The position numbers were made by a program, and so were the translations under genes. Positions 1 through 64,000 of a DNA stretch of 64,000 nt are shown here, piece by piece. Each line of letters starts with the position of its first letter. The stretch's first letter is position 1. The notes under the pieces are model-generated. The model saw nothing but the letters and a program-made list of their open reading frames with translations. It had not been told where the DNA came from and did not search any database. The stretch comes from a virus, in the IMG/VR virus record IMGVR_UViG_3300014874_000001, positions 1 through 64,000 of that record; one strand, 5' to 3'.

Positions 1-1659
1 CCGAGCCTCCTCATCGAAGTCGCGGAATTTGGCCCAGACCGAAGCTGACTCAAACTGTACCTCGATGGCCTCCTTCTTCATATCCATCTCTTTCATCGCC
101 TTCACTTTCTGGATAATCGAGGCTGGGAACACGTCGGTCCGTTCGAGGTTGGCTTTCGGCGCTGCGTCACCCGAGTCGAATAGGATGAACCGATTAAGCA
201 AACCCATCGCAAGGTCGGATACCGTCACCGAATCGATTAGCTGTGCGGGCTGTGCCGCCGCCATGAGCCCAAGCCAGGGCTTCTCCAGTGCGGGTATCTC
301 GGTCTTGCGGCCGGGAAATGCCGGGACGTGCGAGTTCGCCTTACCGTAGAGAGCGAGGAGCCACGTAATGATCTGGTAGTCGAACGATCCGGGGTTCTTC
401 GTGGCCTTAAGCCGTCTCGCGGCCTCGTCCCAGAGCCAGCAAGCCATGCCAGGCGGTTCACCGAGCTTATCGAGCAGGGCGTAGTACGATTGAAAACCCT
501 GGAAAACGGAGCCTTGCAGCTTCACTCGGCTCGCGAACTCGTACACGCTATTCAGGGAGGACTCCTTGCCTCCGGCCGTCGGTGCGAGTAGCATGAAGTA
601 AGGTTGAAGCGGAGTTGCCCAACCCTGTACGACGTACTTATTGCAGGAGGCCAGAGCCGTACACATCAGGCCGACGGAGATATCGAACGACGGCTGCAGG
701 AGGTAGGACCGCTTGCTCGCCCACTTCGCGATCTCGCCTACCATTCCGGGAACGTCGCGCAAAGCCGGATCCAGCTCGGGAATCGTAACCTGGATTTCAC
801 CGTTAAGCAGTTTCGGTGGCGTCTGGTAGGTCTTCGTCGGGGCGAGCCACTCACGTAGCTTCTTCACCGTATCGCCCTTGATCCACTGCGAGAGAGTACG
901 CCAGCCCGCGATTCGGTCTCCCTTCTTGAAGTGCTCGATCGTATTCTTGACCGTGAGTTTTCGATCCCCGGGCTCGTCGTCTGCCTGTCGAATACAAGCG
1001 AGGATTGCCGTCATAAACTCGGTCACGTCCTCCTCGTCCCAGCCGCTCCACATTAGAGCCCCGGTCAGTGAGTGGATAAAGTCGTGACGCCCGCCCGAGT
1101 CGGGGAAGTGTCTTAGGAGCACAGCCGCACCAGCTACTCGATCGACCAGCTTCTCTAGCTGACCTTTGGTAATCGGAGTGAAGGGCATGTCGGTATTGAT
1201 TTCGTAGCGCTCGCGATCGGGATGCATAGAAGGAGGAAGCACCGACTGTGATCCGGTCGAGCGAATCTCGATGATCTTCCCACCCTCTTTAGTCATACGC
1301 GAGAGGGACACCGCACCCTTACACTTGTACAAGTAGTGAGAGCCCGGCCGAGATAGCCGACCGTATACGAACGTTTCAGGTAGGTAGTGCTCGGCGAAGC
1401 GTGAGGCTTCGTCCCAGTCGAGGTCGATATCCACAATCCAGTTAGAGGGCTCGCCCCACAACCCACCGAGGTTGTAGCCCGGCTTAAAGAATCGCGCGAG
1501 GGTCTTGTTGGTCACTCGTAACGAGTTCCAACCCTCTCCACCCGACGGAATCTTCGTACCGGGCCTAAGCGGTACGGGTTGGATCCCCATCTCTAACCAG
1601 GAGCGAGCCGCTCCAACCGTATCAAGTTTCTTTTTTGGTTTAGTTCCGTTAGACTTCAA
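1..1659 (-). CDS. Primase-polymerase (Prim-Pol N-domain) fused to DUF3987/D5-like P-loop helicase; C-terminus lies beyond window edge
   Basis: Continuous open frame on the - strand from TTG 1659 (GGAGAG 5 nt upstream) to position 1. It is absent from the ORF track because no stop lies in the window. N-terminus MKSNGTKPKKKLDTVGAARSWLEMGIQPVPLRPGTKIP...NWIVDIDLD...SVLPPSMHP (prim-pol acidic and sxH motifs); later LLAPTAGGKES Walker-A-like loop. Confidence 0.8.
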   Translation of the reverse strand, partial: MKSNGTKPKKKLDTVGAARSWLEMGIQPVPLRPGTKIPSGGEGWNSLRVTNKTLARFFKPGYNLGGLWGEPSNWIVDIDLDWDEASRFAEHYLPETFVYGRLSRPGSHYLYKCKGAVSLSRMTKEGGKIIEIRSTGSQSVLPPSMHPDRERYEINTDMPFTPITKGQLEKLVDRVAGAAVLLRHFPDSGGRHDFIHSLTGALMWSGWDEEDVTEFMTAILACIRQADDEPGDRKLTVKNTIEHFKKGDRIAGWRTLSQWIKGDTVKKLREWLAPTKTYQTPPKLLNGEIQVTIPELDPALRDVPGMVGEIAKWASKRSYLLQPSFDISVGLMCTALASCNKYVVQGWATPLQPYFMLLAPTAGGKESSLNSVYEFASRVKLQGSVFQGFQSYYALLDKLGEPPGMACWLWDEAARRLKATKNPGSFDYQIITWLLALYGKANSHVPAFPGRKTEIPALEKPWLGLMAAAQPAQLIDSVTVSDLAMGLLNRFILFDSGDAAPKANLERTDVFPASIIQKVKAMKEMDMKKEAIEVQFESASVWAKFRDFDEEAR

Positions 1660-1697
1660 TTCGTCTCTCCGCAGAAGGTTTTGTCGGTATCAGTTAT

Positions 1698-1734
1698 AGA
1701 GACGGTTTGGTTCCCCCAGCCGTCTCTCTTTTTT
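1698..1734 (+). terminator. Terminator-like hairpin in the divergent intergenic region
   Basis: agagacgg (1698-1705) pairs with ccgtctct (1720-1727), 14-nt loop, followed by cttttttg. The T-run is on the + strand only. Confidence 0.4.
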
Positions 1735-1834
1735 GGAAGGGCAGAACATTTCGCACCCTTCATCTTCCCAAGCTCCGCAGCGAAGGCGTATCTTAACCCT
1801 CGCTTAGAACCAAAAAAACTTGCGGAGACACGAA

Positions 1835-2371
1835 ATGCCCCTAGTTATACTGGAAGGAGCCGATGGCTCCGGGAAGAGTACTCTTGCCACTCGACTCCTA
1901 AAGGGTACCGGACACCCTACCATACTCATAAAGAGATCGGGACCGCCCGGCAACGTCGAGACGCTGGTCTTCCAATCGGAGTGGATCGCACAGCAGTCCC
2001 GGCTCGGTCTAAACGTCATCGCCGATCGCCATCCGATTATATCCGAAGCGATCTATGCTCCGGTAGTTCGGAAGGTACCTGGACCGCACTGGGGTCCTGA
2101 GGACGCCTACAAGGCTCTCAAGCATCAGAGAGTTATGCTCGTCTACTGCCGGACCGACGACGTAACCCAGAGGGGGTCGTCCCACGTCGAGGACCAGATG
2201 GAGGGGGTACACGAGTACTACCAGGACCTCGTCAAGGAGTACGACCGCTGGATGGACTATATCCAGGATAAGGGAGTTCTCTTCTACCAATACAACTATT
2301 GGAACGATCCCAAGGCAGAGAACGTCACGGGGGTCATTCGTAACTTCTGGGAGGGAAAATGGACCGTCTAG
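1835..2371 (+). CDS. dNMP (thymidylate-type) kinase
   Basis: ATG 1835 with GGAGA at 1824-1828. MPLVILEGADGSGKSTLATRLL is a Tmk-type P-loop. The TTG 1820 extension was not used. Confidence 0.75.
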   Translation: MPLVILEGADGSGKSTLATRLLKGTGHPTILIKRSGPPGNVETLVFQSEWIAQQSRLGLNVIADRHPIISEAIYAPVVRKVPGPHWGPEDAYKALKHQRVMLVYCRTDDVTQRGSSHVEDQMEGVHEYYQDLVKEYDRWMDYIQDKGVLFYQYNYWNDPKAENVTGVIRNFWEGKWTV

Positions 2372-2955
2372 AGTCAATCTTCGAACACAAACTCATGTCC
2401 TCGGCAAACTTCCGCGCCGTCCAGCGGAAGCACGGCCTCATCCTCTGTCCTGAGAATCTATCCGCCGACTGGAAGACTCGCGAAGGAGCCATGGAACTGC
2501 ACAAGGGAATCCACTGGATCGGCCTGGAACTAGCCGAGTTTCTCAGCGCTCTACCATCCGAGCAGGAAGAGGAGCTAGCCGACGTGCTTCACTTTCTCGT
2601 AGAGTTCTGTATCCTCTGCGGATACGATCACACGGTGATCGACGGCTACGAGGACCGGCTCGATATCGTCTTCAACTCTTCAATCAACGACCCTCTGGTC
2701 TTCGCCGACTGCGATACGAACGCCCGGTTCACGATCGTCTCCGCGCTCTACGTCGCCGACATGATCAAGAACAAACCCTGGAAGCAGACGCTCAAGACCG
2801 AACGTGACGAGGACGACTTCAAGGCGCGGGTCCGCGGCCTCTGGTACTGGTACGGAGCGACTTGTCGGACCTTCGGCATGACCCCGCAGAGCCTCTTCGA
2901 CCAGTTCGTCCGGAAAGAAGAAATCAACTACAACCGAGTAGCGACTGGAGTATGA
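2359..2955 (+). CDS. All-alpha NTP pyrophosphohydrolase (dimeric dUTPase/dCTPase / MazG-like)
   Basis: Acidic helix EEELADVLHFLVEF and a KPWK motif, about 200 aa. GGGAGGG lies upstream of ATG 2359. Confidence 0.6.
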   Translation: MDRLESIFEHKLMSSANFRAVQRKHGLILCPENLSADWKTREGAMELHKGIHWIGLELAEFLSALPSEQEEELADVLHFLVEFCILCGYDHTVIDGYEDRLDIVFNSSINDPLVFADCDTNARFTIVSALYVADMIKNKPWKQTLKTERDEDDFKARVRGLWYWYGATCRTFGMTPQSLFDQFVRKEEINYNRVATGV

Positions 2956-3128
2956 CTCCTGAGAGAAGGGCCAAGCGGAAGGCCGCCGTGGAGAGGTCCG
3001 CCGAAGACAAGCGCATGCTGGACGAAATCGAAGACCTCCTGGAAGAGCGACATTATATCGTCAAGCCAAACGACACGAGATATCTCGAACAGATCATCGC
3101 GATCTTGAACTGGAAACCGACCGAGTAG
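2952..3128 (+). CDS. Hypothetical small protein (58 aa)
   Basis: ATG 2952 overlaps the upstream stop (ATGA), with GGAG 3 nt upstream. In frame with track ORF 2862..3128. Confidence 0.55.
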   Translation: MTPERRAKRKAAVERSAEDKRMLDEIEDLLEERHYIVKPNDTRYLEQIIAILNWKPTE

Positions 3129-3144
3129 TACCGGAGTATGAGTA

Positions 3145-3942
3145 ATGCTGACCCGCCTGATCCGCCACCTAATCCGACTCGAACCCGCATACCGAGGGGG
3201 ACTCTACAAGTTATTCAACGGTCTGACGTGGGAAGAGAAAAGGCTCCCGTCGTTGACCTACGACGACATCGGTTACAAAAACAACAAGGACGGACAGCTC
3301 CGAAAGAACTACATCAACGAGGAGGAGCTGGACCGCGTAGACAGCATCCTGAAGAAGCGTTCTGGAGGGCGTGGACATCACAATACCTCAGTTGCATTGG
3401 CCTTCCGAGGCGAGAAGAAGGCAAGCAAGTCCCAGGGGTGGTGCTTACTTTCGCTCGTCGTAAGCCGGATGAAGAGCCCGGCCCGCGAGATCGTTGAGAT
3501 TCACTACCGCTCGACCGAGGCACTCTTCAAGTTCCACGCCGACCTCGTACTTATGCAGTGGGTCTTCAACCGGCTCTCGCTCGATCCGGACGCCGTGAAG
3601 TTCCGGTTCGCGAATATCCATCTCTCCGGCGTATACCTCCCCGTCCTCTTTCAGTACTGGGACCAGGAGGACTTCATTGACTTCGTCGACAAGAACGACC
3701 GCGACTTTCTCAAGCGAGGACTCCGCTGGTTCCTGCGATCCTGCTATACGAAGGACCAATGGTTTCCCTTCTCGCCCGAGAACGTCATGCATAAGCTTAA
3801 CTGGGAACGGGGCGATCCCAGGACGGCCGTGAAAATACTTGACCCGTTGTTCCGGAAATACGGCTATGATTTGCCGAAGTTACACCACCAAAAAGACTCG
3901 TACGTAACCAGACGCAAGAAAAGCGTCGAGGAGGAAGAATGA
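3145..3942 (+). CDS. Highly divergent thymidylate-synthase-fold protein, function unknown
   Basis: ELDRVDSILKKRSGGRGHHNTSVALAF...QGWCLLSLVV...VEIHYRSTEALFKFHADLVLMQW mirrors the TS core layout (DQ..SRR..W / PCH..QF / RS.D / (N/D)). Cys is retained, with Asp at +33 after a 2-residue insertion. Confidence 0.5.
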   Translation: MLTRLIRHLIRLEPAYRGGLYKLFNGLTWEEKRLPSLTYDDIGYKNNKDGQLRKNYINEEELDRVDSILKKRSGGRGHHNTSVALAFRGEKKASKSQGWCLLSLVVSRMKSPAREIVEIHYRSTEALFKFHADLVLMQWVFNRLSLDPDAVKFRFANIHLSGVYLPVLFQYWDQEDFIDFVDKNDRDFLKRGLRWFLRSCYTKDQWFPFSPENVMHKLNWERGDPRTAVKILDPLFRKYGYDLPKLHHQKDSYVTRRKKSVEEEE

Positions 3943-4298
3943 AGCTCTGCCTAATAGGTTCTACCAAGTTCATGGAACTCTACGTCAAGGCGAACCGCGA
4001 TCTCACTCTTCGAGGACACATCGTCTATACCGTAGCAACCATCTCTACCAAGTCCGCGCTCGCCGATACGGAATCCACGCCGATCACTACCGAGCAGAAG
4101 GATGTCTTGGATCTAGTTCACCTCCGGAAGATCCAGGAGTCGGACGCCTGTGTTCTCGTGACGGACGACACCGGCTACTTCGGCTACTCGACTAACCGTG
4201 AGCTCATCTGGGCACAGATGAACAAGAAACCGATCTACACGATCCACAACATGGACCTCGCTGGGGAGATTGTCGACCCGAAGGAGCTGGCACTATGA
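3939..4298 (+). CDS. Nucleoside 2-deoxyribosyltransferase-like / DUF4406-like protein
   Basis: 119 aa. MKLCLIGS...HLRKIQESDACVLVTDDTGYFGYSTNRELIWAQMNKKPIY fits the NDT/Rcl-like pattern (..sD.vv....G..g.s.G...E...A...gKpi.). ATGA overlap with the upstream gene. Confidence 0.5.
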   Translation: MKLCLIGSTKFMELYVKANRDLTLRGHIVYTVATISTKSALADTESTPITTEQKDVLDLVHLRKIQESDACVLVTDDTGYFGYSTNRELIWAQMNKKPIYTIHNMDLAGEIVDPKELAL

Positions 4299-5278
4299 GA
4301 CCTCTTTGCATATACCACGGGAACTGCGCGGACGGATTCGGAGCGGCTTGGGTTGTCTGGAGATACTACGGTGGTCTAGTAGATCTCTTCCCTGGAGTCT
4401 ATCAGAAGGACCCGCCCGACGTATCGGACCGCCACGTGATCATGGTTGATTTCAGCTACAAGCGCGAGGTCATGCTGGAGATGGCCGAGATGGCAAGAAC
4501 GGTTTTGGTTTTAGACCACCACAAAACAGCTAGAGAAGATCTAAAGCCGGATGGGGGATTGGGAATCCTCGCTGTGGAGCGCGAACGTACCGGACAGCAG
4601 TGGCAGCGCTTCTGCGATAAGGATTGGGACCCCGATCAACGAGGGGTCTTTGTTCTATTCGACATGGATCGATCGGGTGCAGGTATCGCCTGGGACTTCT
4701 TCAACCCCGACGAGAAGCGGCCGACGCTCCTAAATCACATCGAGGATCGAGACCTCTGGAGGTTTAAGCTCAAAGGAACTCGAGAAATCCAGGCCACTCT
4801 CTTCTCGTATCCATACGACATGGAACTCTGGGATCGTCTTATCAATGACGTGAACATGTTCGGGACCGAGGAGATGGTCACCGAAGGTACGGCGATCGAG
4901 CGGAAACATCACAAGGACCTCGATGAGCTTCTCCGTATCTGCACTCGGCCGATGCGATTCAAGATTCCCAACATCATGAACACTCTCGTCGTTCCGGCCG
5001 CGAACCTGCCTTATACGATGGTCTCGGACGCGGGGAACATGCTCTGTCGCCGAACGCTCGACGGACAGCCGACCGATCCAGCGGCCGGTCTGAGTCCCGT
5101 GAAGCATCCGTTCGCCGCCTGCTACTACGACGGCAAGGACGGTAGGAACTTCAGCTTACGGTCCGAGGATGAGGGCGCGGACGTGTCGGCGATCGCGAAA
5201 CTGTATGGCGGAGGCGGACATGCCCACGCGGCCGGTTTCCGCGTGCCGTATGCTCAGCTCGCTCAGTTCGAGCCATGA
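4295..5278 (+). CDS. DHH/DHHA1 family phosphoesterase (NrnB/RecJ-like)
   Basis: IYHGNCADGFGAA (motif I), LVLDHHKT (DHH), DRSGAG, C-terminal GGGGHAHAAGF (DHHA1 GGGH). ATGA overlap. Confidence 0.8.
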   Translation: MRPLCIYHGNCADGFGAAWVVWRYYGGLVDLFPGVYQKDPPDVSDRHVIMVDFSYKREVMLEMAEMARTVLVLDHHKTAREDLKPDGGLGILAVERERTGQQWQRFCDKDWDPDQRGVFVLFDMDRSGAGIAWDFFNPDEKRPTLLNHIEDRDLWRFKLKGTREIQATLFSYPYDMELWDRLINDVNMFGTEEMVTEGTAIERKHHKDLDELLRICTRPMRFKIPNIMNTLVVPAANLPYTMVSDAGNMLCRRTLDGQPTDPAAGLSPVKHPFAACYYDGKDGRNFSLRSEDEGADVSAIAKLYGGGGHAHAAGFRVPYAQLAQFEP

Positions 5279-5457
5279 ATCGCGTAGACATCCTCGCACA
5301 GATTCGACGCTTTCGACTCCGCGCGGAGTCTGTGGCAAGTACAAAGATCAAGATTGAGGGAGTCGGAGTCATGACCGAGGCGGAAGCTATCGCGTGGATC
5401 GAGAGACAGTCTGAAATTCAGTGTCCTACTTGCGGACATCCTTGGGAGAAAGCATGA
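5275..5457 (+). CDS. Hypothetical small protein with CPTCGH motif
   Basis: Track ORF. ATGA overlaps at both ends. Confidence 0.5.
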   Translation: MNRVDILAQIRRFRLRAESVASTKIKIEGVGVMTEAEAIAWIERQSEIQCPTCGHPWEKA

Positions 5458-5849
5458 GGATCGCGATCACCGGCGTACCTCGCGGGGGCAAGACTTATAC
5501 GGCGAAGCTCCTCAGCGCCGTCCTCGGAATCCCCATGAACCATACGGACGACGTAATGCACCTGGAGTGGAGCGAGGGCAGCCGCGTCGTCAGCGAGTGG
5601 TTCGACCGCAACGATCCGTGGATCATCGAAGGCGTCGTCGTGCCTCGTGCGCTTCGGAAATGGAAAGCCCGACTCGAAGCCGAGAATGCCGACGAGTCAC
5701 GTCTCAGTACGCCGCCCTTCGATAAGATCATCGTCGTTCGCTACCCGCGAGACACGCTCAACTCCGGACAGAAGATCATGGGTAAGCAGGTTCTCGGTCT
5801 CATCGATACTTACAGAGACTGGATAGGAGAGAGGTGGATAGAGATATGA
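5454..5849 (+). CDS. Small P-loop kinase/NTPase (131 aa)
   Basis: ATG 5454 (GGGAGA upstream, ATGA overlap). MRIAITGVPRGGKTYTAKLL is a Walker A resembling the N-termini of phage dNMP kinases. Confidence 0.6.
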   Translation: MRIAITGVPRGGKTYTAKLLSAVLGIPMNHTDDVMHLEWSEGSRVVSEWFDRNDPWIIEGVVVPRALRKWKARLEAENADESRLSTPPFDKIIVVRYPRDTLNSGQKIMGKQVLGLIDTYRDWIGERWIEI

Positions 5850-6211
5850 TAATGCTAAACTTCCCGTTGGAGGCACTACAGACAATCGCGGCGGACAAGC
5901 TTCCACGCGTGCGAGTCGCGTTCCCTCAGGGGTCACAGATTCTGCATCTAGGCTCGGGTGGCCCGGAGTTCCCGGTGTGTCTCTCGGTCCTCGCGCCGAT
6001 CCGGCCGAAGAACGCCGATGGCACGATCAAGGAACTACAACCTCACGAGATTGCCGTGATGGAGTTTGCGGTCGTCACGCCGGGCGACGTGGTACCCGAA
6101 GGCTACATCTTCCGCGCTCCGGTTCGGACTCCCCAGGGATTGATCTTCCTGTTCGAGAAGAAGATGACGGGGCCGTCGATCCTCGTTCCACCGGGAGTAG
6201 GACGGGCATGA
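5846..6211 (+). CDS. Hypothetical protein (121 aa)
   Basis: ATG 5846 after GGAGAGAGG, with ATGA overlap to the upstream stop. Confidence 0.55.
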   Translation: MIMLNFPLEALQTIAADKLPRVRVAFPQGSQILHLGSGGPEFPVCLSVLAPIRPKNADGTIKELQPHEIAVMEFAVVTPGDVVPEGYIFRAPVRTPQGLIFLFEKKMTGPSILVPPGVGRA

Positions 6212-7038
6212 GAACCTACGGCAGCTTCGCTACGGCAATTGCGTCGGTTAGTAACCAGATGCGGGACGCTTCGTTCGAGGTCAATGGACTTAAGTGGCAG
6301 TCGATCGACGTATCGACGAAACCTGAGATGAAGATGCGAGAGTGTCTGAACGTCTCGTTCCAGGTCAACACACAGGGGATCGACGCCTGGTCGCACTACC
6401 ATAACGATATCAAGCCGAATTGGCCGTGGGCCGAAGATCATTTCCAGGAGCGAGTCGCGGGCGAGCCTCTGAACCCCGGAGAGCAATGGAAGAACTGGCC
6501 TTGGGCTCTATCGGCCGATAAGTTCCGGACCGAAGGCGAGAAGTTCAGCCATACCTACATGGAACGGTACTGGCCAAAGCTCGCGGGCGACGACGAGCAC
6601 TCGACCAAGGGATTCCTGCGAGGTATTCGATACCCTTACGGAGACCTCAATGATGTCGTCAATCATCTCCTGGGAGATCCACTTACCCGACAAGCGTATC
6701 TCCCTGTCTGGTTCCCGGAGGACACCGGCGTGGTCCATGGCGAGCGCGTTCCGTGTAGCCTGGGCTACCACTGGATTCTCCGTAACGGATATCTCCACAC
6801 CACGTATTACATCCGATCGTGCGACTTCTTCCGACACTTCCGCGACGACCTATACCTATCAATCAGGCTCTCGATCTGGCTCCTCCGACAGCTTCAAGAG
6901 ACAGAACAGGAGTCGGATCACCGTCGCTGGAACGACGTGAAACTCGGCTTCTTCACGTTTCATTGCGTCTCTCTCCATATGTTCATAAATGACTGGAACA
7001 GACTCTATGGCAAAGCGAGTCCTCAAGATTCCCGATGA
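6208..7038 (+). CDS. Thymidylate-synthase-family pyrimidine C5-transferase, dCMP-hydroxymethylase-like (Asp at specificity position)
   Basis: ATG 6208 (ATGA overlap). RQAYLPVWFPED...VPCSLGYHWILRNGYLHTTYYIRSCDFFRHFRDDLYL. Counting from the Cys: R+9, RS+20/21, D+23, FR+28/29, D+31. The track N-terminal extension 5977-6207 was rejected. Confidence 0.75.
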   Translation: MRTYGSFATAIASVSNQMRDASFEVNGLKWQSIDVSTKPEMKMRECLNVSFQVNTQGIDAWSHYHNDIKPNWPWAEDHFQERVAGEPLNPGEQWKNWPWALSADKFRTEGEKFSHTYMERYWPKLAGDDEHSTKGFLRGIRYPYGDLNDVVNHLLGDPLTRQAYLPVWFPEDTGVVHGERVPCSLGYHWILRNGYLHTTYYIRSCDFFRHFRDDLYLSIRLSIWLLRQLQETEQESDHRRWNDVKLGFFTFHCVSLHMFINDWNRLYGKASPQDSR

Positions 7039-7366
7039 CCTCACGTTCCAGCGAATCTACGACCGTGAGCGTAGCGGTCTGCGGTGCGTCGAGTACCAGT
7101 GCGAACGCTATCCGGACCTACGAATCCGGTCGCAGGGTCCGCCCGCCAACTGGTGGGACTGGACGGCCTACTACGTCGTGGATTCCGCGAACAACGTCGA
7201 GGGGTTCAGTAGTCTTCGCCGAGCTTACACGTTTCTGATGTCGAGACCGAGGAGAGTCGTACGTGACAAGAATATCCCGAGACGAGATGCTGATGGACAT
7301 CGCGTGGGTCGTAAGGCTGAGAAGTACGTGCCTCAGGCGTCAGGTCGGGGCCGTCCTTGCCGTTGA
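6989..7366 (+). CDS. Hypothetical protein; the 3' part overlaps the dCMP deaminase start
   Basis: Track ORF. Alternative start ATG 7007 (MAKRVLKIPDD...). The last ~35 codons are Arg-rich and overprint the next gene. Confidence 0.4.
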   Translation: MTGTDSMAKRVLKIPDDLTFQRIYDRERSGLRCVEYQCERYPDLRIRSQGPPANWWDWTAYYVVDSANNVEGFSSLRRAYTFLMSRPRRVVRDKNIPRRDADGHRVGRKAEKYVPQASGRGRPCR

Positions 7367-7778
7367 CGGTCGGGTCCTATCCTCAGGGTACAACGGAGCA
7401 CCCTCAGGCTTACCGCACTGTAATCCTACTACCTGTTCGGCGGATCGGCCCTGCGTCGATACCGTTCACGGAGAAGCCAATGCAATCGCTTTTGCCGCCC
7501 GCTACGGAATCCGAGTCGAAGGAGCCACCCTCTACACAACTGCCAGTCCCTGTAGGGCCTGTGCAATCCTTGCCATCAACGCCGGAATCGTCCGAGTTGT
7601 CTACGATACAGAGTACCGGGACACCAGTCCCATTGCGCTACTCAAACAAGCCGGAGTACGAATCGAACGATGGTCCCTTAATCATTCCCCTCCCGAGGTG
7701 TCGACTCTGCCAACGTCCAGTAGAATCTATCCGAGTGGAACCGGACGTGGGGAAGGGGATGCTGAAGGTAACGGCTAG
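7263..7778 (+). CDS. dCMP deaminase (ComEB/cd type)
   Basis: RISRDEMLMDIAWVVRLRSTC, VHGEANAI (HxE) and SPCRACA (PCxxC) zinc motifs. GTG start follows GAGGAG. Confidence 0.85.
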   Translation: MTRISRDEMLMDIAWVVRLRSTCLRRQVGAVLAVDGRVLSSGYNGAPSGLPHCNPTTCSADRPCVDTVHGEANAIAFAARYGIRVEGATLYTTASPCRACAILAINAGIVRVVYDTEYRDTSPIALLKQAGVRIERWSLNHSPPEVSTLPTSSRIYPSGTGRGEGDAEGNG

Positions 7779-7863
7779 TTGCCATGCTCGACAGGAGACG
7801 GTCTGGGTAGAGTTACAGGACCTCCTAAACTCAATCGCCCTCGAACCTGGAGAAGCGTTCTAG
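7633..7863 (+). CDS. Possible small zinc-ribbon protein overlapping the deaminase 3' end (start uncertain)
   Basis: C-terminal part of track ORF 7357..7863: ...PRCRLCQRPVESIRVEPDVGKGMLKVTASCHARQETVWVELQDLLNSIALEPGEAF. Third-position GC is higher than in the two competing frames by my count. Its TAG overlaps the polymerase GTG (TAGTG). The TTG 7633 start is a guess. Confidence 0.35.
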   Translation: MRYSNKPEYESNDGPLIIPLPRCRLCQRPVESIRVEPDVGKGMLKVTASCHARQETVWVELQDLLNSIALEPGEAF

Positions 7864-10412
7864 TGCCCTCGCTGAATCCCGCCTGTACGAAGTGTCCGCT
7901 ACATAAAACAACGGACGGTACCGTCTGTCTGGCAGGCGAGGGGCCGCGCAACGCGACGGTCATGGTCGTTGGGGAAGCTCCGGGCCGCGAAGAAGAGAGG
8001 ACTGGCCGCCCGTTCATGGGTGCCAGCGGACAGAAACTCAGAGCGGAGTTACGGAAAAATGGATTGGATGGGGATGTTTTTATTACTAACGTGGTACGCT
8101 GCCGTCCTCCTGATAATCGTACACCGGCCGCTGCGGAGATCAAGGCGTGCCGAGAGTACTTGGACTACGAGATCGCGCGCATTAAGCCCGAGATTGTCGT
8201 TTCGCTTGGGGCCACGCCCACGAAAGCGCTCTTCAAAGGGGTCGCAGCGGTAACGAAGCACCACGGCAAGCTAATTCCCCCGGACAAACACCCGTTCACA
8301 GGGTACGTCTCCTACCACCCAGCGGCGATGCTCTACGATCCGGGCAAGGAGGTAGACTTCCAACAAGACATCGCTCGGCTCGCGCGGATCGCCCGGGACG
8401 AACCCCCGCCCGACAATACGCTGAACTGGGCAATTCTCCGTCGAGGGAACCTCCAGAAGTTCCTCCGTGAGTTTCGCGAGGCGCCTGAGTTCTCCTTCGA
8501 CCTGGAAACCTCTGGCCTTTTCATGCACGACGGACAGGGGTGGATTAACTGCGTCGGGATCGGGCTGCAGAACCGCACATGGGTTATTCCACGAATGCGA
8601 CCGGGCTGGTATCCGTCGCGAGCGAACTCGAAAAAGCTCAAGTTCCACCGAGGCTCCCCGTGGTGTCGGGGGAAGTCCTTCGAGTTTCTCATGCGGATGA
8701 TTATCGGCATGGCGATCCGAGGGAACAAAGGCGTTATCGCTCAGAACGGCAAATTCGATAACCTGTGGCTCCAGCGCTACGTCAACCGTCGGTTTAAGAT
8801 TACGTTCGATACGATGCTCGCGAGTCATACGCTCGATGAGAATGAAGAGCATGATCTTAAGTCGATGTCCCGCAAGTATCTCGACGTGCCCGAGTATGAT
8901 CTGACGACGGCCGAGAAGCGCGGCATTGTCGATCCGATGAAGCTGTTCCAGTATAACGCTCGGGACTGCGGCTATACGCTTCGGCTAAAACACGTCTTCC
9001 AGAAGAAGCTGGAGGAAGAGGAGAGCCAGTTCCGGCTGTTCTATGAGCTCGTCATGCCAGCCGTCCGGGCAATGGAGGATATCGAGCTAGAGGGCAAGAC
9101 GATGAACGTCACGGCCCTAGAAGAACTCGGACTCGACCTTCTGTCCCGCGAGATCAAGCTTAAGCATGACCTCAAGGCCCTCGTCGGTGGAAAGGAGGTT
9201 AACTGGAATTCGCCGAAGCAGGTCGGTGCGATTCTCTATGGGGACCTCGGGATCAAGTGCGTAGCGTTTACGGCTAAGGGCGCGCCGTCTACGGGCGAGA
9301 CCGCGATCCTAGACCTCAAGGGTAAGCATCCAATCGTCGACAAACTCATCGAAGTCCGCGAAGTCTCGAAATTCAGGAGTACGTATGTTATCGGATTCCA
9401 GAAACTCATGGTCGAGGACAAGCTCTACATTTCATACAAAATCCACGGAACAGTTACAGGTCGATATGCCTCGCGTATACACTCGATCCCACGCGACGGG
9501 TCCGTTCGGAATCTGGTTATCGCGCCACCGGGCTGGAAATTTTTCCAAGCGGATATCTCTCAAGCCGAACTCCGAATCATAGCCCAGATGTCGGGCGACC
9601 TCGAAATGAGAAAGTGCTTTACCGAGGGAATAGACATCCACTGGCGGACGATGATGTTCGCGATCGCGGCCGGGTATATCTCGGGAGAGTACGCCCAGCG
9701 GGTAATCGACACAGCCGAGAAGACCACCGGAAAGAAAATGCGGATATCGGAAGCGTGCGACGAGCTACTGAAGATAGGCCACGAGGCCGCGATCAAGATT
9801 TGGCCTGGTTGGAAAGAGGCCCGGAAGAAAGCGAAGGCGATCAACTTCGGATACGTCTATGGAATGTACGAGAAGAAGTTCATACTCACCGCGAAAACCA
9901 AATACGGTTGGGAGCCAACATGGGACGAGGCACACGCTTGCAGGGAAGGCTACTTTCAACTCTACAGCGATTTACCCCGCTGGCACGACAAGCAAAAGAA
10001 ACTCGTGAAGCTGAACGGTTTCGTGAGGACCTTCTTTGGCCGTCGCAGACGGCTACCGGGGATCGAATCGAGCGAGAAGGGACTTCGCATGGAAGCCGAG
10101 AGACAGGCGATCAATTCTCCGGTTCAAGGTACGATTGGTGACTGGAAGGCGGCCGTCCTCGTCGAAATCCACGAGACCCTCGATCGCGATAAGCTCAGGC
10201 TAGTCGGAGAACACCACGACGCGCTCCTTGGCCTGATTCGCGACGGCTGCGAAGACGAGATGCTGCCGCAGGTAATCAAGATTATACGCAAGCCTCGGTT
10301 GCTTCAGAAGTTCAAGGTCCGCATGGAGATACCGATGGACGGAGAGATCGAGATAGGTCCGTGGGGCGCCGGGAAAGCATACAAGCTTCCAATTACAAAG
10401 AAAGTCGCGTAG
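7863..10412 (+). CDS. Family-4 uracil-DNA-glycosylase domain fused to 3'-5' exonuclease and family A DNA polymerase
   Basis: UDG4: CTKCPL, GEAPGREEERTGRPFMGASG, VVRCRPPDNRTPAAAEIKAC (4 Fe-S Cys), HHG, YHPAAMLY. Exo: FSFDLETSGL, AQNGKFDNLWL, YNARDCGYT. Pol: FFQADISQAELRI (A), RKKAKAINFGYVYGM (B), GEHHDAL (C). Start set at GTG 7863 because the 7779-7862 extension has low GC3. Confidence 0.9.
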   Translation: MPSLNPACTKCPLHKTTDGTVCLAGEGPRNATVMVVGEAPGREEERTGRPFMGASGQKLRAELRKNGLDGDVFITNVVRCRPPDNRTPAAAEIKACREYLDYEIARIKPEIVVSLGATPTKALFKGVAAVTKHHGKLIPPDKHPFTGYVSYHPAAMLYDPGKEVDFQQDIARLARIARDEPPPDNTLNWAILRRGNLQKFLREFREAPEFSFDLETSGLFMHDGQGWINCVGIGLQNRTWVIPRMRPGWYPSRANSKKLKFHRGSPWCRGKSFEFLMRMIIGMAIRGNKGVIAQNGKFDNLWLQRYVNRRFKITFDTMLASHTLDENEEHDLKSMSRKYLDVPEYDLTTAEKRGIVDPMKLFQYNARDCGYTLRLKHVFQKKLEEEESQFRLFYELVMPAVRAMEDIELEGKTMNVTALEELGLDLLSREIKLKHDLKALVGGKEVNWNSPKQVGAILYGDLGIKCVAFTAKGAPSTGETAILDLKGKHPIVDKLIEVREVSKFRSTYVIGFQKLMVEDKLYISYKIHGTVTGRYASRIHSIPRDGSVRNLVIAPPGWKFFQADISQAELRIIAQMSGDLEMRKCFTEGIDIHWRTMMFAIAAGYISGEYAQRVIDTAEKTTGKKMRISEACDELLKIGHEAAIKIWPGWKEARKKAKAINFGYVYGMYEKKFILTAKTKYGWEPTWDEAHACREGYFQLYSDLPRWHDKQKKLVKLNGFVRTFFGRRRRLPGIESSEKGLRMEAERQAINSPVQGTIGDWKAAVLVEIHETLDRDKLRLVGEHHDALLGLIRDGCEDEMLPQVIKIIRKPRLLQKFKVRMEIPMDGEIEIGPWGAGKAYKLPITKKVA

Positions 10413-10495
10413 ACTTCGCAGATCGGCTTCAAAAGTATCTGTAACTGCTAAACACATTTCGCCGGAAAACAACCCTCGCGGCCGGGAGTAGAAAA

Positions 10496-11506
10496 ATGCC
10501 ACGTGTCTCGTATAGCGAAATTCGCCAAGCCAGGAAGTGCCCCAAGGCTTGGGACTACCGGTATCGACAGAACCTCAAGCGCCGGAAGCCGTCACGGCCT
10601 GCGTTCATCGGTACGATCCTCCACGAGATGATCGACGTGTGGATCAAGGCTCGGATTCTCCCGAATTACATGAACGACCCCTGGAAAATTCTCGCTAAGT
10701 ACCAGAGGGAGTACAAGGAACTGTTCAAGTCCGAGCGGGAGGAGTTCGGCGACGTTCCCCTAGTCGCGGAGAAGCTGTTCGAGAGCTACCTGCGGCGCTG
10801 GAGGAAAGACGGTCTGATCTACGAGTACAGCGAGGCTCCCATTATCACGGACCTCACGAAAGAGATCCGCCTGATCGGTTTCATCGATGCGATCGTCCGC
10901 GATAAGGGCGGCCGCCGGTTCCTTATCGACCACAAATTCAACAGGGTGATTCCGGGGCCTGCGGATCGGTTCTCGGATATCCAGACTCTACTCTACTACT
11001 GGGCCTGGAACCAGACACACAAGAAGGAAGACCAGATCGACGGTATCCTCTGGGACTACGGCCGGATGAAGATGCCCGCCGTCCCCGAGCTGCTTAAGAA
11101 CGGGCAGCTAACGAAGCGGGCGAATATCGACACCGATCAGCACACCTACCTCGAAGCTATCAAGGAGCACGACCTCAACCCAAAACACTATCGTGATATT
11201 CTCGATAAGCTGGAGGGCAAGGAGCGGTCGTTCTTCGAGCGCGTTCCGCTACCGGCCCCGAACAAGAAGATGGTCGAGAGTGTCGTGGAGGACGCCCGGG
11301 CGACGGCCGTGATCCGAAAGTCCCTAGGAGCAATCGCGCCGAGGCACATGTCGGGATTCAACTGCAAGACCTGTGACTTCCGTTCGCTCTGCGAGGCAGA
11401 GGTACGGGGTCTGGACGCGGACTTCGTAAGGAAGCGCGATTATACCATCCAAGAACATCAAGGAGATTGGGGCGATGCCGAAGAAAGTGTTGAAGAAGCG
11501 GCTTAA
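10496..11506 (+). CDS. PD-(D/E)XK nuclease, Cas4/RecB-like with Fe-S cysteines
   Basis: N-terminal ARKCPKAW Cys plus C-terminal FNCKTCDFRSLCEAE. IGFIDAIV...FLIDHKF nuclease core. Confidence 0.75.
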   Translation: MPRVSYSEIRQARKCPKAWDYRYRQNLKRRKPSRPAFIGTILHEMIDVWIKARILPNYMNDPWKILAKYQREYKELFKSEREEFGDVPLVAEKLFESYLRRWRKDGLIYEYSEAPIITDLTKEIRLIGFIDAIVRDKGGRRFLIDHKFNRVIPGPADRFSDIQTLLYYWAWNQTHKKEDQIDGILWDYGRMKMPAVPELLKNGQLTKRANIDTDQHTYLEAIKEHDLNPKHYRDILDKLEGKERSFFERVPLPAPNKKMVESVVEDARATAVIRKSLGAIAPRHMSGFNCKTCDFRSLCEAEVRGLDADFVRKRDYTIQEHQGDWGDAEESVEEAA

Positions 11507-12329
11507 AGACAAGAAGTCTCGCGTGGTCCGGGGGATCAAGTCGATCGGGGAGCTGGCCGAGAATATCGTTGCGCTGTTTTACGGGAAGTCCGGCCGAGGC
11601 AAGACGAAGACGGCGGCGACGTTCCCCGGGCCGATCCTTTTCATAGACATCAACAACGAGAAGGGGCTCAAGACCGTACGGAACGTCAAGAACGTCGAGG
11701 TTGCCAAGGTCAAGTCCTGGGAGGACTTCCTCGATCTCTACTGGCATCTACGAGACGGGCAGAAGTACAAGACGATCGTTCTCGATCAGATCACGGGTCT
11801 CCAGGATCTTTGTATGAAGGCGGTACGCGAGCACTTCCGCATGGATGAGGACGAACCTTTTCAGGGCTTCAAGAAGTGGGGTAAGCTCTCGGGCGATATG
11901 AAGACCTGGCTCCAGTCATATCGTGAGCTCTCCGACCTCTATCACGTCGTCTTTCTAGCCCACGAGCGAGCGTTCGACTCCTCTGAGGGTGAGGAGGGAG
12001 ACCTGGATCCGTCAGTAGGGGCTCGGGTACTCCCCTCCATCGGCGACTTCGTAGCAGGAGCCTGCGATATCATCGGACAGAGCTATATCCGGAAGATCAA
12101 GGAGAAGAGCAAGAAGACCGGAAAGCCACTCATCCATACCGAGTACTGTATGCGTATAGGCCCCCATCCGGTCTACACAACCAAGATTCGACGACCGCCT
12201 GAGTTCGGCCAGCTACCGGAATTCATCGTCGATCCCTCTTACCAGAAACTCGTGGCCATCGAGGCTGGTGAGAATTTCAACCACGTGGTAAAGAAGGAGA
12301 AGAAGCATGGCAAAGTCGAAGCCCGTTAA
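11475..12329 (+). CDS. Sak4-like RecA-fold ATPase (AAA_24)
   Basis: FYGKSGRGKTKTAATFPGPILFIDINNEKG ... YKTIVLDQITGLQDL. Confidence 0.7.
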   Translation: MPKKVLKKRLKDKKSRVVRGIKSIGELAENIVALFYGKSGRGKTKTAATFPGPILFIDINNEKGLKTVRNVKNVEVAKVKSWEDFLDLYWHLRDGQKYKTIVLDQITGLQDLCMKAVREHFRMDEDEPFQGFKKWGKLSGDMKTWLQSYRELSDLYHVVFLAHERAFDSSEGEEGDLDPSVGARVLPSIGDFVAGACDIIGQSYIRKIKEKSKKTGKPLIHTEYCMRIGPHPVYTTKIRRPPEFGQLPEFIVDPSYQKLVAIEAGENFNHVVKKEKKHGKVEAR

Positions 12330-13215
12330 GAAGGGCAAGAAGAAGAAATCAGTCACCGTATCGATGTCCGGCGTCGAGTCCGGCGGCCGTTCAATCGAAG
12401 ACGGATGGGCTCATGGCCGAATCAAGGAGGCCGAGCTGGGAACATCCTCGAACGACAACGAGATGTTCAAACTGAAGTGGGAAGTAACCCGCGGCAAGGA
12501 GAAGGCCACCGTCTTCGACCAGCTCGTGCTCACCCCGAGCGCTCTCTGGAAGACGAAGACTCTGCTCGAAGCCTGCGGCGTCGAAGTCCCCGACGACGAC
12601 ATGGACCTGAACGAGGAGATGTTCGTCGATCTGGAGTGCGATGTCGAAATCCTCAACGAGGAGTACGAGGACAAGATTCGGCCCCGGATCAACGGATTCC
12701 GTCCTGCCGGTGACGAGGAAGACGAGGACGAAGAGGAGGACGATGACGAGGAGGAGGAACGTCCCAAGTCCAAGTCGCGCGGCGACGTGAAGAAGTCCAA
12801 GAAGTCGGATGACGAGGACGATGACGAAGACGAAGAAGACGATGATGAGGAGGACGACGACTCCGACGATGACGATGATGAGGAGGACGACGACGATGAC
12901 GACGAGCCTCCACCCAAGAAAAAGAAGAAGTCCAAACCCATCGAAGACGATGAGGATGAGGATGAGGACGACGAAGACGACGAGGATGACGACGAGGACG
13001 AAGACGAAGATGACGACGAGGAGGAAGAGGCCCCCAAGAAGAAGAGCAAAAAGGCCAAGAAGAAACTCCGCGCCGGGATGAAGGTCAAGTTCAAGGACGA
13101 CAAGGGCAAGGCCAAGTCCGGTGTCATTACGTCAATCGACGACGACACGATCTACGTCGAGGACTCCAAGCAGACCGAATGGGAGCTGGAAGAAAGCGAG
13201 ATCGAGCTAGTCTAG
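12307..13215 (+). CDS. DUF669-like ssDNA-binding protein with ~105-aa Asp/Glu tract and small C-terminal beta domain
   Basis: N-terminus IEDGWAHGRIKEAELGTSSNDNEMFKLKWEVTRGKEKATVFDQLVLTPSALWKTKTLLEACG fits the DUF669 pattern and its usual position after Sak4. Acidic tract, then LRAGMKVKFKDDKGKAKSGVITSIDDDTIYVED. Confidence 0.6.
   Translation: MAKSKPVKKGKKKKSVTVSMSGVESGGRSIEDGWAHGRIKEAELGTSSNDNEMFKLKWEVTRGKEKATVFDQLVLTPSALWKTKTLLEACGVEVPDDDMDLNEEMFVDLECDVEILNEEYEDKIRPRINGFRPAGDEEDEDEEEDDDEEEERPKSKSRGDVKKSKKSDDEDDDEDEEDDDEEDDDSDDDDDEEDDDDDDEPPPKKKKKSKPIEDDEDEDEDDEDDEDDDEDEDEDDDEEEEAPKKKSKKAKKKLRAGMKVKFKDDKGKAKSGVITSIDDDTIYVEDSKQTEWELEESEIELV
12712..13030 (+). repeat. GAN-codon low-complexity tract (poly Asp/Glu with two Lys-rich interruptions)
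   Basis: Direct reading of gac/gag/gaa/gat runs. It generates the antisense poly-Ser shadow ORF 12411..13148. Confidence 0.9.
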
Positions 13216-13219
13216 TCTC

Positions 13220-14596
13220 GTGATCCTGACTGAGTTAAGACCGCATCAAGAGGAGGCCGTCGCCCGCTCGTTGGAGCACGACGGCTTCGCTCTTTTCCCC
13301 GAGCAGAGAACCGGGAAGTGCTTAATTGCGCTCGCGGTAGCCGATGCCCGGAAGCCCGATGTCCTCTTTATCGTCTGTCCGAAGAAGGCCATCAGGGTTT
13401 GGAGACAGCAGCTCGAAGAACATATCAAACCGGACTGGCCTTGCGAAAAGGTTATCATCCACTATGAGGCTCTATGCCGATCCGCAAAGGATCGACGCTG
13501 GTGGCGTAATCGGTTTCGCAAGACCTGGGCGGATAAGAAGATACTCATTATCGTAGACGAGGGACACAGAATCAAGGGTCGGGGGTCGCTCCAATCCTCT
13601 ATGATTCGCTCACTCGGACGGATGTCGAAGTTCCGTCTGCTCCTAACCGGGACGCCCGTCGACAAGGTCCGCGAAGACGCCTGGGCAATTATGGATTTCG
13701 TTGAGCATGGGGCTATGGAAGACTCGTGGGAAGAGTTCTCCGACATGTATCTGAAGTTCGACGTCCAGCAGAACAAGAAGTCCAGACGCTTCTATAAAGT
13801 CATCACAGGGTACCGTAACTCAAAGAGGTTCCGGAGCATCTTCCAGAAGTACAGCTATCGGGTAACTCTACGTGAAGCCCAAAGGAGGTCCGGACGCCGC
13901 CCCTACCTCGCGACGAGGCGCGTTGTTCGGTTCGACCTTAAGCCCGATAGCCGTAGGGTCTACAACGAGCTAGAGCGCGACCTACAGACCGAGGTTCGCA
14001 AGAAGAAGGTGAGCACGCCGCTCGTAATCACGTTGGTCTCGAAGCTCCAACAGCTTACCGGTGGGTACCTGATTCATAAGGAACCCGTATTCGATGAAGA
14101 GGGGATACCCGTCCTCTCCCCTAGGGGAAAGCCGAAAATAATCAAAAGCATCATTCCCATTGGCCGGGAGAAACTGATAGAGTTAGTGAAAGTCGTAAAA
14201 GCGTTTCCGAAGAAAAAGAAGCTAGTTATATGCGTCCAGTACACACACGAGATCGAACGCATCGGCCGTCAGATAGAGAGGCTGGGACGCTCGTGGAAGA
14301 GACTGGCGGGGGGAGAGTACTTCGACGGCAAGTTCGACACCGATACTATCCTGATGCAAATACGGTCTGGAGAGGCGGTGGACCTAGCGGCGGCCAATAC
14401 CTTCCTCATGTATAGTTGGGACTATTCCAATATCAGCCATGAACAGGCGAAGTTTCGAGTTCTGGAATTCGCCAGCCGTAGGGTAAACTACATTTACTTC
14501 ATGGCAAACGAGAGTATCGACGAGCAGATTTACGAGGCAGTCCGAAAGAAGAAGAGCATAGCGCGTCTAGTTATCGACAAGCATCGGCGGAAGTAA
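13220..14596 (+). CDS. SNF2-family helicase
   Basis: LRPHQEEAV, EQRTGKC, IIVDEGHRIKG (DEGH), LLLTGTPV. Confidence 0.8.
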   Translation: MILTELRPHQEEAVARSLEHDGFALFPEQRTGKCLIALAVADARKPDVLFIVCPKKAIRVWRQQLEEHIKPDWPCEKVIIHYEALCRSAKDRRWWRNRFRKTWADKKILIIVDEGHRIKGRGSLQSSMIRSLGRMSKFRLLLTGTPVDKVREDAWAIMDFVEHGAMEDSWEEFSDMYLKFDVQQNKKSRRFYKVITGYRNSKRFRSIFQKYSYRVTLREAQRRSGRRPYLATRRVVRFDLKPDSRRVYNELERDLQTEVRKKKVSTPLVITLVSKLQQLTGGYLIHKEPVFDEEGIPVLSPRGKPKIIKSIIPIGREKLIELVKVVKAFPKKKKLVICVQYTHEIERIGRQIERLGRSWKRLAGGEYFDGKFDTDTILMQIRSGEAVDLAAANTFLMYSWDYSNISHEQAKFRVLEFASRRVNYIYFMANESIDEQIYEAVRKKKSIARLVIDKHRRK

Positions 14597-14597
14597 G

Positions 14598-15050
14598 ATG
14601 AAGATGTCAAAGGTACTCGAAGCAATCCAGAGGGAGCTGAAGAAGCCTCTACCGGAGCCTAGAGTTGTTGTAACCAAGAAGGAGAAAACGAAGATGGCCA
14701 AGAAAGCAAAGAAAGTGGAAGAGGACGACGAGGACACCGGTCGCGACGAGTCCGACGAGGATGAGGGCGACGAGGACGACGAGGAGGAGGAAGCTCCCAA
14801 GGCCAAGAAGGGCAAGAAAGCTGCCAAGGCCGCGAAGGGTGGCAAGTCCGCCAAGAAGTCGAAGTCCAAAAACGGGGACGACGATGGCGGCGTCTCGATC
14901 CAGGACCTGGCCGAAGAGGCCGGGATCAACGCGCAGTCCGCACGCGTGAAGCTCCGCGACGCCGAGTTGGGCAAGCCCGACGGCGGCCGGTGGCGCTGGA
15001 AGGAAGGGTCCAAGGACCTGAAGGCCGCGCGCAAGGCGCTCGGTCTCTGA
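14598..15050 (+). CDS. Charged Lys/Asp/Glu-rich protein with conserved C-terminal ~50-aa module (paralog family member 1)
   Basis: KAKKGKKAAKAAKGGKSAKKSKSK, then VSIQDLAEEAGINAQSARVKLRDAELGKPDGGRWRWKEGSKDLKAARKAL. Compare 53626..53895 and 58546..59046. Confidence 0.7.
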   Translation: MKMSKVLEAIQRELKKPLPEPRVVVTKKEKTKMAKKAKKVEEDDEDTGRDESDEDEGDEDDEEEEAPKAKKGKKAAKAAKGGKSAKKSKSKNGDDDGGVSIQDLAEEAGINAQSARVKLRDAELGKPDGGRWRWKEGSKDLKAARKALGL

Positions 15051-15147
15051 TCGGCCTAGGGCGTGGGACACCGTTCCGAGGCAGACGTTATGAGCCCTGC
15101 CTCCCGCCAGCGAGTACGCCGCGGCGCGCCCTTTCTCTAGGAGAGCA

Positions 15148-15408
15148 ATGATGGCTCGTGGAAAGAATACCAGAAAGAACGACGGCACGCTCACCGTCTA
15201 TCTCAACTCCAAACGCTCAACGACCGACGAGCAAGAAAGACGAGCGGCACGAGACGGCGGCGCCGTACCAAAGGGTCAGCCGCACTACCGAGGCGATCTG
15301 AAGATCGGAACCCAAGAGTTCGAGATTTCACTGTGGGTCAAAACAAAAGTACCCGCCACGGCGGCACCCATGCGTCTCACGGGTGAAGTGACTCTCAAAC
15401 CGGAATGA
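15148..15408 (+). CDS. Hypothetical protein (86 aa)
   Basis: Track ORF. AGGAGA upstream. Confidence 0.55.
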   Translation: MMARGKNTRKNDGTLTVYLNSKRSTTDEQERRAARDGGAVPKGQPHYRGDLKIGTQEFEISLWVKTKVPATAAPMRLTGEVTLKPE

Positions 15409-15803
15409 ACCGCAGGGGCTTTCTCAAGCAAGTCGGAGGTGCCGTCATCGCGACGGCGCTTCCTTTGCCTGTGGTTCCAGAGACCGTTCCGATCGAAGTG
15501 GTCGGGGACTCAATGGCGAAGGCACTCGCCGCCTCGATGCTCCAAACTAAGGAGGTCATCGGTGCTCGCATCATGTCCTCCGCGGAGTTCCGACTGCTTA
15601 TGACCTCAACCTTGAACAAGGTCTTCGACGATATCTATAAGAACTCCGAGTGGGAAAAGGTTTTCGCATGTCAGAAACAAACCTCTGGAAGTGGCTCCAC
15701 CCCTATTGCCCGCAGGGACACTATACCAGGGTTGAGAACGGAGAGACCGGCCCCGGCACTCCCGACGTCAATTATCGAATTGCCAAAGTCGAGGGCTGGC
15801 TAG
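15405..15803 (+). CDS. Hypothetical protein with twin-arginine (Tat)-like signal peptide
   Basis: MNRRGFLKQVGGAVIATALPLP contains RRxFLK plus a hydrophobic stretch. ATGA overlap with the upstream gene. The last ~45 codons overprint the next gene. Confidence 0.5.
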   Translation: MNRRGFLKQVGGAVIATALPLPVVPETVPIEVVGDSMAKALAASMLQTKEVIGARIMSSAEFRLLMTSTLNKVFDDIYKNSEWEKVFACQKQTSGSGSTPIARRDTIPGLRTERPAPALPTSIIELPKSRAG

Positions 15804-16096
15804 AGCTCAAGGACGCTCAGCATCCAAACGCCGAGGTCCCGTTCAAGGACGAACGGACCGGGCTCCACAAAAGTCAAAAGACTTGGATACGAGAGCACGT
15901 CAAGTACGGCGGCCTCGTTCACATCGTCGCGCGTGTCGGCGATCGCATCTACTTCATCCCCGGAAAGTTTGGTGACTCCTTCAACGGAGCACCTCTTCAC
16001 CGACTCAAATTCTTTTCAGTTCTGATCCTAGAACAAAGCGATCCAGGCTACGCCCTGAAGAAACTAAAACAAACCCTGGAAGGAGAGAGACAATGA
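15668..16096 (+). CDS. VRR-NUC / PD-(D/E)XK nuclease (resolvase-like)
   Basis: GPGTPDVNY...GWLELKD...LHKSQKTWIREHVKYGGLVHIV. Confidence 0.7.
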   Translation: MSETNLWKWLHPYCPQGHYTRVENGETGPGTPDVNYRIAKVEGWLELKDAQHPNAEVPFKDERTGLHKSQKTWIREHVKYGGLVHIVARVGDRIYFIPGKFGDSFNGAPLHRLKFFSVLILEQSDPGYALKKLKQTLEGERQ

Positions 16097-16449
16097 GAAT
16101 CTGCACATTTCTAGATCCCCGCCAGAAGGAACGTTGTACCGAGTGCGGAATCACAATCGACCTGTGTCAGTGTCGAGACGTGAATCAGTCCGCCTACGAA
16201 CGAACACAGACACCAGAGGGTGAGTTCCTCCGCGCGATTGAAGCGGAGACCGTTCACTTCGAGAGAACCACGCACCGATTCGAGAGTCTCGTCAAGCTCG
16301 TCGGTGAGCTCGGAGTCAAGCTCGTTAGCAACGCGGACACCGGTTCCCCGGCTCCGTCCGATATCTACCAAACCCTCGCCAAGATCGGTGCCGTGACTGT
16401 GAAACTCGGCTCCGGAGGTACCGACGAGTACCCCTATATCCCTGAATGA
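16093..16449 (+). CDS. Hypothetical protein with N-terminal Cys cluster (CTECG...CQC)
   Basis: Track ORF. ATGA overlap. Confidence 0.55.
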   Translation: MRICTFLDPRQKERCTECGITIDLCQCRDVNQSAYERTQTPEGEFLRAIEAETVHFERTTHRFESLVKLVGELGVKLVSNADTGSPAPSDIYQTLAKIGAVTVKLGSGGTDEYPYIPE

Positions 16450-16454
16450 TGCCG

Positions 16455-16521
16455 TGAATTTAGTGTAATTCGTGTTTTCAGAACGTCGTATAATTCTAAG
16501 TACGGCGCGGATTCCCCGCGC
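16455..16521 (+). promoter_or_regulatory. Candidate promoter: TGAAT-N29-TATAAT followed by a 6-bp GC leader hairpin
   Basis: TGAAT 16455-16459, TATAAT 16489-16494, hairpin gcgcgg/ccgcgc 16505-16521, then AAGGAGA and ATG 16544. Confidence 0.5.
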
Positions 16522-16543
16522 TCGGGGTGAAAGGAGACTTGCA

Positions 16544-16711
16544 ATGTCCAAAGAAGAGAAAGAGGTAGTCAGAAGACTCAAGAAGATGCGGAAGCATACG
16601 GCCGCGCTTCGCGAGCTACCGGCGACGGGGCCAGAGAAAAAGGTCATCGACGAGATCGATGATCGGATTCTCAAGCTCCAAGCTACGAGGGCAGTGGCGG
16701 TGAACGGATGA
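16544..16711 (+). CDS. Hypothetical small protein (55 aa)
   Basis: ATG 16544 after AAGGAGA. In frame with track ORF 16472..16711. Confidence 0.55.
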   Translation: MSKEEKEVVRRLKKMRKHTAALRELPATGPEKKVIDEIDDRILKLQATRAVAVNG

Positions 16712-16727
16712 GAGCCCCGTGGAAAAC

Positions 16728-17267
16728 ATGGGGGTCCGTTTCATTCCTACGGACCGGACGATCCGCCAAGGAGGAGCGGTCGTCTGGAGTGGCAATAAGC
16801 CGTCGCTCTGCTTTCGAGGAGACAAGCTCGCCCACTGCGTCGTAATCCTTGAGACTGAGATCGGAACGATCGACCTACCCCTGGAGGTGGTAGAGAGCTG
16901 TCGTCCGGTATCTCATCCGTTCGGACCGGGCACGCCGTACCCGCCTGAGCAGTTCATAAAACGGATCATGGAGATCGGGAAGCCCCTCTCACTAGAGGCC
17001 CGGTCTTTATTGCAATCCGCGAACGGCAAGAAGAAGCCCCTGCCCCCGAACAAGAAGAAGATCGAGGTCAAGGCTTCGCTGTTCAGTCCACCGAAGGCTC
17101 CTCTTAAGACTGCCGGGGCCGAGCTAATCATTGGATTAGCTGCGGAGTGGAAGCTACCTAGCCCCAAGCTCCGTCGGTTCCTCCGTTCACAGGGTCTCCA
17201 CGCTCCCTACCAGGACGAGAAGGCTCTGCGAAAGGTCCTCAAGAAACTGAAGAAAGGAAAACCATGA
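16728..17267 (+). CDS. Hypothetical protein; the C-terminus weakly resembles the Lys-rich family module
   Basis: Track ORF 16719..17267 (GTG 16719 or ATG 16728). C-terminus AELIIGLAAEWKLPSPKLRRFLRSQGLHAPYQDEKALRKVLKKLKKGKP. Confidence 0.55.
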   Translation: MGVRFIPTDRTIRQGGAVVWSGNKPSLCFRGDKLAHCVVILETEIGTIDLPLEVVESCRPVSHPFGPGTPYPPEQFIKRIMEIGKPLSLEARSLLQSANGKKKPLPPNKKKIEVKASLFSPPKAPLKTAGAELIIGLAAEWKLPSPKLRRFLRSQGLHAPYQDEKALRKVLKKLKKGKP

Positions 17268-17656
17268 GAAAGAGGAGATCGAAACGGGTTGGAAGATGCC
17301 GACTCTGTGGAGACTCGGGCGAGCTTACGCAAGGGCTCGACTCGAAGTGCTACAGTAGCACTCGAAACTGGTCGGCTAACAAGACCGAAGCGGAAAGAGA
17401 TAAGTACCAAGCCAAGCTCCGACTCCGGCTCGTACGGATGAAAGCGCTTGACGATGGTACGGTTAAGTTCAACCACATCGGAGAGACTGCAAATGATAAA
17501 GTTCGTCGCATTCATCGGGGGCATCGACCTGGAGCGAAAGCTCGAACTCCTGCTAGACGCAGCGAAGGTAGCAGGAGTTCCTATGGAGCTGGGCGTCGTA
17601 CCGCTTCCCGTAAAACCCTTACGGCGGAAGTACCCGCGAAAAGGACGATCAACTAA
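17264..17656 (+). CDS. Hypothetical Cys-containing basic protein; the 3' third overprints the next gene
   Basis: MRKRRSKRVGRCRLCGDSGELTQGLDSKCY. The coding-like signal ends near 17493. Confidence 0.45.
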   Translation: MRKRRSKRVGRCRLCGDSGELTQGLDSKCYSSTRNWSANKTEAERDKYQAKLRLRLVRMKALDDGTVKFNHIGETANDKVRRIHRGHRPGAKARTPARRSEGSRSSYGAGRRTASRKTLTAEVPAKRTIN

Positions 17657-17888
17657 GGCTGGAAAGAAGAAGAGGTATCCAGGGAAACTGGCCGTGCGTA
17701 TCGGCCCGGTTCCGGCGAGTGTCCCGCCGAAGACTCTGGAAGTCTATAACGTCCTGAAGAGGGAGTATGGGACACGGGTCTTCGAGAAGAGGCTGGCGAA
17801 AGGAGTAGTCATCGCATCCGGAATGAAGAGCGGGGCGACGGGACATATCACGAGACTCATGGATCATCAGGGACTGGTCCCAGCATAG
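17493..17888 (+). CDS. Hypothetical protein, possible winged-helix C-terminus
   Basis: ATG 17493 after GGAGAG. High GC3. C-terminus ...GATGHITRLMDHQGLV. Confidence 0.55.
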   Translation: MIKFVAFIGGIDLERKLELLLDAAKVAGVPMELGVVPLPVKPLRRKYPRKGRSTKAGKKKRYPGKLAVRIGPVPASVPPKTLEVYNVLKREYGTRVFEKRLAKGVVIASGMKSGATGHITRLMDHQGLVPA

Positions 17889-17914
17889 GGACCGATTGGG
17901 GAGGAAGTGATTGG

Positions 17915-17940
17915 GGCCGGGGAAACCCGGCCTCTTTTTT
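17915..17940 (+). terminator. Rho-independent terminator between the convergent blocks
   Basis: ggccggg (17915-17921), gaaa loop, cccggcc (17926-17932), then tctttttt. Confidence 0.8.
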
Positions 17941-17942
17941 GC

Positions 17943-18437
17943 CTAGAGACCTTGCTCCAGAGATCGGCGAGACGGTTTCTTCTTGGTAGAGACCTGCTTC
18001 CGTAGAGACTCCAACCGGTCCTTAGCCTCGTGGTATACGGTACCCGATAGAGCGAGCTGCGGATTGACGCCGCGTCCGGGCCTAGGGCGCAGGTTGGAGG
18101 GCCTACCCGCTACCCTATCCGGGGTCTTACCCGACAACGCTCCTCCCGGGCGCGTAGGCTTAGCGGCGAGGCCGCTCCCGGCGTAGGTTCCCGCCCCTAG
18201 CGCGCCGACCTTCGCCGTCTTACCTAGGGTGGAGCCCTTCCCGGGTCCGGGTAGAGCCTTCCCCGACAACGTAACCGGAGGACGGGATAGACCGCCCCTA
18301 GAATAGCCTCGATGGCGGGTGTCTGCCCGGTTGAATTCCTTGGCAACCGATAGCGGCGGCCCGTCGATCCGATCAGGCTTCCAGCCGTGTGCGACGGCGG
18401 CCATGAGTCGGGCCTGGGCTTTGGACTTACTCGGCAT
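17943..18437 (-). CDS. DUF3008-like protein (last gene of the late block)
   Basis: MPSKSKAQARLMAAVAHG N-terminus. Gly/Pro/Arg-rich remainder. Confidence 0.55.
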   Translation of the reverse strand: MPSKSKAQARLMAAVAHGWKPDRIDGPPLSVAKEFNRADTRHRGYSRGGLSRPPVTLSGKALPGPGKGSTLGKTAKVGALGAGTYAGSGLAAKPTRPGGALSGKTPDRVAGRPSNLRPRPGRGVNPQLALSGTVYHEAKDRLESLRKQVSTKKKPSRRSLEQGL

Positions 18438-21090
18438 CGTCGTCTCCGTAGTCACCGCGCTTCTCGCGTGACCGATTGATCATCTTCGCGGCGTCGGCGT
18501 TCTCGTCGTCTAGCTTGAGGTCGCGAACCTGATAAGCGTAGGAGTCATTGGCTGGAAAGATAGTATCCTCGATCTCCCGCATTCGATCGCGCTTGGAACG
18601 ACCTTCTTCTGTCTCATGCCAATTCGGATGCTCGACGGTATACTGCTCCAACTCGTGAAACTCGTCGCGAAGCTCGGGCGGCGCATCGATCCAGTTCTGA
18701 ATATGACCGTAAGGGCCATAGATCGATTCCATTCCATCGACGATCGCGTCCCAGGAGCCAATATCGAGTCCAGCTTGCTTGAAGGCTTCGTCTAGCTCTG
18801 GAGGAACTTTCTCGCTCATATAAGCTCGGGCAAATAACTCATCGGCGCGCGGGCCAAGGACATCGAGTAGCTTCTCGAAGCTTTTGGCTTCTTCCTCACC
18901 CTCGCCTTCACGCCAATCGCTACGGGCGTCGCGAATAGCCTCCTCGATCACGCTCCGAGCACCCAGTCGGGGAGGTTCAGCGAAGCTCATATCTCCATGC
19001 TCTGACCATTCTTTTTCATTAGGAAGAAGGCCCTTGGCCCGGGCGAAGTCTTGGAATTTACCCTCTAGATCCATCTCCTCGTTAAGCTTCTCCAGCGAGG
19101 CATCGACTACCTCCGGAGGTGTATTCGGATCGTGATAGCTCGGTCCCTCACTCATCCGACGATACCATCCACGTAGAGCCGCCGCAATCTCCTCACCGCC
19201 CTCAAGCTGGTCGAATCGATCAGCCTCGTGGAGAACGGCATCCTCGTTACTACCCTGAAAGACACTGCCCCAAGCGTCGGTGAGAAATGCCGCGAGCTTC
19301 GCAGGAGACAGCGAGACCTTCTTAATCGGGAACCCATGCTCGGGAACCATGGCTTCATCGAGCTTCGTCAGAGCTTCCAGGTCAGGGCCGAGAAGAGCCA
19401 TCGGGCTGATGTCGACCGGGCTCGCGAGCGAGACCATGCCCTTAAGCACGTCACGTCGAGAGACCGGCGTCTCCAGTAGCGACTCCTGTTCGGCTTTTGC
19501 CTGCTGTGCTCGATACGCCTTATCCACATCGTTGTCCGGCTGCAGGAGCCGGTCTTCAAGCGCCTTGCGAGTCCCGGGCGTAACCGGGTTCAGCGACTCA
19601 ACGAAAGCCTGGACCTTATCCTCCTGCGTCGGAACCAGCTCCTTTCCGGTCCCCTCGACATTCGGATTGTCGGACATGAGCCCTTCGACCATTTTCCGTA
19701 GTTCCATCAGCCCGGTCTTCGGCGGGACCTTACCACCCTTCGCATGCTTGACGGGATCTTCGCGGGGACCGAAGAAAGGTTCGTCGTTTCCCTTCGACAA
19801 CTCAAATTCATCGAACACATCGTCGATAGGCTTCCCGGTTTCCCGGGAGTGCTGTTCGAGACGCTTCATGATATGGTCGAAGACCCAACCCTGCGTGCGT
19901 GTGTCCGGCGCCTTCTTCAGCGTCGAATACAGGTTAATGGCCTCCTGTAAAAGATTCAGTTTAACTTTACCACCTTTCGCCATACCGTTCTCCGTCGCTT
20001 CGCCTTCCGCTATTTTACGACGGAGTTCTTCCAAGCGGGCACGCGCGGCGGAGATTTCTTCAGGGGTATACGAGGATATTTCCAGGTTAGGATCGGGCGC
20101 GGCGACATCACCGTTATCTCGAATCAAGTCTTCGAGCGTGGGCTCGGCGAACTGGTCGGTAAGAGTCCGAAGCGCTCCGCCGAACGCCGTCCCTGACAGG
20201 TAGTTGTACGCCGACGGCTCGATCATCGGACCGAAGAACTCAATACCAGCGCGGGGGATCGCCGACGCGGCTTGCCCGATCCGTCCGAGAACAGGACCGG
20301 CGACGTCACGAGCGTACTTGCCGGCCGCTGCGAACGGAGCCTTCAGCGCCTTGAACGATCCGGCCGGAACCGGCGGCTGCCCGGCCATCGTGCCGCCAGC
20401 TTCAACGAAGTACTCCAGAGGCTCATCGGCCTCGGAGTAACCCAGCCGTCTCTGGAGTTCATCCAGAACCTGCTCGGTTCGGGTGTTGGCGTCCTGAGAC
20501 CACTGCGGTCCACGACCGCCTCCCCATTGAGCGAACCAGTCCGGTAGCGCCAGAGTCTGGTCTACGATTCCAGGCCGGGGTGGCTCGGACTTGTCCTTCG
20601 TCGGATCGTGGAGAAACGGAAGCCGTACCTTTCCTTCATCGTCCACGCCGTACACGTTGGTGGCGGCCGATCCGATAAACCGCTTGGTATCTTCCTTAGC
20701 TGCCGAGCGCGCCGCCTGAATCTTCGGGTCCTCGACATCCCCAGGTAGCATGAACTCGTTCCACCAGTCTGCGAGGTTCCGCAGTCCGGCGAGCCCGGTC
20801 GGCCCTCCATCAGCAGCGCCGCCCTCGGCATAACCGCGCAGTTTACGAAGAGCAGGCTCGTTTTCACGCTCGACTTCCCGCCGAATCCGCGCTTTCAACT
20901 CCTCGACTTCTTCCATCGTCTTTTCATGTTCTCGGACGGCTTTCCTGTGTTCTTCGACCAGATAACCACCTGCGGCGCCAGCCCCCACGGTTCCTGTCCA
21001 CACCACAGCGTCACTCAGCCCATCTATCAGAGCTTCTTTAAGCTTCTGGAGTTTGACTCCAGACTTCGGAACTTTTCCGCCCTTGGCCAT
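18427..21090 (-). CDS. Large internal-virion-type protein (887 aa) with three AKGGKV modules
   Basis: ATG 21090 (MAKGGKVPKSG...) directly after the upstream stop. Coiled-coil and acidic regions. Position at the distal end of the structural operon. Confidence 0.6.
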   Translation of the reverse strand: MAKGGKVPKSGVKLQKLKEALIDGLSDAVVWTGTVGAGAAGGYLVEEHRKAVREHEKTMEEVEELKARIRREVERENEPALRKLRGYAEGGAADGGPTGLAGLRNLADWWNEFMLPGDVEDPKIQAARSAAKEDTKRFIGSAATNVYGVDDEGKVRLPFLHDPTKDKSEPPRPGIVDQTLALPDWFAQWGGGRGPQWSQDANTRTEQVLDELQRRLGYSEADEPLEYFVEAGGTMAGQPPVPAGSFKALKAPFAAAGKYARDVAGPVLGRIGQAASAIPRAGIEFFGPMIEPSAYNYLSGTAFGGALRTLTDQFAEPTLEDLIRDNGDVAAPDPNLEISSYTPEEISAARARLEELRRKIAEGEATENGMAKGGKVKLNLLQEAINLYSTLKKAPDTRTQGWVFDHIMKRLEQHSRETGKPIDDVFDEFELSKGNDEPFFGPREDPVKHAKGGKVPPKTGLMELRKMVEGLMSDNPNVEGTGKELVPTQEDKVQAFVESLNPVTPGTRKALEDRLLQPDNDVDKAYRAQQAKAEQESLLETPVSRRDVLKGMVSLASPVDISPMALLGPDLEALTKLDEAMVPEHGFPIKKVSLSPAKLAAFLTDAWGSVFQGSNEDAVLHEADRFDQLEGGEEIAAALRGWYRRMSEGPSYHDPNTPPEVVDASLEKLNEEMDLEGKFQDFARAKGLLPNEKEWSEHGDMSFAEPPRLGARSVIEEAIRDARSDWREGEGEEEAKSFEKLLDVLGPRADELFARAYMSEKVPPELDEAFKQAGLDIGSWDAIVDGMESIYGPYGHIQNWIDAPPELRDEFHELEQYTVEHPNWHETEEGRSKRDRMREIEDTIFPANDSYAYQVRDLKLDDENADAAKMINRSREKRGDYGDDDAE

Positions 21091-21091
21091 G

Positions 21092-23983
21092 TCACTGGTT
21101 CTCCTCTTCCCGGCCTTCTCGCTGACCGAGCCAGGTTCCGACTGCCGCGCCGATGCCGAGAGCCGCAGCACGCCGTGCGCCCTTCTGTGCTCCGAACTTC
21201 GCGAGCTTTGTCGCGGTACGAGAAAAGGAGTCCATCTCCGCGGGAGTTCCTGACTGGAGTAGTTTCAGAACCTGCTGAGCTTGTTTCTCGCTCATGTTCG
21301 GAAGGTCACGGTAGAGCCGGAGCGCCCAACCCATGGGCGAGATCGCGAACCGGAACCCACCCGCCCGCTTAGCGACATATTCCAGGGGTTCCTGTCGAGC
21401 GCGCTCTCCCTGCATCCGAGCCCGATCCGCGCGACCGAGAAGCTTGTTCCCCGTTCGGAATAGTTCGGCCTCACGTTCGAGCGCGGTCGTGAAGATCTTC
21501 TCCTGCCTCGGGTTGTCGAAGAAAGGCTTGAGCCGACTGAGTACATCCTCCGATCCGATAATCTTTTGCGCGGCGTTGAATCCTGGAGCCGTGGAGCGAC
21601 CCAGCGTCTCGTAAAGGTCCTGGGCAATACCCGTCCTAGCGGCATTCTTCTCGTGAAACGACATGGCCGAGGCCATCTCCTGGAGCTGCTCCGGTCGATA
21701 CTTCATAAAGTTCTTGCCCTTCTTCAACGCATCTTGGATTTCGAGATCGCCCGCATACTGATGACGGGCGGCCTTGTACCCTAGCGGCGCGAGCGAGTCC
21801 AGACGATCGGTATAGGTCTTGCGAAGCTCGCGGAGAACATCCACCATCTCGTTCGGAGCGTCCTCCTTGCTCTTGGCCTCCTCGCGTGAGATTGACCGAT
21901 CGAGCCCGCGACGAACGTAGTCATAGAACTCCAGTGAGGGCTTCCGGACCATTCCCGCGATGTCGGCCTTTCCGATCTTCTTTCCAGGGGTGTTCTGGTA
22001 GATCTGCATCGCGAAGTCGAGAGCCTTCTGTCCCTCGGGCGTCTGGATGATTTCAGTCAGGATGGGGTCCTCCTTGATGCCGGGGTACTTGTCGAAGACC
22101 GGCTGGAAGAGTTGACGACGAGCCTCGTTCGAGACGTTGTCTGTAAACTTCTCTGCTTGGTCGTGGTAGCGATCGGGCTTCATACCGGCGTTGATCCGAT
22201 CGTTCACCCGCTCCCGGCTACCCGAGACCCGATCACGAAGATCCTCTAGCGCCTGTGTTGCGTCCTTCCCACCATACTGGAATCCGCGCTCTGCGAGTAC
22301 CTGGACTCCGGGAGCGTCCACGTCCATAAGCTGCTGCGGAACGCCCGCGCGCCGTCCTCGCTTAACGTCTTCGGCTGCCTCGACCGGATCAATCCCTGCG
22401 CGAGTCATGGCGTCGCTCACTCGACGGTGAGCGGGGTTCTGCGCGACGGCCATACGCCGTGCGAGTCCCGCTAAGACTTCTTCAAGCCCGACTGTCAGCG
22501 CGCCCCCGCCGATGATATGAGGCGCTAGACCAAGGGCTTCCCATAGCTGCTCGATCCCGGTTGCAGCCGTGTTCTCGTCCTCGTCGTATGGCGCTCGGAC
22601 GATGATCTCATTGCTTGCGTCTACCGGCCCTCCAACCCCCGGAGAATCTACCGGCCCTCCCTTCTGGAAGGGGCGAACACGACCCCCCTTGGCCTGGAGC
22701 CGAGGAGTAGGCTGGCCTCGACCCGCCTCGAACTCTGCCTGCTCTTTCATAGCTTGCTCGATCTCGGCCATCTCCGCGTCATCTTTACCATAGATTCTTG
22801 TTCCGGTACCCAGAACCTTACGAGCAGCTGAGGATAGACCTTCGGCATCCTCCGCCGTGACCTCCTGTCCGGCGTTATCGATCTCGTCTGGGAGAACGAA
22901 ATCGTCAGTCTTGTAGGGTGCCGGCGCCTGGAATCCCCAGAGAGTTCCATTCTTGCCGTAATATGCAGCAAGAGCATTCTTACTCGCATAAGCCCGTTCG
23001 AGCTGCTTGATGAAGTAGTCGAGCCGACGAGCGTTCCGCCACTCTTCCAAGTTGGGATTGTAGAGCCGCTGGATCAGCCGCTCGCCTTCCTGTTGCGTGA
23101 ATTGCGAGCCTAGGATCGGACGCAGCGACTCTTGGACCGTCTGTTCGATTAGGTCTCGAACGTCTCCCCCCCTGGGGTTGGTAATGTCCTGGAGCCATCG
23201 ACCGATGAACGGGACGTTCGCGATAGTTCCGGACACCGGACCGGTATACGTATCCCGGCCAGAATGCAAAAGATCGGACGCAAAGTGAAGAACGCCGAGA
23301 CCTTGTGAGGCTTTCCCCTGTCCGTTCTGGATGTAGTCGAGATACTCCTTGGAGTACGCTCGATCGGTCGCCTGAGCAGCCTGTGGAATAATTCCCGCGA
23401 GGGGGCTCTTTCCGAGTGTCGGCTTCCCTAGATTCTTGAGAGCCTCCACTTCCATCCGACCCTGCTGCTGGCGTTCGAGCTGTTCGATCTGGAAGCGCAA
23501 GTTCGTGACGCCTTCGTCTGCTCCCGCCTCGGCTAGATCGAGTTCCGACAGCGCCGAGTCGCGCTCACGGTTGAACTTCCGACGTTCAGCTAGTGGGCCC
23601 CGGATCGCCTGAACGGCGTTCGACAGACTCTCGCCCATCGCCCCGGAGCGTGTGGGTTGACCGAGCGCGGCTGACGCGGCCAAGAGCAAGTCGCCCTTGT
23701 TGAAGTCCTGGGCGAGTAGCGTCTCACGAGCCTTCCGAAGCGCCGCTCGAACTTGCGCGGTCTGTGCCTCCTTGGCCTGAACTGCTTTCGACATCGGGTC
23801 CGGACCCTCGGCCAGGCCCTTGTCCAGGATACGCTTCGAGTAGTCCCGTGACTCCTCTGTGCTCGTCCCGCCGAACATGCTCATCATCATAAGCATACTC
23901 GGATCGAGGCCGCCTATCGCCCCAAGGCCGACATCCTCATCGTCGTCGGTGTTTAGACCGCCTTCCTGAAATCGCTTAACCAT
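21092..23983 (-). CDS. Large internal-virion-type protein (963 aa)
   Basis: Track ORF. N-terminus MVKRFQEGGLNTDD; internal LQAKGGRVRPFQKGGPV. Confidence 0.6.
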   Translation of the reverse strand: MVKRFQEGGLNTDDDEDVGLGAIGGLDPSMLMMMSMFGGTSTEESRDYSKRILDKGLAEGPDPMSKAVQAKEAQTAQVRAALRKARETLLAQDFNKGDLLLAASAALGQPTRSGAMGESLSNAVQAIRGPLAERRKFNRERDSALSELDLAEAGADEGVTNLRFQIEQLERQQQGRMEVEALKNLGKPTLGKSPLAGIIPQAAQATDRAYSKEYLDYIQNGQGKASQGLGVLHFASDLLHSGRDTYTGPVSGTIANVPFIGRWLQDITNPRGGDVRDLIEQTVQESLRPILGSQFTQQEGERLIQRLYNPNLEEWRNARRLDYFIKQLERAYASKNALAAYYGKNGTLWGFQAPAPYKTDDFVLPDEIDNAGQEVTAEDAEGLSSAARKVLGTGTRIYGKDDAEMAEIEQAMKEQAEFEAGRGQPTPRLQAKGGRVRPFQKGGPVDSPGVGGPVDASNEIIVRAPYDEDENTAATGIEQLWEALGLAPHIIGGGALTVGLEEVLAGLARRMAVAQNPAHRRVSDAMTRAGIDPVEAAEDVKRGRRAGVPQQLMDVDAPGVQVLAERGFQYGGKDATQALEDLRDRVSGSRERVNDRINAGMKPDRYHDQAEKFTDNVSNEARRQLFQPVFDKYPGIKEDPILTEIIQTPEGQKALDFAMQIYQNTPGKKIGKADIAGMVRKPSLEFYDYVRRGLDRSISREEAKSKEDAPNEMVDVLRELRKTYTDRLDSLAPLGYKAARHQYAGDLEIQDALKKGKNFMKYRPEQLQEMASAMSFHEKNAARTGIAQDLYETLGRSTAPGFNAAQKIIGSEDVLSRLKPFFDNPRQEKIFTTALEREAELFRTGNKLLGRADRARMQGERARQEPLEYVAKRAGGFRFAISPMGWALRLYRDLPNMSEKQAQQVLKLLQSGTPAEMDSFSRTATKLAKFGAQKGARRAAALGIGAAVGTWLGQREGREEENQ

Positions 23984-25010
23984 GTGCGTACCTCAAGGCG
24001 CCACCGCCTCGGTTGTATTGCCGACGGATACGACCGCCCTTGCGCTTCTTGTCTCCGAAGACTTCCATGATACCACCGACGCCCGAAGCCAACGAACCGA
24101 GCTGCGCGAGTGGCGACGGCTGGAAGATGTCTCCCGGTCCCGTCGAGGTCGTCGTGCCCGTCGTCTCGTGCGGCGTACCCCGGATGATATTCGAGAGCCA
24201 GTCCGCTTGCTGCATCGGGTAGTCTCGTTGGGCTTCGAAGTCCGACTTCGCGAGATCGAGCGAACGCTGAACGTCCTGTTGCTGTTGTGCTCCGATCGCA
24301 TTCTGAGCCTGGGCGTCTCGTAGCTGTGCGCTCTGTAGGTCCGTCGCGAGTGCGCCGCCGAGGGCTCCCTGACCGAGTTGGATCTGTGCAACGTTCGACC
24401 CCAGCTGCCCCATCCGCGAGGCGTCTGCGTTGAAAGCGTTCGCTCCTTGCTGGTACCCCTGCGAGAGCGCGCCGAGCGCCTGCTCGTGTAGACCTTCTGT
24501 GAGGTCCCGAACTCCCTGATCCACCGTTCGTCGCATGTTCGTCGATCGCGGCGAAGCCCCCGCCGCCCCGAACATCTGTTGAACGCCAGGCAGGAACTTC
24601 TCGTTCAGTTGCCTCTGTGCGAGAGTACCCGCTCGATCGATTACGTTCGAGACATACGGGTCCATGTACCGCGAGGCTTGATCGGGATACGTCTGAGCCG
24701 CCTGGTTGAAGTACGGCTGCGCGGTCGTAAGTGCGCCCTGGGCCGCTCCCTGCGCGGCTTGCATTCCAGGTAGATACGAGCCCGAGCTGCCCCGAGTAAT
24801 GTCGAAGGACTTGAGCTGATCCTCGTTCAGACCCGCAAGCCGAGGACCACTATAGGGCTGGTACTCCTCGCCCGCGATCGAATTCGCTCGGCCGATAAGT
24901 CCCTGCGTATAGTCGCTCAGCCACTTCGGCATGTCCGTCGTGGTCGAACCGTAGGTCGTGGTCGAGGGCGGGGGCTTTCCCTCGAACAGGAAATCTAGGA
25001 CGCCACTCAT
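23976..25010 (-). CDS. Gln/Ala-rich virion protein (344 aa)
   Basis: Track ORF. C-terminus KKRKGGRIRRQYNRGGGALRYAHG. Confidence 0.6.
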   Translation of the reverse strand: MSGVLDFLFEGKPPPSTTTYGSTTTDMPKWLSDYTQGLIGRANSIAGEEYQPYSGPRLAGLNEDQLKSFDITRGSSGSYLPGMQAAQGAAQGALTTAQPYFNQAAQTYPDQASRYMDPYVSNVIDRAGTLAQRQLNEKFLPGVQQMFGAAGASPRSTNMRRTVDQGVRDLTEGLHEQALGALSQGYQQGANAFNADASRMGQLGSNVAQIQLGQGALGGALATDLQSAQLRDAQAQNAIGAQQQQDVQRSLDLAKSDFEAQRDYPMQQADWLSNIIRGTPHETTGTTTSTGPGDIFQPSPLAQLGSLASGVGGIMEVFGDKKRKGGRIRRQYNRGGGALRYAHG

Positions 25011-27109
25011 GGTTTGTTACCTCGTTGAGCCGCTATGGCGGCAGCACGTTGTTCCCGAATCGTTGAGAGAATGTCTCGGTCTCTGTCGACTGCCCGTCTC
25101 TCTTGTAGCTGTCCGATTATCGGCGATTGCGGATCGAGTGCCCGAAGATAGGCGATTGCTTGCTCATCCGTAAGAGTCGGGGCGTTGAGGTCCTTCATCT
25201 TCTGCGCCTGAATCTGTTCGGTCATGGTAGGCTCGTGAGCGCCCATGAGTGTATTCAGGATGTGCTTGAGTGAGAAGCTAACCTTCCCGCCCTTCGCATA
25301 TTCCTTCTTCACCAGCTCGACCGAGCCCGGAATAGCACCTTCCATCTGTTGATTCAGGAGCTGGAGTCTCGGTTGATCCCCGACGGTAAGCGCGTCCTCT
25401 AGCTTGTCCGCGAACGTCTTCAGTTCCTTTACCGCGCCGCCATCCTTCTTCTTCAGGGGTTCTTCCAGCGGTAGCTCCGGCTCCATCTTCTTGCGAAGGA
25501 CCTCCAAGAAGCCTCTGATTCTCGCGGCATCAGCTAGGCGATCACCCGTCGTCGGCTCGGGTAGATTGGATGGAAGTCTCGGCTGACGGGGTCGTACGTT
25601 CTGAATCCGACGCAGATCGAAGGTCCGGCCGCCCTTGGCAAACCCGCTCGTAGTACCCTTCGTCGCAAAGTGCTCGACGAACTTATCCATCTCCGCTTGA
25701 GTGACTTGCGGCCCGAGGGCGGCTATCGCAACCTTCGCCATGTCCCGCTTATCCCCCTGCAAATACTCCAGGTAGGCTTTCGCGGCTGACTTGTCGAGTG
25801 AGCGTACGCCCTCTGGGATGATCGACTTAGAGAGTTGGCTAAGCATCTCAGAGACCCGTTGTGGATCTGCGTACTGACCGCCGGCGTTCGGGAGAGGCGC
25901 GGGAAGATTCGAGTTCACGGGAGGAAGTTCCATCACTCCGAGTTGCGGGTTAACAGGACCGCCCGCGTCCAGTTTCAAGAGGCTGGCCGGGTCCGGAGCA
26001 TTCGGGCTGGTCTTACCTTTCGCCAGAGCCCGGCCCTTGTGTTGTCGAATCTGCGAGCGGAGCTTATCGAGCCGATCCGCACCCGCTTCCGAGGAACCGT
26101 CCCCGAGAAGCGCCACAGTCTCTGCGTCCATCACGTACTCGCCTTCGGACAGCAGAGCCTCGATGTCGTCGCTACGTCCCGTGGGACTACGACCGCCCTC
26201 TGCCTTCCCGTACATCGAGATCGGAACGTCGCCGGTCAGCATATGATTCCCGCGACGTGCCCCTGACGGTTCCATGCTCGGAGCCTGATCCATTGAGAGA
26301 GGACCGGAAGGCTGGAAGAAGTTGTGCTCGCCACTCGTCTTGCCATAGCTGGAGTAGTCGCCCTGATACGGTGTCCGCTGTCGAACCAGAGGGGATGTCG
26401 GCGGAAGGCTTACGCCTGGATCGCCCCAGCCTGGGGGAGGACCTTGATCATCCGGTTGTCCTGCTCCCGTGAGCATACCGAGACCGGTAGCACCGACTCC
26501 GACCGCTTTCAGAACGTTTGGGATATTCAGGCTGCCGTCCGGGTTGTGCATCATATTCTGGAAGCCACCTTGGAGCGAATCCCCCATGCGAGCGAAGAAT
26601 CCGGGTGTAGCTCCCGTTTGCGTAAGCGCCCCCACCTCAGGAAATGCCATCAGCTCCGTCGAGTATGGAAGCGCGGCTCCACCTGGTAGCAAGCCTCCGG
26701 TGGCTGGTGCGATTTCCGATAGCGTCTCGGGAGCGTAGGCCGCGAACGAGTCACCCGCCGTAGAAGTCAACGCCCCTTGTCCGGCAGTCTCGGCTCCGGC
26801 GGCCGCGAGCCCGGGAAGATTGGCGAAGATCGATCCGATGCCGGTACCGATGATTCCGGCTCGTACCAAGCCGTTTGCCATCTCGCTGTTCCCGTACTGG
26901 CCTCCCGGGGTAAGCTGCGCAGCCCGCATGTTCAGAAGCTCCTGATAGCGCTGATCCGGAGTCCGCTGTCCCCAGACGCGTTGCATGCCAGGAGACATCC
27001 CCGGAACGGCGGGCGCTCGCTCCGAGTTGTAGTTCTGGTCCGCGAACTGAAGCGCGGCTTCCCAGTCTGCGTCGGAAACCCAATCGGGTCTGGCGGCGGC
27101 GGTCGGCAT
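25007..27109 (-). CDS. Large internal-virion-type protein (700 aa)
   Basis: AGGAGA before ATG 27109. Motifs GFAKGGRTF, EYAKGGKVSF and LSEGEYVMDAETVALLG. Confidence 0.6.
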   Translation of the reverse strand: MPTAAARPDWVSDADWEAALQFADQNYNSERAPAVPGMSPGMQRVWGQRTPDQRYQELLNMRAAQLTPGGQYGNSEMANGLVRAGIIGTGIGSIFANLPGLAAAGAETAGQGALTSTAGDSFAAYAPETLSEIAPATGGLLPGGAALPYSTELMAFPEVGALTQTGATPGFFARMGDSLQGGFQNMMHNPDGSLNIPNVLKAVGVGATGLGMLTGAGQPDDQGPPPGWGDPGVSLPPTSPLVRQRTPYQGDYSSYGKTSGEHNFFQPSGPLSMDQAPSMEPSGARRGNHMLTGDVPISMYGKAEGGRSPTGRSDDIEALLSEGEYVMDAETVALLGDGSSEAGADRLDKLRSQIRQHKGRALAKGKTSPNAPDPASLLKLDAGGPVNPQLGVMELPPVNSNLPAPLPNAGGQYADPQRVSEMLSQLSKSIIPEGVRSLDKSAAKAYLEYLQGDKRDMAKVAIAALGPQVTQAEMDKFVEHFATKGTTSGFAKGGRTFDLRRIQNVRPRQPRLPSNLPEPTTGDRLADAARIRGFLEVLRKKMEPELPLEEPLKKKDGGAVKELKTFADKLEDALTVGDQPRLQLLNQQMEGAIPGSVELVKKEYAKGGKVSFSLKHILNTLMGAHEPTMTEQIQAQKMKDLNAPTLTDEQAIAYLRALDPQSPIIGQLQERRAVDRDRDILSTIREQRAAAIAAQRGNKP

Positions 27110-27118
27110 CTGAATCTC

Positions 27119-27367
27119 CTAGGGACGCGATTGAAGAGGCGAGATAATCTGATTAAACCGGGAAGCCCATTCCTCGAAGTCCTCGAACTGTGTCGGATCG
27201 GGCACGACTATACCACGGCGGAAGAGAGTCTGTCGAGCATACGATCCCCACTCCTTCCATTGGTCTCCACTCTCTATCTTCATCACCCGGAGATAGGCAG
27301 AGAGATTGTCCGCGGTATAGTCTACCCACTCTCTCTTCTCCAGCCCCCGAGGATCGACTAGATTCAC
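27119..27367 (-). CDS. Hypothetical protein (82 aa)
   Basis: GTG 27367 overlaps the upstream TGA (GTGA). Confidence 0.5.
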   Translation of the reverse strand: MNLVDPRGLEKREWVDYTADNLSAYLRVMKIESGDQWKEWGSYARQTLFRRGIVVPDPTQFEDFEEWASRFNQIISPLQSRP

Positions 27368-28881
27368 TGCGTCTTCCTCTCACCAGATTTGTCGACATGC
27401 GCGAGGTCCTTGCCCATCTGGTAGTTCCCCGCAACCGCATTCGACTCGAACTTGACGCTAACCAATCGCGCGGCTCTCTTGAACCGAACGTTCTGGTTCT
27501 CCGCATCGACTCCGGCGGGCGGCTCTTGCTGTTCCGTGATCGTAGCCGTTTCCAAGTCCTGTACGGCGGCGCGAGCGTTCGCCCGACCCTTCAGGGTAAT
27601 GGTTAGGTCTCCCGCCTGGATAAAGTCCGGCTCGACTTCGGCGACTCGGAGCACGCCCTCTTCTGGCTTGTCCGCTCCGATGATCGAAATCTCAGCCGTC
27701 TCGAAGTGCGATGGGATTGGCTCGGTCCCCGCCGAGTTGACCTGGTCGAGTCCGGTCTCGTGCTGCCACAGGGTGAAGCCCGTGTTCCCTTCGTCCACTC
27801 CAGTCATGAATGGCTTGAAGTAAACCTTGGCGTAGAGGCCGTCCGAGCGACCGCTGTTCGGAAGCTCCGTATCATACCAGTAGTTCTCGCGAACGTTGTA
27901 GACGATCGCATGCGTACACTCCGTAGCAGTATCCCGTGGATAGCACCACCATATCTCACCGAAACGAGGAACCTTATACGCGAAGACCTTCTGACGCTGC
28001 TCGAAGTTCAGGCCGTCGAAGAAGTAGTTGAAGTTGTACTGATTCGGTATCTCGCGGATCACGCCGTTATAAGCGAGGAACCGATCGACCCCGGGCCAGT
28101 AGAAGATGCCATCGTACTCGATCACTCCGCGCGATGACAGAATCGAACTCTCACCGATCGTATCGAAGTCCCAGATCGGCGTTCCACCAGCATTCAGTGT
28201 CATGACGAGAAGCGAATCCAGACTCCAGAGGAGCGCAGCCGGGACGCCGCCGCCTCGAACGGCTAGACCCTTGACGATCTTCTGCGGAGTGATGAAGTCC
28301 TCATCCGTTCCATTGTCGAGGTTGTTCGCGGTCGTGTTCCACTGGATGTACCCTCCTGAGCCGAATGCTACCAGGTAGTTTCCGACGGTGATGACTCCGC
28401 CGCTGACCGGGGTGTAGGTAGTATCGATAAGCGCCGTCGCTGCCGTGAGCTCTCCATACCAAACCTCCACCGCTGTGTCCGAGGCGATGTCCATGTTCGG
28501 TGGAACGTTAGCGACGATGACTGTAGACCCGCCGCCGATGTCCACATCGAAGATCGCGTCGAACTGTCCGATGTTGTTCGGATCGGTCGTATAGCCGGCA
28601 GGCGTTCGGTCGTTGAAAGTCGTTTGCGCTCCAGAGTTATTCAGAAGTCTCTGGAGGATTTGCGACTCCGCGGACAGGTGCATGTACTGGAGAGCGTTGA
28701 CCGTGAATGAGTGGATTCCGTAGACTAGCTCGGGCATGTCCTCGATGACGGCGAGATAGCCGAACATTTTTCGGGGCAGCCCACGCTGGAACCGACACCA
28801 CTGAGCATCCAGGTAGAAGTCTCGGTCGAACCGAGTACCGTCCCGCTGGACACCGGGATTTGAGCGAAGAGGGATGATCAT
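27364..28881 (-). CDS. Large tail/virion structural protein (505 aa), tail-tubular-B-like by position
   Basis: Track ORF. Beta-rich, Trp/Tyr-rich repeats. The function is only an inference from gene order. Confidence 0.45.
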   Translation of the reverse strand: MIIPLRSNPGVQRDGTRFDRDFYLDAQWCRFQRGLPRKMFGYLAVIEDMPELVYGIHSFTVNALQYMHLSAESQILQRLLNNSGAQTTFNDRTPAGYTTDPNNIGQFDAIFDVDIGGGSTVIVANVPPNMDIASDTAVEVWYGELTAATALIDTTYTPVSGGVITVGNYLVAFGSGGYIQWNTTANNLDNGTDEDFITPQKIVKGLAVRGGGVPAALLWSLDSLLVMTLNAGGTPIWDFDTIGESSILSSRGVIEYDGIFYWPGVDRFLAYNGVIREIPNQYNFNYFFDGLNFEQRQKVFAYKVPRFGEIWWCYPRDTATECTHAIVYNVRENYWYDTELPNSGRSDGLYAKVYFKPFMTGVDEGNTGFTLWQHETGLDQVNSAGTEPIPSHFETAEISIIGADKPEEGVLRVAEVEPDFIQAGDLTITLKGRANARAAVQDLETATITEQQEPPAGVDAENQNVRFKRAARLVSVKFESNAVAGNYQMGKDLAHVDKSGERKTQ

Positions 28882-30344
28882 CGAATCGCCTTTATCGAGA
28901 AGTACAACTCGTCCATGATACTAGTCGTCAGGTTATTGGGGTCTGACAGGACGAGATACTGACACTTGAAGATGTCGCCCGCCGCGCACGAGACGTACAT
29001 CGTCGGAATGTTGATCTGAGTCGAGCCCGGAATCGCCGGGGGGTCCCAGAGCAGCGTAGCAGTTTGTACCGCTACGCCATTCTTCTGAATCTGAACGGTA
29101 AGGACCCAGTAGTTCTCACCTGCCGTGACGACGCGATGAGTCCCATTAAAGCTGACCTCGACGGCGGTGACTCCAGGAGGAACGATGAAACGTTCGTTGT
29201 TCGTAACGATATCGTGCCAGTCGCCTACGTCGATGATATCGGCATCATCGAAGACGAGGTTGGTTAGTGCGCTTGCCGTCGAAAGGTTCTGGCCATTGTT
29301 TCGACCCGTGCAGAAGAGATTCCCCGCCTGAGCCGAGACGACATCCGCTCCATCGCAGTAGAGAATCCGCTGACAGCCCGGAGGAACGACAACGCCCGTA
29401 CCGGCGGAAGTCTTCACCGTCACGGCGAACTGTCCGGTTGTCGCGTTGTTGATCCAGTATTCTTGGATCGTGGTAGGAACGATGACGTTCCGAGCCCCCG
29501 TGATAGCGCCCGTGAGCTTGTACGCGATCCGATTAAGCTGACTCGGGCCGGTCAGCGTAAAGTCTCCGGCTGCTCCCGCGATGCTGATCGAGGTGTAGTC
29601 GAACGAGTCCGTGGTAACTGTCGATAGACCGATGGTGTAGTAGTTCGTTCCGTCGGTGTAGATGATCGCGGAGCTCAACGGCGCGAGCACCAGCGTTGCG
29701 GACCCGTTGATCGTCCCGGCCGCCGGAGTAATCGTGAGGCTCCCAGTACCATTGTTCCGAACCATGACATTCCAGTCGTCGCCTAGGGTCGCCGGATCGG
29801 GAAGTGTCGCGGCCCCTACTCCTCCAGTCCACTGCTTAACCCGGGCTCGATCCGCAAGGACAATAGCGAGCGTGCCAACCGCCTGTGTATCCGTCCGTAG
29901 CGCGAGGTTCAGAGTCGTCGTGATCGCCTTCAGTCCCGCTCCGGCGAGTGCCGCCGCTGTGGCGGAGGAAGTGCCGGTACCGAACTGGAACGTCTCCCAG
30001 GTTCCGGCGGCGTCCGTATTGTCCGAGAGATAAAATTCCCAGACCTCGCCCGAGGGAACAGTACCAATGACGTTACCGTCGTTGTCGAGAACGGAGAACG
30101 TGAAGGCTCCCTTGTTGTTGATGAGCGTAGCCTGGCCCGGCCCGGCGATCGTTGCATCAGGAAACGTAAGCGTACGTCCGCCAGCATCCGGCGTAATGTC
30201 CATGATATCGGCGAAGACATCTTCACCAGGAAGTGAAACCTCCGTCGCCCACTGCAGCTCGGTGTTCGCGTCGAGAGCAAGCGCGAGGTACGTGAGCTGA
30301 GCCGGGAAGATATTGTCGTTCCCGAAGACTTCTGCGAATGGCAT
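28878..30344 (-). CDS. Tail fibre / receptor-binding protein (488 aa)
   Basis: ATG 30344 just after the upstream TAA. Gly/Thr/Ala-rich shaft. Jelly-roll-like C-terminus ...VQIQKNGVAVQTATLLWD...YVSCAAGDIFKCQYLV. Confidence 0.6.
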   Translation of the reverse strand: MPFAEVFGNDNIFPAQLTYLALALDANTELQWATEVSLPGEDVFADIMDITPDAGGRTLTFPDATIAGPGQATLINNKGAFTFSVLDNDGNVIGTVPSGEVWEFYLSDNTDAAGTWETFQFGTGTSSATAAALAGAGLKAITTTLNLALRTDTQAVGTLAIVLADRARVKQWTGGVGAATLPDPATLGDDWNVMVRNNGTGSLTITPAAGTINGSATLVLAPLSSAIIYTDGTNYYTIGLSTVTTDSFDYTSISIAGAAGDFTLTGPSQLNRIAYKLTGAITGARNVIVPTTIQEYWINNATTGQFAVTVKTSAGTGVVVPPGCQRILYCDGADVVSAQAGNLFCTGRNNGQNLSTASALTNLVFDDADIIDVGDWHDIVTNNERFIVPPGVTAVEVSFNGTHRVVTAGENYWVLTVQIQKNGVAVQTATLLWDPPAIPGSTQINIPTMYVSCAAGDIFKCQYLVLSDPNNLTTSIMDELYFSIKAIR

Positions 30345-30345
30345 G

Positions 30346-30996
30346 TTACACCGTCCTTCGGATGGTCGTACGATCGATGACCCGCTGTAGGTCTTGTGTA
30401 TTGAGAGCCGATAGCTCACCGGCATAGGCATCCTTCCATGCCTGAGTCCAGGGTCCGTCCTTCAGGAACGGTTCGGCCTGTACGAGTGAGCCGTAGAGCA
30501 AAGCCTGAGGTGCGTAGTCCGTAAGCCAGTTCGTCTGGTTCCCCGCATCGAGTAGCGGAGGCTGTTGCCAGTAGTTCCACTCATACGGATACGCGGCAAT
30601 CGGAGTTGGAACGACCAGAATGTGTTGATAGTCGTAGTCGCAATAAAACTCGGGAACGTCCCGCAGCGCCGTATTCGGCCAGTAGGTCCGGCAGTACTCA
30701 TAGGGGCGGGGGAACAGCGGGCGACGCTCCTGGTCCGGCGCCGTGCCGACTCCGAAGTTCATCGAAGCTGTCTGTCTCCAACGATCGGGTTTAGCGTAGA
30801 TGCCAGTGCCCGCAACCATCGTATCTGTGACGGGAAGTAGAAGACCAAGGATCTTCAGCTTCGTCGCGATGTCCCTCTCGGCCAGATTTATCAGGCTGGG
30901 GATTTGCGCGAAGACCGTAGCGTCACTCGCATAGCCCCGCTCCAAGTACGCCTGGAGGTCTGCGAACAGAGACGTATAGGTCATGGACACCGACAT
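30346..30996 (-). CDS. Virion structural protein (216 aa), adaptor-like by position
   Basis: AAGGAGAAGG before ATG 30996. Confidence 0.5.
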   Translation of the reverse strand: MSVSMTYTSLFADLQAYLERGYASDATVFAQIPSLINLAERDIATKLKILGLLLPVTDTMVAGTGIYAKPDRWRQTASMNFGVGTAPDQERRPLFPRPYEYCRTYWPNTALRDVPEFYCDYDYQHILVVPTPIAAYPYEWNYWQQPPLLDAGNQTNWLTDYAPQALLYGSLVQAEPFLKDGPWTQAWKDAYAGELSALNTQDLQRVIDRTTIRRTV

Positions 30997-31007
30997 CTAC
31001 CTTCTCC

Positions 31008-31532
31008 TTACTTGCGCTTGCCTTTCTTGGGCTTCGGCGCGGACTCGGGCTCTGTGTCCTCTTCTTCAGCTTCCTCGCTGTCGAGAGCCGGTTCTTCCGG
31101 CCGATCCAACTGTTCCTCCTGCGCATCGACCGTAGCCTGGTCAAGTGCCGCCAGAGCCTCAGACTCCTTGGGCTCGTCCGACTTGGACTCCTCGACGGCC
31201 TTGTCAACGGCGGTCTCGGCTGCGGCGGGCTTGATCCCCTGCTCCTCCTGGAGATGTGCCTTTGCTACGGCAATTACGTCCAGAGCTGTATTCAGCCGGG
31301 TCGTGAAGGAATCGAAGTCCCGACTCGTCGGCTGGTAACCGGCATCGGCCATCGACTGGATCTGTGCGGTGAACTCCTTCAGAGCGGCCGCTGTCTTCGC
31401 GCCGCCTTGTCCAAGTTCGATGATGTGTCCAATCATAAAGACCGTGTCGATGCTCTTCAGACCGCCGCCCCCGAGCTTCGGATTCGAGACGAGAGTGCGG
31501 AGTGCGCTTAGCGCTGCTAGTATAAGTTCCAT
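31008..31532 (-). CDS. Hypothetical protein with acidic C-terminal tail
   Basis: Track ORF. Confidence 0.5.
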   Translation of the reverse strand: MELILAALSALRTLVSNPKLGGGGLKSIDTVFMIGHIIELGQGGAKTAAALKEFTAQIQSMADAGYQPTSRDFDSFTTRLNTALDVIAVAKAHLQEEQGIKPAAAETAVDKAVEESKSDEPKESEALAALDQATVDAQEEQLDRPEEPALDSEEAEEEDTEPESAPKPKKGKRK

Positions 31533-31936
31533 TATTGTGCTCCTCTGAGAACGGCCTTGAGATCATCAGTCACGGGTCCCACTCGATCGATCCACGAGTT
31601 CAGGTTGTTGAGAGCTGCGAGTAGCCTACCCTCTTGGGTAGCGTCCGCCTGGAACGCGGCTCGTGCATCCTCGACCTCCAGATAGACCTTCAACCCCTCC
31701 CGGGCAAACTTCCCGCCAACCTCACCCGCCGCGATCAACCGAGCCTGTATAGGCGTCGGAAGGGTCTCGGGGCCAACGAGACCGGCGATCTGCTCGACAA
31801 CGATCGAAACCGATCCGTACGCCGCCAGCGCTCGTTGCTGGTTTGTGTCGGCGGCGCGGATCGGGTTGTACTGGGCACACGCCGCAATCAGGACGATTGC
31901 GAGCGCCAACCAGATATCTCTGACTCGTGGAATCAT
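31532..31936 (-). CDS. Lipoprotein (possible o-spanin or surface/exclusion lipoprotein)
   Basis: MIPRVRDIWLALAIVLIAAC has a lipobox LIAAC. Confidence 0.6.
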   Translation of the reverse strand: MIPRVRDIWLALAIVLIAACAQYNPIRAADTNQQRALAAYGSVSIVVEQIAGLVGPETLPTPIQARLIAAGEVGGKFAREGLKVYLEVEDARAAFQADATQEGRLLAALNNLNSWIDRVGPVTDDLKAVLRGAQ

Positions 31937-31960
31937 GTTAGCTCCTTCTGTGGTTGAAAA

Positions 31961-32257
31961 CTAGATACCGCCGGGACCAGTACCGGTACCCGGTGTTGAG
32001 TTGATAGCCGTCTCCATTGCGGCGGCTGTCGTCGCCTTCGCTTGCTCGATCTTCACGGCCGAACTGTTACTGAACCCGGCCGCCGTAATCGCGACGCCGA
32101 GAATCGATCCGACGATACCGATCAGCGTAATCGAACGCATGGACATCACGGCGTCGAGCTGACCTGAGGCCGCCATTGACATAAGCTGCATCAGAACCGC
32201 CGATAGCACGCCCATGATCTTGACCTTGTTATCCCAAACCATTTGCCAGAATGTCAT
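31961..32257 (-). CDS. Holin-like membrane protein
   Basis: 98 aa with 2-3 hydrophobic helices, adjacent to the endolysin. Confidence 0.6.
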   Translation of the reverse strand: MTFWQMVWDNKVKIMGVLSAVLMQLMSMAASGQLDAVMSMRSITLIGIVGSILGVAITAAGFSNSSAVKIEQAKATTAAAMETAINSTPGTGTGPGGI

Positions 32258-32691
32258 ACCGTAACTCCTTGTATGCTATTGACTACTTCTACGTGAGGTG
32301 CGTCGAGGAACGACTCATCTGCGTCGCGCCCTACTGAATGAAAGTCGCCGTCCCAGTCCAGGCCGAACCTAAGTTTGACCCCATGTCGGTAGGCGACGGC
32401 CTGTACCACGCCCATGATACGTCCGAACGCGATGAGATCGTCCCAGTCGATCTTCGTGCCTTCTTGATAGTAGAGCGGCGCGAGGTCAACAGCGAGAGAG
32501 GGGTAGGCGTTGTGTTTTCCGTGCGGCCAGTGGAGCTTGGTAGCTCCTCGGGCAAACGCGGCTTCCTGATCCGTCTGACCTCGGTGACCCTCCAAGACCG
32601 TGAGGGGAATGATAGTCTCCGCTTCAACGACAACCTCCCGCAGATAGCGTTCTACGGTTTCGAGACGACTCGCTGCGACCTTACTGAGCAT
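32254..32691 (-). CDS. Endolysin, peptidase M15 (L-Ala-D-Glu / VanY-like)
   Basis: HRGQTDQEAAF..., HNAYPSLAVDLAP (H..A.D), DWDGD, DAPHVE. Confidence 0.75.
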   Translation of the reverse strand: MLSKVAASRLETVERYLREVVVEAETIIPLTVLEGHRGQTDQEAAFARGATKLHWPHGKHNAYPSLAVDLAPLYYQEGTKIDWDDLIAFGRIMGVVQAVAYRHGVKLRFGLDWDGDFHSVGRDADESFLDAPHVEVVNSIQGVTV

Positions 32692-33061
32692 CGGACTTCG
32701 CTCCGTTCTTCTCAGCCAGGACCTTCAGAACCGCAACCTGGACCTTTACCTCGTTGACCGTGTTGTTGATAGCATGTTCCGTCTTCGATCGACGCTCCTC
32801 GTTCGCGTCCATCTTGTCCATGATCTTCTCGAAGTATGCTCGGTTCTCGACATGCATCATATTGTGTCGCATCTCGATATCCTGCATGGCCGTTTTCAAC
32901 TCGTCTCGGCTAATCATGTTTTTCTCTATGGCATCTATTCGACTTAGGCCCTTATCGAATCGCGCAACGTCTCGCCGTCCGAACCAAAGAACAAGATTCC
33001 AAAGGAAAGTAATAGCCACCAACACCCATGGAACGAGGTTACCAAATTGAAAGTCGTCCAA
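32681..33061 (-). CDS. N-terminally membrane-anchored coiled-coil protein (i-spanin-like); low-GC gene
   Basis: TTG 33061 lies 5 nt after GGAGG and does not overlap the fibre stop. MDDFQFGNLVPWVLVAITFLWNLVLWFG is a TM segment followed by a helical region. I counted 53 G+C in the 120 nt 32821-32940. Confidence 0.5.
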   Translation of the reverse strand: MDDFQFGNLVPWVLVAITFLWNLVLWFGRRDVARFDKGLSRIDAIEKNMISRDELKTAMQDIEMRHNMMHVENRAYFEKIMDKMDANEERRSKTEHAINNTVNEVKVQVAVLKVLAEKNGAKSDAQ

Positions 33062-33072
33062 ATCATCCTCCG

Positions 33073-34812
33073 TTATTCCGGTATAATATAGCTTGCCGAC
33101 CACTCGGCAATGCTCTTCGTGCCCGAGGACGTCCAGCTGGCCGCTGCGTTACAGACCCCGGAAGTTGTGGTGGTGTACGAGATGGTTCCGGCAGTCGAGA
33201 TAATCGCGCACGAGACTCCGAAGGTTCCGTTGTCTTGTCCCTCCAGAGTGTGGTAGATAACCTTCTGTGCCGTCAATGGACGGATCGCCGCTGGAACGTC
33301 TCCCGCGTTCGAGGTAAAGGACGTGGAGTCGCTAGTACATCCCGCGCCGGAAGAGGTGACGTGGATAGTCACCACATTACCGACCTTGAAGTACCTCAGT
33401 ACCGAGGTCGGTGATGTGGTGCAGGCGGTGTCGTAGGTAAGCGTCGCAGTCGTGCTGCTAGGGGTGTTGTCGACTCCGTTCACAGACGTGGCGGTTGAGA
33501 CTAGGGCTGCGCTCGTGACGGTGGTACCCGTTCGGGTATACGTCCAGCCACCACCGAAGGTACTTAGAGCGTCGTCAAGCGCGCGGAGAGTTAGCGTTCC
33601 GTTGTCGTTTCGCCAGTCCCACGTCTTCTCGTCGGCTGCCGCACCTTGGTCGATTATCTGCATGACCGGGAGCTGCGAGCGGAATCGGATCGAAGGAGTC
33701 GAGCTAGAGCCGAGAACATCGAAGACGGCCTGGTTCGAGATAGTCGTCGTGGCCGACAGCACCGAGAGCTTCGCGGGCGACTGGGCGGTGAAGTTGGCGT
33801 CTACCGACGTGGCACCCTGGATCGAGACGCCCGCCGCCGTTCCGAAAGTAATGCCCGAAGCACTCAGCGCGAGAACATTCGATCCGCCCGTCGTGAAGTT
33901 CATGTTGTTGGCACTCGAACGGTAGATGCCCGTATCGAGATCGCCAGCAAACGTATACGCCGGGGTCATCGGAGTATTAGCCGCTACAGCGATGACATGA
34001 CCGGCGACCGTGAGATCGTCCGTCGTCTTGTTGTAGGTAAGGCCAGCATCGCCGCCGAAGGCCGACGAGTCATTGAACTGGACTTGGGTATCGGAGCCCC
34101 CTGGAGGAGAGCTTGCCGCCGCCCAGGTACCGTCACCTCGCCAGAACGTCGAGGCACTCGCCGAGGTCCCGCTATTCAGGTTGGTGACCGGGAGGTTCCC
34201 CGTAACATCGTTCGAGAGGTCCACGGCCGACCATGTGGCATCCCCCTGCCAAAATGTGTTCGCAGTCGCGCCGGTCCCCGAGTTGAGACTCGCGACGCCG
34301 AGATTGCCCGTGACGCCATTAGCTAGGTTAACCTGTGCCCAGGCCGGGTTGTTCGAGGCCCCCGTGTTCGAGAGATACCTCGTTGCATTGGTATCTTTCG
34401 CGAGTGCGGCGAGAGTATTGACTCCCGAACCATAGAGCGTATCGCCCTGAACAACTCCGGGGATTGTGGTACCAACTGCCGAGAACGGTCCGACGGTGCC
34501 TCCGTTGATCCGCGCGAAGAGGCCGCCTGTCGTCGTCCAGAGGTCTCCATTGGTAGGTGAGGAGGGTGCGGTCCCCGGCGGGAGGTTGAATCCGGCCCCT
34601 CCGAGAGCGCTGGCTACCGTCGTAAGCTTCCCGGTAATATCAACGGCGTCATTAAGGTTCAGATTCCCCGTGCCATTGGAGACCGCCCCTCGCAGATCGG
34701 AGGTAGTGTTGACCCGGACCGAGCTGAAGATTGTCGGTGTCTGCGCTTCGAGGATGCCCCCGATAGCAAAGCCAAACGCGACAAGAAGAACCTTCTGAAA
34801 ATTGATCTTCAT
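33073..34812 (-). CDS. Tail fibre paralog A (579 aa) with signal-peptide-like N-terminus
   Basis: ATG 34812 overlaps the upstream TGA (ATGA). [24 protein letters not shown]. Shares [36 protein letters not shown] and [11 protein letters not shown] modules with 37461..39050. Confidence 0.65.
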
Positions 34813-35279
34813 TGCTTTACCCACCTAGAAAGTGTGCCGTCGTAGATGAACAGCGCTCCGCACATCGGAGGAACGATCAGATCACCGTTGATCGCGAATC
34901 GGTTCGCGGCCGTCGAGCCCGCCGCCTCGTTCATGATGGTCAGCGTGTCGACGAGATCACGGTTCTGGATCGAGAGTATCTTTCCGTCTTCACCTCCCGT
35001 CTTACCGTTCAGCTCGGTATCCCCCGTGAGCGTGAGCGCGAGTCTCGCTGCAGCACTGATATCTGTAGCTTCATCGTTGATGGGTCCCGCGCCGAGTGCG
35101 GCGGTCGCGACGCCCGTGAGAAGCAGCTGCCCGGTTATATCTGCTCCCCCTAGAGTGTCGGTCGGGGTCTGGCGAGTTTGCCCGTCCTGTACCAAGGGAA
35201 CGGCTTCGGCTCCGGTCAAGCCCGTAGCATTCGGCAGCTCCGAAATCTTGACGAGAACTCCTCTGAATGTAGATGGCAT
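34809..35279 (-). CDS. Fibre-associated structural protein (156 aa)
   Basis: Track ORF. Confidence 0.5.
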
Positions 35280-35287
35280 CGCTCCTC

Positions 35288-35638
35288 CTAGGGAAGCTCG
35301 ACTTGGGGTTCGCCAAGGCTCAAGCCCTCGACCTCGATGTATTCATCGTCTTCGGTAACGATAACGTCACCGTCCTCAGTAGCCAGAATAAACTTGAGCT
35401 CAGGCTCGGGCGTGTTCTCCAGCGGAGTGTCCGGCCGCGTGAAGGGAAGCGAGATGTTTTCGGTCTGCCGCGCGGGCAAGCGGTAGGGATCGAACTGGTC
35501 CATGTCGGCGAGACAGACGCGCAGGCCTGGAGTGTTCGGGTCGGGATGCAGGTCCTCGATCGAGAACTTCTCGTGGCACCGGTCGCAGATGCCGATGCCG
35601 TAAGTTGTGCGCCCTGTAGGGTCTAGCCACTCGCTCAT
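35288..35638 (-). CDS. Hypothetical protein (116 aa), CxxC ... C
   Basis: Track ORF. Confidence 0.5.
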   Translation of the reverse strand: MSEWLDPTGRTTYGIGICDRCHEKFSIEDLHPDPNTPGLRVCLADMDQFDPYRLPARQTENISLPFTRPDTPLENTPEPELKFILATEDGDVIVTEDDEYIEVEGLSLGEPQVELP

Positions 35639-35641
35639 AGG

Positions 35642-35854
35642 TCACGGAGGGCCGAATCCCGGGCCGTTCCTCTGATTCCAACCCCCGCACCAATCGCCAG
35701 AATCCACGATCGGCCACACGGCCTTCGGCGCGATGGGCTCTGTTCCGGGTGTGATGATGATCGCGGGGATTGGCGCGGCGATCCGGCATTCCAAATGACG
35801 AACGTTCGCGGGCTTGATCCCGTATCGACAGTTAAGACAGCTGTTGTTGCTCAT
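35642..35854 (-). CDS. Small Cys-rich protein (70 aa)
   Basis: Track ORF. CLNCRYG...C...C. Confidence 0.45.
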   Translation of the reverse strand: MSNNSCLNCRYGIKPANVRHLECRIAAPIPAIIITPGTEPIAPKAVWPIVDSGDWCGGWNQRNGPGFGPP

Positions 35855-36897
35855 CTCGTATAGACTCCAATGTTCGGAGTAAGCATCGTTGAACTAGTAT
35901 CGGATTCGCCATCCCACATGTCCTGCCAAGCTTTCTCGGCTAGGATCGGAAGGTTGACGTCGGGCTTCGCCTCCTTGTCCACTAGGGATAGGTCTAGACC
36001 GAGCATGAGCACCAGAGCATGGTAATCCTGCTGTCGGACCTGTATTTCCTGAACCATCGTTCCTACGTCTTCCACCTGGTACTGAAGATAGGCCACTAGG
36101 TTCCAGAACCGCGCGATCTCCCCCGGAGGATTCCAGAGAGTCACGATCTGCTGTACCCGTTGCTTATCGAGCCAGTACTGCGTCGGCTGTCCGAGCTGGA
36201 ACTTGTTCGGTAGAGTCGCGTAGTTGTCGAGATTCAACGGAGCCATATTGATCTCGGCGGGGTTATTCCCGAAGACCAACTCAGCTACGTTGAGAATAGT
36301 GCCGTCCGTGGCTTGGAGCCGAAGGAAGCTCCACTCCTCCATACCTTCAACATCGAACCAGATCCATTCAAGAGCGACGACAGCCTCGGCCGTGGCCGTG
36401 TAGAACGTCTCGAACGTAACGCCGTCGTTCGACCCCTGCATCGTATACGACCAGGTGCCTGAAGCTCCCGGGAGGATACCGAACATCGGAACGAAGGTTT
36501 CGTCGTCCAGCTCCAACTGGATCCAGCCATTAGCGAGCGTAATACAGTCGGTGTCAAAATCCCCGTCGAACGCATTCTCGGCGGTACCGGCGGACGACGA
36601 AGCCGAACCCTCAAGCCGATTCAGACGCCGGAGATTGATCTCCATGATGTCCACTGCGCCGACGGGGAGTGGAACCGACTGTTGAGCGACGTAGAGCGGC
36701 AGGATCGTCTTTTCGATACACCAGAGGGGAATGCCCCGGTTGGCCATCGCTGAAAGACGCATGAACAGCCAGTCGTTGGCGATCTCGATTCGCTCAGCAC
36801 TTATTTCCTGGCGAGCGATCTTGTTGACGCCGTACGCGTTGTCTATGACCTTACGGGTCGTGAACCGGGTAAGACCGACTGTCCCAGACGTAGCCAT
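35851..36897 (-). CDS. Virion structural protein with discoidin/galactose-binding-like insertion
   Basis: AENAFDGDFDTDCITLANGWIQLELD resembles the F5/8-type-C opening motif. The flanks look like an adaptor/tail protein. Confidence 0.5.
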   Translation of the reverse strand: MATSGTVGLTRFTTRKVIDNAYGVNKIARQEISAERIEIANDWLFMRLSAMANRGIPLWCIEKTILPLYVAQQSVPLPVGAVDIMEINLRRLNRLEGSASSSAGTAENAFDGDFDTDCITLANGWIQLELDDETFVPMFGILPGASGTWSYTMQGSNDGVTFETFYTATAEAVVALEWIWFDVEGMEEWSFLRLQATDGTILNVAELVFGNNPAEINMAPLNLDNYATLPNKFQLGQPTQYWLDKQRVQQIVTLWNPPGEIARFWNLVAYLQYQVEDVGTMVQEIQVRQQDYHALVLMLGLDLSLVDKEAKPDVNLPILAEKAWQDMWDGESDTSSTMLTPNIGVYTR

Positions 36898-36966
36898 GTT
36901 CGCTCCTGAAACATTGGTCTACTTGGAACAGCCGACCAGAGAGTTGAAAGTGCCGCCTACTCGAAA

Positions 36967-37461
36967 TTAGCAGCCCTTGAGTCCCTTGTGACCCTTCGGG
37001 GCTGGAGTATTGATATGTTTCTTCATCGTGGAGTCCATCATCTTCCGGTCTTGGGCGACATCACCACCCTTGGCGTAGCCTTTCCGATGGGCAGCCTTCT
37101 CTCCCATCCGATGTTCCTTTCGCTCCATCCGAGCCGACTCCCCGCGTTCATGAGCCGCGGTCTCACCCTTCTCTGGCTTACCCACCTTCCTGACCTTGCC
37201 CCCCTTCTTCAGGCCCAGTTCCTTCTCTGCCTTCTTGCGGGCATCGCCCTTGAGAAATCCAATGGTGGATTCCTTATCGGGCTCCTTGGGCGGGGGTTTC
37301 GGCTCCTCCTTCTTGGGTTCCTTGTCGACTCGGCCACCCTCCTGAAACCGGCGCCGCTCGTGAGGGCGAACCGAAATCCGGGGGCTGTCATGTGCTGAAC
37401 CCGTAAAGCCGAAGCTTGACGGGAACTCGAAGTCTTTGACGTACTTGGGACCGCCGCTCAT
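36967..37461 (-). CDS. Basic Lys/Glu-rich protein with three (E/K)GG(R/K/D)V motifs
   Basis: FQEGGRVDKE, LKKGGKVRKVG, YAKGGDVAQD. Confidence 0.55.
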   Translation of the reverse strand: MSGGPKYVKDFEFPSSFGFTGSAHDSPRISVRPHERRRFQEGGRVDKEPKKEEPKPPPKEPDKESTIGFLKGDARKKAEKELGLKKGGKVRKVGKPEKGETAAHERGESARMERKEHRMGEKAAHRKGYAKGGDVAQDRKMMDSTMKKHINTPAPKGHKGLKGC

Positions 37462-39050
37462 TAGAGTCCTCCCGGTAGCCGACTGGCTATCGTCTGTTTG
37501 GATACGTAGAGATCCACATCGAAATCACGAGCTGTAGTACCCGCCGTTTTCTCGACGCTGATATGGCCGCCCATGTTTGCGGTAGGTATGTTCGTAGAAT
37601 GCGTCGCAACCTGAACTCCGTCGATGTAAAGAGTGACGGTAGCAGTCGTAGCGATAATGGTCATCTGGTACCAGGTTGTGGCGGACGGCCCGGTAGATGC
37701 CGCCGTGCTCGTAGAGCTACCCCCGGACACCGAACTTTTCAGATTCCATCGAACCGCAGAACCGTTCCAGATAACCTGTCCGAGGACGAGGTTGTCAGTG
37801 GTGCTTTGAAGGGCGAGTCTCGCGAGACCGCAGCTCGCGACATACGTCTGAGTCCCGTCCGGAAGCACTGGAATCCAGACTACACAGTCGACACGCGTTT
37901 CGTTCGTCGCGTGTAAGATGTAGTTAGGTGAGCCCGGGTTCGCGTTTAGGCCGTTGGACAGGACCATACCGGCGTTGTCGGTAGTACCCGTTCCCGTATT
38001 GACCCGAACCACTCCGGGATGTCCGGCGAGAATGGTACTGCTCGTGACGAGTTCGATATCGCCGACGCCGCCGACCGCCGGAGTCCAGTTACCAACCGGA
38101 TCGGTCGTCAGAGTGCCGTCCGCGACTCCCTGGATGAAGTAGAAATCATCGACGAACTGTGCAGTCGTCGCGAGCGACGATCCCGCTGCAAATGGTCCGA
38201 CCGTCGCGCCGTTTATGCGAGAGAACATACCGGAGGTCGTCGTCCATACGTCCCCGTTCACGGGAGACGACGGAGCCGATCCGTGCGGAAGGTTCAGACC
38301 GGCGATCGTGGTCGTCGAAGCCGGAGTGAGTACCTGCCCTGTGAACGTCGCAATTCCGTCCTGTCCTAGCGTCAGCCGAAGCGTCGGTGTGAAGGCTCCG
38401 TCCGCCGTCGTGGCAAACTGTATGTTCCCCGGCATGTCGTTCGAGCCGGGGGTGCCGTTGACGTTGAACAGCATGTACCCGCCGAGCTCATAGTCCGTTC
38501 CGTCGTACCCGACCGCCGATAGCGCGAGCAGATTGTCGTTGTTCGCGACGACAGTCGGTGCGGCGTTGGTTCCGCGTGAACGTGCTCCGTAGAAGGCCGG
38601 TCCGTTGGTCGCCGAGTGTGTGTGCGACTCGAAGATCGCCTGCGTGTCGCTGTTGTTCTGGATCTGCGAAGTGATGGTAGATCCATGAACCACCATCACG
38701 TCCGCGACTCCGACGTTCAGCGTCGGACTGACCCACGTCAGCAACGAGCTAGCGCCGAAGGCTCCGGAGTCGTTGAATTGAAGCTGTGTATTCGATCCAG
38801 CCGGAGTCCCGCTGCCTGCGGCCTGGAAGGTCGGCGATAGCGCGGCTCCTCGCGATGTCAGTACGAAGCCGTTGGTACCGGGTCCGGTACCCCCGAACGT
38901 ACCGTTGGCCGCTTTGTACTGCGTAGCGAACGTAGAGCCGCCGGGCGATCCACCGCCATCCGGCCCGGGTCCGTCCTGTGCGCCAGCCCAATAGAGGCCG
39001 CCGAAGAGAAGACCACCGACCAGGGCAGGAAGAACGTAGCGAAATTTCAT
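37461..39050 (-). CDS. Tail fibre paralog B (529 aa) with signal-peptide-like N-terminus and lectin/LamG-like C-terminus
   Basis: ATG 39050 (TAATG overlap). MKFRYVLPALVGGLLFGGLYWAGAQ. LNLPHGSAPSSPVNGDVWTTTSGMFSRINGATVGPF. C-terminus TWYQMTIIATTATVTLYIDGVQV. Confidence 0.65.
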   Translation of the reverse strand: MKFRYVLPALVGGLLFGGLYWAGAQDGPGPDGGGSPGGSTFATQYKAANGTFGGTGPGTNGFVLTSRGAALSPTFQAAGSGTPAGSNTQLQFNDSGAFGASSLLTWVSPTLNVGVADVMVVHGSTITSQIQNNSDTQAIFESHTHSATNGPAFYGARSRGTNAAPTVVANNDNLLALSAVGYDGTDYELGGYMLFNVNGTPGSNDMPGNIQFATTADGAFTPTLRLTLGQDGIATFTGQVLTPASTTTIAGLNLPHGSAPSSPVNGDVWTTTSGMFSRINGATVGPFAAGSSLATTAQFVDDFYFIQGVADGTLTTDPVGNWTPAVGGVGDIELVTSSTILAGHPGVVRVNTGTGTTDNAGMVLSNGLNANPGSPNYILHATNETRVDCVVWIPVLPDGTQTYVASCGLARLALQSTTDNLVLGQVIWNGSAVRWNLKSSVSGGSSTSTAASTGPSATTWYQMTIIATTATVTLYIDGVQVATHSTNIPTANMGGHISVEKTAGTTARDFDVDLYVSKQTIASRLPGGL

Positions 39051-39745
39051 TACTGTATCCCCTGTTGGAGAACCTGTAGCTCGACGTTGCCAACGCCCGA
39101 GTTCGTAACGATACGAACGGCCCTGACGGGCTCGGTGAGGATGCCTTTCGAGTCGGCGGCCTGTGCCGTCATCGTCGAATGGTCCCACCACTTAATCAGG
39201 TCGGGGCGTCCGGCCGAATAACCAGTCATGAACTGCGTCTGATTCGTGTCCATGTTGTACGAGTCGAAGACGTTGTCCCCCGTGAACTGAACCGTATAGT
39301 CGGCCGCACCCGAGCGGATCACGGCATAGAGCGTCACAGAGAGGTCCGTATTCATTTGGTCCAAGGGGATCGGGACCGAAGCCCCCACGCCGTTCGTACC
39401 GACCGAAACGGTCACTCCCGCGCCGCTGGCGGCCGAGGCCGTGATCGAAGTGACTGTCTTGTAGTCGAGGACCGACTGGACCACGACATTGTTTCCACCG
39501 ACGATGGCCTCGGTGATCGCGTGTCCTTGGTCGTCGGTTCCGACGATCGTAAATGTGATAGCCGACAGGTTGTCGCCTGCGCCGGGTGTAAAGATCACCT
39601 TGCGCTGAGCACCCAGCTGAGCGACCCCGGAAACGACGAGCGCCCCGTCGAGTGCCAGCGCGCCGAGCGGAACCTGAGCATCGAGTGAAATGCCGTCCGC
39701 GTCCGCCGCGACGGCCAGCGAGCGCTGTATGTAAATGGGTCGCAT
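39050..39745 (-). CDS. Structural protein (231 aa)
   Basis: ATG 39745 after AGGAGA. The track ORF extension to 40096 was rejected. Confidence 0.5.
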   Translation of the reverse strand: MRPIYIQRSLAVAADADGISLDAQVPLGALALDGALVVSGVAQLGAQRKVIFTPGAGDNLSAITFTIVGTDDQGHAITEAIVGGNNVVVQSVLDYKTVTSITASAASGAGVTVSVGTNGVGASVPIPLDQMNTDLSVTLYAVIRSGAADYTVQFTGDNVFDSYNMDTNQTQFMTGYSAGRPDLIKWWDHSTMTAQAADSKGILTEPVRAVRIVTNSGVGNVELQVLQQGIQ

Positions 39746-39760
39746 TAGTTTCTCCTGAGA

Positions 39761-39786
39761 GGGAGTGGCCCCGAAAGGCCACCCCC
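39761..39786 (-). other. Stable GC hairpin between the beta-helix gene and the next gene
   Basis: gggagtggcc / ggccaccccc (10 bp, 1 mismatch) with a 6-nt loop. No clear U-run. Confidence 0.4.
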
Positions 39787-39804
39787 GTACCGCACAGAGA
39801 CCAG

Positions 39805-40776
39805 TTAGGCTGGATCGGCCTTGGTGAGGATCGTCGCCACGTCGGCGTAGTTCCCCCACCACTCGTCGTTCGCGTTGGCGGCAAAGTACCCACCTGCGTT
39901 CGAGTAGGCTCCTGATAGGAAGTTCAGCGTGACCTTGTTGAGGCCAGTGCCTCCGCGCAAATCGATACCACCCGATGATCCCGCTGCCGTGAACGTCCCG
40001 ATCACGTTCCGCACGATATTGAAGTTTCGCGCGGCCATGGTGATCTGGTTCGTATTCGGCCCGAAGAGATTGTCGTGGATATCCCACTGATTGCACTCGA
40101 TCGCCGCCCGCATCGCGAAGGTCATGTTGTCGAACTGCGAGAAGCCGACTTCCACGTTGTACGGAATCTCCGTGAAGGAGCCCGCGACACCGCCGCGAAT
40201 GCCGACACCTGCGCCGCTGAACCGCATGCCGAGGAACTGCGCGTGAGAAGCGTCCCGTTCCAAGTCACCCGCGCCTGCGTTACGAACGATTTCAACGCAA
40301 GCCGCATTCGTGTCGACCGCAGTGAACAGGAAGTTCGTAAACCTCCAGCCCTGCTGAAGAACGCGAAGGCTCGCCGTTGCCGCCGTCAGACCCGTCGCAG
40401 CCCACTGAGAAGCGGCGTATTGGCCGCCTACCGGGGTCGCGTCCGCATGTCGCGGGCGGTTGCCGAGACCGTTGATCCAGACATCGAAGACGTTGACCGG
40501 GGTCGTGAGTTGCTCGACGAGCTTCCCCCGGAAGTTAACAACGTCACCGGACTTGAGACGAAGGAACGCTGCGCCCATGGTTGACAGCGGGGACTGCGGC
40601 GAGTTGCCGTCGTTCCCATCGCCACCGTAGACCGTATCCACGAACCAGGTATTCCCGATGATGCTCGTAGCACCAAGGTTCAAACCCGGAGCGCTTGCAG
40701 CGACCCTTCCTGCGCCACCCCCGTAGATTGGGATGCCGAACGACGTCACGCCGTTCGGGAAGTTGGTCGTAGTCAT
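39805..40776 (-). CDS. Right-handed beta-helix (pectate-lyase-like) protein
   Basis: ATG 40776 after GGAGAG. Repetitive ...GAGVGIRGG...NVEVGFSQFDNMTFA...NFNIVRNVIG...GIDLRGG turns typical of parallel beta-helix proteins. Confidence 0.55.
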   Translation of the reverse strand: MTTTNFPNGVTSFGIPIYGGGAGRVAASAPGLNLGATSIIGNTWFVDTVYGGDGNDGNSPQSPLSTMGAAFLRLKSGDVVNFRGKLVEQLTTPVNVFDVWINGLGNRPRHADATPVGGQYAASQWAATGLTAATASLRVLQQGWRFTNFLFTAVDTNAACVEIVRNAGAGDLERDASHAQFLGMRFSGAGVGIRGGVAGSFTEIPYNVEVGFSQFDNMTFAMRAAIECNQWDIHDNLFGPNTNQITMAARNFNIVRNVIGTFTAAGSSGGIDLRGGTGLNKVTLNFLSGAYSNAGGYFAANANDEWWGNYADVATILTKADPA

Positions 40777-40792
40777 GATGCTCTCCTGTATG

Positions 40793-40823
40793 TGAAGGAA
40801 ACGGGGAGTGTCAGTCCTCCCCG
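40793..40823 (-). terminator. Rho-independent terminator/attenuator after the major capsid gene
   Basis: On the - strand: cggggag, 8-nt loop, ctccccg, then tttccttc. Confidence 0.65.
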
Positions 40824-40828
40824 AACCC

Positions 40829-41746
40829 TTAGAGACCCGGGGTGCCCCAGTTGTCGCGAGGATCGGTCCAGCCCGGAATGTAACGCTCCGTGCTCTTGTA
40901 GCGCATCGAGTCGGTCTCGAAGTCGCCTTCCATCGCCTTCTGGAGTCCACGGCGCATCATGAGTTGAACGCCGACCTGAACGTTGCTGTTCTGAATCCAC
41001 CACGCCGTTGTCGACGTAATACGACTCAAAGTCGCGACGCCCTTCGCCAACAGATTCATCGAAACGATCGGGTTGATGTCGTTGTTCGCCGCACCCGTTC
41101 GTAGAACCGACTTGACGATCACCTCCGCCTGCATCATGTTGCTGGGAGAAACGATGAACTGCGACGGCTCCAACCGAATCTTCTTGCCGTTGTTATCCAC
41201 GGCCGAGCGGATTTGGATGAGCATCTGTTCGGCCGAGGTCTGACTCAATGCCGCCGCCGTCGTCAACAGGTTCGAGAACGAACCATTGGCGATAGGGTGC
41301 GCGGAGTCGTTCATCGGCTCGCCGTCGCCGCCCGGGAAGGACGTGTTGAACGCGCGGTTGAAGATCTGCGCGACCAACGTCTCCTTCGTCTCGATCATCG
41401 ACTGGGCCAAGTGCGTCGAGTAAATCTTGCCGATGGAGATGTGATCTCCGTCCTCGACCAAGATTCGCGTCAACGCGAAAGCGAGACCGAACACGCGGTA
41501 GATGTAGCGCTGTCGGAACAGCTCTCCACCTTGACCGTACGTGACCGGGTCGCCATCGGGGACCTCGGGGGCTGCGTTGAAGCCGTACAGGACCGGTTCC
41601 TCGTGATAGGAACGCTTGATGCCCTGTCGCTCCTTAGCGACACGCTTCCACTCGTCCTTCCGTTGCTCGTAAATACCGTCGAACACCTCGTTGAGGATGG
41701 GCTCGACTACCGACCGGAAGTCGGTACTGCGCATTGGATTTGCCAT
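40829..41746 (-). CDS. Major capsid protein (HK97-fold type)
   Basis: 305 aa. Lies after the scaffold and decoration-like genes and is followed by a terminator. Composition is typical of HK97-like coat proteins. Confidence 0.75.
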   Translation of the reverse strand: MANPMRSTDFRSVVEPILNEVFDGIYEQRKDEWKRVAKERQGIKRSYHEEPVLYGFNAAPEVPDGDPVTYGQGGELFRQRYIYRVFGLAFALTRILVEDGDHISIGKIYSTHLAQSMIETKETLVAQIFNRAFNTSFPGGDGEPMNDSAHPIANGSFSNLLTTAAALSQTSAEQMLIQIRSAVDNNGKKIRLEPSQFIVSPSNMMQAEVIVKSVLRTGAANNDINPIVSMNLLAKGVATLSRITSTTAWWIQNSNVQVGVQLMMRRGLQKAMEGDFETDSMRYKSTERYIPGWTDPRDNWGTPGL

Positions 41747-41767
41747 GTGTGGTTACCTCCTTCCTGG

Positions 41768-42334
41768 TTAAACCGACGCGATGTCGGCGGTGTACTGGTG
41801 TTGCGAGAACTGGACGAGCACGATCGGGTATGTATCGCCCCAATCGTTGTCGGGTCCCGGATTCAGGCCGATGACGCGGAGTCCCGCGTTGGCCGCTGCC
41901 GAGGCGACATCCAGAGCGACGGACGACAGTCCGGTGACGGAGTTACCCGCGAGGGCCGTCCAGTCGTACTGTTGACCAATTGCGGCGCGCGTGAGCGTCG
42001 CATTCGCTTGGATCTCGTATACCAGGCCGGGTTGATCGATCGTCCAGTATGCCCGCATGTTCGAGGGTGTACCGAGAGTCGTGGAAGCAACCCACCGATT
42101 GACGAGGTGGTGATACCCGAGGGCATCCGTATACTCGACGCCTTGAAAGACGCCGAGCGCCCTATCGCCCGCCGCAGCTGCCACCAGAAATCCGTTCGCG
42201 TCCACCGCGACCGGGCCGTTCTGATAGACTGCTGTTGCGTAGCCTGAATCGATAGCCGCCAGCGGGCCAGGACGGACAATGCCGACCGTGGAAAACACTG
42301 GACGGATACCGAAGGGTGCTGCGACTGAAGACAT
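41768..42334 (-). CDS. Head decoration-like protein
   Basis: 188 aa, beta-rich, immediately upstream of the capsid gene. Function is inferred from position only. Confidence 0.4.
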   Translation of the reverse strand: MSSVAAPFGIRPVFSTVGIVRPGPLAAIDSGYATAVYQNGPVAVDANGFLVAAAAGDRALGVFQGVEYTDALGYHHLVNRWVASTTLGTPSNMRAYWTIDQPGLVYEIQANATLTRAAIGQQYDWTALAGNSVTGLSSVALDVASAAANAGLRVIGLNPGPDNDWGDTYPIVLVQFSQHQYTADIASV

Positions 42335-42366
42335 TCGCCTTACTCCTTGGTGAAGCTAGTACGCCG

Positions 42367-42933
42367 TCACCGCTCCCCGTACATCTTACGAAATTTGGGG
42401 GCGGGACGGTCCGTGACGATGTCTTCCGTACCATCCGCTACGTCGATGCGTATGCGCTTCCGACCACCAGCTCGCCTCGCCATTGCCTCTTTCATTTCGT
42501 CAAGGGCGTTGCTGAGCTTCTGCTCCTCTTCGAGGGGGGCCTGGTGATGGTTGTGCTCCATATACATCTGAAAAAGCCGAAGGGGCAGTTTGAAGGCAAC
42601 CATCTCATTCACCGCGATCAGATTGCCGTAGTCGGCGCTCTTGGTCGAGAGTGACTCGAATCCGGGTGCCTCGGCCGGGCGAATCGGCTCGTAGCCGAGT
42701 CTAACCCGTGATGCGAGGGTGTCGCCGCGATTCTGCGTGGTCAGCCAGATAACATGGTACCCCTTGATGGGCGGTAGGTCCGGAAGAATCGACTGATGCA
42801 TGGACCTGCGAAACTCGTCCAGTCTTTCCTGGTCGTCGAGTACACGACTGTCCGCCGCCCTTGTTCCATCCAGGCTACGATCTCGCCGTACTTTGCTTCC
42901 CAGTCTCGCGTCTTTCAGTAATTTGCGTGCCAT
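42367..42933 (-). CDS. Hypothetical head-module protein
   Basis: Track ORF. Confidence 0.5.
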   Translation of the reverse strand: MARKLLKDARLGSKVRRDRSLDGTRAADSRVLDDQERLDEFRRSMHQSILPDLPPIKGYHVIWLTTQNRGDTLASRVRLGYEPIRPAEAPGFESLSTKSADYGNLIAVNEMVAFKLPLRLFQMYMEHNHHQAPLEEEQKLSNALDEMKEAMARRAGGRKRIRIDVADGTEDIVTDRPAPKFRKMYGER

Positions 42934-42959
42934 TAGAGGCTCCTGCTAAGAAATCGTTG

Positions 42960-44099
42960 TTACTTGTAAAGGTGGGCGTTTTCCCGATCCCACTCGCGAT
43001 AACGCTTCAAGTGCTTCTCGCGTTGTACTGGATCGTCCCACACCCCAGCCTCTTTCAGCGCTTCAATGCGTTCACGGCTGAGGTACACTTCATTTCCTTT
43101 GAGGTCACGACCAGGACCGCCTGTCCTGAATTTCGGACCTCCATTACCCGCGCGGACAGTATGGTCCTTCCGCTTCTTCTTGGGTGGACGACGATCTTCA
43201 TCCTCGTCCTCGTCATCATCGTCGACATCCTCATCCTCCCTGTCGTGGCCATTCTTCGCTTTCTTCTTGGCACGGTGGGGGAGAGCCTTCGCGATGCGCT
43301 TGTTCAGCTCATTCCAGTACTCGTCCGTAGCGGGGTCGAACCCCTCCTGCCAGAGCGAGTCGTCAATCGCGCCCGCGATCTTTGAGTCGTAATCGCCGCG
43401 CCCGAAATCAAACCAGTCGTTGTTTTTAGCGAAGTTCTGGGCCCGAACGACCACTTGCGGGTTCGGAGGTTGACGCTCCTCCTGCTCAGGCTCCTTGGAA
43501 GCTTCCTTATGTACCTCTTCCAGGTCCTTGACTCGATCCCGTAGCTGATCGCGAATCCGCGTCGCTTCGGCCAGTTCGTCGCCCTTCGAGTTGGTGACGG
43601 CCTCGGCCATGACGCTCTCGGCCTTACGGATAAGCGCCTTGTTGTTCGCAATCTCCTTTTCCAGGGTTTGCTTCTCGGTCGAGTCCTGCCGCTTCGCCAG
43701 GTCCTGAACCTGCTTTTCGAGCTTCTCGTTGCGGAGCTGGTAGAAGCGGTTCTCGTTGCGGAGTTTTTGTTCCGCCTCTTTACGCTTCTGTCGCCGGGAC
43801 TTGTGAGTGGCCCGCTCCTGTTTCTTGGCCTCTTCCTCGGCTTCGGTCTCCTCAGAGGCACCTAGACGCTTGTCCTCGGTGTCCTCGTCTTCGTCCTTGT
43901 CCTCCTGTTCCTTGGCAGCGGCCTTCTTGTCTTCGTCATCGTCATCCTCACCCTCAAAAGCTCCCTTCGCTTTCTTAGGCGGTAGATCGTCCTCCCGATC
44001 TTCGCGTTCGCTGGGCGCGTCGACATCCAGGTTCTTCGCATCATCGGTTACGATGACGAGACCTTCGTCCTTGCCGTCTTCTTCTTTATCTTTTGCCAT
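42960..44099 (-). CDS. Scaffolding protein
   Basis: 379 aa, highly charged with a long coiled-coil region (KQVQDLAKRQDSTEKQTLEKEIANNKALIRKAE), between portal and capsid. Confidence 0.65.
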   Translation of the reverse strand: MAKDKEEDGKDEGLVIVTDDAKNLDVDAPSEREDREDDLPPKKAKGAFEGEDDDDEDKKAAAKEQEDKDEDEDTEDKRLGASEETEAEEEAKKQERATHKSRRQKRKEAEQKLRNENRFYQLRNEKLEKQVQDLAKRQDSTEKQTLEKEIANNKALIRKAESVMAEAVTNSKGDELAEATRIRDQLRDRVKDLEEVHKEASKEPEQEERQPPNPQVVVRAQNFAKNNDWFDFGRGDYDSKIAGAIDDSLWQEGFDPATDEYWNELNKRIAKALPHRAKKKAKNGHDREDEDVDDDDEDEDEDRRPPKKKRKDHTVRAGNGGPKFRTGGPGRDLKGNEVYLSRERIEALKEAGVWDDPVQREKHLKRYREWDRENAHLYK

Positions 44100-44122
44100 G
44101 CCTGTTTACCTCGGGTTACACA

Positions 44123-44602
44123 TCACTCAAGATAGGCAACCATCTCTAACGGGTCGCCTTCGATTTCTCCCGCCAAATCCACGTCGCGGAACGTTGCGAA
44201 CAAGGCGGGGTCTGGAGAGTTGGGTACCCTGACATGCCATCGATCGCCGCCGTACATCGGGCAACGAATAAACATGCCGACCTTTACCCAAGCTCCCTCT
44301 TTCCAGGGTTCCAGGGTGTCTCGGTTACAAAATGCCACGGGGCCGATTGCGATGACTTTCGCGACTTGAGTGTTCCACTTCTCAATCTCGCGGGACTCCT
44401 GTGGAAGGAAGAATCCCGTTTTCGTGCGGGTCATCGGCGTCCTGATCTGAACGATGACTCGATCCCCGAAGGGCTTGAGTCCCGCCGGAACGTTGGGGAA
44501 GGCATCGTCAAGCGAGCCATAATCCCAACCCCTAGCGTCGTCCGGAACGCTTTTCAGCTTGGACAGATCCGATGGAAGAACCGCCTTACTAGTTTTCGTC
44601 AT
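44123..44602 (-). CDS. GroES/Cpn10-like co-chaperonin with N-terminal extension
   Basis: LKPFGDRVIVQIRTPMTRTKTGFFLPQES...NTQVAKVIAIGP...WVKVGMFIRCPMYGG...RDVDLAGEIE aligns with GroES (PL.DRVIV...GGI.LP.S...G.V.AVG.G...VKVGD.V.F..Y.G...DILA). Confidence 0.65.
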   Translation of the reverse strand: MTKTSKAVLPSDLSKLKSVPDDARGWDYGSLDDAFPNVPAGLKPFGDRVIVQIRTPMTRTKTGFFLPQESREIEKWNTQVAKVIAIGPVAFCNRDTLEPWKEGAWVKVGMFIRCPMYGGDRWHVRVPNSPDPALFATFRDVDLAGEIEGDPLEMVAYLE

Positions 44603-44777
44603 CGTCCTCTTCCTCAAGCATCTCGGTTAACCATTGCTCTGCGAGACGGATGCCCTTCAAAACGCCGTGGTGCTCGCCGTACTCAAAGGGTGTCTTGTCG
44701 ACGACTCCTTCAGTTAAGGCTTCAACGGCGTACTTCTTGACTTCCTCCTGGAACTTCTGCAATAACTTTTCGAGCAC
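44589..44777 (-). CDS. Hypothetical small acidic-tailed protein (62 aa)
   Basis: GTG 44777 after GGAG. In frame with track ORF 44589..44819. Confidence 0.5.
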   Translation of the reverse strand: MLEKLLQKFQEEVKKYAVEALTEGVVDKTPFEYGEHHGVLKGIRLAEQWLTEMLEEEDDDEN

Positions 44778-44825
44778 GACTCTACTCCGTGCGGGTGCCG
44801 GTGTAAACCGGCTCCCCATAGAGTA

Positions 44826-44948
44826 CTACTTCTTCCCCTTGGGGGCGGGGGCCTTCGTGTTGCCGCTCGGAAGCTTCCCCGCTCCGGGAACCTTCTGTGT
44901 CGGCTTGCCTGTCGTCGCCAATCCAAAGTGCTGTCTGACTGCGCCCAT
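44826..44948 (-). CDS. Possible small basic protein (40 aa)
   Basis: ATG 44948 after GGAG(taagccac). MGAVRQHFGLATTGKPTQKVPGAGKLPSGNTKAPAPKGKK. Below the track cutoff. Confidence 0.35.
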   Translation of the reverse strand: MGAVRQHFGLATTGKPTQKVPGAGKLPSGNTKAPAPKGKK

Positions 44949-45014
44949 GTGGCTTACTCCTTCGTCCGTATTGAGGGGCTCTTGACATAAATAAGTCCAG
45001 TCTTCGTAGCGTTG

Positions 45015-45056
45015 AAGGTTACCAGGTCTGGGTTAACCCAACTGGTGCCTAACCTT
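45015..45056 (-). other. Compound hairpin spanning the portal stop codon
   Basis: aaggtta/taacctt (45015-21 / 45050-56), ccag/ctgg inner stem, central palindrome tgggttaaccca. Confidence 0.4.
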
Positions 45057-47727
45057 TAGGCCGTCCGCCCGAGGGATTTTTATTTGCTCCCGTACCGGAG
45101 GAGACCTTCACTTTCTCCGACGACTGGATTTCGGCCGCTGCGACTCGAAGCGCGGTCAGGTTGTCCTGAGTGTTCCGACGTTCCTCCGAGTTCAGCTCGG
45201 CAGCCGCACGCTCATCCTCTGCCCGTTCCTGCGTAGCGATCTCCTGCAACCGAGCAACTAGCTGCTGAGCCGCGCGTGCATTCTCTTGGGCCTCTTGGAT
45301 AGCCACCGTCCGCTCGCTTGCCGAAAGCTTTGCGAACTCCAGTTGGGCCTGTGCTTGTCGCGACTCGGCCTTGTCCTTGAAGTTCAGAATGTTCGATTCT
45401 TTCGTAATGCCCAGCTTCTCTCGCTCCCGGGCGTCTTTCTGTTGGTCTGCCTTTGTCTTGCGTTCGACCTCGGCTCGCTTGTCCGGATCGCTCGGCAAGG
45501 TTTGCGGCGTGTACTGCGCGATAAGCTGTTGCGCCTGCTGGATGACCTGGGGCAGGACTCCGAAGACCTGCTGTTCCCGCTGTAGGACGCCGTTACTCGC
45601 GGCGGCAAGGACCTGATCCAGCTGTTTCCTGGTCTCGGGGTCGCGCTCCTTCATAACCAGTCCCATCCCGGCCTCGTCCATCTCGAGATGCGCTCGCGTC
45701 AGCATATAGAACTCGTTCGCGTACCAGAGCACGAGATGCTCTTTCAGGTGGCCTAGAGCGGCCGGTAGGAACGAGGGCGCAATAATCGGTAGCTGTCCGA
45801 AGAGAGGCGACGTAATCGCCTGGACGAGGACCGTGATATGCGCCAGGTGGTCCTGCTGGGGGAACGCCGTCACCGGCCGACCGAGGGCCATAGCGACATT
45901 CTCGTTGACTTGGTTCATCTCCTCCGGTTCGGGCTTCGGGATCAGGAACCGTTCTGGGTTCGGTATCTTGGCTCTTTCCAGGAGGAATAGCTCGGTCTCC
46001 CGTACGTCGTAGATTCCAGGAGGTAGCGCGGCCGCGCGATCCGCTATGATCTGCGCCTGCGCAATTCGCTGCACATCGCTAAAGATTTCCGGATCGGCCG
46101 TCGGGATACAGTCCATCGGACCCTCGAAGTCCGCCCGATGCGCCAGAACCTCGCCCATGTCGTCCTTGAGCTCCTCCTCATTGAGATACATCCGATCGAG
46201 CCTATGCAGGATGCGGATGAAGTACGTCATCGAGTGGAAGAGCCGCAAATGGATCGCGGACATGACTTTCATGCCTTCCTCGATCAGCGCGAGCGTCGTG
46301 CCAACCGGGAGGTTCTTGTTGTCTTCCGAGAGCTTGTCGAGAGCGACGTGGATCGCCTGGCGTCCCGCGTCCGTGAGAAAGCCCAATAGCTCAAACAGGG
46401 TCTGCGAGGGTCCTGCGAACGGGATCGGCATCAGGAGCTTGCGGATGTCCGCGTCCCCTGCGACTCCGCCCTTAATCTCGATAACCTGCGTCGCGTTGAC
46501 CGTCTGGTTCTGACCCGAGAAGTTCGCGCCCTTCAGTCGTGCGAGCGTCGGGATGTTCTGAATATGCGCCGAGTCGAGTAGCGCGCGAAGCGCCCCTGTG
46601 GCCGCACCTGCAAGCGAACCGATCGCTTGTCCGAGTCCGATGCCCTGAGCGCCTCTCCACTGGAAGAAGATCCACTCGACCATCCATTGCATTCGATCGT
46701 AGTTTTTGTCGTTCTCTTCCCAGTTCCGGGTAATCGAGACGACCTTGGAACTTGGAAAGTCGATCGAGATGAGATACGGCGCGATGCCGTACTTCGGTTC
46801 CAGATTTTGGTAAACGGAGATTTCGCAGACTTGGCGCAGGCCGTCGGAGTTCAACGGGTCGATCTTCTTGCCCTCGACCTTCTGAGCGGCCTTCTCGGCC
46901 TCGGACTCGTCCGGAGTCAGCGCGGGGATCGATTCGATGTCCCGATACATGCCCTCGCGGATACGTGTATCGAACTCGTCCTGGGTCACTGGCTCCCAGT
47001 AGCACTGACGCTCGGCCGTGTAGTAGTTCGATGCGGCGGCCGGAATGCTGACGTAATCGAGAGGGACGAACGTGGGAACTGGACGGCGCCGACGCTTGGA
47101 GGCATCAGGAATAAGTCGAAGGTACATCGCGCCGCCTAGTGGCAGCTGCGAGAGTAGCTGTTCCATCTCGGAGCGAAGCTCTGGCATCTGGAAAATACAT
47201 TGCCAGTTCATGTAGTTTTTCTTGCGCTCGGCCTTCCGCAGACGCTCGGGCTCGACGTTGTTCCCTGGGACGAACATCTTCACGGGGCCGTTCGGCGGCA
47301 TCAGCTCGCGGATCGCGCGACTGGCGAAGTCGAGGCAGGCTTCCAGAAGCATCGGATGGACTACGCGGCTCGCGCCCTCGAACTGAGCGCCGCCGGGAGC
47401 CTCTTTGCCTAGGCCCGTGCGTTTCGTGGCCTCGGCATATTGCTTGTCGCGTTCCTCGCGGGACTTCTTGTCTCGCTCGACCTGTTCGAGGAGCGTCGTT
47501 GACAGAGTGGAAAGTCGGTTGTCGTCGAAGGTCTCCACGATGTTGTCGTAGAACTCCGCAACCACCTCGGAGTCTTCCTCGGTCTCCTCGCTGGCGATCT
47601 TCGCGATGGCACCGCCTTCATCGTCGAACTCGATGCCCGTATCGACCTCGTCATCGTCATCGATCTGAGCGATGATCCCGCCTCCGGCTGCCTTCCGGAT
47701 CGGGTCTATGAGATTGTTACTTGCCAT
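45049..47727 (-). CDS. Portal protein (892 aa) with long C-terminal coiled-coil
   Basis: Immediately downstream of TerL. The size and the helical, charged C-terminus resemble a barrel. No motif-level proof. Confidence 0.65.
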   Translation of the reverse strand: MASNNLIDPIRKAAGGGIIAQIDDDDEVDTGIEFDDEGGAIAKIASEETEEDSEVVAEFYDNIVETFDDNRLSTLSTTLLEQVERDKKSREERDKQYAEATKRTGLGKEAPGGAQFEGASRVVHPMLLEACLDFASRAIRELMPPNGPVKMFVPGNNVEPERLRKAERKKNYMNWQCIFQMPELRSEMEQLLSQLPLGGAMYLRLIPDASKRRRRPVPTFVPLDYVSIPAAASNYYTAERQCYWEPVTQDEFDTRIREGMYRDIESIPALTPDESEAEKAAQKVEGKKIDPLNSDGLRQVCEISVYQNLEPKYGIAPYLISIDFPSSKVVSITRNWEENDKNYDRMQWMVEWIFFQWRGAQGIGLGQAIGSLAGAATGALRALLDSAHIQNIPTLARLKGANFSGQNQTVNATQVIEIKGGVAGDADIRKLLMPIPFAGPSQTLFELLGFLTDAGRQAIHVALDKLSEDNKNLPVGTTLALIEEGMKVMSAIHLRLFHSMTYFIRILHRLDRMYLNEEELKDDMGEVLAHRADFEGPMDCIPTADPEIFSDVQRIAQAQIIADRAAALPPGIYDVRETELFLLERAKIPNPERFLIPKPEPEEMNQVNENVAMALGRPVTAFPQQDHLAHITVLVQAITSPLFGQLPIIAPSFLPAALGHLKEHLVLWYANEFYMLTRAHLEMDEAGMGLVMKERDPETRKQLDQVLAAASNGVLQREQQVFGVLPQVIQQAQQLIAQYTPQTLPSDPDKRAEVERKTKADQQKDAREREKLGITKESNILNFKDKAESRQAQAQLEFAKLSASERTVAIQEAQENARAAQQLVARLQEIATQERAEDERAAAELNSEERRNTQDNLTALRVAAAEIQSSEKVKVSSGTGANKNPSGGRPKG

Positions 47728-47735
47728 CGTGTCTC

Positions 47736-49406
47736 CTAGCCGTCATATGGATTGACCCGCTGTTTCATTTCCTCGATCTCTTCCCTGGCCTCGCGCCCGT
47801 GACGTGTTTCATCGTCTTCCTCGATCGTCAACGGGCCGATGAATTCATCCATGAATTTGCGGACTGCCTGCGTCGTCGTATCCAGTAGGTCGTCGTGCTT
47901 GACTGAGCCCGGACCGGTGTACGTACACACCTGACTGATTAAAGGCTCGGCCCACTGCTTGAACTCCCCCTTCCGCTTCTCGCTCTCGACCGCCCAGACC
48001 CGACCGTGGGCCCAGAGTGGTGAGACGTAATGCAACCTCGATAGCTTGTCTGCTCGGCGGGGATTATAGCCTTCTGTAAAGATTTCCTCTACCTCTAGCG
48101 CCTGCCGGAGTGATATGCCACTCCCCTTCTCCTCTATGAGGATGAGGTCTATCTTCTTACCCTGAGGTCCCGGTCTCTGGGCTATAGGGACGATCTTCGG
48201 CCGAAGCTTCACTTCATGGTTGGAGGCCCCGTATCGTATCCGCCGCGCCCGTTTTACCTTCTTGATAAGTTGAGGAAGAGTCAACCAATCCTCCCAGGCA
48301 TCCAAGAGCAAGATATGATTTTCGATCTTCTTCTTTCCACTGCGAAAACGAATGGGTCGCTCGAACAAGCCCCACACCGAGCACGCGGTCGGGTCCCTAG
48401 TTTGCTTCTTCTTGTCGAACGTCTTCTCGGTAAATGCAGTATCCAGGGATAGGATAATGAACTGGAACTTCGGAAGCGGACGATCCGCAGGCCAGACCCG
48501 CCACTCGGACCGCTTGACGAAGCCCTCTTCCTCAGGGTCAAGCACCTCGCCGTGTAGCTCCTGCCGACCAACCTTCGTGCCCTCGTACTTCGCAACCGAT
48601 TGGAAAAATAGCTTCGGCAAGTTCTTCTTGTTTTCGTAGGTCGATCCAACGACGTTCACGACCTCCTTGCTCGCCACCAGCTCGCGAATGAACGGACTAG
48701 GCTTCGGCGTGCCGGTAACCAAGAGGCGTGGATGCGGGCCTAGGCGAAGACCGAACATTATGTTGTCCCACGCCTCTTGGGGATATAGCCAGCTCGCTAT
48801 CTCGTCAAGCCAGCCCGCTGCCGCCTGCGGTCCGCGTAACCGCTCGGGCGTATCGCCCGCGAACCCGCGTATTACCGATCCATTCCACAGTGTGATGGAG
48901 GGAAGTGCCAGGTTACTAGCAACGATGAGCTTCGGGGGTATGACAGAATACAACCCCGTAGGACCCTCGAAGCAGACATAACGTACGTCGTCTTTTGTGG
49001 GGGCCACCACGTAGTATTGGGAAGGAAATGCGGCTGCTTCCATCCCGAGCCAATTCGATCCGACCAGAGTTTTGCCCCAGCCTCGACCGGAGCGCGCGAC
49101 CCAGATAGTTTTTTCAAAGGCATCGAACTCCTTTGGGGGTAGCTGTTTTTCTCGGGCCATCGCTCGCCACATCATCCGCCATCGGAGGAATAGCAGCTCC
49201 TCCTCGGTGAATTGCGCGAGCGTATCTTTGTACTGTACTAGCTTCTCGGATACCTCTTCAGGCATTCCGCGCAGAAGCGGGGCATCGTAATTGAGATGAA
49301 CCCGCTGGTAGACATTCGCGAAGTTAACCGTTACTGACCGACCGTCGCTCACTTCGCTCTTTTTCCTTATTGCGTCGCGCCTCGACCTCAACGGGGTCCA
49401 GCTCAA
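47736..49406 (-). CDS. terL: Terminase large subunit (start uncertain)
   Basis: ARSGRGWGKT (Walker A), AAGWLDEIASW (Walker B), ILSLDTAF nuclease Asp. The longest start, 49406, overlaps the upstream gene by 83 nt. Confidence 0.85.
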   Translation of the reverse strand: MSWTPLRSRRDAIRKKSEVSDGRSVTVNFANVYQRVHLNYDAPLLRGMPEEVSEKLVQYKDTLAQFTEEELLFLRWRMMWRAMAREKQLPPKEFDAFEKTIWVARSGRGWGKTLVGSNWLGMEAAAFPSQYYVVAPTKDDVRYVCFEGPTGLYSVIPPKLIVASNLALPSITLWNGSVIRGFAGDTPERLRGPQAAAGWLDEIASWLYPQEAWDNIMFGLRLGPHPRLLVTGTPKPSPFIRELVASKEVVNVVGSTYENKKNLPKLFFQSVAKYEGTKVGRQELHGEVLDPEEEGFVKRSEWRVWPADRPLPKFQFIILSLDTAFTEKTFDKKKQTRDPTACSVWGLFERPIRFRSGKKKIENHILLLDAWEDWLTLPQLIKKVKRARRIRYGASNHEVKLRPKIVPIAQRPGPQGKKIDLILIEEKGSGISLRQALEVEEIFTEGYNPRRADKLSRLHYVSPLWAHGRVWAVESEKRKGEFKQWAEPLISQVCTYTGPGSVKHDDLLDTTTQAVRKFMDEFIGPLTIEEDDETRHGREAREEIEEMKQRVNPYDG

Positions 49407-49560
49407 GAGCCCGTCGAATAGTCATGTGCGAGACGTTGAACTGCTCAGCAAGTTCTTCGACCTTCAAAAACTGGAGACGGGATTGCCGTCTTCGTGCGCA
49501 GACCCTTTGGATGTACTGAACTTCTTCCGCCGTGAGTTTCGGCAGCTTACCTCTCGCCAT
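49324..49560 (-). CDS. HTH DNA-binding protein
   Basis: MARGKLPKLTAEEVQYIQ...ELAEQFNVSHMTIRRAL. Confidence 0.55.
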   Translation of the reverse strand: MARGKLPKLTAEEVQYIQRVCARRRQSRLQFLKVEELAEQFNVSHMTIRRALELDPVEVEARRNKEKERSERRSVSNG

Positions 49561-49769
49561 CACTTAGGCATCTCGTCGTTGAATACGTGTCGCAGCCAGC
49601 AGAGGTCGCCTAGCGACTGCTTCGTCCAGAAGGCCTCCGTGTGTCCGTTCTTGTAGTGAACGACCGCCCCCATATTTTCGATTTCATCGGCCGTCTCCAT
49701 CAATTTCGCAATGAAGACGGCGGGAGTCGTCGCCAACCCCGGAAGCATATCAACCTTCGACCCTTTCAT
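49560..49769 (-). CDS. Hypothetical protein (69 aa)
   Basis: Track ORF. ATGA overlap with the csrA-like stop. Confidence 0.5.
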   Translation of the reverse strand: MKGSKVDMLPGLATTPAVFIAKLMETADEIENMGAVVHYKNGHTEAFWTKQSLGDLCWLRHVFNDEMPK

Positions 49770-49942
49770 CGGGGCTCCCGCGTGATTGTATGTCCCTCGG
49801 GGGCTTCAACACCGAGCTTGACACGCCCCCCTTTCACCTCCAGAATCGTAACGACGATCCGTTCGGTCATCCGGACACCGTCGATCGTGACTTCGGTCTC
49901 GATCACAACGGTCTCGGTGTTCTTACGACTCAGAACCAGCAC
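49766..49942 (-). CDS. csrA: CsrA/RsmA-family RNA-binding protein homologue (58 aa)
   Basis: Not in the ORF track (<60 aa). GTG 49942 lies 1 nt after the upstream TAA. MLVLSRKNTETVVIETEVTIDGVRMTERIVVTILEVKGGRVKLGVEAPEGHTITREPR, compared with the CsrA consensus MLILTRR.GE...I....V.VL.VKG.QV+IG..AP..V.+.REE. Contains a ~12-aa insertion after beta-1. Confidence 0.75.
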   Translation of the reverse strand: MLVLSRKNTETVVIETEVTIDGVRMTERIVVTILEVKGGRVKLGVEAPEGHTITREPR

Positions 49943-49943
49943 G

Positions 49944-50372
49944 TTACAGCCCGAAGAACGTCTTCACGATGGATTGGAACACCAGATCCTTCGCCTGCTG
50001 ATGCGGAGGCAGCTCCTCGTAAGGCACCATGCACGGGTGCGTCTTCGCGACTGGGTCCTTCACCGGCCCGAGCTTCCAACCCTCCGCGATCTTGTAATTC
50101 CACCAAGCCGTATGGTTCTCCGTCGGGCTCTCGTTCGGGTTTTCCAGCATACGCTCGATCCCCGCGATGATAGTGGCCTTATTCGAGTCCCAGTCGAGGG
50201 TATTTTCATGTCGCGCGTCGTTCTGGGCCTTCGTCGCTTCGTGGATCAGCTTCGCGCACATCAGAATCGCGTCCTCCGTAGGTTCCACCAGATCGTACTT
50301 GATCCTCGGCAGCAGCCGCTCGAATCCGTCCGCTTCCGCGCGCTCGATCTCTCTGTCCATCTCGTTTTTCAT
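49944..50372 (-). CDS. RyR-domain protein
   Basis: ATG 50372 after AAGGAG (alternative ATG 50435). ...NHTAWWNYKIAEGWKLGPVKDPVAKTHPCMVPYEELPPHQQAKDLVF matches the RyR-domain pattern (W...K...GW..G......K.HP.LVPY.EL....K..D). Confidence 0.65.
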   Translation of the reverse strand: MKNEMDREIERAEADGFERLLPRIKYDLVEPTEDAILMCAKLIHEATKAQNDARHENTLDWDSNKATIIAGIERMLENPNESPTENHTAWWNYKIAEGWKLGPVKDPVAKTHPCMVPYEELPPHQQAKDLVFQSIVKTFFGL

Positions 50373-50574
50373 TCGAAAATGCTCCTTCACTCGTTGTGTT
50401 GTTTCCCGGCAGACTCTTTCTACGTCGTGTTTCATTGTCCCAAGCCCTCAAGACCATTCGGCAATAGAGGGGGTGGGGCATCAGGACGATGTTCCTCGGA
50501 TAGTACACGCCGTGTGGCGCTACGTTCGTGATCCCCAGCTCCCTCACTACCCCGAAGTTCAGTCTTATGCTCAT
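50206..50574 (-). CDS. Hypothetical ORF; only the first ~46 codons look coding, the rest overprints the RyR gene
   Basis: AAGGAA before ATG 50574. GC3 is about 75% for codons 1-48 by my count. There is no stop until 50206. Confidence 0.35.
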   Translation of the reverse strand: MSIRLNFGVVRELGITNVAPHGVYYPRNIVLMPHPLYCRMVLRAWDNETRRRKSLPGNNTTSEGAFSNEKRDGQRDRARGSGRIRAAAAEDQVRSGGTYGGRDSDVREADPRSDEGPERRAT

Positions 50575-50719
50575 TTATATTGTTCCTTGAGTACGCGAAG
50601 TACCTTCCCCAGTCCCCTCGCTCGACGATCCCGATCAAAATTTCGGCTTGCTCGCGATCGGACAGCTTCAGATAGTCCGCGAGCGAGGGGTGAAGACGGG
50701 CTTGCTCACCTCCGGCCAA
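50432..50719 (-). CDS. Hypothetical ORF; the first ~48 codons look coding
   Basis: TTG 50719. MAGGEQARLHPSLADYLKLSDREQAEILIGIVERGDWGRYF. GC3 drops after position 50574. Confidence 0.35.
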   Translation of the reverse strand: MAGGEQARLHPSLADYLKLSDREQAEILIGIVERGDWGRYFAYSRNNINEHKTELRGSEGAGDHERSATRRVLSEEHRPDAPPPLLPNGLEGLGQ

Positions 50720-50903
50720 TGGGTGTCCTAAACCCGCTCCACATCTCCGGAAAGAACAGGCCGATCAGCCAAAGCGCGACGAACACGACGACGAGGACGT
50801 AAATGATCTTCTTCATCTTCGCGTCGATGAAGTCCACCTGGTTCAGCGCCCACAAGAGGACGCCGATAACCAGTAGGACGCCGATGATGCCTAACAGGCT
50901 CAA
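50706..50903 (-). CDS. Small two-TM membrane protein (65 aa)
   Basis: TTG 50903 overlaps the upstream TGA (TTGA). MSLLGIIGVLLVIGVLLWAL...IIYVLVVVFVALWLIGLFF. Confidence 0.5.
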   Translation of the reverse strand: MSLLGIIGVLLVIGVLLWALNQVDFIDAKMKKIIYVLVVVFVALWLIGLFFPEMWSGFRTPIGRR

Positions 50904-51238
50904 GGTATCACCTGCCCCGACACCCCGAATCCGGCCGAGGAGATCGGACTGAGCGCGATATTGAGCGGCGAGCTCACCGCCTGGAGGTCCGGGCCGCCGA
51001 GCTTGTCGTGTATCGTCGCTCGCCAGATCCAATTGCCCGCTGGGACGTTGTTCACGTCGAGGGACACACTCGTACTCGCGGCTCCGGGCACCAAATCCGG
51101 CCCCAGCGCGCTCCAGGCACTCACTGGCGCACTCGCGAGCTTCTGTTCGATCCCAACCCCGCTGATATCGGTCGGGGGAACCGCCGATCCGTCGTTCCGC
51201 TGGGTCGGAAGCGTAACCGTTACCTTGACCTTAGCCAT
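50900..51238 (-). CDS. FN3/Ig-like beta-sandwich protein, paralog 3 (no signal peptide)
   Basis: GAGGAG before ATG 51238. MAKVKVTVTLPTQRNDGSAVPPTDISGV. Confidence 0.55.
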   Translation of the reverse strand: MAKVKVTVTLPTQRNDGSAVPPTDISGVGIEQKLASAPVSAWSALGPDLVPGAASTSVSLDVNNVPAGNWIWRATIHDKLGGPDLQAVSSPLNIALSPISSAGFGVSGQVIP

Positions 51239-51373
51239 TCGATATCTCCTCTGCTTTGATTGAACCACCCTTCATTGGGCTGACGGGCGTCGGGGGATGG
51301 TCGTGATCCCTATGCCCCAAAATTTTCCTCAAAAAATCGGCCAACCGTCGCAAGAAATCCTTGGCGCTGCTCA
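51231..51373 (-). CDS. Possible small protein (47 aa)
   Basis: GGAAGGAG 7 nt before ATG 51373. MSSAKDFLRRLADFLRKILGHRDHDHPPTPVSPMKGGSIKAEEISNG. Below the track cutoff. Confidence 0.4.
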
Positions 51374-51394
51374 TTTCTTAGCTCCTTCCAGGGT

Positions 51395-51985
51395 TTAGGG
51401 TACCGCACATCGCGCAAAAACTACGTCCGGGCTCACTCCCGGAAGTAACACTAGCCCGGAGGTCCCCAACGGTATCAGGTACATGTCCGCCTGATCATCC
51501 TCCTGGTTCCCCCAGAAGTTGATTTTCTGTGTCCCGTCGCACGGGGTCCCATTCGCCACCGTCCCGACCGCCTGTTTCGTAACTGCGTTGTTGACGGTAC
51601 TCAGGGTATACGCGTTATTGATCGAGGTCGGCCCTGCCACAACGAGCCCGGTGGGTGGAAGGGGATCGGCGGTGATCGTTTTGCTCGCGGGGGTCGCTTT
51701 CGCACTCTCCACTCCGGCGGAGTTAATCGCCGTGACGGAGAAGAACCACGTCCCGCTCGGCAGCTGATCGATCGTCGTCCCACATCCCGCTGAACTCGGA
51801 GTCGTCCTCGTATTCTGCAGCGCCGTAACCGACAGACCCCAGTACCACCTGTACTGAGCGAGGTTCGTCAGGTTCGTCCCGTCCGTGTTCTTGGTCGGCG
51901 CAGTGCATGTCAGAATCGCCGAGTTCTGCTGCGCCTGGGCGCCGAGGGCGATGAGAAGTAAGGCGAGGAAGGCTATCAGTCTCAT
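51395..51985 (-). CDS. Secreted FN3-like protein, paralog 2
   Basis: ATG 51985 (ATGA overlap). MRLIAFLALLLIALGAQAQQ signal peptide. APTKNTDGTNLTNLAQYRWYW ... FSVTAINSAGVES. Confidence 0.6.
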   Translation of the reverse strand: MRLIAFLALLLIALGAQAQQNSAILTCTAPTKNTDGTNLTNLAQYRWYWGLSVTALQNTRTTPSSAGCGTTIDQLPSGTWFFSVTAINSAGVESAKATPASKTITADPLPPTGLVVAGPTSINNAYTLSTVNNAVTKQAVGTVANGTPCDGTQKINFWGNQEDDQADMYLIPLGTSGLVLLPGVSPDVVFARCAVP

Positions 51986-52401
51986 GGGTTTGTCCTCAGG
52001 GTTATGGTCAAGGCTCCCGGACTCTCGGAAACGGTCTGCGGGTTTTCCAGCCCGGACGTGAACGAAAAATCGTTGCTGTGTGAACTCCACTCCTCGGGAT
52101 TCGCCCTCACCGTCGCATAGCAGGTCCAGAACTGCGAGCCCGGAAAATCATAGTCCGCGGTGACCACTGGAGTCAGGAATGGCTCGCGAAGAACGATGTC
52201 GATGTTCGTAGGCCCCGAGCACCAGAAGTCCACGCGGTTGATCTCGGACCTGGGGAGCGCGGAGTTATCCTCGTTCTGTGTCGGCAGTTCGAGAGAGAGG
52301 GTCCAAACCTCCGCCCTAGCATACGGACTCACGGCTATCGCCGCAATCAACAGCGCGATTGCGCCGGTGAGAGAGAGCCAAAATTTCATTCGGTTCGTCA
52401 T
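51982..52401 (-). CDS. Secreted FN3-like protein, paralog 1
   Basis: MTNRMKFWLSLTGAIALLIAAIAVSPYARAE signal peptide. LPTQNEDNSALPRSEINRVDFW. Confidence 0.6.
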   Translation of the reverse strand: MTNRMKFWLSLTGAIALLIAAIAVSPYARAEVWTLSLELPTQNEDNSALPRSEINRVDFWCSGPTNIDIVLREPFLTPVVTADYDFPGSQFWTCYATVRANPEEWSSHSNDFSFTSGLENPQTVSESPGALTITLRTNP

Positions 52402-52419
52402 ACCACCTCCCTCGTGCTG

Positions 52420-52436
52420 CCGAGTAGGATACTCGG
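52420..52436. promoter_or_regulatory. 7-bp inverted repeat (ccgagta gga tactcgg) in the divergent intergenic region
   Basis: Direct reading. Lies 19 nt upstream of the - strand start at 52401. Confidence 0.4.
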
Positions 52437-52462
52437 TTGTCGGTTCGGGGGAAACAGTCGCC

Positions 52463-52522
52463 TGAATATCGTGGAGAAAGAGTGGTGTCGGGTACGATAT
52501 ACTATAGGGACCGGAAGGTCCC
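52463..52522 (+). promoter_or_regulatory. Candidate promoter: TGAAT-N30-TATACT (GATATACTATAGGGA) plus GC leader hairpin
   Basis: TGAAT 52463-52467, TATACT 52498-52503, hairpin gggacc-ggaa-ggtccc 52507-52522, AGGAGA, ATG 52540. Confidence 0.5.
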
Positions 52523-52539
52523 GGTATAGGAGACGTGAA

Positions 52540-52878
52540 ATGGTTAGGAAGGTACAGAAGGGCGATCGACGCGCGGCCCGAGTCCGGCGCATCGCCAAGG
52601 GTGGTTCAGAGTCGCGTCGGAACCTGGAAGGCGCGCTCTACGATCTCTGGATGGATTCCGAGGAACGGCCGGTGAGGCGGAAGGAGACCCGGGAGGTCCG
52701 TGCGTTGGTGTCGAGACACCTCGGGGAGATACGGTTGCGAGCTTTTGATCTAGCCCAGAAGGCTATCGATGCAGGGTTAAAAGCCGATGACCTTGAGGGG
52801 ATGGTAATCCCGGCCACCGAAAAGCTCGGGATCATGTACAAGCAGCTCAAGGTCGCGATGCTAGGAGAGAAGCCGTGA
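52540..52878 (+). CDS. Hypothetical helical basic protein (112 aa), first gene of the inverted island
   Basis: ATG 52540 six nt after AGGAGA. In frame with track ORF 52414..52878. Confidence 0.55.
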   Translation: MVRKVQKGDRRAARVRRIAKGGSESRRNLEGALYDLWMDSEERPVRRKETREVRALVSRHLGEIRLRAFDLAQKAIDAGLKADDLEGMVIPATEKLGIMYKQLKVAMLGEKP

Positions 52879-53081
52879 GCCACGGTAGGCGACTCACCCG
52901 GAAGCAGAAACGTCGTCACGGCGAGGCCGACGGTTCGGAGGAAGAGTGTCCAGGCTGTGGTCGGAGGTATTTCTGCAGCGGCTATGCCAAGCTAACGGCG
53001 GCTCTCCTGCGACAACACCCGACTTGTAGTCGCGAGTGCCACTTGAAGATGAACGGTAACGGAATGGGAGGTGTCCTATGA
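52875..53081 (+). CDS. Small zinc-finger-like protein (68 aa)
   Basis: CPGCGRRYFC...CSRECH. 4-nt start/stop overlap with the upstream gene. Confidence 0.5.
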   Translation: MSHGRRLTRKQKRRHGEADGSEEECPGCGRRYFCSGYAKLTAALLRQHPTCSRECHLKMNGNGMGGVL

Positions 53082-53293
53082 CGAGTCGGATACCTCGGGG
53101 AAAGGGAAACCCGAACCTTGGCCGGAACCCTCCACCGGGCCGCCGGCAGTGGCGACGGAAATCAATCGAACTTAAAATCCAATCGGAGGGCTGGGAAGAT
53201 GAGACCGACCAAAGCCGAGTTTCCAACGACGTTCCGGGGGACTCGGGTGTACGTGAGGATGGAAGCCCTGGTCCGGGTGAACGGGAACGTTGA
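53078..53293 (+). CDS. Doubtful ORF (Arg/Gly/Pro-rich), overlaps the next gene
   Basis: Track ORF, with ATGA overlap to the upstream stop. Composition is poor. Confidence 0.25.
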   Translation: MTSRIPRGKGNPNLGRNPPPGRRQWRRKSIELKIQSEGWEDETDQSRVSNDVPGDSGVREDGSPGPGERER

Positions 53294-53399
53294 TGTGAAG
53301 ATACGTTTCGAGGGGGAGGACGGAAAATCCGTGAAATGGGACCCCTTGCCGACCAAAGCCGAACTTGCCCAGTTGTGCAGAGCCGCTCATATAGTATAG
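53199..53399 (+). CDS. Hypothetical protein (66 aa)
   Basis: ATG 53199. MRPTKAEFPTTFRGTRVYVRMEALVRVNGNVDVKIRFEGEDGKSVKWDPLPTKAELAQL. Confidence 0.5.
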   Translation: MRPTKAEFPTTFRGTRVYVRMEALVRVNGNVDVKIRFEGEDGKSVKWDPLPTKAELAQLCRAAHIV

Positions 53400-53581
53400 G
53401 CGGGTAGGTGCGATTTATAGGTGTCACGCTTGTGTTTTCTACTCATACCGGGCTGCACGGGTCCTGCGCACGACCACCCTAGGTCTTGAGTTGTGGCCAC
53501 GGGGGTGGGGGTAGTTGCAACCTGCAATTATTCCAATCACGGGATCAACCCACGTCCGGGAATCTGCCACACACAGCCACA

Positions 53582-53606
53582 CAAAAAGAAGCGGGCCGAC
53601 GCCCGC
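53582..53606 (-). terminator. Rho-independent terminator after the Lys-rich protein gene
   Basis: - strand: gcgggc gtcg gcccgc, then ttctttttg. Confidence 0.8.
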
Positions 53607-53625
53607 CTCTCGTTAGCCTAGCTAA

Positions 53626-53895
53626 CTAACCCGCGAGGATCGCGCTCACCTCTTTCGCCTCTTTCGCGGTAAGGTCCCAACGCGAGCCCTTCGAGTGAAA
53701 CGAGACCGCGCCCGTTTCCTCGTCGCGGCGCCAAACGCGACGGAGCTTGACCCGCGCGCGCTTCGTCGATTCGGGCGAACCGTCTCCGAAACCGGACTTG
53801 ACGACGATCGTCTTGAGCGGAATCCGCGCGCCCTTCGTTTCGACCTTCGCGACCTTCGCCGCGACCTTCCGACCGACCTTGCCCTTCTTAGCCAT
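53626..53895 (-). CDS. Lys-rich protein with conserved C-terminal module (paralog family member 2)
   Basis: MAKKGKVGRKVAAKVAKVETKG, then IPLKTIVV...RARVKLRRVWRRDEETGAVSFHSKGSRWDLTAKEAKEVSAIL. Confidence 0.7.
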   Translation of the reverse strand: MAKKGKVGRKVAAKVAKVETKGARIPLKTIVVKSGFGDGSPESTKRARVKLRRVWRRDEETGAVSFHSKGSRWDLTAKEAKEVSAILAG

Positions 53896-54074
53896 GCTAC
53901 TTTCTCCGCGGGAGTTCCGCTCCCGGACCGGTTCGGCGAAATCTCGCCGACGGGATAAGTCTACGCCGATCGGAACGGAGAAGTAGCCGACTTAACAATA
54001 ACAAGAACTTTCCGACGAACGGTAGTCGATTTAACTCTGCAGTTATTATCTTCCCGTTCTCGGAACGATCGTTG

Positions 54075-54260
54075 CTAGGTCTTCGCGTGCCGTGCGAGTT
54101 TCGCGTGGAGCAATTCGTACGTCGCGCGATCTCGGCGAGTATCTTCTTGGTCTATAAGCGGCACGAGTTCAACAGATGGCAGGTGCTCAAGCATCGATTC
54201 GATCGCAGCGAGGCACGCTCTCACCTCAATATCCGTTAGATACATGTTACCACGGGCCAT
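54075..54260 (-). CDS. Hypothetical protein (61 aa)
   Basis: Track ORF. Confidence 0.5.
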   Translation of the reverse strand: MARGNMYLTDIEVRACLAAIESMLEHLPSVELVPLIDQEDTRRDRATYELLHAKLARHAKT

Positions 54261-54374
54261 ATCGTTCTCCTATCGCTCGGGGATTCGAGCGTAGGTCTAG
54301 CTTATCCCCTGATTTTTTTATGGGATAGCCTCTGAATGGATATAGTTTCAGCAGATGCCTCCGCTAGCGCGACG

Positions 54375-54944
54375 TCAAGCGTTGTCGGGCTGCGGGCGGA
54401 TCATGTTGAGCAACGAGTTAATGACGTCCAGCTTCGTCTCGTCCTTCACTCCAATCGGCCTGGCACCGGGCGAGCGATCCCCGCCGATCTGAGTCTTATC
54501 ACCCCAATATGATGGAGCACGATTGTTGAGCCAATACTTCTGTGCATTGGTCTCTGCAGGGTAGTACTTCTCGACTTGCACGACCTGCGCTCCTCGCCGA
54601 GTTCGCACGACTTCATCGGATGTCTTGACGTAGCCGATAGCATTGGAGTGCAGAGCTGCTACCACTTGTGCATCAGCTGCCATGCGGCCTTCTTCGATTG
54701 CCTTGGCGAGTTGCGGATAGTACGCCTTCCAGGATGCCAGGAGTTCGGAGCTAACACCCATGACTGCGGCCATCTCGTCGTCAGTTAGACCTCGCATTGC
54801 TATGGCCTTTACGTGATCGATGCGGTCCGGCCAGAAGATGGTTGACTCGACGGCCTCCGGTGTGGTGCGCTTGGGTCTTGTGAACCTTGCTTTGACACCA
54901 GTTGTGCGCCGATGCTTTTTATTACGCTCTGTCTTTCGTGCCAT
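54375..54944 (-). CDS. terS: Terminase small subunit
   Basis: HTH RGLTDDEMAAVMGVSSELLASWKAYYPQLAKAIEEG and the C-terminal NAQKYWLNNRAPSYWGDK motif characteristic of many TerS proteins (..fWLkNR.P..W+dK). Confidence 0.7.
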   Translation of the reverse strand: MARKTERNKKHRRTTGVKARFTRPKRTTPEAVESTIFWPDRIDHVKAIAMRGLTDDEMAAVMGVSSELLASWKAYYPQLAKAIEEGRMAADAQVVAALHSNAIGYVKTSDEVVRTRRGAQVVQVEKYYPAETNAQKYWLNNRAPSYWGDKTQIGGDRSPGARPIGVKDETKLDVINSLLNMIRPQPDNA

Positions 54945-54985
54945 TCAACCGTACTCCCTATCCAAACCAACCAGAAGCTTGGAAC

Positions 54986-55014
54986 ACTATACTACAGAGC
55001 ACCAATCATGTCTA
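54986..55014 (-). promoter_or_regulatory. Sigma70-type promoter for the late/packaging block: TAGACA-17-TATAGT
   Basis: - strand -35 TAGACA (55014-55009), 17-nt spacer, -10 TATAGT (54991-54986). About 40 nt upstream of the TerS ATG. Confidence 0.6.
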
Positions 55015-55304
55015 CCACTGATAGCTCCAACCCCTCCATACCATACCGTAGTACGCCACTCTATCTCGTACCCGACTCTATAGAGTAGTGCTAAATGCCT
55101 GATATGCTGTAACAAAAGTTAACAAACCGCTCGAAACCGCCCTAGGTATATATTAACCCTATGAATTGTATGACTGTAATAAGATCAATTAATATAGTAA
55201 GTAACCCCCTATATACGTCTAACAATAGATATCTAATTAAATAAACCAATCTATTCAGCTATTCCTATTCATTTCAGGAGCTTACCCGTACAAACAACAC
55301 CGAT
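55015..55304. promoter_or_regulatory. AT-rich non-coding control region between divergent promoters (candidate operator/origin region)
   Basis: 33 G+C in the 120 nt 55141-55260 (my count). 12-bp palindrome actctatagagt at 55075-55086. 10-bp palindrome tagatatcta at 55226-55235. No credible ORF. Confidence 0.6.
55251..55270 (+). repeat. Three closely spaced CTATTC direct repeats
   Basis: ctattc at 55251, 55259 and 55265. Confidence 0.7.
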
Positions 55305-55333
55305 TTAACATTCTGTTCTACTTGGTTTATACT
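55305..55333 (+). promoter_or_regulatory. Sigma70-type promoter for the rightward early block: TTAACA-17-TATACT
   Basis: TTAACA 55305-55310, 17-nt spacer, TATACT 55328-55333. AAGGA RBS and ATG 55367 lie downstream. Confidence 0.65.
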
Positions 55334-55366
55334 ACGGTTTAACGTTAATAACTCGAAGGATTCGAC

Positions 55367-55864
55367 ATGATATCGCCCAACGCTATCGACACCCCAGAGA
55401 AACTACTCAGTTTACTAAGGCGTGTCAGAGATCTTGCCGATATCGCCGAAGAGGGCGACCAGAAGTTCGCAGTCCTTGCAGGTCTTACGCCGAAGGACCT
55501 TCTCAGCGAGTTCCTCGGGCACTATCCAGAGATGTGGGTTACGAAGCTGCGCCTAGCGGGTAAGATTTGGGAATCAGAAACGTACCTCAAGCCCAATCCT
55601 CGAATACGCACGCGGGCTCTACCGACCCGCTACGACATCGACAAACCGCATGTATCCGGAATCAGGCGCTTCGTATCCACGTACAAGATACGCGGCAAGG
55701 ATAAGCTTTTGCTTTGGTACGCAGTAGCCAACAAAGACATGTCAGGGTCGCTAGGCGAAGCAGCGGGCCTATCCACCATACTGGACTTCTTCCGCAATAA
55801 GAACGTACAACGCATTTGGAAGCGGTTACACCCTACCTGGAGATTGCCGGAGGACGCGAAGTAA
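55367..55864 (+). CDS. Hypothetical early protein (165 aa)
   Basis: Track ORF. AAGGA 6 nt upstream. Confidence 0.6.
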   Translation: MISPNAIDTPEKLLSLLRRVRDLADIAEEGDQKFAVLAGLTPKDLLSEFLGHYPEMWVTKLRLAGKIWESETYLKPNPRIRTRALPTRYDIDKPHVSGIRRFVSTYKIRGKDKLLLWYAVANKDMSGSLGEAAGLSTILDFFRNKNVQRIWKRLHPTWRLPEDAK

Positions 55865-56088
55865 TGGCTAGGAAACTTACACCCCACGAAGCGCAGTACA
55901 AGCGCGACCAGGCCGCCCTCTACAAGATCGTGGATGAGCAGGTAGAGACACTATATAAGGCTCACGTGCTACGCATGGGCCTAGAGCCTGATCCGATCAA
56001 ACGCGCGGCCCTAGTCGACAAGATATACCTCAGGGTTTGCAAGACCATCGGCGTAACGCCCAGGGAGAAAGACCTTGAAAGCCGGTAA
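55864..56088 (+). CDS. Hypothetical protein (74 aa)
   Basis: ATG 55864 (TAATG overlap). In frame with track ORF 55816..56088. Confidence 0.55.
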   Translation: MARKLTPHEAQYKRDQAALYKIVDEQVETLYKAHVLRMGLEPDPIKRAALVDKIYLRVCKTIGVTPREKDLESR

Positions 56089-56218
56089 GCCGCACATCTA
56101 TTTCAGGCGGGGCTATTGGCGCGTGTCGCCTATGGGCCGACCGTACTACCTCCAACACAAAGGCTGGATACCCGCGCACAGATTCGTCCACCGACTAAAC
56201 GAGAGGAGAAAGACATGA
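56075..56218 (+). CDS. Possible small basic protein (47 aa)
   Basis: TTG 56075 after GGGAGA. MKAGKPHIYFRRGYWRVSPMGRPYYLQHKGWIPAHRFVHRLNERRKT. Its stop overlaps the next ATG (ATGA). Below the track cutoff. Confidence 0.45.
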   Translation: MKAGKPHIYFRRGYWRVSPMGRPYYLQHKGWIPAHRFVHRLNERRKT

Positions 56219-56439
56219 CGGTATGTAACATCGCACACGTAGTATTCGACGACAGCTACGGTCTTTACCAATTCAAAATTGGAGGGCGGGGAGGGATCGA
56301 GCTAGTAACGGCGACCGGAGACGTTATCCGCATCGGCCCGAAGCATCCACAATACTCCAAGCTCAAGGCGCTATTCGACCACATGCGCAAAGAGCTAGGA
56401 GAGTTCATGGATACCCAGAGCTTCTGTAAGCATAAATGA
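56215..56439 (+). CDS. Hypothetical protein (74 aa)
   Basis: ATG 56215 after GAGAGGAGAA. Confidence 0.55.
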   Translation: MTVCNIAHVVFDDSYGLYQFKIGGRGGIELVTATGDVIRIGPKHPQYSKLKALFDHMRKELGEFMDTQSFCKHK

Positions 56440-56448
56440 GAGGAAACC

Positions 56449-56583
56449 ATGACCATCACATTACTACTCATTATCGCAGCGGAACTCGTCGTCCTCATCC
56501 TGGAACAGAGGGCGCAGTCCACTCAGCTAGACCAGATCAAGAGCGTCCTAGTCGACAGCAACCACATACAGAAGGGGGACTAA
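56449..56583 (+). CDS. Possible small membrane protein (44 aa)
   Basis: ATG 56449 after GAGAGG. MTITLLLIIAAELVVLILEQ... Its TAA overlaps the next ATG (TAATG). Below the track cutoff. Confidence 0.45.
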   Translation: MTITLLLIIAAELVVLILEQRAQSTQLDQIKSVLVDSNHIQKGD

Positions 56584-56762
56584 TGCCTAAAGACCCGAAA
56601 CAGGTCGCGAGTGGGAAGCGCGCGAATGCCCGGCGTGTGGAGAACGATCTGAACTATATCAAGCTACGCGATATCCAGGAGCAGATAACCCTATACAGAG
56701 AGGGGGACAGCCCGTACGGCTGCCTCAACGAGATCGAGAAGATACTCAAAGGAGAACCGTAA
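56583..56762 (+). CDS. Hypothetical protein (59 aa)
   Basis: ATG 56583 after AAGGGGGA. In frame with track ORF 56436..56762. Confidence 0.5.
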   Translation: MPKDPKQVASGKRANARRVENDLNYIKLRDIQEQITLYREGDSPYGCLNEIEKILKGEP

Positions 56763-56980
56763 TGGAAGCGATCGATATAGACTTCAACCGCTGGTGGAAT
56801 CAGGCTCAGCCTATCGCCGCGATCATTAAGGAAACGGGTACGCACATCTTTCGCGAGGAGGAGGCCAAAGCGATCAAGGCGCAGATAAAGCACGCATTCA
56901 CCCACGGATACGCGCGTGGGGTAGCGGCCGAAGCCGCGAAGCCTCTACCCGACCATCCCGAGCTAGGGCCAGTAAGATGA
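56762..56980 (+). CDS. Hypothetical protein (72 aa)
   Basis: Track ORF. TAATG overlap. Confidence 0.55.
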   Translation: MEAIDIDFNRWWNQAQPIAAIIKETGTHIFREEEAKAIKAQIKHAFTHGYARGVAAEAAKPLPDHPELGPVR

Positions 56981-57177
56981 GACAGTGGAGGCTCGTTCGG
57001 CAGTACTACGAGACTCTCTACTGGGATGTGCCAGTTCCTCATAACCACTATATCCTTCAGTATAGAGAGGACGAGGGAGTGTGGGAGACCGTTCCAATTG
57101 TCCGGTTCGACGACCTAAGCGAGCAGGAACAAACCGCTCTCCAGAGACAGTTGGAGGAACTATGTTCGGGTCAATAG
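56977..57177 (+). CDS. Hypothetical protein (66 aa)
   Basis: Track ORF. ATGA overlap. Confidence 0.55.
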   Translation: MRQWRLVRQYYETLYWDVPVPHNHYILQYREDEGVWETVPIVRFDDLSEQEQTALQRQLEELCSGQ

Positions 57178-57365
57178 GGGAGGAGCCTCAGAAGCTCTCA
57201 GACGTCCTGGAGGACATCGGTGTTAGGCTCATGCAGGCCGTACCGAAGCAGGCGGGATTGACGCTGAACTTCTACCAACTGCTAATGGATACGTCCGGCC
57301 GCCTGGCCGCGTGCGTAGTCGAAGCGCGACTCATGGAGGGTAGGCTCGATGCCTCGAAAGAGTAA
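57162..57365 (+). CDS. Hypothetical protein (67 aa)
   Basis: ATG 57162 after GGAGGA. In frame with track ORF 57081..57365. Confidence 0.5.
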   Translation: MFGSIGEEPQKLSDVLEDIGVRLMQAVPKQAGLTLNFYQLLMDTSGRLAACVVEARLMEGRLDASKE

Positions 57366-57606
57366 GAAGCTATTTAGTGATAGCGCGTTCAACGCGTATC
57401 TCGAAGACCAGCGGCTATTCCAGAACGCGACGCACGCGAATCTGCTCAGACTTGCGCGCGCATTCCTGGACATGGAGCTAGGCGATCTAGTCAAGATACA
57501 CAAGAGCAAAGCCGCTGAGCTAGGAGCGACCGCACCGAGCGTCGTATTCATACGAGCGATTATCATAGCGCGCATGGCCGCGAGCATGAAGGGTGAGAAG
57601 CTATGA
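57349..57606 (+). CDS. Hypothetical protein (85 aa)
   Basis: Track ORF. Confidence 0.55.
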   Translation: MPRKSKKLFSDSAFNAYLEDQRLFQNATHANLLRLARAFLDMELGDLVKIHKSKAAELGATAPSVVFIRAIIIARMAASMKGEKL

Positions 57607-57872
57607 GACTATGGGCATTATTCGCACTATTTCCCCCCTCGGCCTACGCCGAGCGGCCTACCGTCGAGCCGTATGTCGACTATGCGCACCTTAGCTCCAT
57701 CCAGCTGCACGGGGACGCTAGCGCGGACTCGATAAAAGTTGGATTTACTATAGCCAAGGGGAAATGGGAGATCGACATAGCGCAGGGCGTCAAGGTTATG
57801 AACGGCACGCGCAATCCAACCGAGAGCGCCACAGCCGTGAATATACGGGTGTATCCATGGCGAAGAAAGTAA
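57603..57872 (+). CDS. Small secreted protein (signal peptide)
   Basis: MRLWALFALFPPSAYAE. ATGA overlap. Confidence 0.55.
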   Translation: MRLWALFALFPPSAYAERPTVEPYVDYAHLSSIQLHGDASADSIKVGFTIAKGKWEIDIAQGVKVMNGTRNPTESATAVNIRVYPWRRK

Positions 57873-58027
57873 TCAGGTACGATACGGTGAGCAAGAGAGA
57901 CAGCATCGTCTGCTACCTGCGCTGTAGCTGCGGGATAGCTTATCAGGTGGTTCTACGTCGAGGCGGACCGATCGTCAAGATCGGCTGCCGATGCGGACAC
58001 GTTAGTTGGGCTAGGAGGAAGAGATGA
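57857..58027 (+). CDS. Small zinc-ribbon protein (56 aa)
   Basis: ATG 57857. CYLRCSCG...GCRCGH. In frame with track ORF 57764..58027. Confidence 0.5.
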   Translation: MAKKVIRYDTVSKRDSIVCYLRCSCGIAYQVVLRRGGPIVKIGCRCGHVSWARRKR

Positions 58028-58188
58028 AACGATACGATATGGTACAAGCTTCAACTCTCCTTAGGTTGATAGAGGCCGTCAACGACTTTCTGGAGGATCG
58101 TCCGGACTGGATCCCGCAGGGAGCGGTTGTACGCGTGGACGACGTTTACTACCAGGCACTGTTCCGACCGATAGGAGAGAAGCTATGA
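58024..58188 (+). CDS. Possible small protein (54 aa)
   Basis: ATG 58024 after AGGAGGAAGAG, with ATGA overlaps at both ends. MKRYDMVQASTLLRLIEAVNDFLEDRPDWIPQGAVVRVDDVYYQALFRPIGEKL. Below the track cutoff. Confidence 0.55.
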   Translation: MKRYDMVQASTLLRLIEAVNDFLEDRPDWIPQGAVVRVDDVYYQALFRPIGEKL

Positions 58189-58472
58189 AACCGGATCTAT
58201 CTAAGGTACGCGAGCTCACGCCTGCCGAGATCGCGGAACGCAGGCACATGCGCGATAATCGGATTCCGATACCGAAGCGTAAGAAGAGGAAGAAGCGCAA
58301 GATCAGGATAGAGCAGGGGCGCAGGACGGTGGTTGCTACCGTCTCTATTACTCCGGAGCTAAAGATACGGGCTCAACGGGACTTAGGGGAGGGGAGCTTT
58401 ACAAAAGCCGTCATTTCGAGTCTACTTCAGGCGCTTCTAGAGTTCGATGAATCCAAGGCGAAGAATCGCTGA
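58185..58472 (+). CDS. Basic protein with ribbon-helix-helix-like C-terminus
   Basis: KRKKRKKRKIRIEQGRR, then TVVATVSITPELKIRAQRDLGEGSFTKAVISSLLQAL. Confidence 0.5.
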   Translation: MKPDLSKVRELTPAEIAERRHMRDNRIPIPKRKKRKKRKIRIEQGRRTVVATVSITPELKIRAQRDLGEGSFTKAVISSLLQALLEFDESKAKNR

Positions 58473-58514
58473 ATTCTCTGAAGTAACTGCTGCGACAGAT
58501 CGCTTATACTATAC
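58470..58514 (+). promoter_or_regulatory. Candidate promoter: TGAAT-N30-TATACT(ATA)
   Basis: TGAAT 58470-58474 (overlaps the upstream stop), TATACT 58505-58510, GGAGGA RBS, ATG 58546. Confidence 0.5.
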
Positions 58515-58545
58515 CTGACGGCGTTTAGACTAACCGGAGGATGAG

Positions 58546-59046
58546 ATGGAAGTGAATACAAGAATAAGACCCAAGGGTGATGGATCACTCGGATGGGCGT
58601 ACCGGCCTGACGACGTCACGGTAGCCGCTCTGACGCGGGGTAGGGCCAAGCTCAAGAAGAGTAACTTCACTCTGGGCATGGGCCGACCGCATATGGGTGG
58701 TAGTGGTAATCTGAAGGACGCGCTAGAGGCTGCAAGAAGCAAGCCCACGCGCAAGAGGAGAAAGAAAGTGGTAAAGCGAGTGTCGAAGAAGAAGAAGACG
58801 GTATCGGCCAAGAGGACGGTGGCGGCGCAGCCCGCGTCCAAGAAACGAACCGTCGAGTCCAAGGGCAGCGGGAAGATGATCCCGTTGAAGACGATCTGTG
58901 CGCAGCTGGAACTCGATCCGAAGGCGACTCGCGTGAAGCTTCGCCGGATGATCGGAAACGGCGAGATCAAGTGGCACGATCACAGCGCCCGCTGGGAGTT
59001 TACCCCGGCCAGGGCGAAGGAGGTCCGCGCGCTACTCAGCGAATAG
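58546..59046 (+). CDS. Lys/Arg-rich protein with conserved C-terminal module (paralog family member 3)
   Basis: KPTRKRRKKVVKRVSKKKKTVSAKR..., then MIPLKTICAQLELDPKATRVKLRRMIGNGEIKWHDHSARWEFTPARAKEVRALL. Confidence 0.7.
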   Translation: MEVNTRIRPKGDGSLGWAYRPDDVTVAALTRGRAKLKKSNFTLGMGRPHMGGSGNLKDALEAARSKPTRKRRKKVVKRVSKKKKTVSAKRTVAAQPASKKRTVESKGSGKMIPLKTICAQLELDPKATRVKLRRMIGNGEIKWHDHSARWEFTPARAKEVRALLSE

Positions 59047-59081
59047 GCATTAGCCCTGGGAGGACCTAGTGACGGAATCTC

Positions 59082-59119
59082 GGGCGTCTCGGCCTACGCG
59101 GGACGCCCTTTTTCTTTTC
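59082..59119 (+). terminator. Rho-independent terminator
   Basis: gggcgtc (59082-59088) pairs with gacgccc (59102-59108), then ctttttctttt. Confidence 0.75.
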
Positions 59120-59149
59120 ACCCACGTCGAATCCATCACCTTCAACCGG

Positions 59150-59180
59150 GATATACTATAGACGCGGCTACGCGGCCGCG
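59150..59180 (+). promoter_or_regulatory. GATATACTATAG box plus GC leader hairpin (no TGAAT element)
   Basis: 12-mer identical to 52496-52507. Hairpin cgcggc/gccgcg at 59163-59180. AAGGAGA RBS and ATG 59202. Confidence 0.45.
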
Positions 59181-59201
59181 CGGTAATGAAAGGAGACTAA
59201 G

Positions 59202-59507
59202 ATGGCACAGAAGATACAAGCCTTCAATACAGGAAGGCTCTACCAGGCCCACGGCCAGCAGATCGCGTACGTCACGCTTTCGACCGGGCACGTTTACATG
59301 GGGGATATCTCACGAGGGATCGACTACATCCTCGCGATCAAGGAGACTCCCGACACCGGGCCGATCACAAAGTACGACGTTATGCACGCCTACGACCGGA
59401 ACCAGACGGTGAAGGAGTTCAACCGAGCGGAGTATGAAGAAGCTCGGACCTGGGACAAGGCTCTCGGTGAAGCTGCGGTGGAGGCGACAACGTCATGGCT
59501 TATGTAG
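59202..59507 (+). CDS. Hypothetical protein (101 aa)
   Basis: Track ORF. AAGGAGA upstream. Confidence 0.6.
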   Translation: MAQKIQAFNTGRLYQAHGQQIAYVTLSTGHVYMGDISRGIDYILAIKETPDTGPITKYDVMHAYDRNQTVKEFNRAEYEEARTWDKALGEAAVEATTSWLM

Positions 59508-59692
59508 CCTCGATAACCTGCCCACCGCTTCCGATGAAGCTCGCGGGATACAAGCTCCACTATCGTCAGAACGAGGACGGCTCGTGGTATGTCTGGGCTA
59601 CGCACAAGGGCGTACTTCAGAGCGAGAGCGTCATGAACACGGCCGAAGCCTGGTACTCTTGGTGCTGGTTGTCGGCGAAGGGTTGGCGATGA
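59495..59692 (+). CDS. Hypothetical Trp-rich protein (65 aa)
   Basis: Track ORF. Confidence 0.5.
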   Translation: MAYVASITCPPLPMKLAGYKLHYRQNEDGSWYVWATHKGVLQSESVMNTAEAWYSWCWLSAKGWR

Positions 59693-59715
59693 AGAAATAG
59701 CGGGGAGAAGGGTCA

Positions 59716-59817
59716 ATGAAGAAGATCGGGAATGAGGACAAGAGTCGCGTCGGCGCCTGGCTCTTACTTGCTGCGGGCGTGATCGAGTTGATCATCCTGA
59801 TTTGGATATTTCGATAA
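59716..59817 (+). CDS. Possible 33-aa membrane peptide
   Basis: ATG 59716 after GGGGAGAAGGG. MKKIGNEDKSRVGAWLLLAAGVIELIILIWIFR. Confidence 0.35.
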   Translation: MKKIGNEDKSRVGAWLLLAAGVIELIILIWIFR

Positions 59818-59828
59818 GGAGAACAACA

Positions 59829-60020
59829 ATGAGTACTATATGGGTTTTAGTTCTGGTCTCTCTGGGAGGCGATTCCGCCGTTCGCATTGGCGGATACTCA
59901 ACCGAGGAAGCCTGCGTAGTCCAGGGAAAGGTTGCGATCGAACATATCAAACAGTCGGGGATTAACTTCTACACCAACTGGCGCTCGATCTGCGTACCGG
60001 TCGAGAACGTAACGCCGTGA
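59829..60020 (+). CDS. Small secreted/membrane protein (63 aa)
   Basis: ATG 59829 after AAGGAGA. MSTIWVLVLVSLGGDSA. Confidence 0.55.
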   Translation: MSTIWVLVLVSLGGDSAVRIGGYSTEEACVVQGKVAIEHIKQSGINFYTNWRSICVPVENVTP

Positions 60021-60229
60021 AATGCTTAGAGTGCGACGAGCGTGCGGCTAAGACGCAGCTGCGGGTCGATCCCCGCGATCCTCCGTTGGATACCAAGCCC
60101 TGTCTGTGTGTACCGTGCTATATCGCCGCGCTTGAATACATGGTCGAGGAGTTGATACAGTACGCAAAGGAACTTCAGTACATGGCCGATACTGAGAAGA
60201 AAGCTCAGAGGAAAGGGGTGAAGAGATGA
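60017..60229 (+). CDS. Small Cys-rich protein (70 aa)
   Basis: MKCLECDE...CLCVPC. Confidence 0.55.
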   Translation: MKCLECDERAAKTQLRVDPRDPPLDTKPCLCVPCYIAALEYMVEELIQYAKELQYMADTEKKAQRKGVKR

Positions 60230-60525
60230 AGGTATGGATCGTGATCTATCGCGCGGGCGCGGCCGACCGCGACGAAGGCGGGGTGGACGACGACGTGTTC
60301 GTCGTTGCCTACAAGAACATAAACAAGGCTCAGCTCGAATGCCGTGGCCACCTGAAGGAAATATACCAGGAGAGTCGCGACGGCGATGGAGACGAGCTAT
60401 CCACCGACGAGATCGAGTGGGCTGAAGTAACGGATAACAAGAACCGGGGACTTCGCAAGTTCTATGGCAGACCGAAAGCCGACGTAGAAGGCTGGTTCGA
60501 TCTGCTTCAAGTGGAAGTAGTGTAA
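60226..60525 (+). CDS. Hypothetical acidic protein (99 aa)
   Basis: Track ORF. ATGA overlap. Confidence 0.55.
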   Translation: MKVWIVIYRAGAADRDEGGVDDDVFVVAYKNINKAQLECRGHLKEIYQESRDGDGDELSTDEIEWAEVTDNKNRGLRKFYGRPKADVEGWFDLLQVEVV

Positions 60526-60532
60526 GAGCAAC

Positions 60533-60632
60533 GGGGATGGCGCTTGCCGACTACACGTTTCGGTTTGGCTCTCGTTCTGAGCTTGGCCGCACAGAACACC
60601 CGAGAGTCAATCGGTCGGCAGGCGACATCCCC
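60533..60632 (+). other. ~100-nt imperfect stem-loop (candidate RNase III site / structured leader / small RNA)
   Basis: Outer stem 60533-60551 pairs with 60614-60632 (19 positions, 1 mismatch, 1 G-U). Inner stems 60567-60574/60601-60608 and 60575-60579/60592-60596, with a 4-nt bulge. No U-run. The RBS AGGAGA follows directly. Confidence 0.55.
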
Positions 60633-60650
60633 ACCTAATCAGGAGATAGC

Positions 60651-60914
60651 ATGACCTCACTCGTCATAGCCCGAGCGCAGCTCAGAGAGATCAAGAAGAT
60701 TCTCAAGAACCGAGAGGAGCTGCTGACGTTCGATCGGATGGGAGCGCCTACGCTGCACCAACTAAGCGTCGGCGAGGTGGAACAGATCATGTTTCACCTC
60801 GAGGCCCTGGGGAAGGCACTTGGTACCGCGCCGATCGGGAATGCGAGGGGAGCGACGCTCAAGAAGAGTATCAGCCACACGATTCTCAATCAGCAACACA
60901 GGAGAAAGCAATGA
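60651..60914 (+). CDS. Hypothetical protein (87 aa)
   Basis: Track ORF. AGGAGA upstream. Confidence 0.6.
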   Translation: MTSLVIARAQLREIKKILKNREELLTFDRMGAPTLHQLSVGEVEQIMFHLEALGKALGTAPIGNARGATLKKSISHTILNQQHRRKQ

Positions 60915-61375
60915 CACCAGCACATCAGTGGTTAGCGATCGCGTTCTTTGTCGGAGTCGGCCTCATTCTCGGAGCGCTGGTCTTATGGAAGCGTACGATC
61001 TGGGCAAAGAAGAAGGACCTCAGTGGAGGGTTCCTGACCGAGCGGGAGTTGAACTCACGAATGGGACCGCCCCCCGATCTGCGTGAGAGGATGGGTCCTT
61101 CACCCGAGCTACTGCATGAGCGCTGGGAGGACTTCGAGCGCGCGAAGCGAACGCCGCGACGCGGACCGCTCGCTGTCGATCTAGCGCAAGAGCAGAAGCG
61201 CAGAGAGCGTGATCCACTCGACGAGAAGGGCTTCTATGGTCCCGGGGGACTCATGGGAGTCGGCGCGCTCGGGTCAATCGCGAACGAGCACGTGCATCAC
61301 TCGCCACCGGACTGCTCACCCTCCGACTCGGGATCGAGCGATAGCGGGAGCTGCGATTCGGGCGGTGGAGAATGA
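60911..61375 (+). CDS. Membrane-anchored protein with Ser/Asp/Gly-rich C-terminus
   Basis: WLAIAFFVGVGLILGALVLW TM segment. ATGA overlap. Confidence 0.55.
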   Translation: MTPAHQWLAIAFFVGVGLILGALVLWKRTIWAKKKDLSGGFLTERELNSRMGPPPDLRERMGPSPELLHERWEDFERAKRTPRRGPLAVDLAQEQKRRERDPLDEKGFYGPGGLMGVGALGSIANEHVHHSPPDCSPSDSGSSDSGSCDSGGGE

Positions 61376-62157
61376 AGACCGAAGTACTCGACCACGGCTA
61401 CATCCGTCTGGTATCGTATACGCAGCCAGTACCGGACGGGCTTGATAAGCATGGATGGGCCATGAGAGATCGGAGCTGGACGGGCGATCTGGAGATCGTA
61501 CGGGCTGCGCGCGTCTCGTACAACGCCGACTGGAGAAAGAACGACCTCAACCTCGGCCAGTCTTCCGACGAGAAGCTGATCGATTTCCTCTGGAGAAACA
61601 AGCATACCAGTCCGTTCGAGGCGATGACGTTCTCGTTCGAGGTGCAAGCTCCGATCTTCGTCTTTCGCCAGTGGCATCGGCATAGGACGCAGAGCTACAA
61701 CGAGGTCTCGGCTCGTTACACTGAGCTGCCCGAGCTGTTCTATGTTCCGGACGCAGACCAGGTACGGGCTCAATCGAAGTCGAACAAGCAGGGCCGAGAC
61801 GAGGAGCTGGACGGGAGGTCGGTGACTCTCTTTCGCCAACAGCTGACGGAGGAGTCGTCCTCGCAGTTTAACTCGTACCAGTTCTGGCTCGCCCAAGGCG
61901 TAGCAAGGGAGCTGGCGCGGCTCTACCTACCGGTGAACACGTACAGCCGGATGTACGCAAGCGCAAATCTCCTTAACTGGTTTCGGTTCCTAACCCTCCG
62001 CGCGGACCTACATGCCCAGTACGAGATCCGGGTCTACGCCGAGGCGATGGTCGCGATGCTAGCGAGCGTCTGTCCGATCGCGGTCACGGCCTTCCTCCGA
62101 TACAGATTCGACGTGACCGACGTAGACGCCGAGCGGGAGCGGAATACCGGGCTCTGA
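61372..62157 (+). CDS. thyX: Flavin-dependent thymidylate synthase ThyX
   Basis: FRQWHRHRTQSYNEVSARY (RHRxxSxxxxSxR ThyX motif), 261 aa. Confidence 0.9.
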   Translation: MKTEVLDHGYIRLVSYTQPVPDGLDKHGWAMRDRSWTGDLEIVRAARVSYNADWRKNDLNLGQSSDEKLIDFLWRNKHTSPFEAMTFSFEVQAPIFVFRQWHRHRTQSYNEVSARYTELPELFYVPDADQVRAQSKSNKQGRDEELDGRSVTLFRQQLTEESSSQFNSYQFWLAQGVARELARLYLPVNTYSRMYASANLLNWFRFLTLRADLHAQYEIRVYAEAMVAMLASVCPIAVTAFLRYRFDVTDVDAERERNTGL

Positions 62158-62226
62158 ATTCTGTCGAATTCACCACTTCACGGTCGGGCGCCGCGTCCGA
62201 GGCGAGACCTCTCGCGTCCGGACCCG

Positions 62227-62292
62227 TGAATAAGTACGAACCCAAAAACAGCAGCGACGGTATAATAAGAGGAACGGAGGATCGCCCCTCCG
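62227..62292 (+). promoter_or_regulatory. Candidate promoter: TGAAT-N29-TATAAT plus GC leader hairpin
   Basis: TGAAT 62227-62231, TATAAT 62261-62266, hairpin cggagg/cctccg 62275-62292, AAGGAGA, ATG 62320. Confidence 0.5.
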
Positions 62293-62319
62293 GTGAGATG
62301 GTAAACTAAGGAGACTGAG

Positions 62320-62529
62320 ATGGATAAGGTAGCAACTAGGTTACGGATGAGGGTATCGCAGACAGGACCAGACGGCCAGTTACATACAACCCCGGCCTTC
62401 CCGGTCCAAGCCGAAGCGACGATCGGTGACTTCATGGACATCGAGAAAAAGCTGAACAAGATCGCCGCCGATGGGACGACGTTCTCGCTAACCAGCTTCT
62501 GGGCTGAAGAGGAGAAGGTCGATGACTAA
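62320..62529 (+). CDS. Hypothetical protein (69 aa)
   Basis: Track ORF. Confidence 0.55.
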   Translation: MDKVATRLRMRVSQTGPDGQLHTTPAFPVQAEATIGDFMDIEKKLNKIAADGTTFSLTSFWAEEEKVDD

Positions 62530-62761
62530 GCGCAAGCTCGATCCGACGAGGATCGTCAAAACTGTTCAGCTCACCGAACAAGAGCAGCAAGCACTAGTCG
62601 GGCTCGTCACACAGATGCAGGAGCAAGCGGCGGCTCGGCCAGGAGGAACGGGAGAGCTGATCTTCTGGCAGGAGCTGTCCGATAAGATCATGTCCGAGGA
62701 GGAGGCAGCCGCCTTTCTCCAGCGGCTTGGATTCGAAATCGTGGAGAAGGCCGATGGCTAA
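62522..62761 (+). CDS. Hypothetical protein (79 aa)
   Basis: Track ORF. Confidence 0.55.
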   Translation: MTKRKLDPTRIVKTVQLTEQEQQALVGLVTQMQEQAAARPGGTGELIFWQELSDKIMSEEEAAAFLQRLGFEIVEKADG

Positions 62762-62969
62762 GAGCGAACATCGGACCAAGACGTACTTGGTAATCGATCT
62801 CAAGAACTGGGCTGCGAGCCTAGGTGAGCACGGGATCGGCTCGATCGACCCCGAGGTAGTCAAGGTTGAGTACTTCCGCGAGTCAAGCCTCGGCTGTACG
62901 CTCAAGGTAACGGATGCAACGGAGGGCACGCCCCGCTACTACGAGATACGAGTAAGGGAGCACACATGA
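62754..62969 (+). CDS. Hypothetical protein (71 aa)
   Basis: ATG 62754 after GGAGAAGG. In frame with track ORF 62727..62969. Confidence 0.5.
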   Translation: MAKSEHRTKTYLVIDLKNWAASLGEHGIGSIDPEVVKVEYFRESSLGCTLKVTDATEGTPRYYEIRVREHT

Positions 62970-63238
62970 CACCGCGAATCGGAAACGTTCTGCCAAACGG
63001 GGCGATCGTGATAGAGATCAAGGGCCGGGTCATCCTCGCTAAGAACAACTGCGGGACACGCGACGAGTACGTGACCTGGCGTTGGAACGGGACGGACCCA
63101 CAGTCTACGGTCTTCGGGCGCTACCGCGAGAAGCTCAGTGAGGCCGCAATCGACTTCGAGGAGCGCGTGCAGGCAGATCGGCCGCCGCTCGACGAGATGG
63201 ACGTCGAGAGGATCAGCGACAAGTGGAGGACGCGATGA
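62966..63238 (+). CDS. Hypothetical protein (90 aa)
   Basis: Track ORF. ATGA overlap. Confidence 0.55.
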   Translation: MTPRIGNVLPNGAIVIEIKGRVILAKNNCGTRDEYVTWRWNGTDPQSTVFGRYREKLSEAAIDFEERVQADRPPLDEMDVERISDKWRTR

Positions 63239-63456
63239 AAGTACATGAGCTACTGAATCTCCTCCTCCATCAGTCGGGGGATGCGGAGGTTCGGATCGGA
63301 GACACCCTGGAGGATGGCCCATACTCTCACGCGCGGGTCGCCTCGATCTCTCGGGGAGGGTCCGGAGATATCATCCTCTGCGGGAGTGACGACGAAGCCT
63401 GGATGAACGAGGATTCCCAATCCGTACTGGAGGTTCTATGGCCAGTAGAAAAGTGA
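63235..63456 (+). CDS. Hypothetical protein (73 aa)
   Basis: ATG 63235 (ATGA overlap, GGAGGA upstream). Confidence 0.55.
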   Translation: MKVHELLNLLLHQSGDAEVRIGDTLEDGPYSHARVASISRGGSGDIILCGSDDEAWMNEDSQSVLEVLWPVEK

Positions 63457-63785
63457 AAAAGGGCAGGCCGATCGTTCTCAAGAAGAAGAGGGTAAGTAAG
63501 CTGCCCGGTCCGATGGAACTCTTCCGGATTCTTCTCACGCCCGACCTGACTACTCGGATTGAGATACGCGCGATCCCCTCGCTGGATCCCGGAGCGATCG
63601 GGTGTATTCTCGCGGATATCACGGCCAACTTCGCGAGGCTCTACCACGAGTCGCTCGGGTGCACTGAGGAGGAGGCACAGAACCGAATCATCGAACTTTT
63701 CACAGCCGAGGTCGCGCATCCGACGGTCGAACATATTCACAGCTATGAGTACGAACAAGACAAAGGAGCAAAGCTCGATGGCTAA
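63438..63785 (+). CDS. Hypothetical protein (115 aa), basic N-terminus
   Basis: Track ORF. Confidence 0.55.
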   Translation: MASRKVKKGRPIVLKKKRVSKLPGPMELFRILLTPDLTTRIEIRAIPSLDPGAIGCILADITANFARLYHESLGCTEEEAQNRIIELFTAEVAHPTVEHIHSYEYEQDKGAKLDG

Positions 63786-63942
63786 GAAGGTCAAAAAGAT
63801 CGGGGCTCCGCCGCCGTACTACCCGAACCTAGTCGCCGACTGGCTGTACAAGGTCGATCCCATGACCCTGAAGGATGAGGCGCGATCGAACCTAATCAAC
63901 GCCTGCGGGTTCTTCGTTGCTCGCGTGGAGAAGCGGCGGTGA
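63778..63942 (+). CDS. Hypothetical protein (54 aa)
   Basis: ATG 63778 after AAGGAG. In frame with track ORF 63559..63942. Confidence 0.5.
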   Translation: MAKKVKKIGAPPPYYPNLVADWLYKVDPMTLKDEARSNLINACGFFVARVEKRR

Positions 63943-64000
63943 CCGCCCGCCGCATCATCAGGCTTAAGGCGCGTCCGCTACTGCGGGCGTTGAAGACCCT
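63939..64000 (+). CDS. Start of a further ORF running off the right edge
   Basis: GTG 63939 overlaps the upstream TGA (GTGA). MTARRIIRLKARPLLRALKT... Confidence 0.3.
   Translation, partial: MTARRIIRLKARPLLRALKT

Follow-up and report, generated by a model that had tools for sequence, protein, structure and literature searches.

The window, i.e., the whole stretch of 64,000 nucleotides that was analysed, belongs to a complete phage genome of 67,068 bp with terminal repeats. [quoted passage not shown] The frame stays open upstream as far as a TTG at 7779, and this longer start was rejected: it shows no conservation, and both the ribosome-binding site and the close relatives, whose polymerases begin at the equivalent position, favor the GTG at 7863. 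The fusion is the only PolA in the complete genome and is followed by genes for a Cas4-like nuclease, an AAA_24 protein and an SNF2 helicase, so that its role as the replicative family A polymerase of the phage, claimed in the initial annotation, can safely be inferred. Domain profiles detected no 5′-3′ exonuclease domain in the 849-aa protein.

Table 1. Features of the UDG-PolA locus and of the associated nucleotide genes, in window coordinates (Tth, Thermus UDGa)
Feature	Position	Strand	Basis
Nucleotide kinase and dimeric dUTPase-family gene	1835..2955	+	Weak kinase matches; PF08761 just over cut-off
TS2, second diverged TS-like gene (Cys, Arg-Ser, Asp pattern)	3145..3942	+	Motif alignment; no Pfam match
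TS1, thymidylate-synthase homologue, Asp at E. coli ThyA N177 position (dCMP-type)	6208..7038	+	Profiles, alignment
dCMP-deaminase-family gene	7263..7778	+	PF00383
Likely ribosome-binding site GGAGA	7849..7853	+	Sequence, 9 nt before GTG start; start position common to relatives
UDG-PolA gene, 849 aa (family-4 UDG, 3′-5′ exonuclease, family A polymerase)	7863..10412	+	Frame, profiles and AlphaFold2 model
Family-4 UDG domain, residues 1-180	7863..8402	+	TIGR00758, Z 24.9 to 1l9g, Foldseek
CxxC (CTKC), Fe-S ligands C8/C11 = Tth C13, C16	7884..7895	+	Alignment to 1ui0 and conservation
Motif A GEAPGREEE (G37-E45): E38/A39 = Tth E41/G42; E44 = Tth E47, excludes thymine	7971..7997	+	Alignment
F51, base-stacking residue = Tth F54	8013..8015	+	Alignment
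N76 (Tth N80, uracil N3/O4), C80 and C96 (Fe-S ligands), N85 (Tth N89, water positioning)	8088..8150	+	Alignment
Motif B HPAA, catalytic H152 = Tth H155	8316..8327	+	Alignment
3′-5′ exonuclease domain	8418..9017	+	Pfam and alignment
PolA domain	9018..10409	+	Pfam, alignment, fold
ThyX (dUMP to dTMP)	61372..62157	+	PF02511

Nucleotide genes around the polymerase

The polymerase gene lies behind a block of nucleotide-metabolism genes, and a ThyX is encoded elsewhere in the window, so that the phage can supply ordinary thymine. TS1 and TS2 both carry, by motif alignment, an aspartate at the position of N177 in the numbering of E. coli ThyA. An aspartate at this position marks the use of dCMP (PMC13326640), and neighbourhoods that combine a deaminase, a dCMP-type thymidylate synthase (TS) and a PolA are enriched in cytosine-modified phage DNA (10.1101/2024.12.05.627091). 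Since the polymerase usually follows two dCMP-type TS homologues and a deaminase in the relatives described below, their clade is probably tied to the modification of cytosine rather than of thymine. The profile PF00303 failed to detect TS1 even in its own genome, and TS1 itself was used as the query, with positive controls; the cultured phages Muddy, Serbin and PMBT14 are among the members of its family. An incomplete literature search found no base analysis for PMBT14, Muddy or the Gordonia cluster CT phages, and no paper joining the term “UDG-PolA” with cytosine. Six-base palindromes are depleted throughout the genome (mean observed/expected ratio 0.68), with CTCGAG found 3 times vs 43 expected, TTCGAA 4 vs 29 and AGGCCT 2 vs 17, which calls a full replacement of cytosine into question; four-base palindromes are not depleted.

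Two further frames were noted at the locus. A frame of 752 codons runs from position 1689 leftwards across the genome end on the minus strand, i.e., it is transcribed away from the nucleotide operon, and resembles, by eye, a primase-helicase-like gene that lies upstream of the polymerase in two other loci (L014 and L021). A small frame of about 60 aa, with a CxxC and a later CH, occupies positions 7678-7863 (+), where its TAG overlaps the GTG of the polymerase; a homologue sits in the same place in L012:1404-1598 (E 1e-13), and in both genomes it occupies the +1 frame relative to the tail of the deaminase. Near its conserved start the window copy lacks ATG, GTG and TTG; it may begin at a non-canonical codon or be expressed as a frameshift fusion.

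Domains of the fusion protein

The first ~180 residues had been assigned to family 4 of the uracil-DNA glycosylases from their motifs, with an exonuclease and a polymerase behind them, and the profile searches bear this out. The family-4 profile TIGR00758 (NCBIfam) matches residues 8-176 with 159 bits (E 9e-47; cut-off 125.3), and along the protein the Pfam domains UDG (25-163), DNA_pol_A_exo1 and DNA_pol_A follow one another, all above their cut-offs. The motif A consensus GE(A/G)PG is matched by G37-E-A-P-G41, and the motifs GRPFMG (G48-G53) and CRPPDNRTP (C80-P88) are present. In Thermus UDGa, the residues E41, G42, E47, F54, N80, N89 and H155 make up the uracil pocket and the catalytic site; E47 keeps thymine out, whereas N80 binds N3 and O4 of uracil, the only substrate of family-4 enzymes (PMC5387724). 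Alignment to the Thermus structure 1ui0 places E38, A39, E44, F51, N76, N85 and H152 of the window protein at these positions, so that the pocket, which the initial annotation had wished to see checked for degeneracy in a structural alignment, is whole and canonical. The four Fe-S cysteines C8, C11, C80 and C96 align with those of 1ui0, 4zbx and 1l9g, and in an alignment of 118 sequences, counting the query, the individual pocket residues are found in 102-115. The stand-alone family-4 enzymes of Thermus (1ui0), Sulfolobus (4zbx) and Thermotoga (1l9g) thus share the fold, 35-40% identity, the pocket and catalytic residues and the four cysteines with the window domain, which differs from them in its fusion to a polymerase and in the alanine that replaces the glycine after the motif A glutamate, a normal family-4 variant (PMC10359453). 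A covalent uracil binder of the UdgX type, marked by a motif A glutamine and an R-loop (PMC10359453), was considered and rejected: Ala39 stands where UdgX has Gln, CRPPDN replaces the KRRIH R-loop, and TIGR03914, which tests for UdgX, scored 117, below its cut-off of 190.

The AlphaFold2 model of the 849-aa protein has a mean pLDDT of 91.7 and a pTM of 0.86. Its residues 1-180 superimpose on the T. maritima UDG 1l9g with an rmsd of 2.3 Å over 177 residues, and the best Foldseek matches of the domain are the family-4 structures 4zbx and 1ui0. The domain is under purifying selection, the dN/dS against the closest relative being ~0.04, a rough value with dS near saturation.

Behind the glycosylase, the motifs Exo I-III and the polymerase motifs A, B and C are all present, as in a proofreading family A DNA polymerase. 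The exonuclease residues D213, E215, D299, Y364 and D368 are invariant in the 118 aligned sequences, as are the catalytic residues of the polymerase, whose motifs comprise D564 (A), R654/K658/F662 (B) and H785/D786 (C). The polymerase region aligns to enzymes of Klenow size. Relative to Klenow, a helical insertion of ~40 residues is found in the fingers just before motif B (residues 598-650, window 9654-9812); it is conserved in the clade and larger still in L012 and L096.

Known fusions and the clade of the window protein

The initial annotation suspected that fusions of this kind might already be on record, and they are. A protein search gave 701 matches with E values no higher than 1e-50, and among the 120 best of these, 118 show the same three Pfam domains; the architecture is not a chance match. 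Czernecki et al. (2023) named the UDG-PolAs and distinguished inactive ones in N4-like phages from putatively active ones in SPO1, SP-10, SP-15 and prophage examples (PMC10201439). Missoury et al. (2026) determined the polymerase structures of phiLo and YerA41 (PDB 9qhs, 9qlh) and found that the fused UDG excises template uracil ahead of the polymerase site, that 5-substituted thymine is spared, and that the polymerase passes the resulting abasic site mostly by inserting dA; the fused domain of phiLo is of type IV, with a catalytic Glu and His, and its activity and mechanism were demonstrated (PMC13697223). The fusion is therefore already known and structurally characterised, and the window protein is a further example.

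The SP15-like polymerases (phiLo, YerA41, SP-15) share with it the order of UDG, 3′-5′ exonuclease and PolA, and the position of a phage replicase adjoining base-modification genes. In contrast to the window protein, however, they exceed 1,100 aa (by definition 1,000 aa) and possess Insert 1, Insert 2 and a C-terminal domain, all absent here, and their genomes are hypermodified at thymine, whereas the dCMP-type TS homologues and ThyX of the window point to cytosine. In structural alignments, identity to the tested enzymes phiLo and YerA41 is 15-18%. SP15-like phages also co-encode a PolX and a DNA ligase, whereas PolX (PF14792, with a weak control), ATP-dependent ligase (PF01068) and, in addition, family-2 AP endonuclease (PF01261) gave no match in the complete genome studied here; the absence of a profile match is weak evidence, but on this basis downstream repair would depend on the host.

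The same compact architecture is found in the SPO1-like proteins (SPO1 gp31, SP-10, Shanette, CP-51) and in unclustered ones such as the Caldanaerobius prophage protein (PMC10201439), for which nucleotide-metabolism genes are reported upstream, as in the window. SPO1 gp31 is of similar length (924 aa) and homologous over its full length (25%, E 2e-54); its UDG domain (L032:63-2837), however, aligns without the four cysteines and without equivalents of F54 and N80, all of which the window protein has, SPO1 DNA contains 5hmU, and gp31 forms a long branch outside the 84-row clade of the window in a FastTree tree that carries a long-branch warning. The literature lists the SPO1-like UDG domains as catalytically conserved, in contrast to the gp31 alignment obtained here. 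The N4-like UDG-PolAs (cluster 17, PMC10201439) likewise combine a family-4 UDG with PolA in 800-900 aa, but their UDG domains have lost catalytic residues that the window protein keeps in full, and the homology of N4 itself is weak and confined to the polymerase part; the window protein is thus not N4-like.

The nearest cultured relatives are Pseudomonas phage PMBT14, Serratia phage Serbin, Clostridium phage CPD4, Brevundimonas phage Polewnik, Gordonia phages including Margaret, and Muddy and Zuko, whose polymerases fall in the same clade (28-35% identity where listed). They share largely the same block of kinase, dUTPase, TS2, TS1, deaminase (in most), polymerase and Cas4-like nuclease, but their UDG pockets are decayed, with 0-2 of five key residues left, while that of the window is intact. 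The papers searched held no characterisation of these polymerases.

This contrast was followed through the clade by recording, for ~110 loci, the state of five pocket residues and of the four cysteines and the presence of the TS block; the loci were reduced to 86 non-redundant ones, and a FastTree tree was built from the exonuclease and polymerase domains. The clade is large and consists of compact UDG-PolAs (~830 aa). On this tree, at least 16 changes of pocket state are needed, as opposed to 4 changes in the cysteine set. In the 38 decayed domains, counting covered positions, C8 is kept in 32/32, C11 in 32/32, C80 in 35/37 and C96 in 33/36, as opposed to N76 in 7/35 and H152 in 14/38; overall, the cysteines are kept at 92-100% of covered positions and the pocket residues at 17-37%.

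Some members depart from the common pattern. In L023:1885-6099 an intein interrupts the UDG domain immediately before C80, one of the Fe-S ligands, and a second insert lies near polymerase motif B, a site at which L022 also carries an insert. The clade of L058, L067 and L096, which is without the TS block, has the motif A GQNPG, resembling the GQDP of family 1, and keeps the other pocket residues; in Thermus UDGa, E41Q alone cripples the enzyme, and a change at the next position rescues it (PMC5387724).

Probable role of the glycosylase at the fork

With the architecture, the intact pocket and cysteines, the fold and the purifying selection established for the window protein, its UDG domain is probably an ordinary, working family-4 uracil-DNA glycosylase, carried at the fork by fusion to the N-terminus of the replicase. 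The match of the pocket to Thermus UDGa, the score above the family-4 cut-off, the fold and the activity of the type-IV domain of phiLo all argue for this reading. By analogy with phiLo and YerA41, the domain would contact the single-stranded template ahead of the polymerase site and excise uracil from it, after which the polymerase would bypass the abasic site, mostly by inserting dA, and host enzymes would complete the repair, so that A:T pairs would be restored where dUTP had been misincorporated. The template-side geometry of phiLo is here assumed, because the window model has no rigid superposition on phiLo across all domains (rmsd 14.4 Å) and the tested enzymes are distant. Bypass with dA should be accurate where the uracil stems from misincorporated dUTP, but mutagenic where it stems from deaminated cytosine; since it is accurate in the former case, and the phage has a deaminase, a dUTPase-family enzyme and ThyX, dUTP-derived uracil would be the likelier target. 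The glycosylase would then be an optional clean-up extra, and the clade may retain the domain chiefly as a folded unit around its Fe-S cluster. Of the coupled proofreading against uracil that had been proposed initially, a replication-coupled removal of uracil is probable, but in the mechanism known so far uracil is cut out of the template before the fork reaches it, which is neither proofreading nor stalling.

It is unlikely, if conceivable, that the domain is purely structural in the window too, i.e., a template guide or a module for processivity or strand displacement whose intact pocket is ancestral and has so far escaped decay. Such a role would fit the repeated loss of the pocket while the cysteines persist, which extends to the close sisters L037/L038 and L051 and to all the cultured relatives fetched (PMBT14, Serbin, CPD4, Polewnik, Margaret, Muddy, Zuko), and a non-catalytic role has been proposed for the N4-like domains (PMC10201439, PMC13697223). 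All seven pocket residues, however, are identical in the window protein and its three nearest relatives, between which synonymous divergence is saturated, and because decayed domains lose these residues together, the fact that all are kept implies selection for catalysis. The probability is lower still that the glycosylase is an obligate part of a cytosine-modification pathway, in which it would purge the uracil made by the deaminase so that only the intended bases remain. The order of kinase, dUTPase-like, TS2, TS1, deaminase and polymerase genes in the window and most relatives suggests such a link, as does the published tie of deaminase, dCMP-type TS and PolA to modified cytosine, but the survey does not: among non-redundant loci with enough upstream DNA, the 57 that bear TS1 comprise 24 intact pockets, 32 decayed ones and 1 with a single substitution, vs 4 intact, 2 decayed and 3 with a single substitution in those without TS1, and no significant link of pocket state to TS1 was found (Fisher p 0.40). 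Among 11 independent pairs with unlike pocket states, none differs in the presence of TS1 or the TS block, a comparison of low power owing to the few rows without TS1, and pocket state is not significantly linked to ThyX (5/11 vs 5/18, p 0.43); a coupling to either was therefore set aside as unsupported. Moreover, the pocket is intact in L023, which falls in the same clade as the window protein and whose complete genome contains no TS1. Decayed pockets beside TS1, together with L023, indicate that the modification genes work without the glycosylase site and that the site persists without them.

The least probable reading, and a very improbable one, is that the domain has taken on a new task, the reading or excision of a base other than uracil, either unmodified cytosine or the deamination product of a modified cytosine, and so enforces modification at the fork. 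The context of two dCMP-type TS homologues would be in keeping with this, and a selectivity role has been speculated for SPO1 (PMC10201439). N76 and E44, however, correspond to the residues by which uracil is preferred to cytosine and 5-substituted bases are shut out, uracil is the sole substrate of the family (PMC5387724), and the depletion of six-base palindromes casts doubt on a full replacement of cytosine. The earlier suggestions of action on an unmodified base and of a repurposed base reader thus find no match in this canonical pocket, with its Asn that reads N3 and O4 of uracil and its thymine-blocking Glu, and a reader of modified or unmodified bases is unlikely. The proposed tie to the rewiring of pyrimidine pools is loose: many relatives have the rewiring genes with a decayed pocket, and some have the pocket without the genes.

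As the fusion is known, the window example alone adds little, and the added value is comparative. The protein is a smaller representative with an intact pocket, drawn from a large, uncharacterised clade whose members have repeatedly lost the glycosylase site and kept the cluster cysteines. This bears on the question raised in both UDG-PolA papers (PMC10201439, PMC13697223), i.e., whether the fused domain serves mainly in repair or as a module for processivity or for guiding the template, and the survey speaks against any strict coupling of the fused glycosylase to base modification. A tentative and somewhat doubtful generalisation is that these proteins form a distinct, widespread UDG-PolA subfamily of cytosine-modifying phages, in which the replicase would require the Fe-S domain in a non-catalytic capacity, with uracil excision as an accessory that has been lost many times. 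If this is true, natural live/dead pairs, with PMBT14, Serbin and Muddy available in culture, could reveal the role of the fused domain apart from catalysis.

Follow-up and report, generated by a model that had tools for sequence, protein, structure and literature searches.

Can a reading frame of only 58 codons in a phage operon encode a working protein of the CsrA/RsmA family, and what would such a protein do during infection? CsrA is among the main post-transcriptional regulators in bacteria; plasmid copies have been shown to take over host behaviour, and phage copies have been catalogued. The frame in question lies in a 64,000-nucleotide stretch (hereafter, the window) covering positions 1 to 64,000 of the IMG/VR virus record IMGVR_UViG_3300014874_000001. 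The window is a phage genome, with genes for the large and small terminase subunits (TerL and TerS), a portal-like protein, DNA polymerase A, an SNF2 helicase, a PD-(D/E)XK nuclease and ThyX. The reading that we prefer, and consider reasonably probable, is that the phage does express this frame as a genuine gene and that it encodes a minimal CsrA/RsmA protein, which would act as a GGA-RNA-binding dimer and translational repressor.

Phage-borne CsrA/RsmA genes have been reported in 30 of 2517 phage genomes (Sobrero & Valverde 2020, PMC7366521). Phage CsrA genes were also surveyed in GenBank and IMG/VR, and their presence was found to correlate with host CsrA (Campa et al. 2021, PMC8450108). Carriers in these surveys include Burkholderia phage DC1 and P. 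aeruginosa phage F116 (PMC7366521, PMC8450108), and a PHROG family for such proteins exists. The novelty that the initial annotation of this locus implied for a phage CsrA was thus overstated. Since phage CsrA/RsmA genes were already catalogued in 2020-2021, the gene represents a new structural variant and not a new kind of system. Its interest, which is modest, lies in its minimal architecture and its constant pairing with an HTH gene, and not in the mere presence of CsrA in a phage. Our literature search found no experimental test of any phage CsrA copy.

A short, coupled gene of the CsrA family

The gene occupies positions 49766..49942 on the minus strand. It opens with GTG, runs for 58 codons and closes with TGA, and both its coordinates and its translation are exactly those first reported. 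We regard the GTG as a credible start, because no earlier start codon lies between it and the preceding in-frame stop and because the alignment to the CsrA profile begins at residue 1. The coupling described on both sides of the gene is also present. Upstream, a single nucleotide separates the GTG from the stop of a RyR-domain gene ending at 49944 (TAA-C-GTG), and downstream the stop overlaps the start of the next gene (49560-49769) in ATGA. No Shine-Dalgarno sequence was seen ahead of the GTG, and translation therefore presumably depends on coupling to the RyR-domain gene.

Homology searches identify the frame as a phage-encoded CsrA/RsmA-family gene, in agreement with the initial annotation. 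The profile search that had been suggested as a check gave a significant match to the Pfam CsrA profile (PF02599; 53.8 bits against a gathering cutoff of 27, E = 1.9e-14), with residues 1-56 aligned to profile positions 1-45 of 53. The PHROG 9500 profile, "CsrA-like regulator", matched the same residues over its positions 1-45 of 65 (43.5 bits, E = 4.9e-11). The NCBIfam csrA equivalog models matched significantly as well (E from 4e-13 to 7e-9), all below their curated cutoffs: TIGR00202 scored 49.2 bits against 70.1 (E = 4.4e-13), NF002469 44.5 bits against 73, and NF001844 35.7 bits against 106. Given these sub-cutoff scores, we regard the protein as a member of the family and not as an orthologue of the housekeeping CsrA. 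A single-sequence search of the PDB matched E. coli CsrA weakly (E = 1e-3). A profile of the subfamily defined below retrieved CsrA, RsmE and RsmA chains at E-values of 5e-11 to 1e-9, and RsmF/RsmN at about 5e-5. For annotation purposes, the gene should be named "CsrA family protein" instead of hypothetical, a change of small practical consequence.

We searched 1.84 billion representative proteins exhaustively with HMMER and obtained only 25 matches at E <= 1e-3. Three of these (P0002, P0003 and P0004) share the long hairpin described below and an abrupt R-E-P-R/K end, and IMG/VR contig L015 holds a fifth copy of the form. All five long-hairpin, helix-less occurrences found are in related uncultured phages. 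Scans of IMG/VR (56 CsrA loci) and of metagenome contigs (78 CsrA loci) with the subfamily alignment yielded no further member, only canonical CsrAs and the L015 contig again, and tblastn of the protein against 50,697 GenBank phage records gave no match. The long-hairpin, helix-less form of CsrA is rare.

A short frame with a GTG start, no Shine-Dalgarno sequence and no counterpart of the C-terminal part of the family domain might be spurious, or a functionless truncated remnant of a captured csrA. The comparison among copies argues strongly against this. The five are diverged (53-84% identity), yet every one ends in R-E-P-R/K-stop, and at all five loci the CsrA-like start overlaps the upstream stop or lies within 5 nt of it while the CsrA-like stop overlaps the next start. 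Furthermore, dN/dS is 0.24 against the 84%-identical orthologue in L025, and the GC content of the gene (0.582) matches that of the window (0.575). Together, the dN/dS ratio, the shared ends of diverged copies and the phage-like GC content indicate a gene under purifying selection and not a recent or decaying insert. We consider decay extremely unlikely and treat the frame as a real gene.

Conserved RNA-binding strands in a remodelled fold

Strands beta1 and beta5 of CsrA and RsmE build the GGA-binding surface, and both are readily recognized in the phage protein. Beta1 (codons 1-7, positions 49922..49942, minus strand) carries the motif M-L-x-L-x-R-(K/R) from residue 1 as MLVLSRK. Beta5 (codons 51-56, positions 49775..49792, minus strand) reads HTITRE and includes the conserved Arg-Glu pair (R44-E45 in E. 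coli numbering). In an alignment of 16 CsrA proteins, L2, L4, R6, E10 and R55 (R44 of E. coli) are invariant; L2, L4 and R6 are likewise invariant in the five-member subfamily, as are R55, E56 and P57. The "VHRE" motif of beta5 is ITRE here, with V42 replaced by Ile, H43 by Thr, and the essential Arg kept. In the plasmid homologue RsmQ, both H43A and R44A lower GGA binding, R44A to the point of abolishing it (PMC9928087). We regard the Thr in place of H43 as a minor departure from the beta5 motif. At the position equivalent to V40, the subfamily has His, Tyr or Trp. In canonical CsrA, RNA contacts also come from the first residues of the C-terminal helix. Because the helix is absent and the V40 equivalent differs, the affinity or specificity for RNA may differ from that of canonical CsrA.

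The architecture around these strands is altered at two places. The first is a hairpin extension (ETEVTIDGVRMTER, codons 15-28, positions 49859..49900, minus strand), which adds 11 residues over canonical CsrA between beta2 and beta3, as determined by alignment with canonical CsrAs and by a structure model. The initial annotation had correctly noticed an insertion; it had put its length at about 12 residues, where we count 11, and its site after beta1, which alignment and model move to the beta2-beta3 hairpin. The second is the C-terminus. The protein ends two residues past the R-E of beta5 (P-R-stop), and the absence of a C-terminal helix, already noted, is seen in the model too.

The model is an AlphaFold2 monomer prediction built from a seven-sequence alignment (mean pLDDT 85). 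Its strands span residues 10-20, 23-37 and 40-46, with a hairpin turn at D21-G22, from which we conclude that the insertion lengthens the beta2-beta3 hairpin. Beta2, beta3 and beta4 are formed in the monomer, and residues 1-9 and 47-58 are unpaired. Such unpaired terminal strands would be compatible with a strand-swapped dimer, in which beta1 and beta5 pair with a second chain. Searching the PDB with this model by Foldseek returned RsmA (1vpz) and CsrA (2bti and 5z38) as the top matches, with TM scores of 0.61-0.63, an rmsd of 2.4 Å and probabilities of 0.99-1.00; the accompanying E-values are weak because the protein is very small. The core fold is thus that of the family.

Extra beta2-beta3 residues and the lack of a C-terminal helix are also found in RsmN/RsmF of P. 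aeruginosa (PDB 4kji and 4k59), so the missing helix limits the term "canonical CsrA" and not membership in the family. In RsmN/RsmF, however, the inserted segment is a relocated alpha-helix, whereas a longer beta-hairpin is predicted for the phage protein. We rejected an RsmN/RsmF-like topology for the latter, since its insert is modelled as a beta-hairpin and the subfamily profile scores canonical CsrA at about 45 bits and RsmF/RsmN at about 26 bits.

The hairpin extension is the most variable region of the protein: six of the nine amino-acid differences from the L025 orthologue fall within residues 15-26. In four of the five subfamily members, the extension carries a net acidic charge. An acidic, fast-evolving hairpin, a lost helix, scores below the equivalog cutoffs and a constant partner of DNA-binding type next to terL might indicate that the fold has been repurposed. 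The protein would then bind no RNA; instead, its acidic hairpins would bind other proteins or mimic DNA, possible partners being the HTH protein and the packaging machinery. The pattern of conservation is the reverse of what this would lead one to expect. The most conserved residues of the subfamily (L2, L4, R6 and R55-E56) are those that bind RNA in CsrA, and conservation is lowest in the hairpin, which would have to supply the new functional surface. We therefore judge repurposing highly unlikely and retain the reading of an RNA-binding protein.

On the nucleotide level, the heptamer GAGACCG occurs twice, 15 nt apart, at 49898-49915 of the minus strand within the hairpin-coding segment (codons E10-T11 and E15-T16). 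This is a hint that a short tandem duplication produced part of the extension; the L025 orthologue does not have the repeat, which may therefore be due to chance.

A variable slot ahead of the large terminase gene

The genes around the CsrA-like gene run, on the minus strand, in the order RyR-domain gene, CsrA-like gene, 69-aa gene, 79-aa HTH gene, terL and portal-like gene. The CsrA-like gene had been described as lying just upstream of the terminase gene; in fact, the 69-aa and 79-aa genes stand between the two. The RyR-domain gene (163 aa, 49944..50435, minus strand) matches Pfam RyR (PF02026, E = 3.3e-10) and phrog_5154 (function unknown, E = 5.9e-29). It is the immediate upstream neighbour of the CsrA-like gene in L015, L025 and L108 as well, and a 90-aa gene intervenes in L106/L107. 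The 69-aa gene (49560..49769, minus strand), for which no Pfam match was obtained, is wedged between the CsrA-like and HTH genes in this phage only; its homologues lie directly upstream of terL in L008-L011, relatives without the CsrA-like gene. The HTH gene (79 aa, 49324..49563, minus strand) matches Pfam HTH_DeoR at 29 bits (cutoff 21) and GntR at 27.5 bits, and in L015, L025, L107 and L108 its homologue follows the CsrA-like gene directly, with a 4-nt overlap. Next comes terL (47736..49406, minus strand; Terminase_6N, E = 7.9e-14), the head of the downstream packaging and structural genes, whose product is 80-93% identical in related IMG/VR contigs.

All five long-hairpin occurrences are paired with a small HTH gene and are located between a RyR-domain gene and terL. 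In L009-L013, whose TerL is 80-83% identical, the RyR gene is kept and the CsrA-like and HTH genes are both absent. Since the two genes are present or absent together among relatives, we regard them as a cassette of two accessory genes that occupies a variable position in front of terL. RyR homologues ahead of terL were seen in L009, L010, L012, L013, L015, L020 and L106-L108, with or without this cassette.

We also asked what the HTH protein might be. A role as small terminase was rejected because a clear TerS gene is found elsewhere (54375..54944, minus strand; phrog_309, E = 2e-30). The PDB search returned no credible relative of the HTH protein, only TPR matches without an aligned stretch. 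Likewise, PADLOC gave no meaningful match for the six local genes; a single sub-threshold mad1 row to the HTH protein had no aligned stretch.

The distance of about 5 kb between TerS and terL, with about ten small genes in between, is an unusual split of packaging genes. The intervening region contains a strong terminator-like hairpin (53586-53611) and a part of uncertain coding status (about 52400-53600). At the head of the operon, the products of 51982-52401 and 51395-52090 (both minus strand) have apparent N-terminal signal peptides and no PHROG or confident Pfam match, apart from a faint Fn3-like match in one of them; one would not expect genes for secreted proteins immediately ahead of packaging genes. 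The TerL homologue of L020 (4998-7418) is 806 aa long, compared with the usual length of about 540, pointing to an inserted intein or additional domain.

Search for RNA targets in the phage

Scans of the window for candidate GGA sites revealed neither an RNA target nor a sponge RNA. A GGA lies within 20 nt upstream of about 72 of 100 predicted starts, these starts having been chosen to favour a Shine-Dalgarno sequence and the background being 0.34 per random 20-mer. The earlier remark that nearly all ribosome-binding sites are GGAG/AGGAG was accordingly too strong. GGA in the Shine-Dalgarno region is common but generic, and hence cannot identify targets. The high-affinity motif CANGGANG is not enriched in the window (38 found versus 38.8 expected), and an Rfam scan of the whole window detected no CsrB/CsrC/RsmX/Y/Z-type RNA and no other family. 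Sliding-window density revealed no non-coding GGA cluster, all outliers being inside coding sequence; an apparent intergenic outlier at 57066-57215 was rejected because it is covered by plus-strand frames. A candidate autoregulatory GGA at the junction of the CsrA-like gene with the next gene was also rejected, as it is not conserved in orthologues. Of the roles that the initial annotation had suggested, namely host shut-off, titration of CsrB/RsmY-type sRNAs and timing of late-gene translation, none is favoured by the sequence over the others.

These results bear on the idea that the protein regulates the phage from within, tuning its own late genes (HTH, terL and structural genes) or shutting off early mRNAs, possibly as one layer of a two-layer cassette with the HTH protein. 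The constant HTH pairing, with both genes gained or lost together among related phages, would fit such a role, as would the place of the gene inside a tightly coupled operon leading into terL and the GGA in the Shine-Dalgarno region of about 72% of predicted phage starts. However, relatives with an 80-83% identical TerL do without the cassette, so the late programme does not need it. In addition, the phage shows no enrichment of high-affinity sites, and orthologues do not share the GGA at the downstream junction. We consider an internal role unlikely; in the reading that we prefer, the targets would be host mRNAs and possibly early phage mRNAs.

Relatives among viral and cellular CsrA proteins

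CsrA genes were found on 56 IMG/VR contigs. We compared the protein with 57 viral CsrA domains, a set that includes the subfamily's own copy in L109. No insertion was found in 43 of the 57 domains; ten have an insertion of 1-3 residues, three an insertion of 5-6 residues, and one is a residue shorter than the profile. The domains other than L109 continue for 6-104 residues past the R-E, compared with 2 in L109, and all other CsrA domains examined extend at least 6 residues beyond it. A few viral CsrAs are only 51-53 aa long, so C-terminal trimming is a tendency among phage CsrAs and not unique to this subfamily. Like the surveyed phage CsrAs (phrog_9500), the gene belongs to the CsrA family, is carried by a tailed phage and has kept the conserved motifs of beta1 and beta5. 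It differs from them in its 11-residue hairpin extension and its end two residues past the R-E, whereas the surveyed proteins were reported as highly similar to bacterial CsrA (PMC8450108).

One viral CsrA, L007 (815-1210), has a 15-residue insert, SPETVKMLAEHG, at the same beta2-beta3 site. To judge from the helix-like sequence of the insert, this phage protein may be arranged in the manner of RsmN/RsmF.

The cellular relatives closest to the phage protein are 36-57% identical to it and were found at 79 genome loci; 62 of these loci belong to Planctomycetota MAGs. A large group of these nearest Planctomycetota CsrAs carries six extra residues, including a D-G turn, at the position of the phage insertion and keeps the helix. 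These paralogues share with the phage protein the MLVLSRKN N-terminus, the VKGGRVKLG core and the D-G-turn insertion, and reach 57% identity. They differ in keeping the EVWE helix start, followed by a further tail of 8-54 residues, and in having GFE where the phage protein has GVEAP. From these likenesses, the phage gene looks like a further-modified offshoot of a Planctomycetota-type CsrA.

The class with the 6-residue insertion comprises L064, L068, L070, L084 and about 35 further genome loci among L027-L105, and has the motif MLVLSRKNQESVVVGGADGFHRLLKVTVLEIKGGRVRLGFEVD..VPVHR.EVWE. An MpsC/DUF2294 gene (PF10057; E of about 2e-24 for the two tested) lies directly upstream of the CsrA gene in four of five sampled loci. 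Our literature search found no description of this class or of its MpsC pairing. No FliW gene was seen beside 12 sampled Planctomycetota CsrA genes. Among the nearest database matches, seven proteins of 107-176 aa (P0005, P0009, P0015, P0017, P0019, P0021 and P0022) are natural tandem fusions of two CsrA domains, which would be single-chain "dimers".

Because the CsrA resembles the modified Planctomycetota type, Planctomycetota are our best guess for the host, which would then probably have a large network of CsrA paralogues. No phage genes common to the window and the cellular CsrA loci were found, and no tRNA was found in the window. By TerL, the closest cultured phages infect Caulobacter (46-47% identity), a lineage that, to our knowledge, is generally without CsrA. 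No CsrA gene is present near terL in the nearest isolates, Caulobacter phages RW, GB2A, RLK and KcrB.

A host rich in CsrA paralogues would also suit an anti-CsrA role. By swapping beta1 and beta5 strands with host CsrA paralogues, the phage protein could give heterodimers that are inactive or altered, or it could soak up CsrA antagonists, either sponge RNAs or protein partners. The plasmid protein RsmQ provides a precedent for both, as it heterodimerises with host RsmA/RsmE and binds the host sponge RNAs RsmY/RsmZ (PMC9928087). The distribution of conservation would fit as well: conservation is high in the core that forms the dimer, while the chains of a heterodimer would differ at the hairpin tip and at the C-terminus, both of which are remodelled. 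The presumed source phylum, moreover, is rich in CsrA paralogues, including the natural tandem fusions. Nevertheless, all RNA-binding residues are conserved, which a pure poison subunit would not need, and a longer hairpin could equally prevent heterodimers from forming. We find an anti-CsrA role unlikely and keep direct repression of mRNAs as the preferred reading.

Proposed mode of action

As a translational repressor, the phage CsrA would be expected by homology to form an intertwined homodimer, with two GGA sites, each formed where beta1 (MLVLSRK) of one chain meets beta5 (ITRE) of its partner. These sites would recognize GGA in RNA hairpin loops and Shine-Dalgarno regions, and binding would block ribosome access or alter mRNA stability. 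Because the gene is inside the operon leading into terL, its product, translated through coupling to the upstream RyR-domain gene, probably appears together with the late gene products.

In cellular CsrA, the helix and tail are docking surfaces for protein antagonists (FliW, CesT complexes). The phage protein may thus have kept the RNA-binding core and shed the parts that cellular partners use to control CsrA. During infection it could repress, free of such control, the translation of host mRNAs and perhaps that of early phage mRNAs. That the loss of the tail gives "FliW insensitivity" in particular is a general inference only.

The best functional model for the phage copy is RsmQ, a CsrA copy on a Pseudomonas fluorescens plasmid and thus, likewise, on a mobile element. 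In experiments, RsmQ binds GGA/AnGGA in hairpin loops through its VHRE motif (PMC9928087). It is a precedent for a mobile-element CsrA that can take control of host translation (PMC9928087). The two proteins differ in several respects: RsmQ has the canonical architecture and belongs to a conjugative plasmid of a gammaproteobacterium, whereas the phage protein has ITRE and is without the helix.

A bolder reading joins the two cassette genes. Here, the helix-less, long-hairpin CsrA and the HTH protein would form a phage-specific regulatory cassette, with the hairpin as a new surface for host CsrA paralogues, for their antagonists or for the HTH protein, and the cassette would rewire or disable the host Csr system. 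We give this only an outside chance. If true, it would supply the phage with a dominant-negative subunit or an antagonist-proof CsrA, unlike the mere addition of one more CsrA.

Irrespective of its targets, the gene illustrates how far a phage can pare CsrA: 58 residues, no helix and an extended hairpin, with the RNA-binding strands under purifying selection. For structural and binding studies, it provides a minimal CsrA made by nature. The gene also draws attention to uncultured phages, perhaps infecting Planctomycetota, that may tap an unusually rich network of CsrA paralogues.

Elsewhere in the window, the plus strand encodes a set of polymerase and nucleotide-metabolism genes. The DNA polymerase A (7779-10412) is fused to an N-terminal domain of the uracil-DNA-glycosylase superfamily (UDG), and ThyX (5977-7038) is accompanied by a distant thymidylate-synthase-like protein (61372-62157; 18.9 bits, below cutoff). 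The UDG-polymerase fusion, ThyX and the thymidylate-synthase-like protein hint at a modified or unusual nucleotide metabolism.
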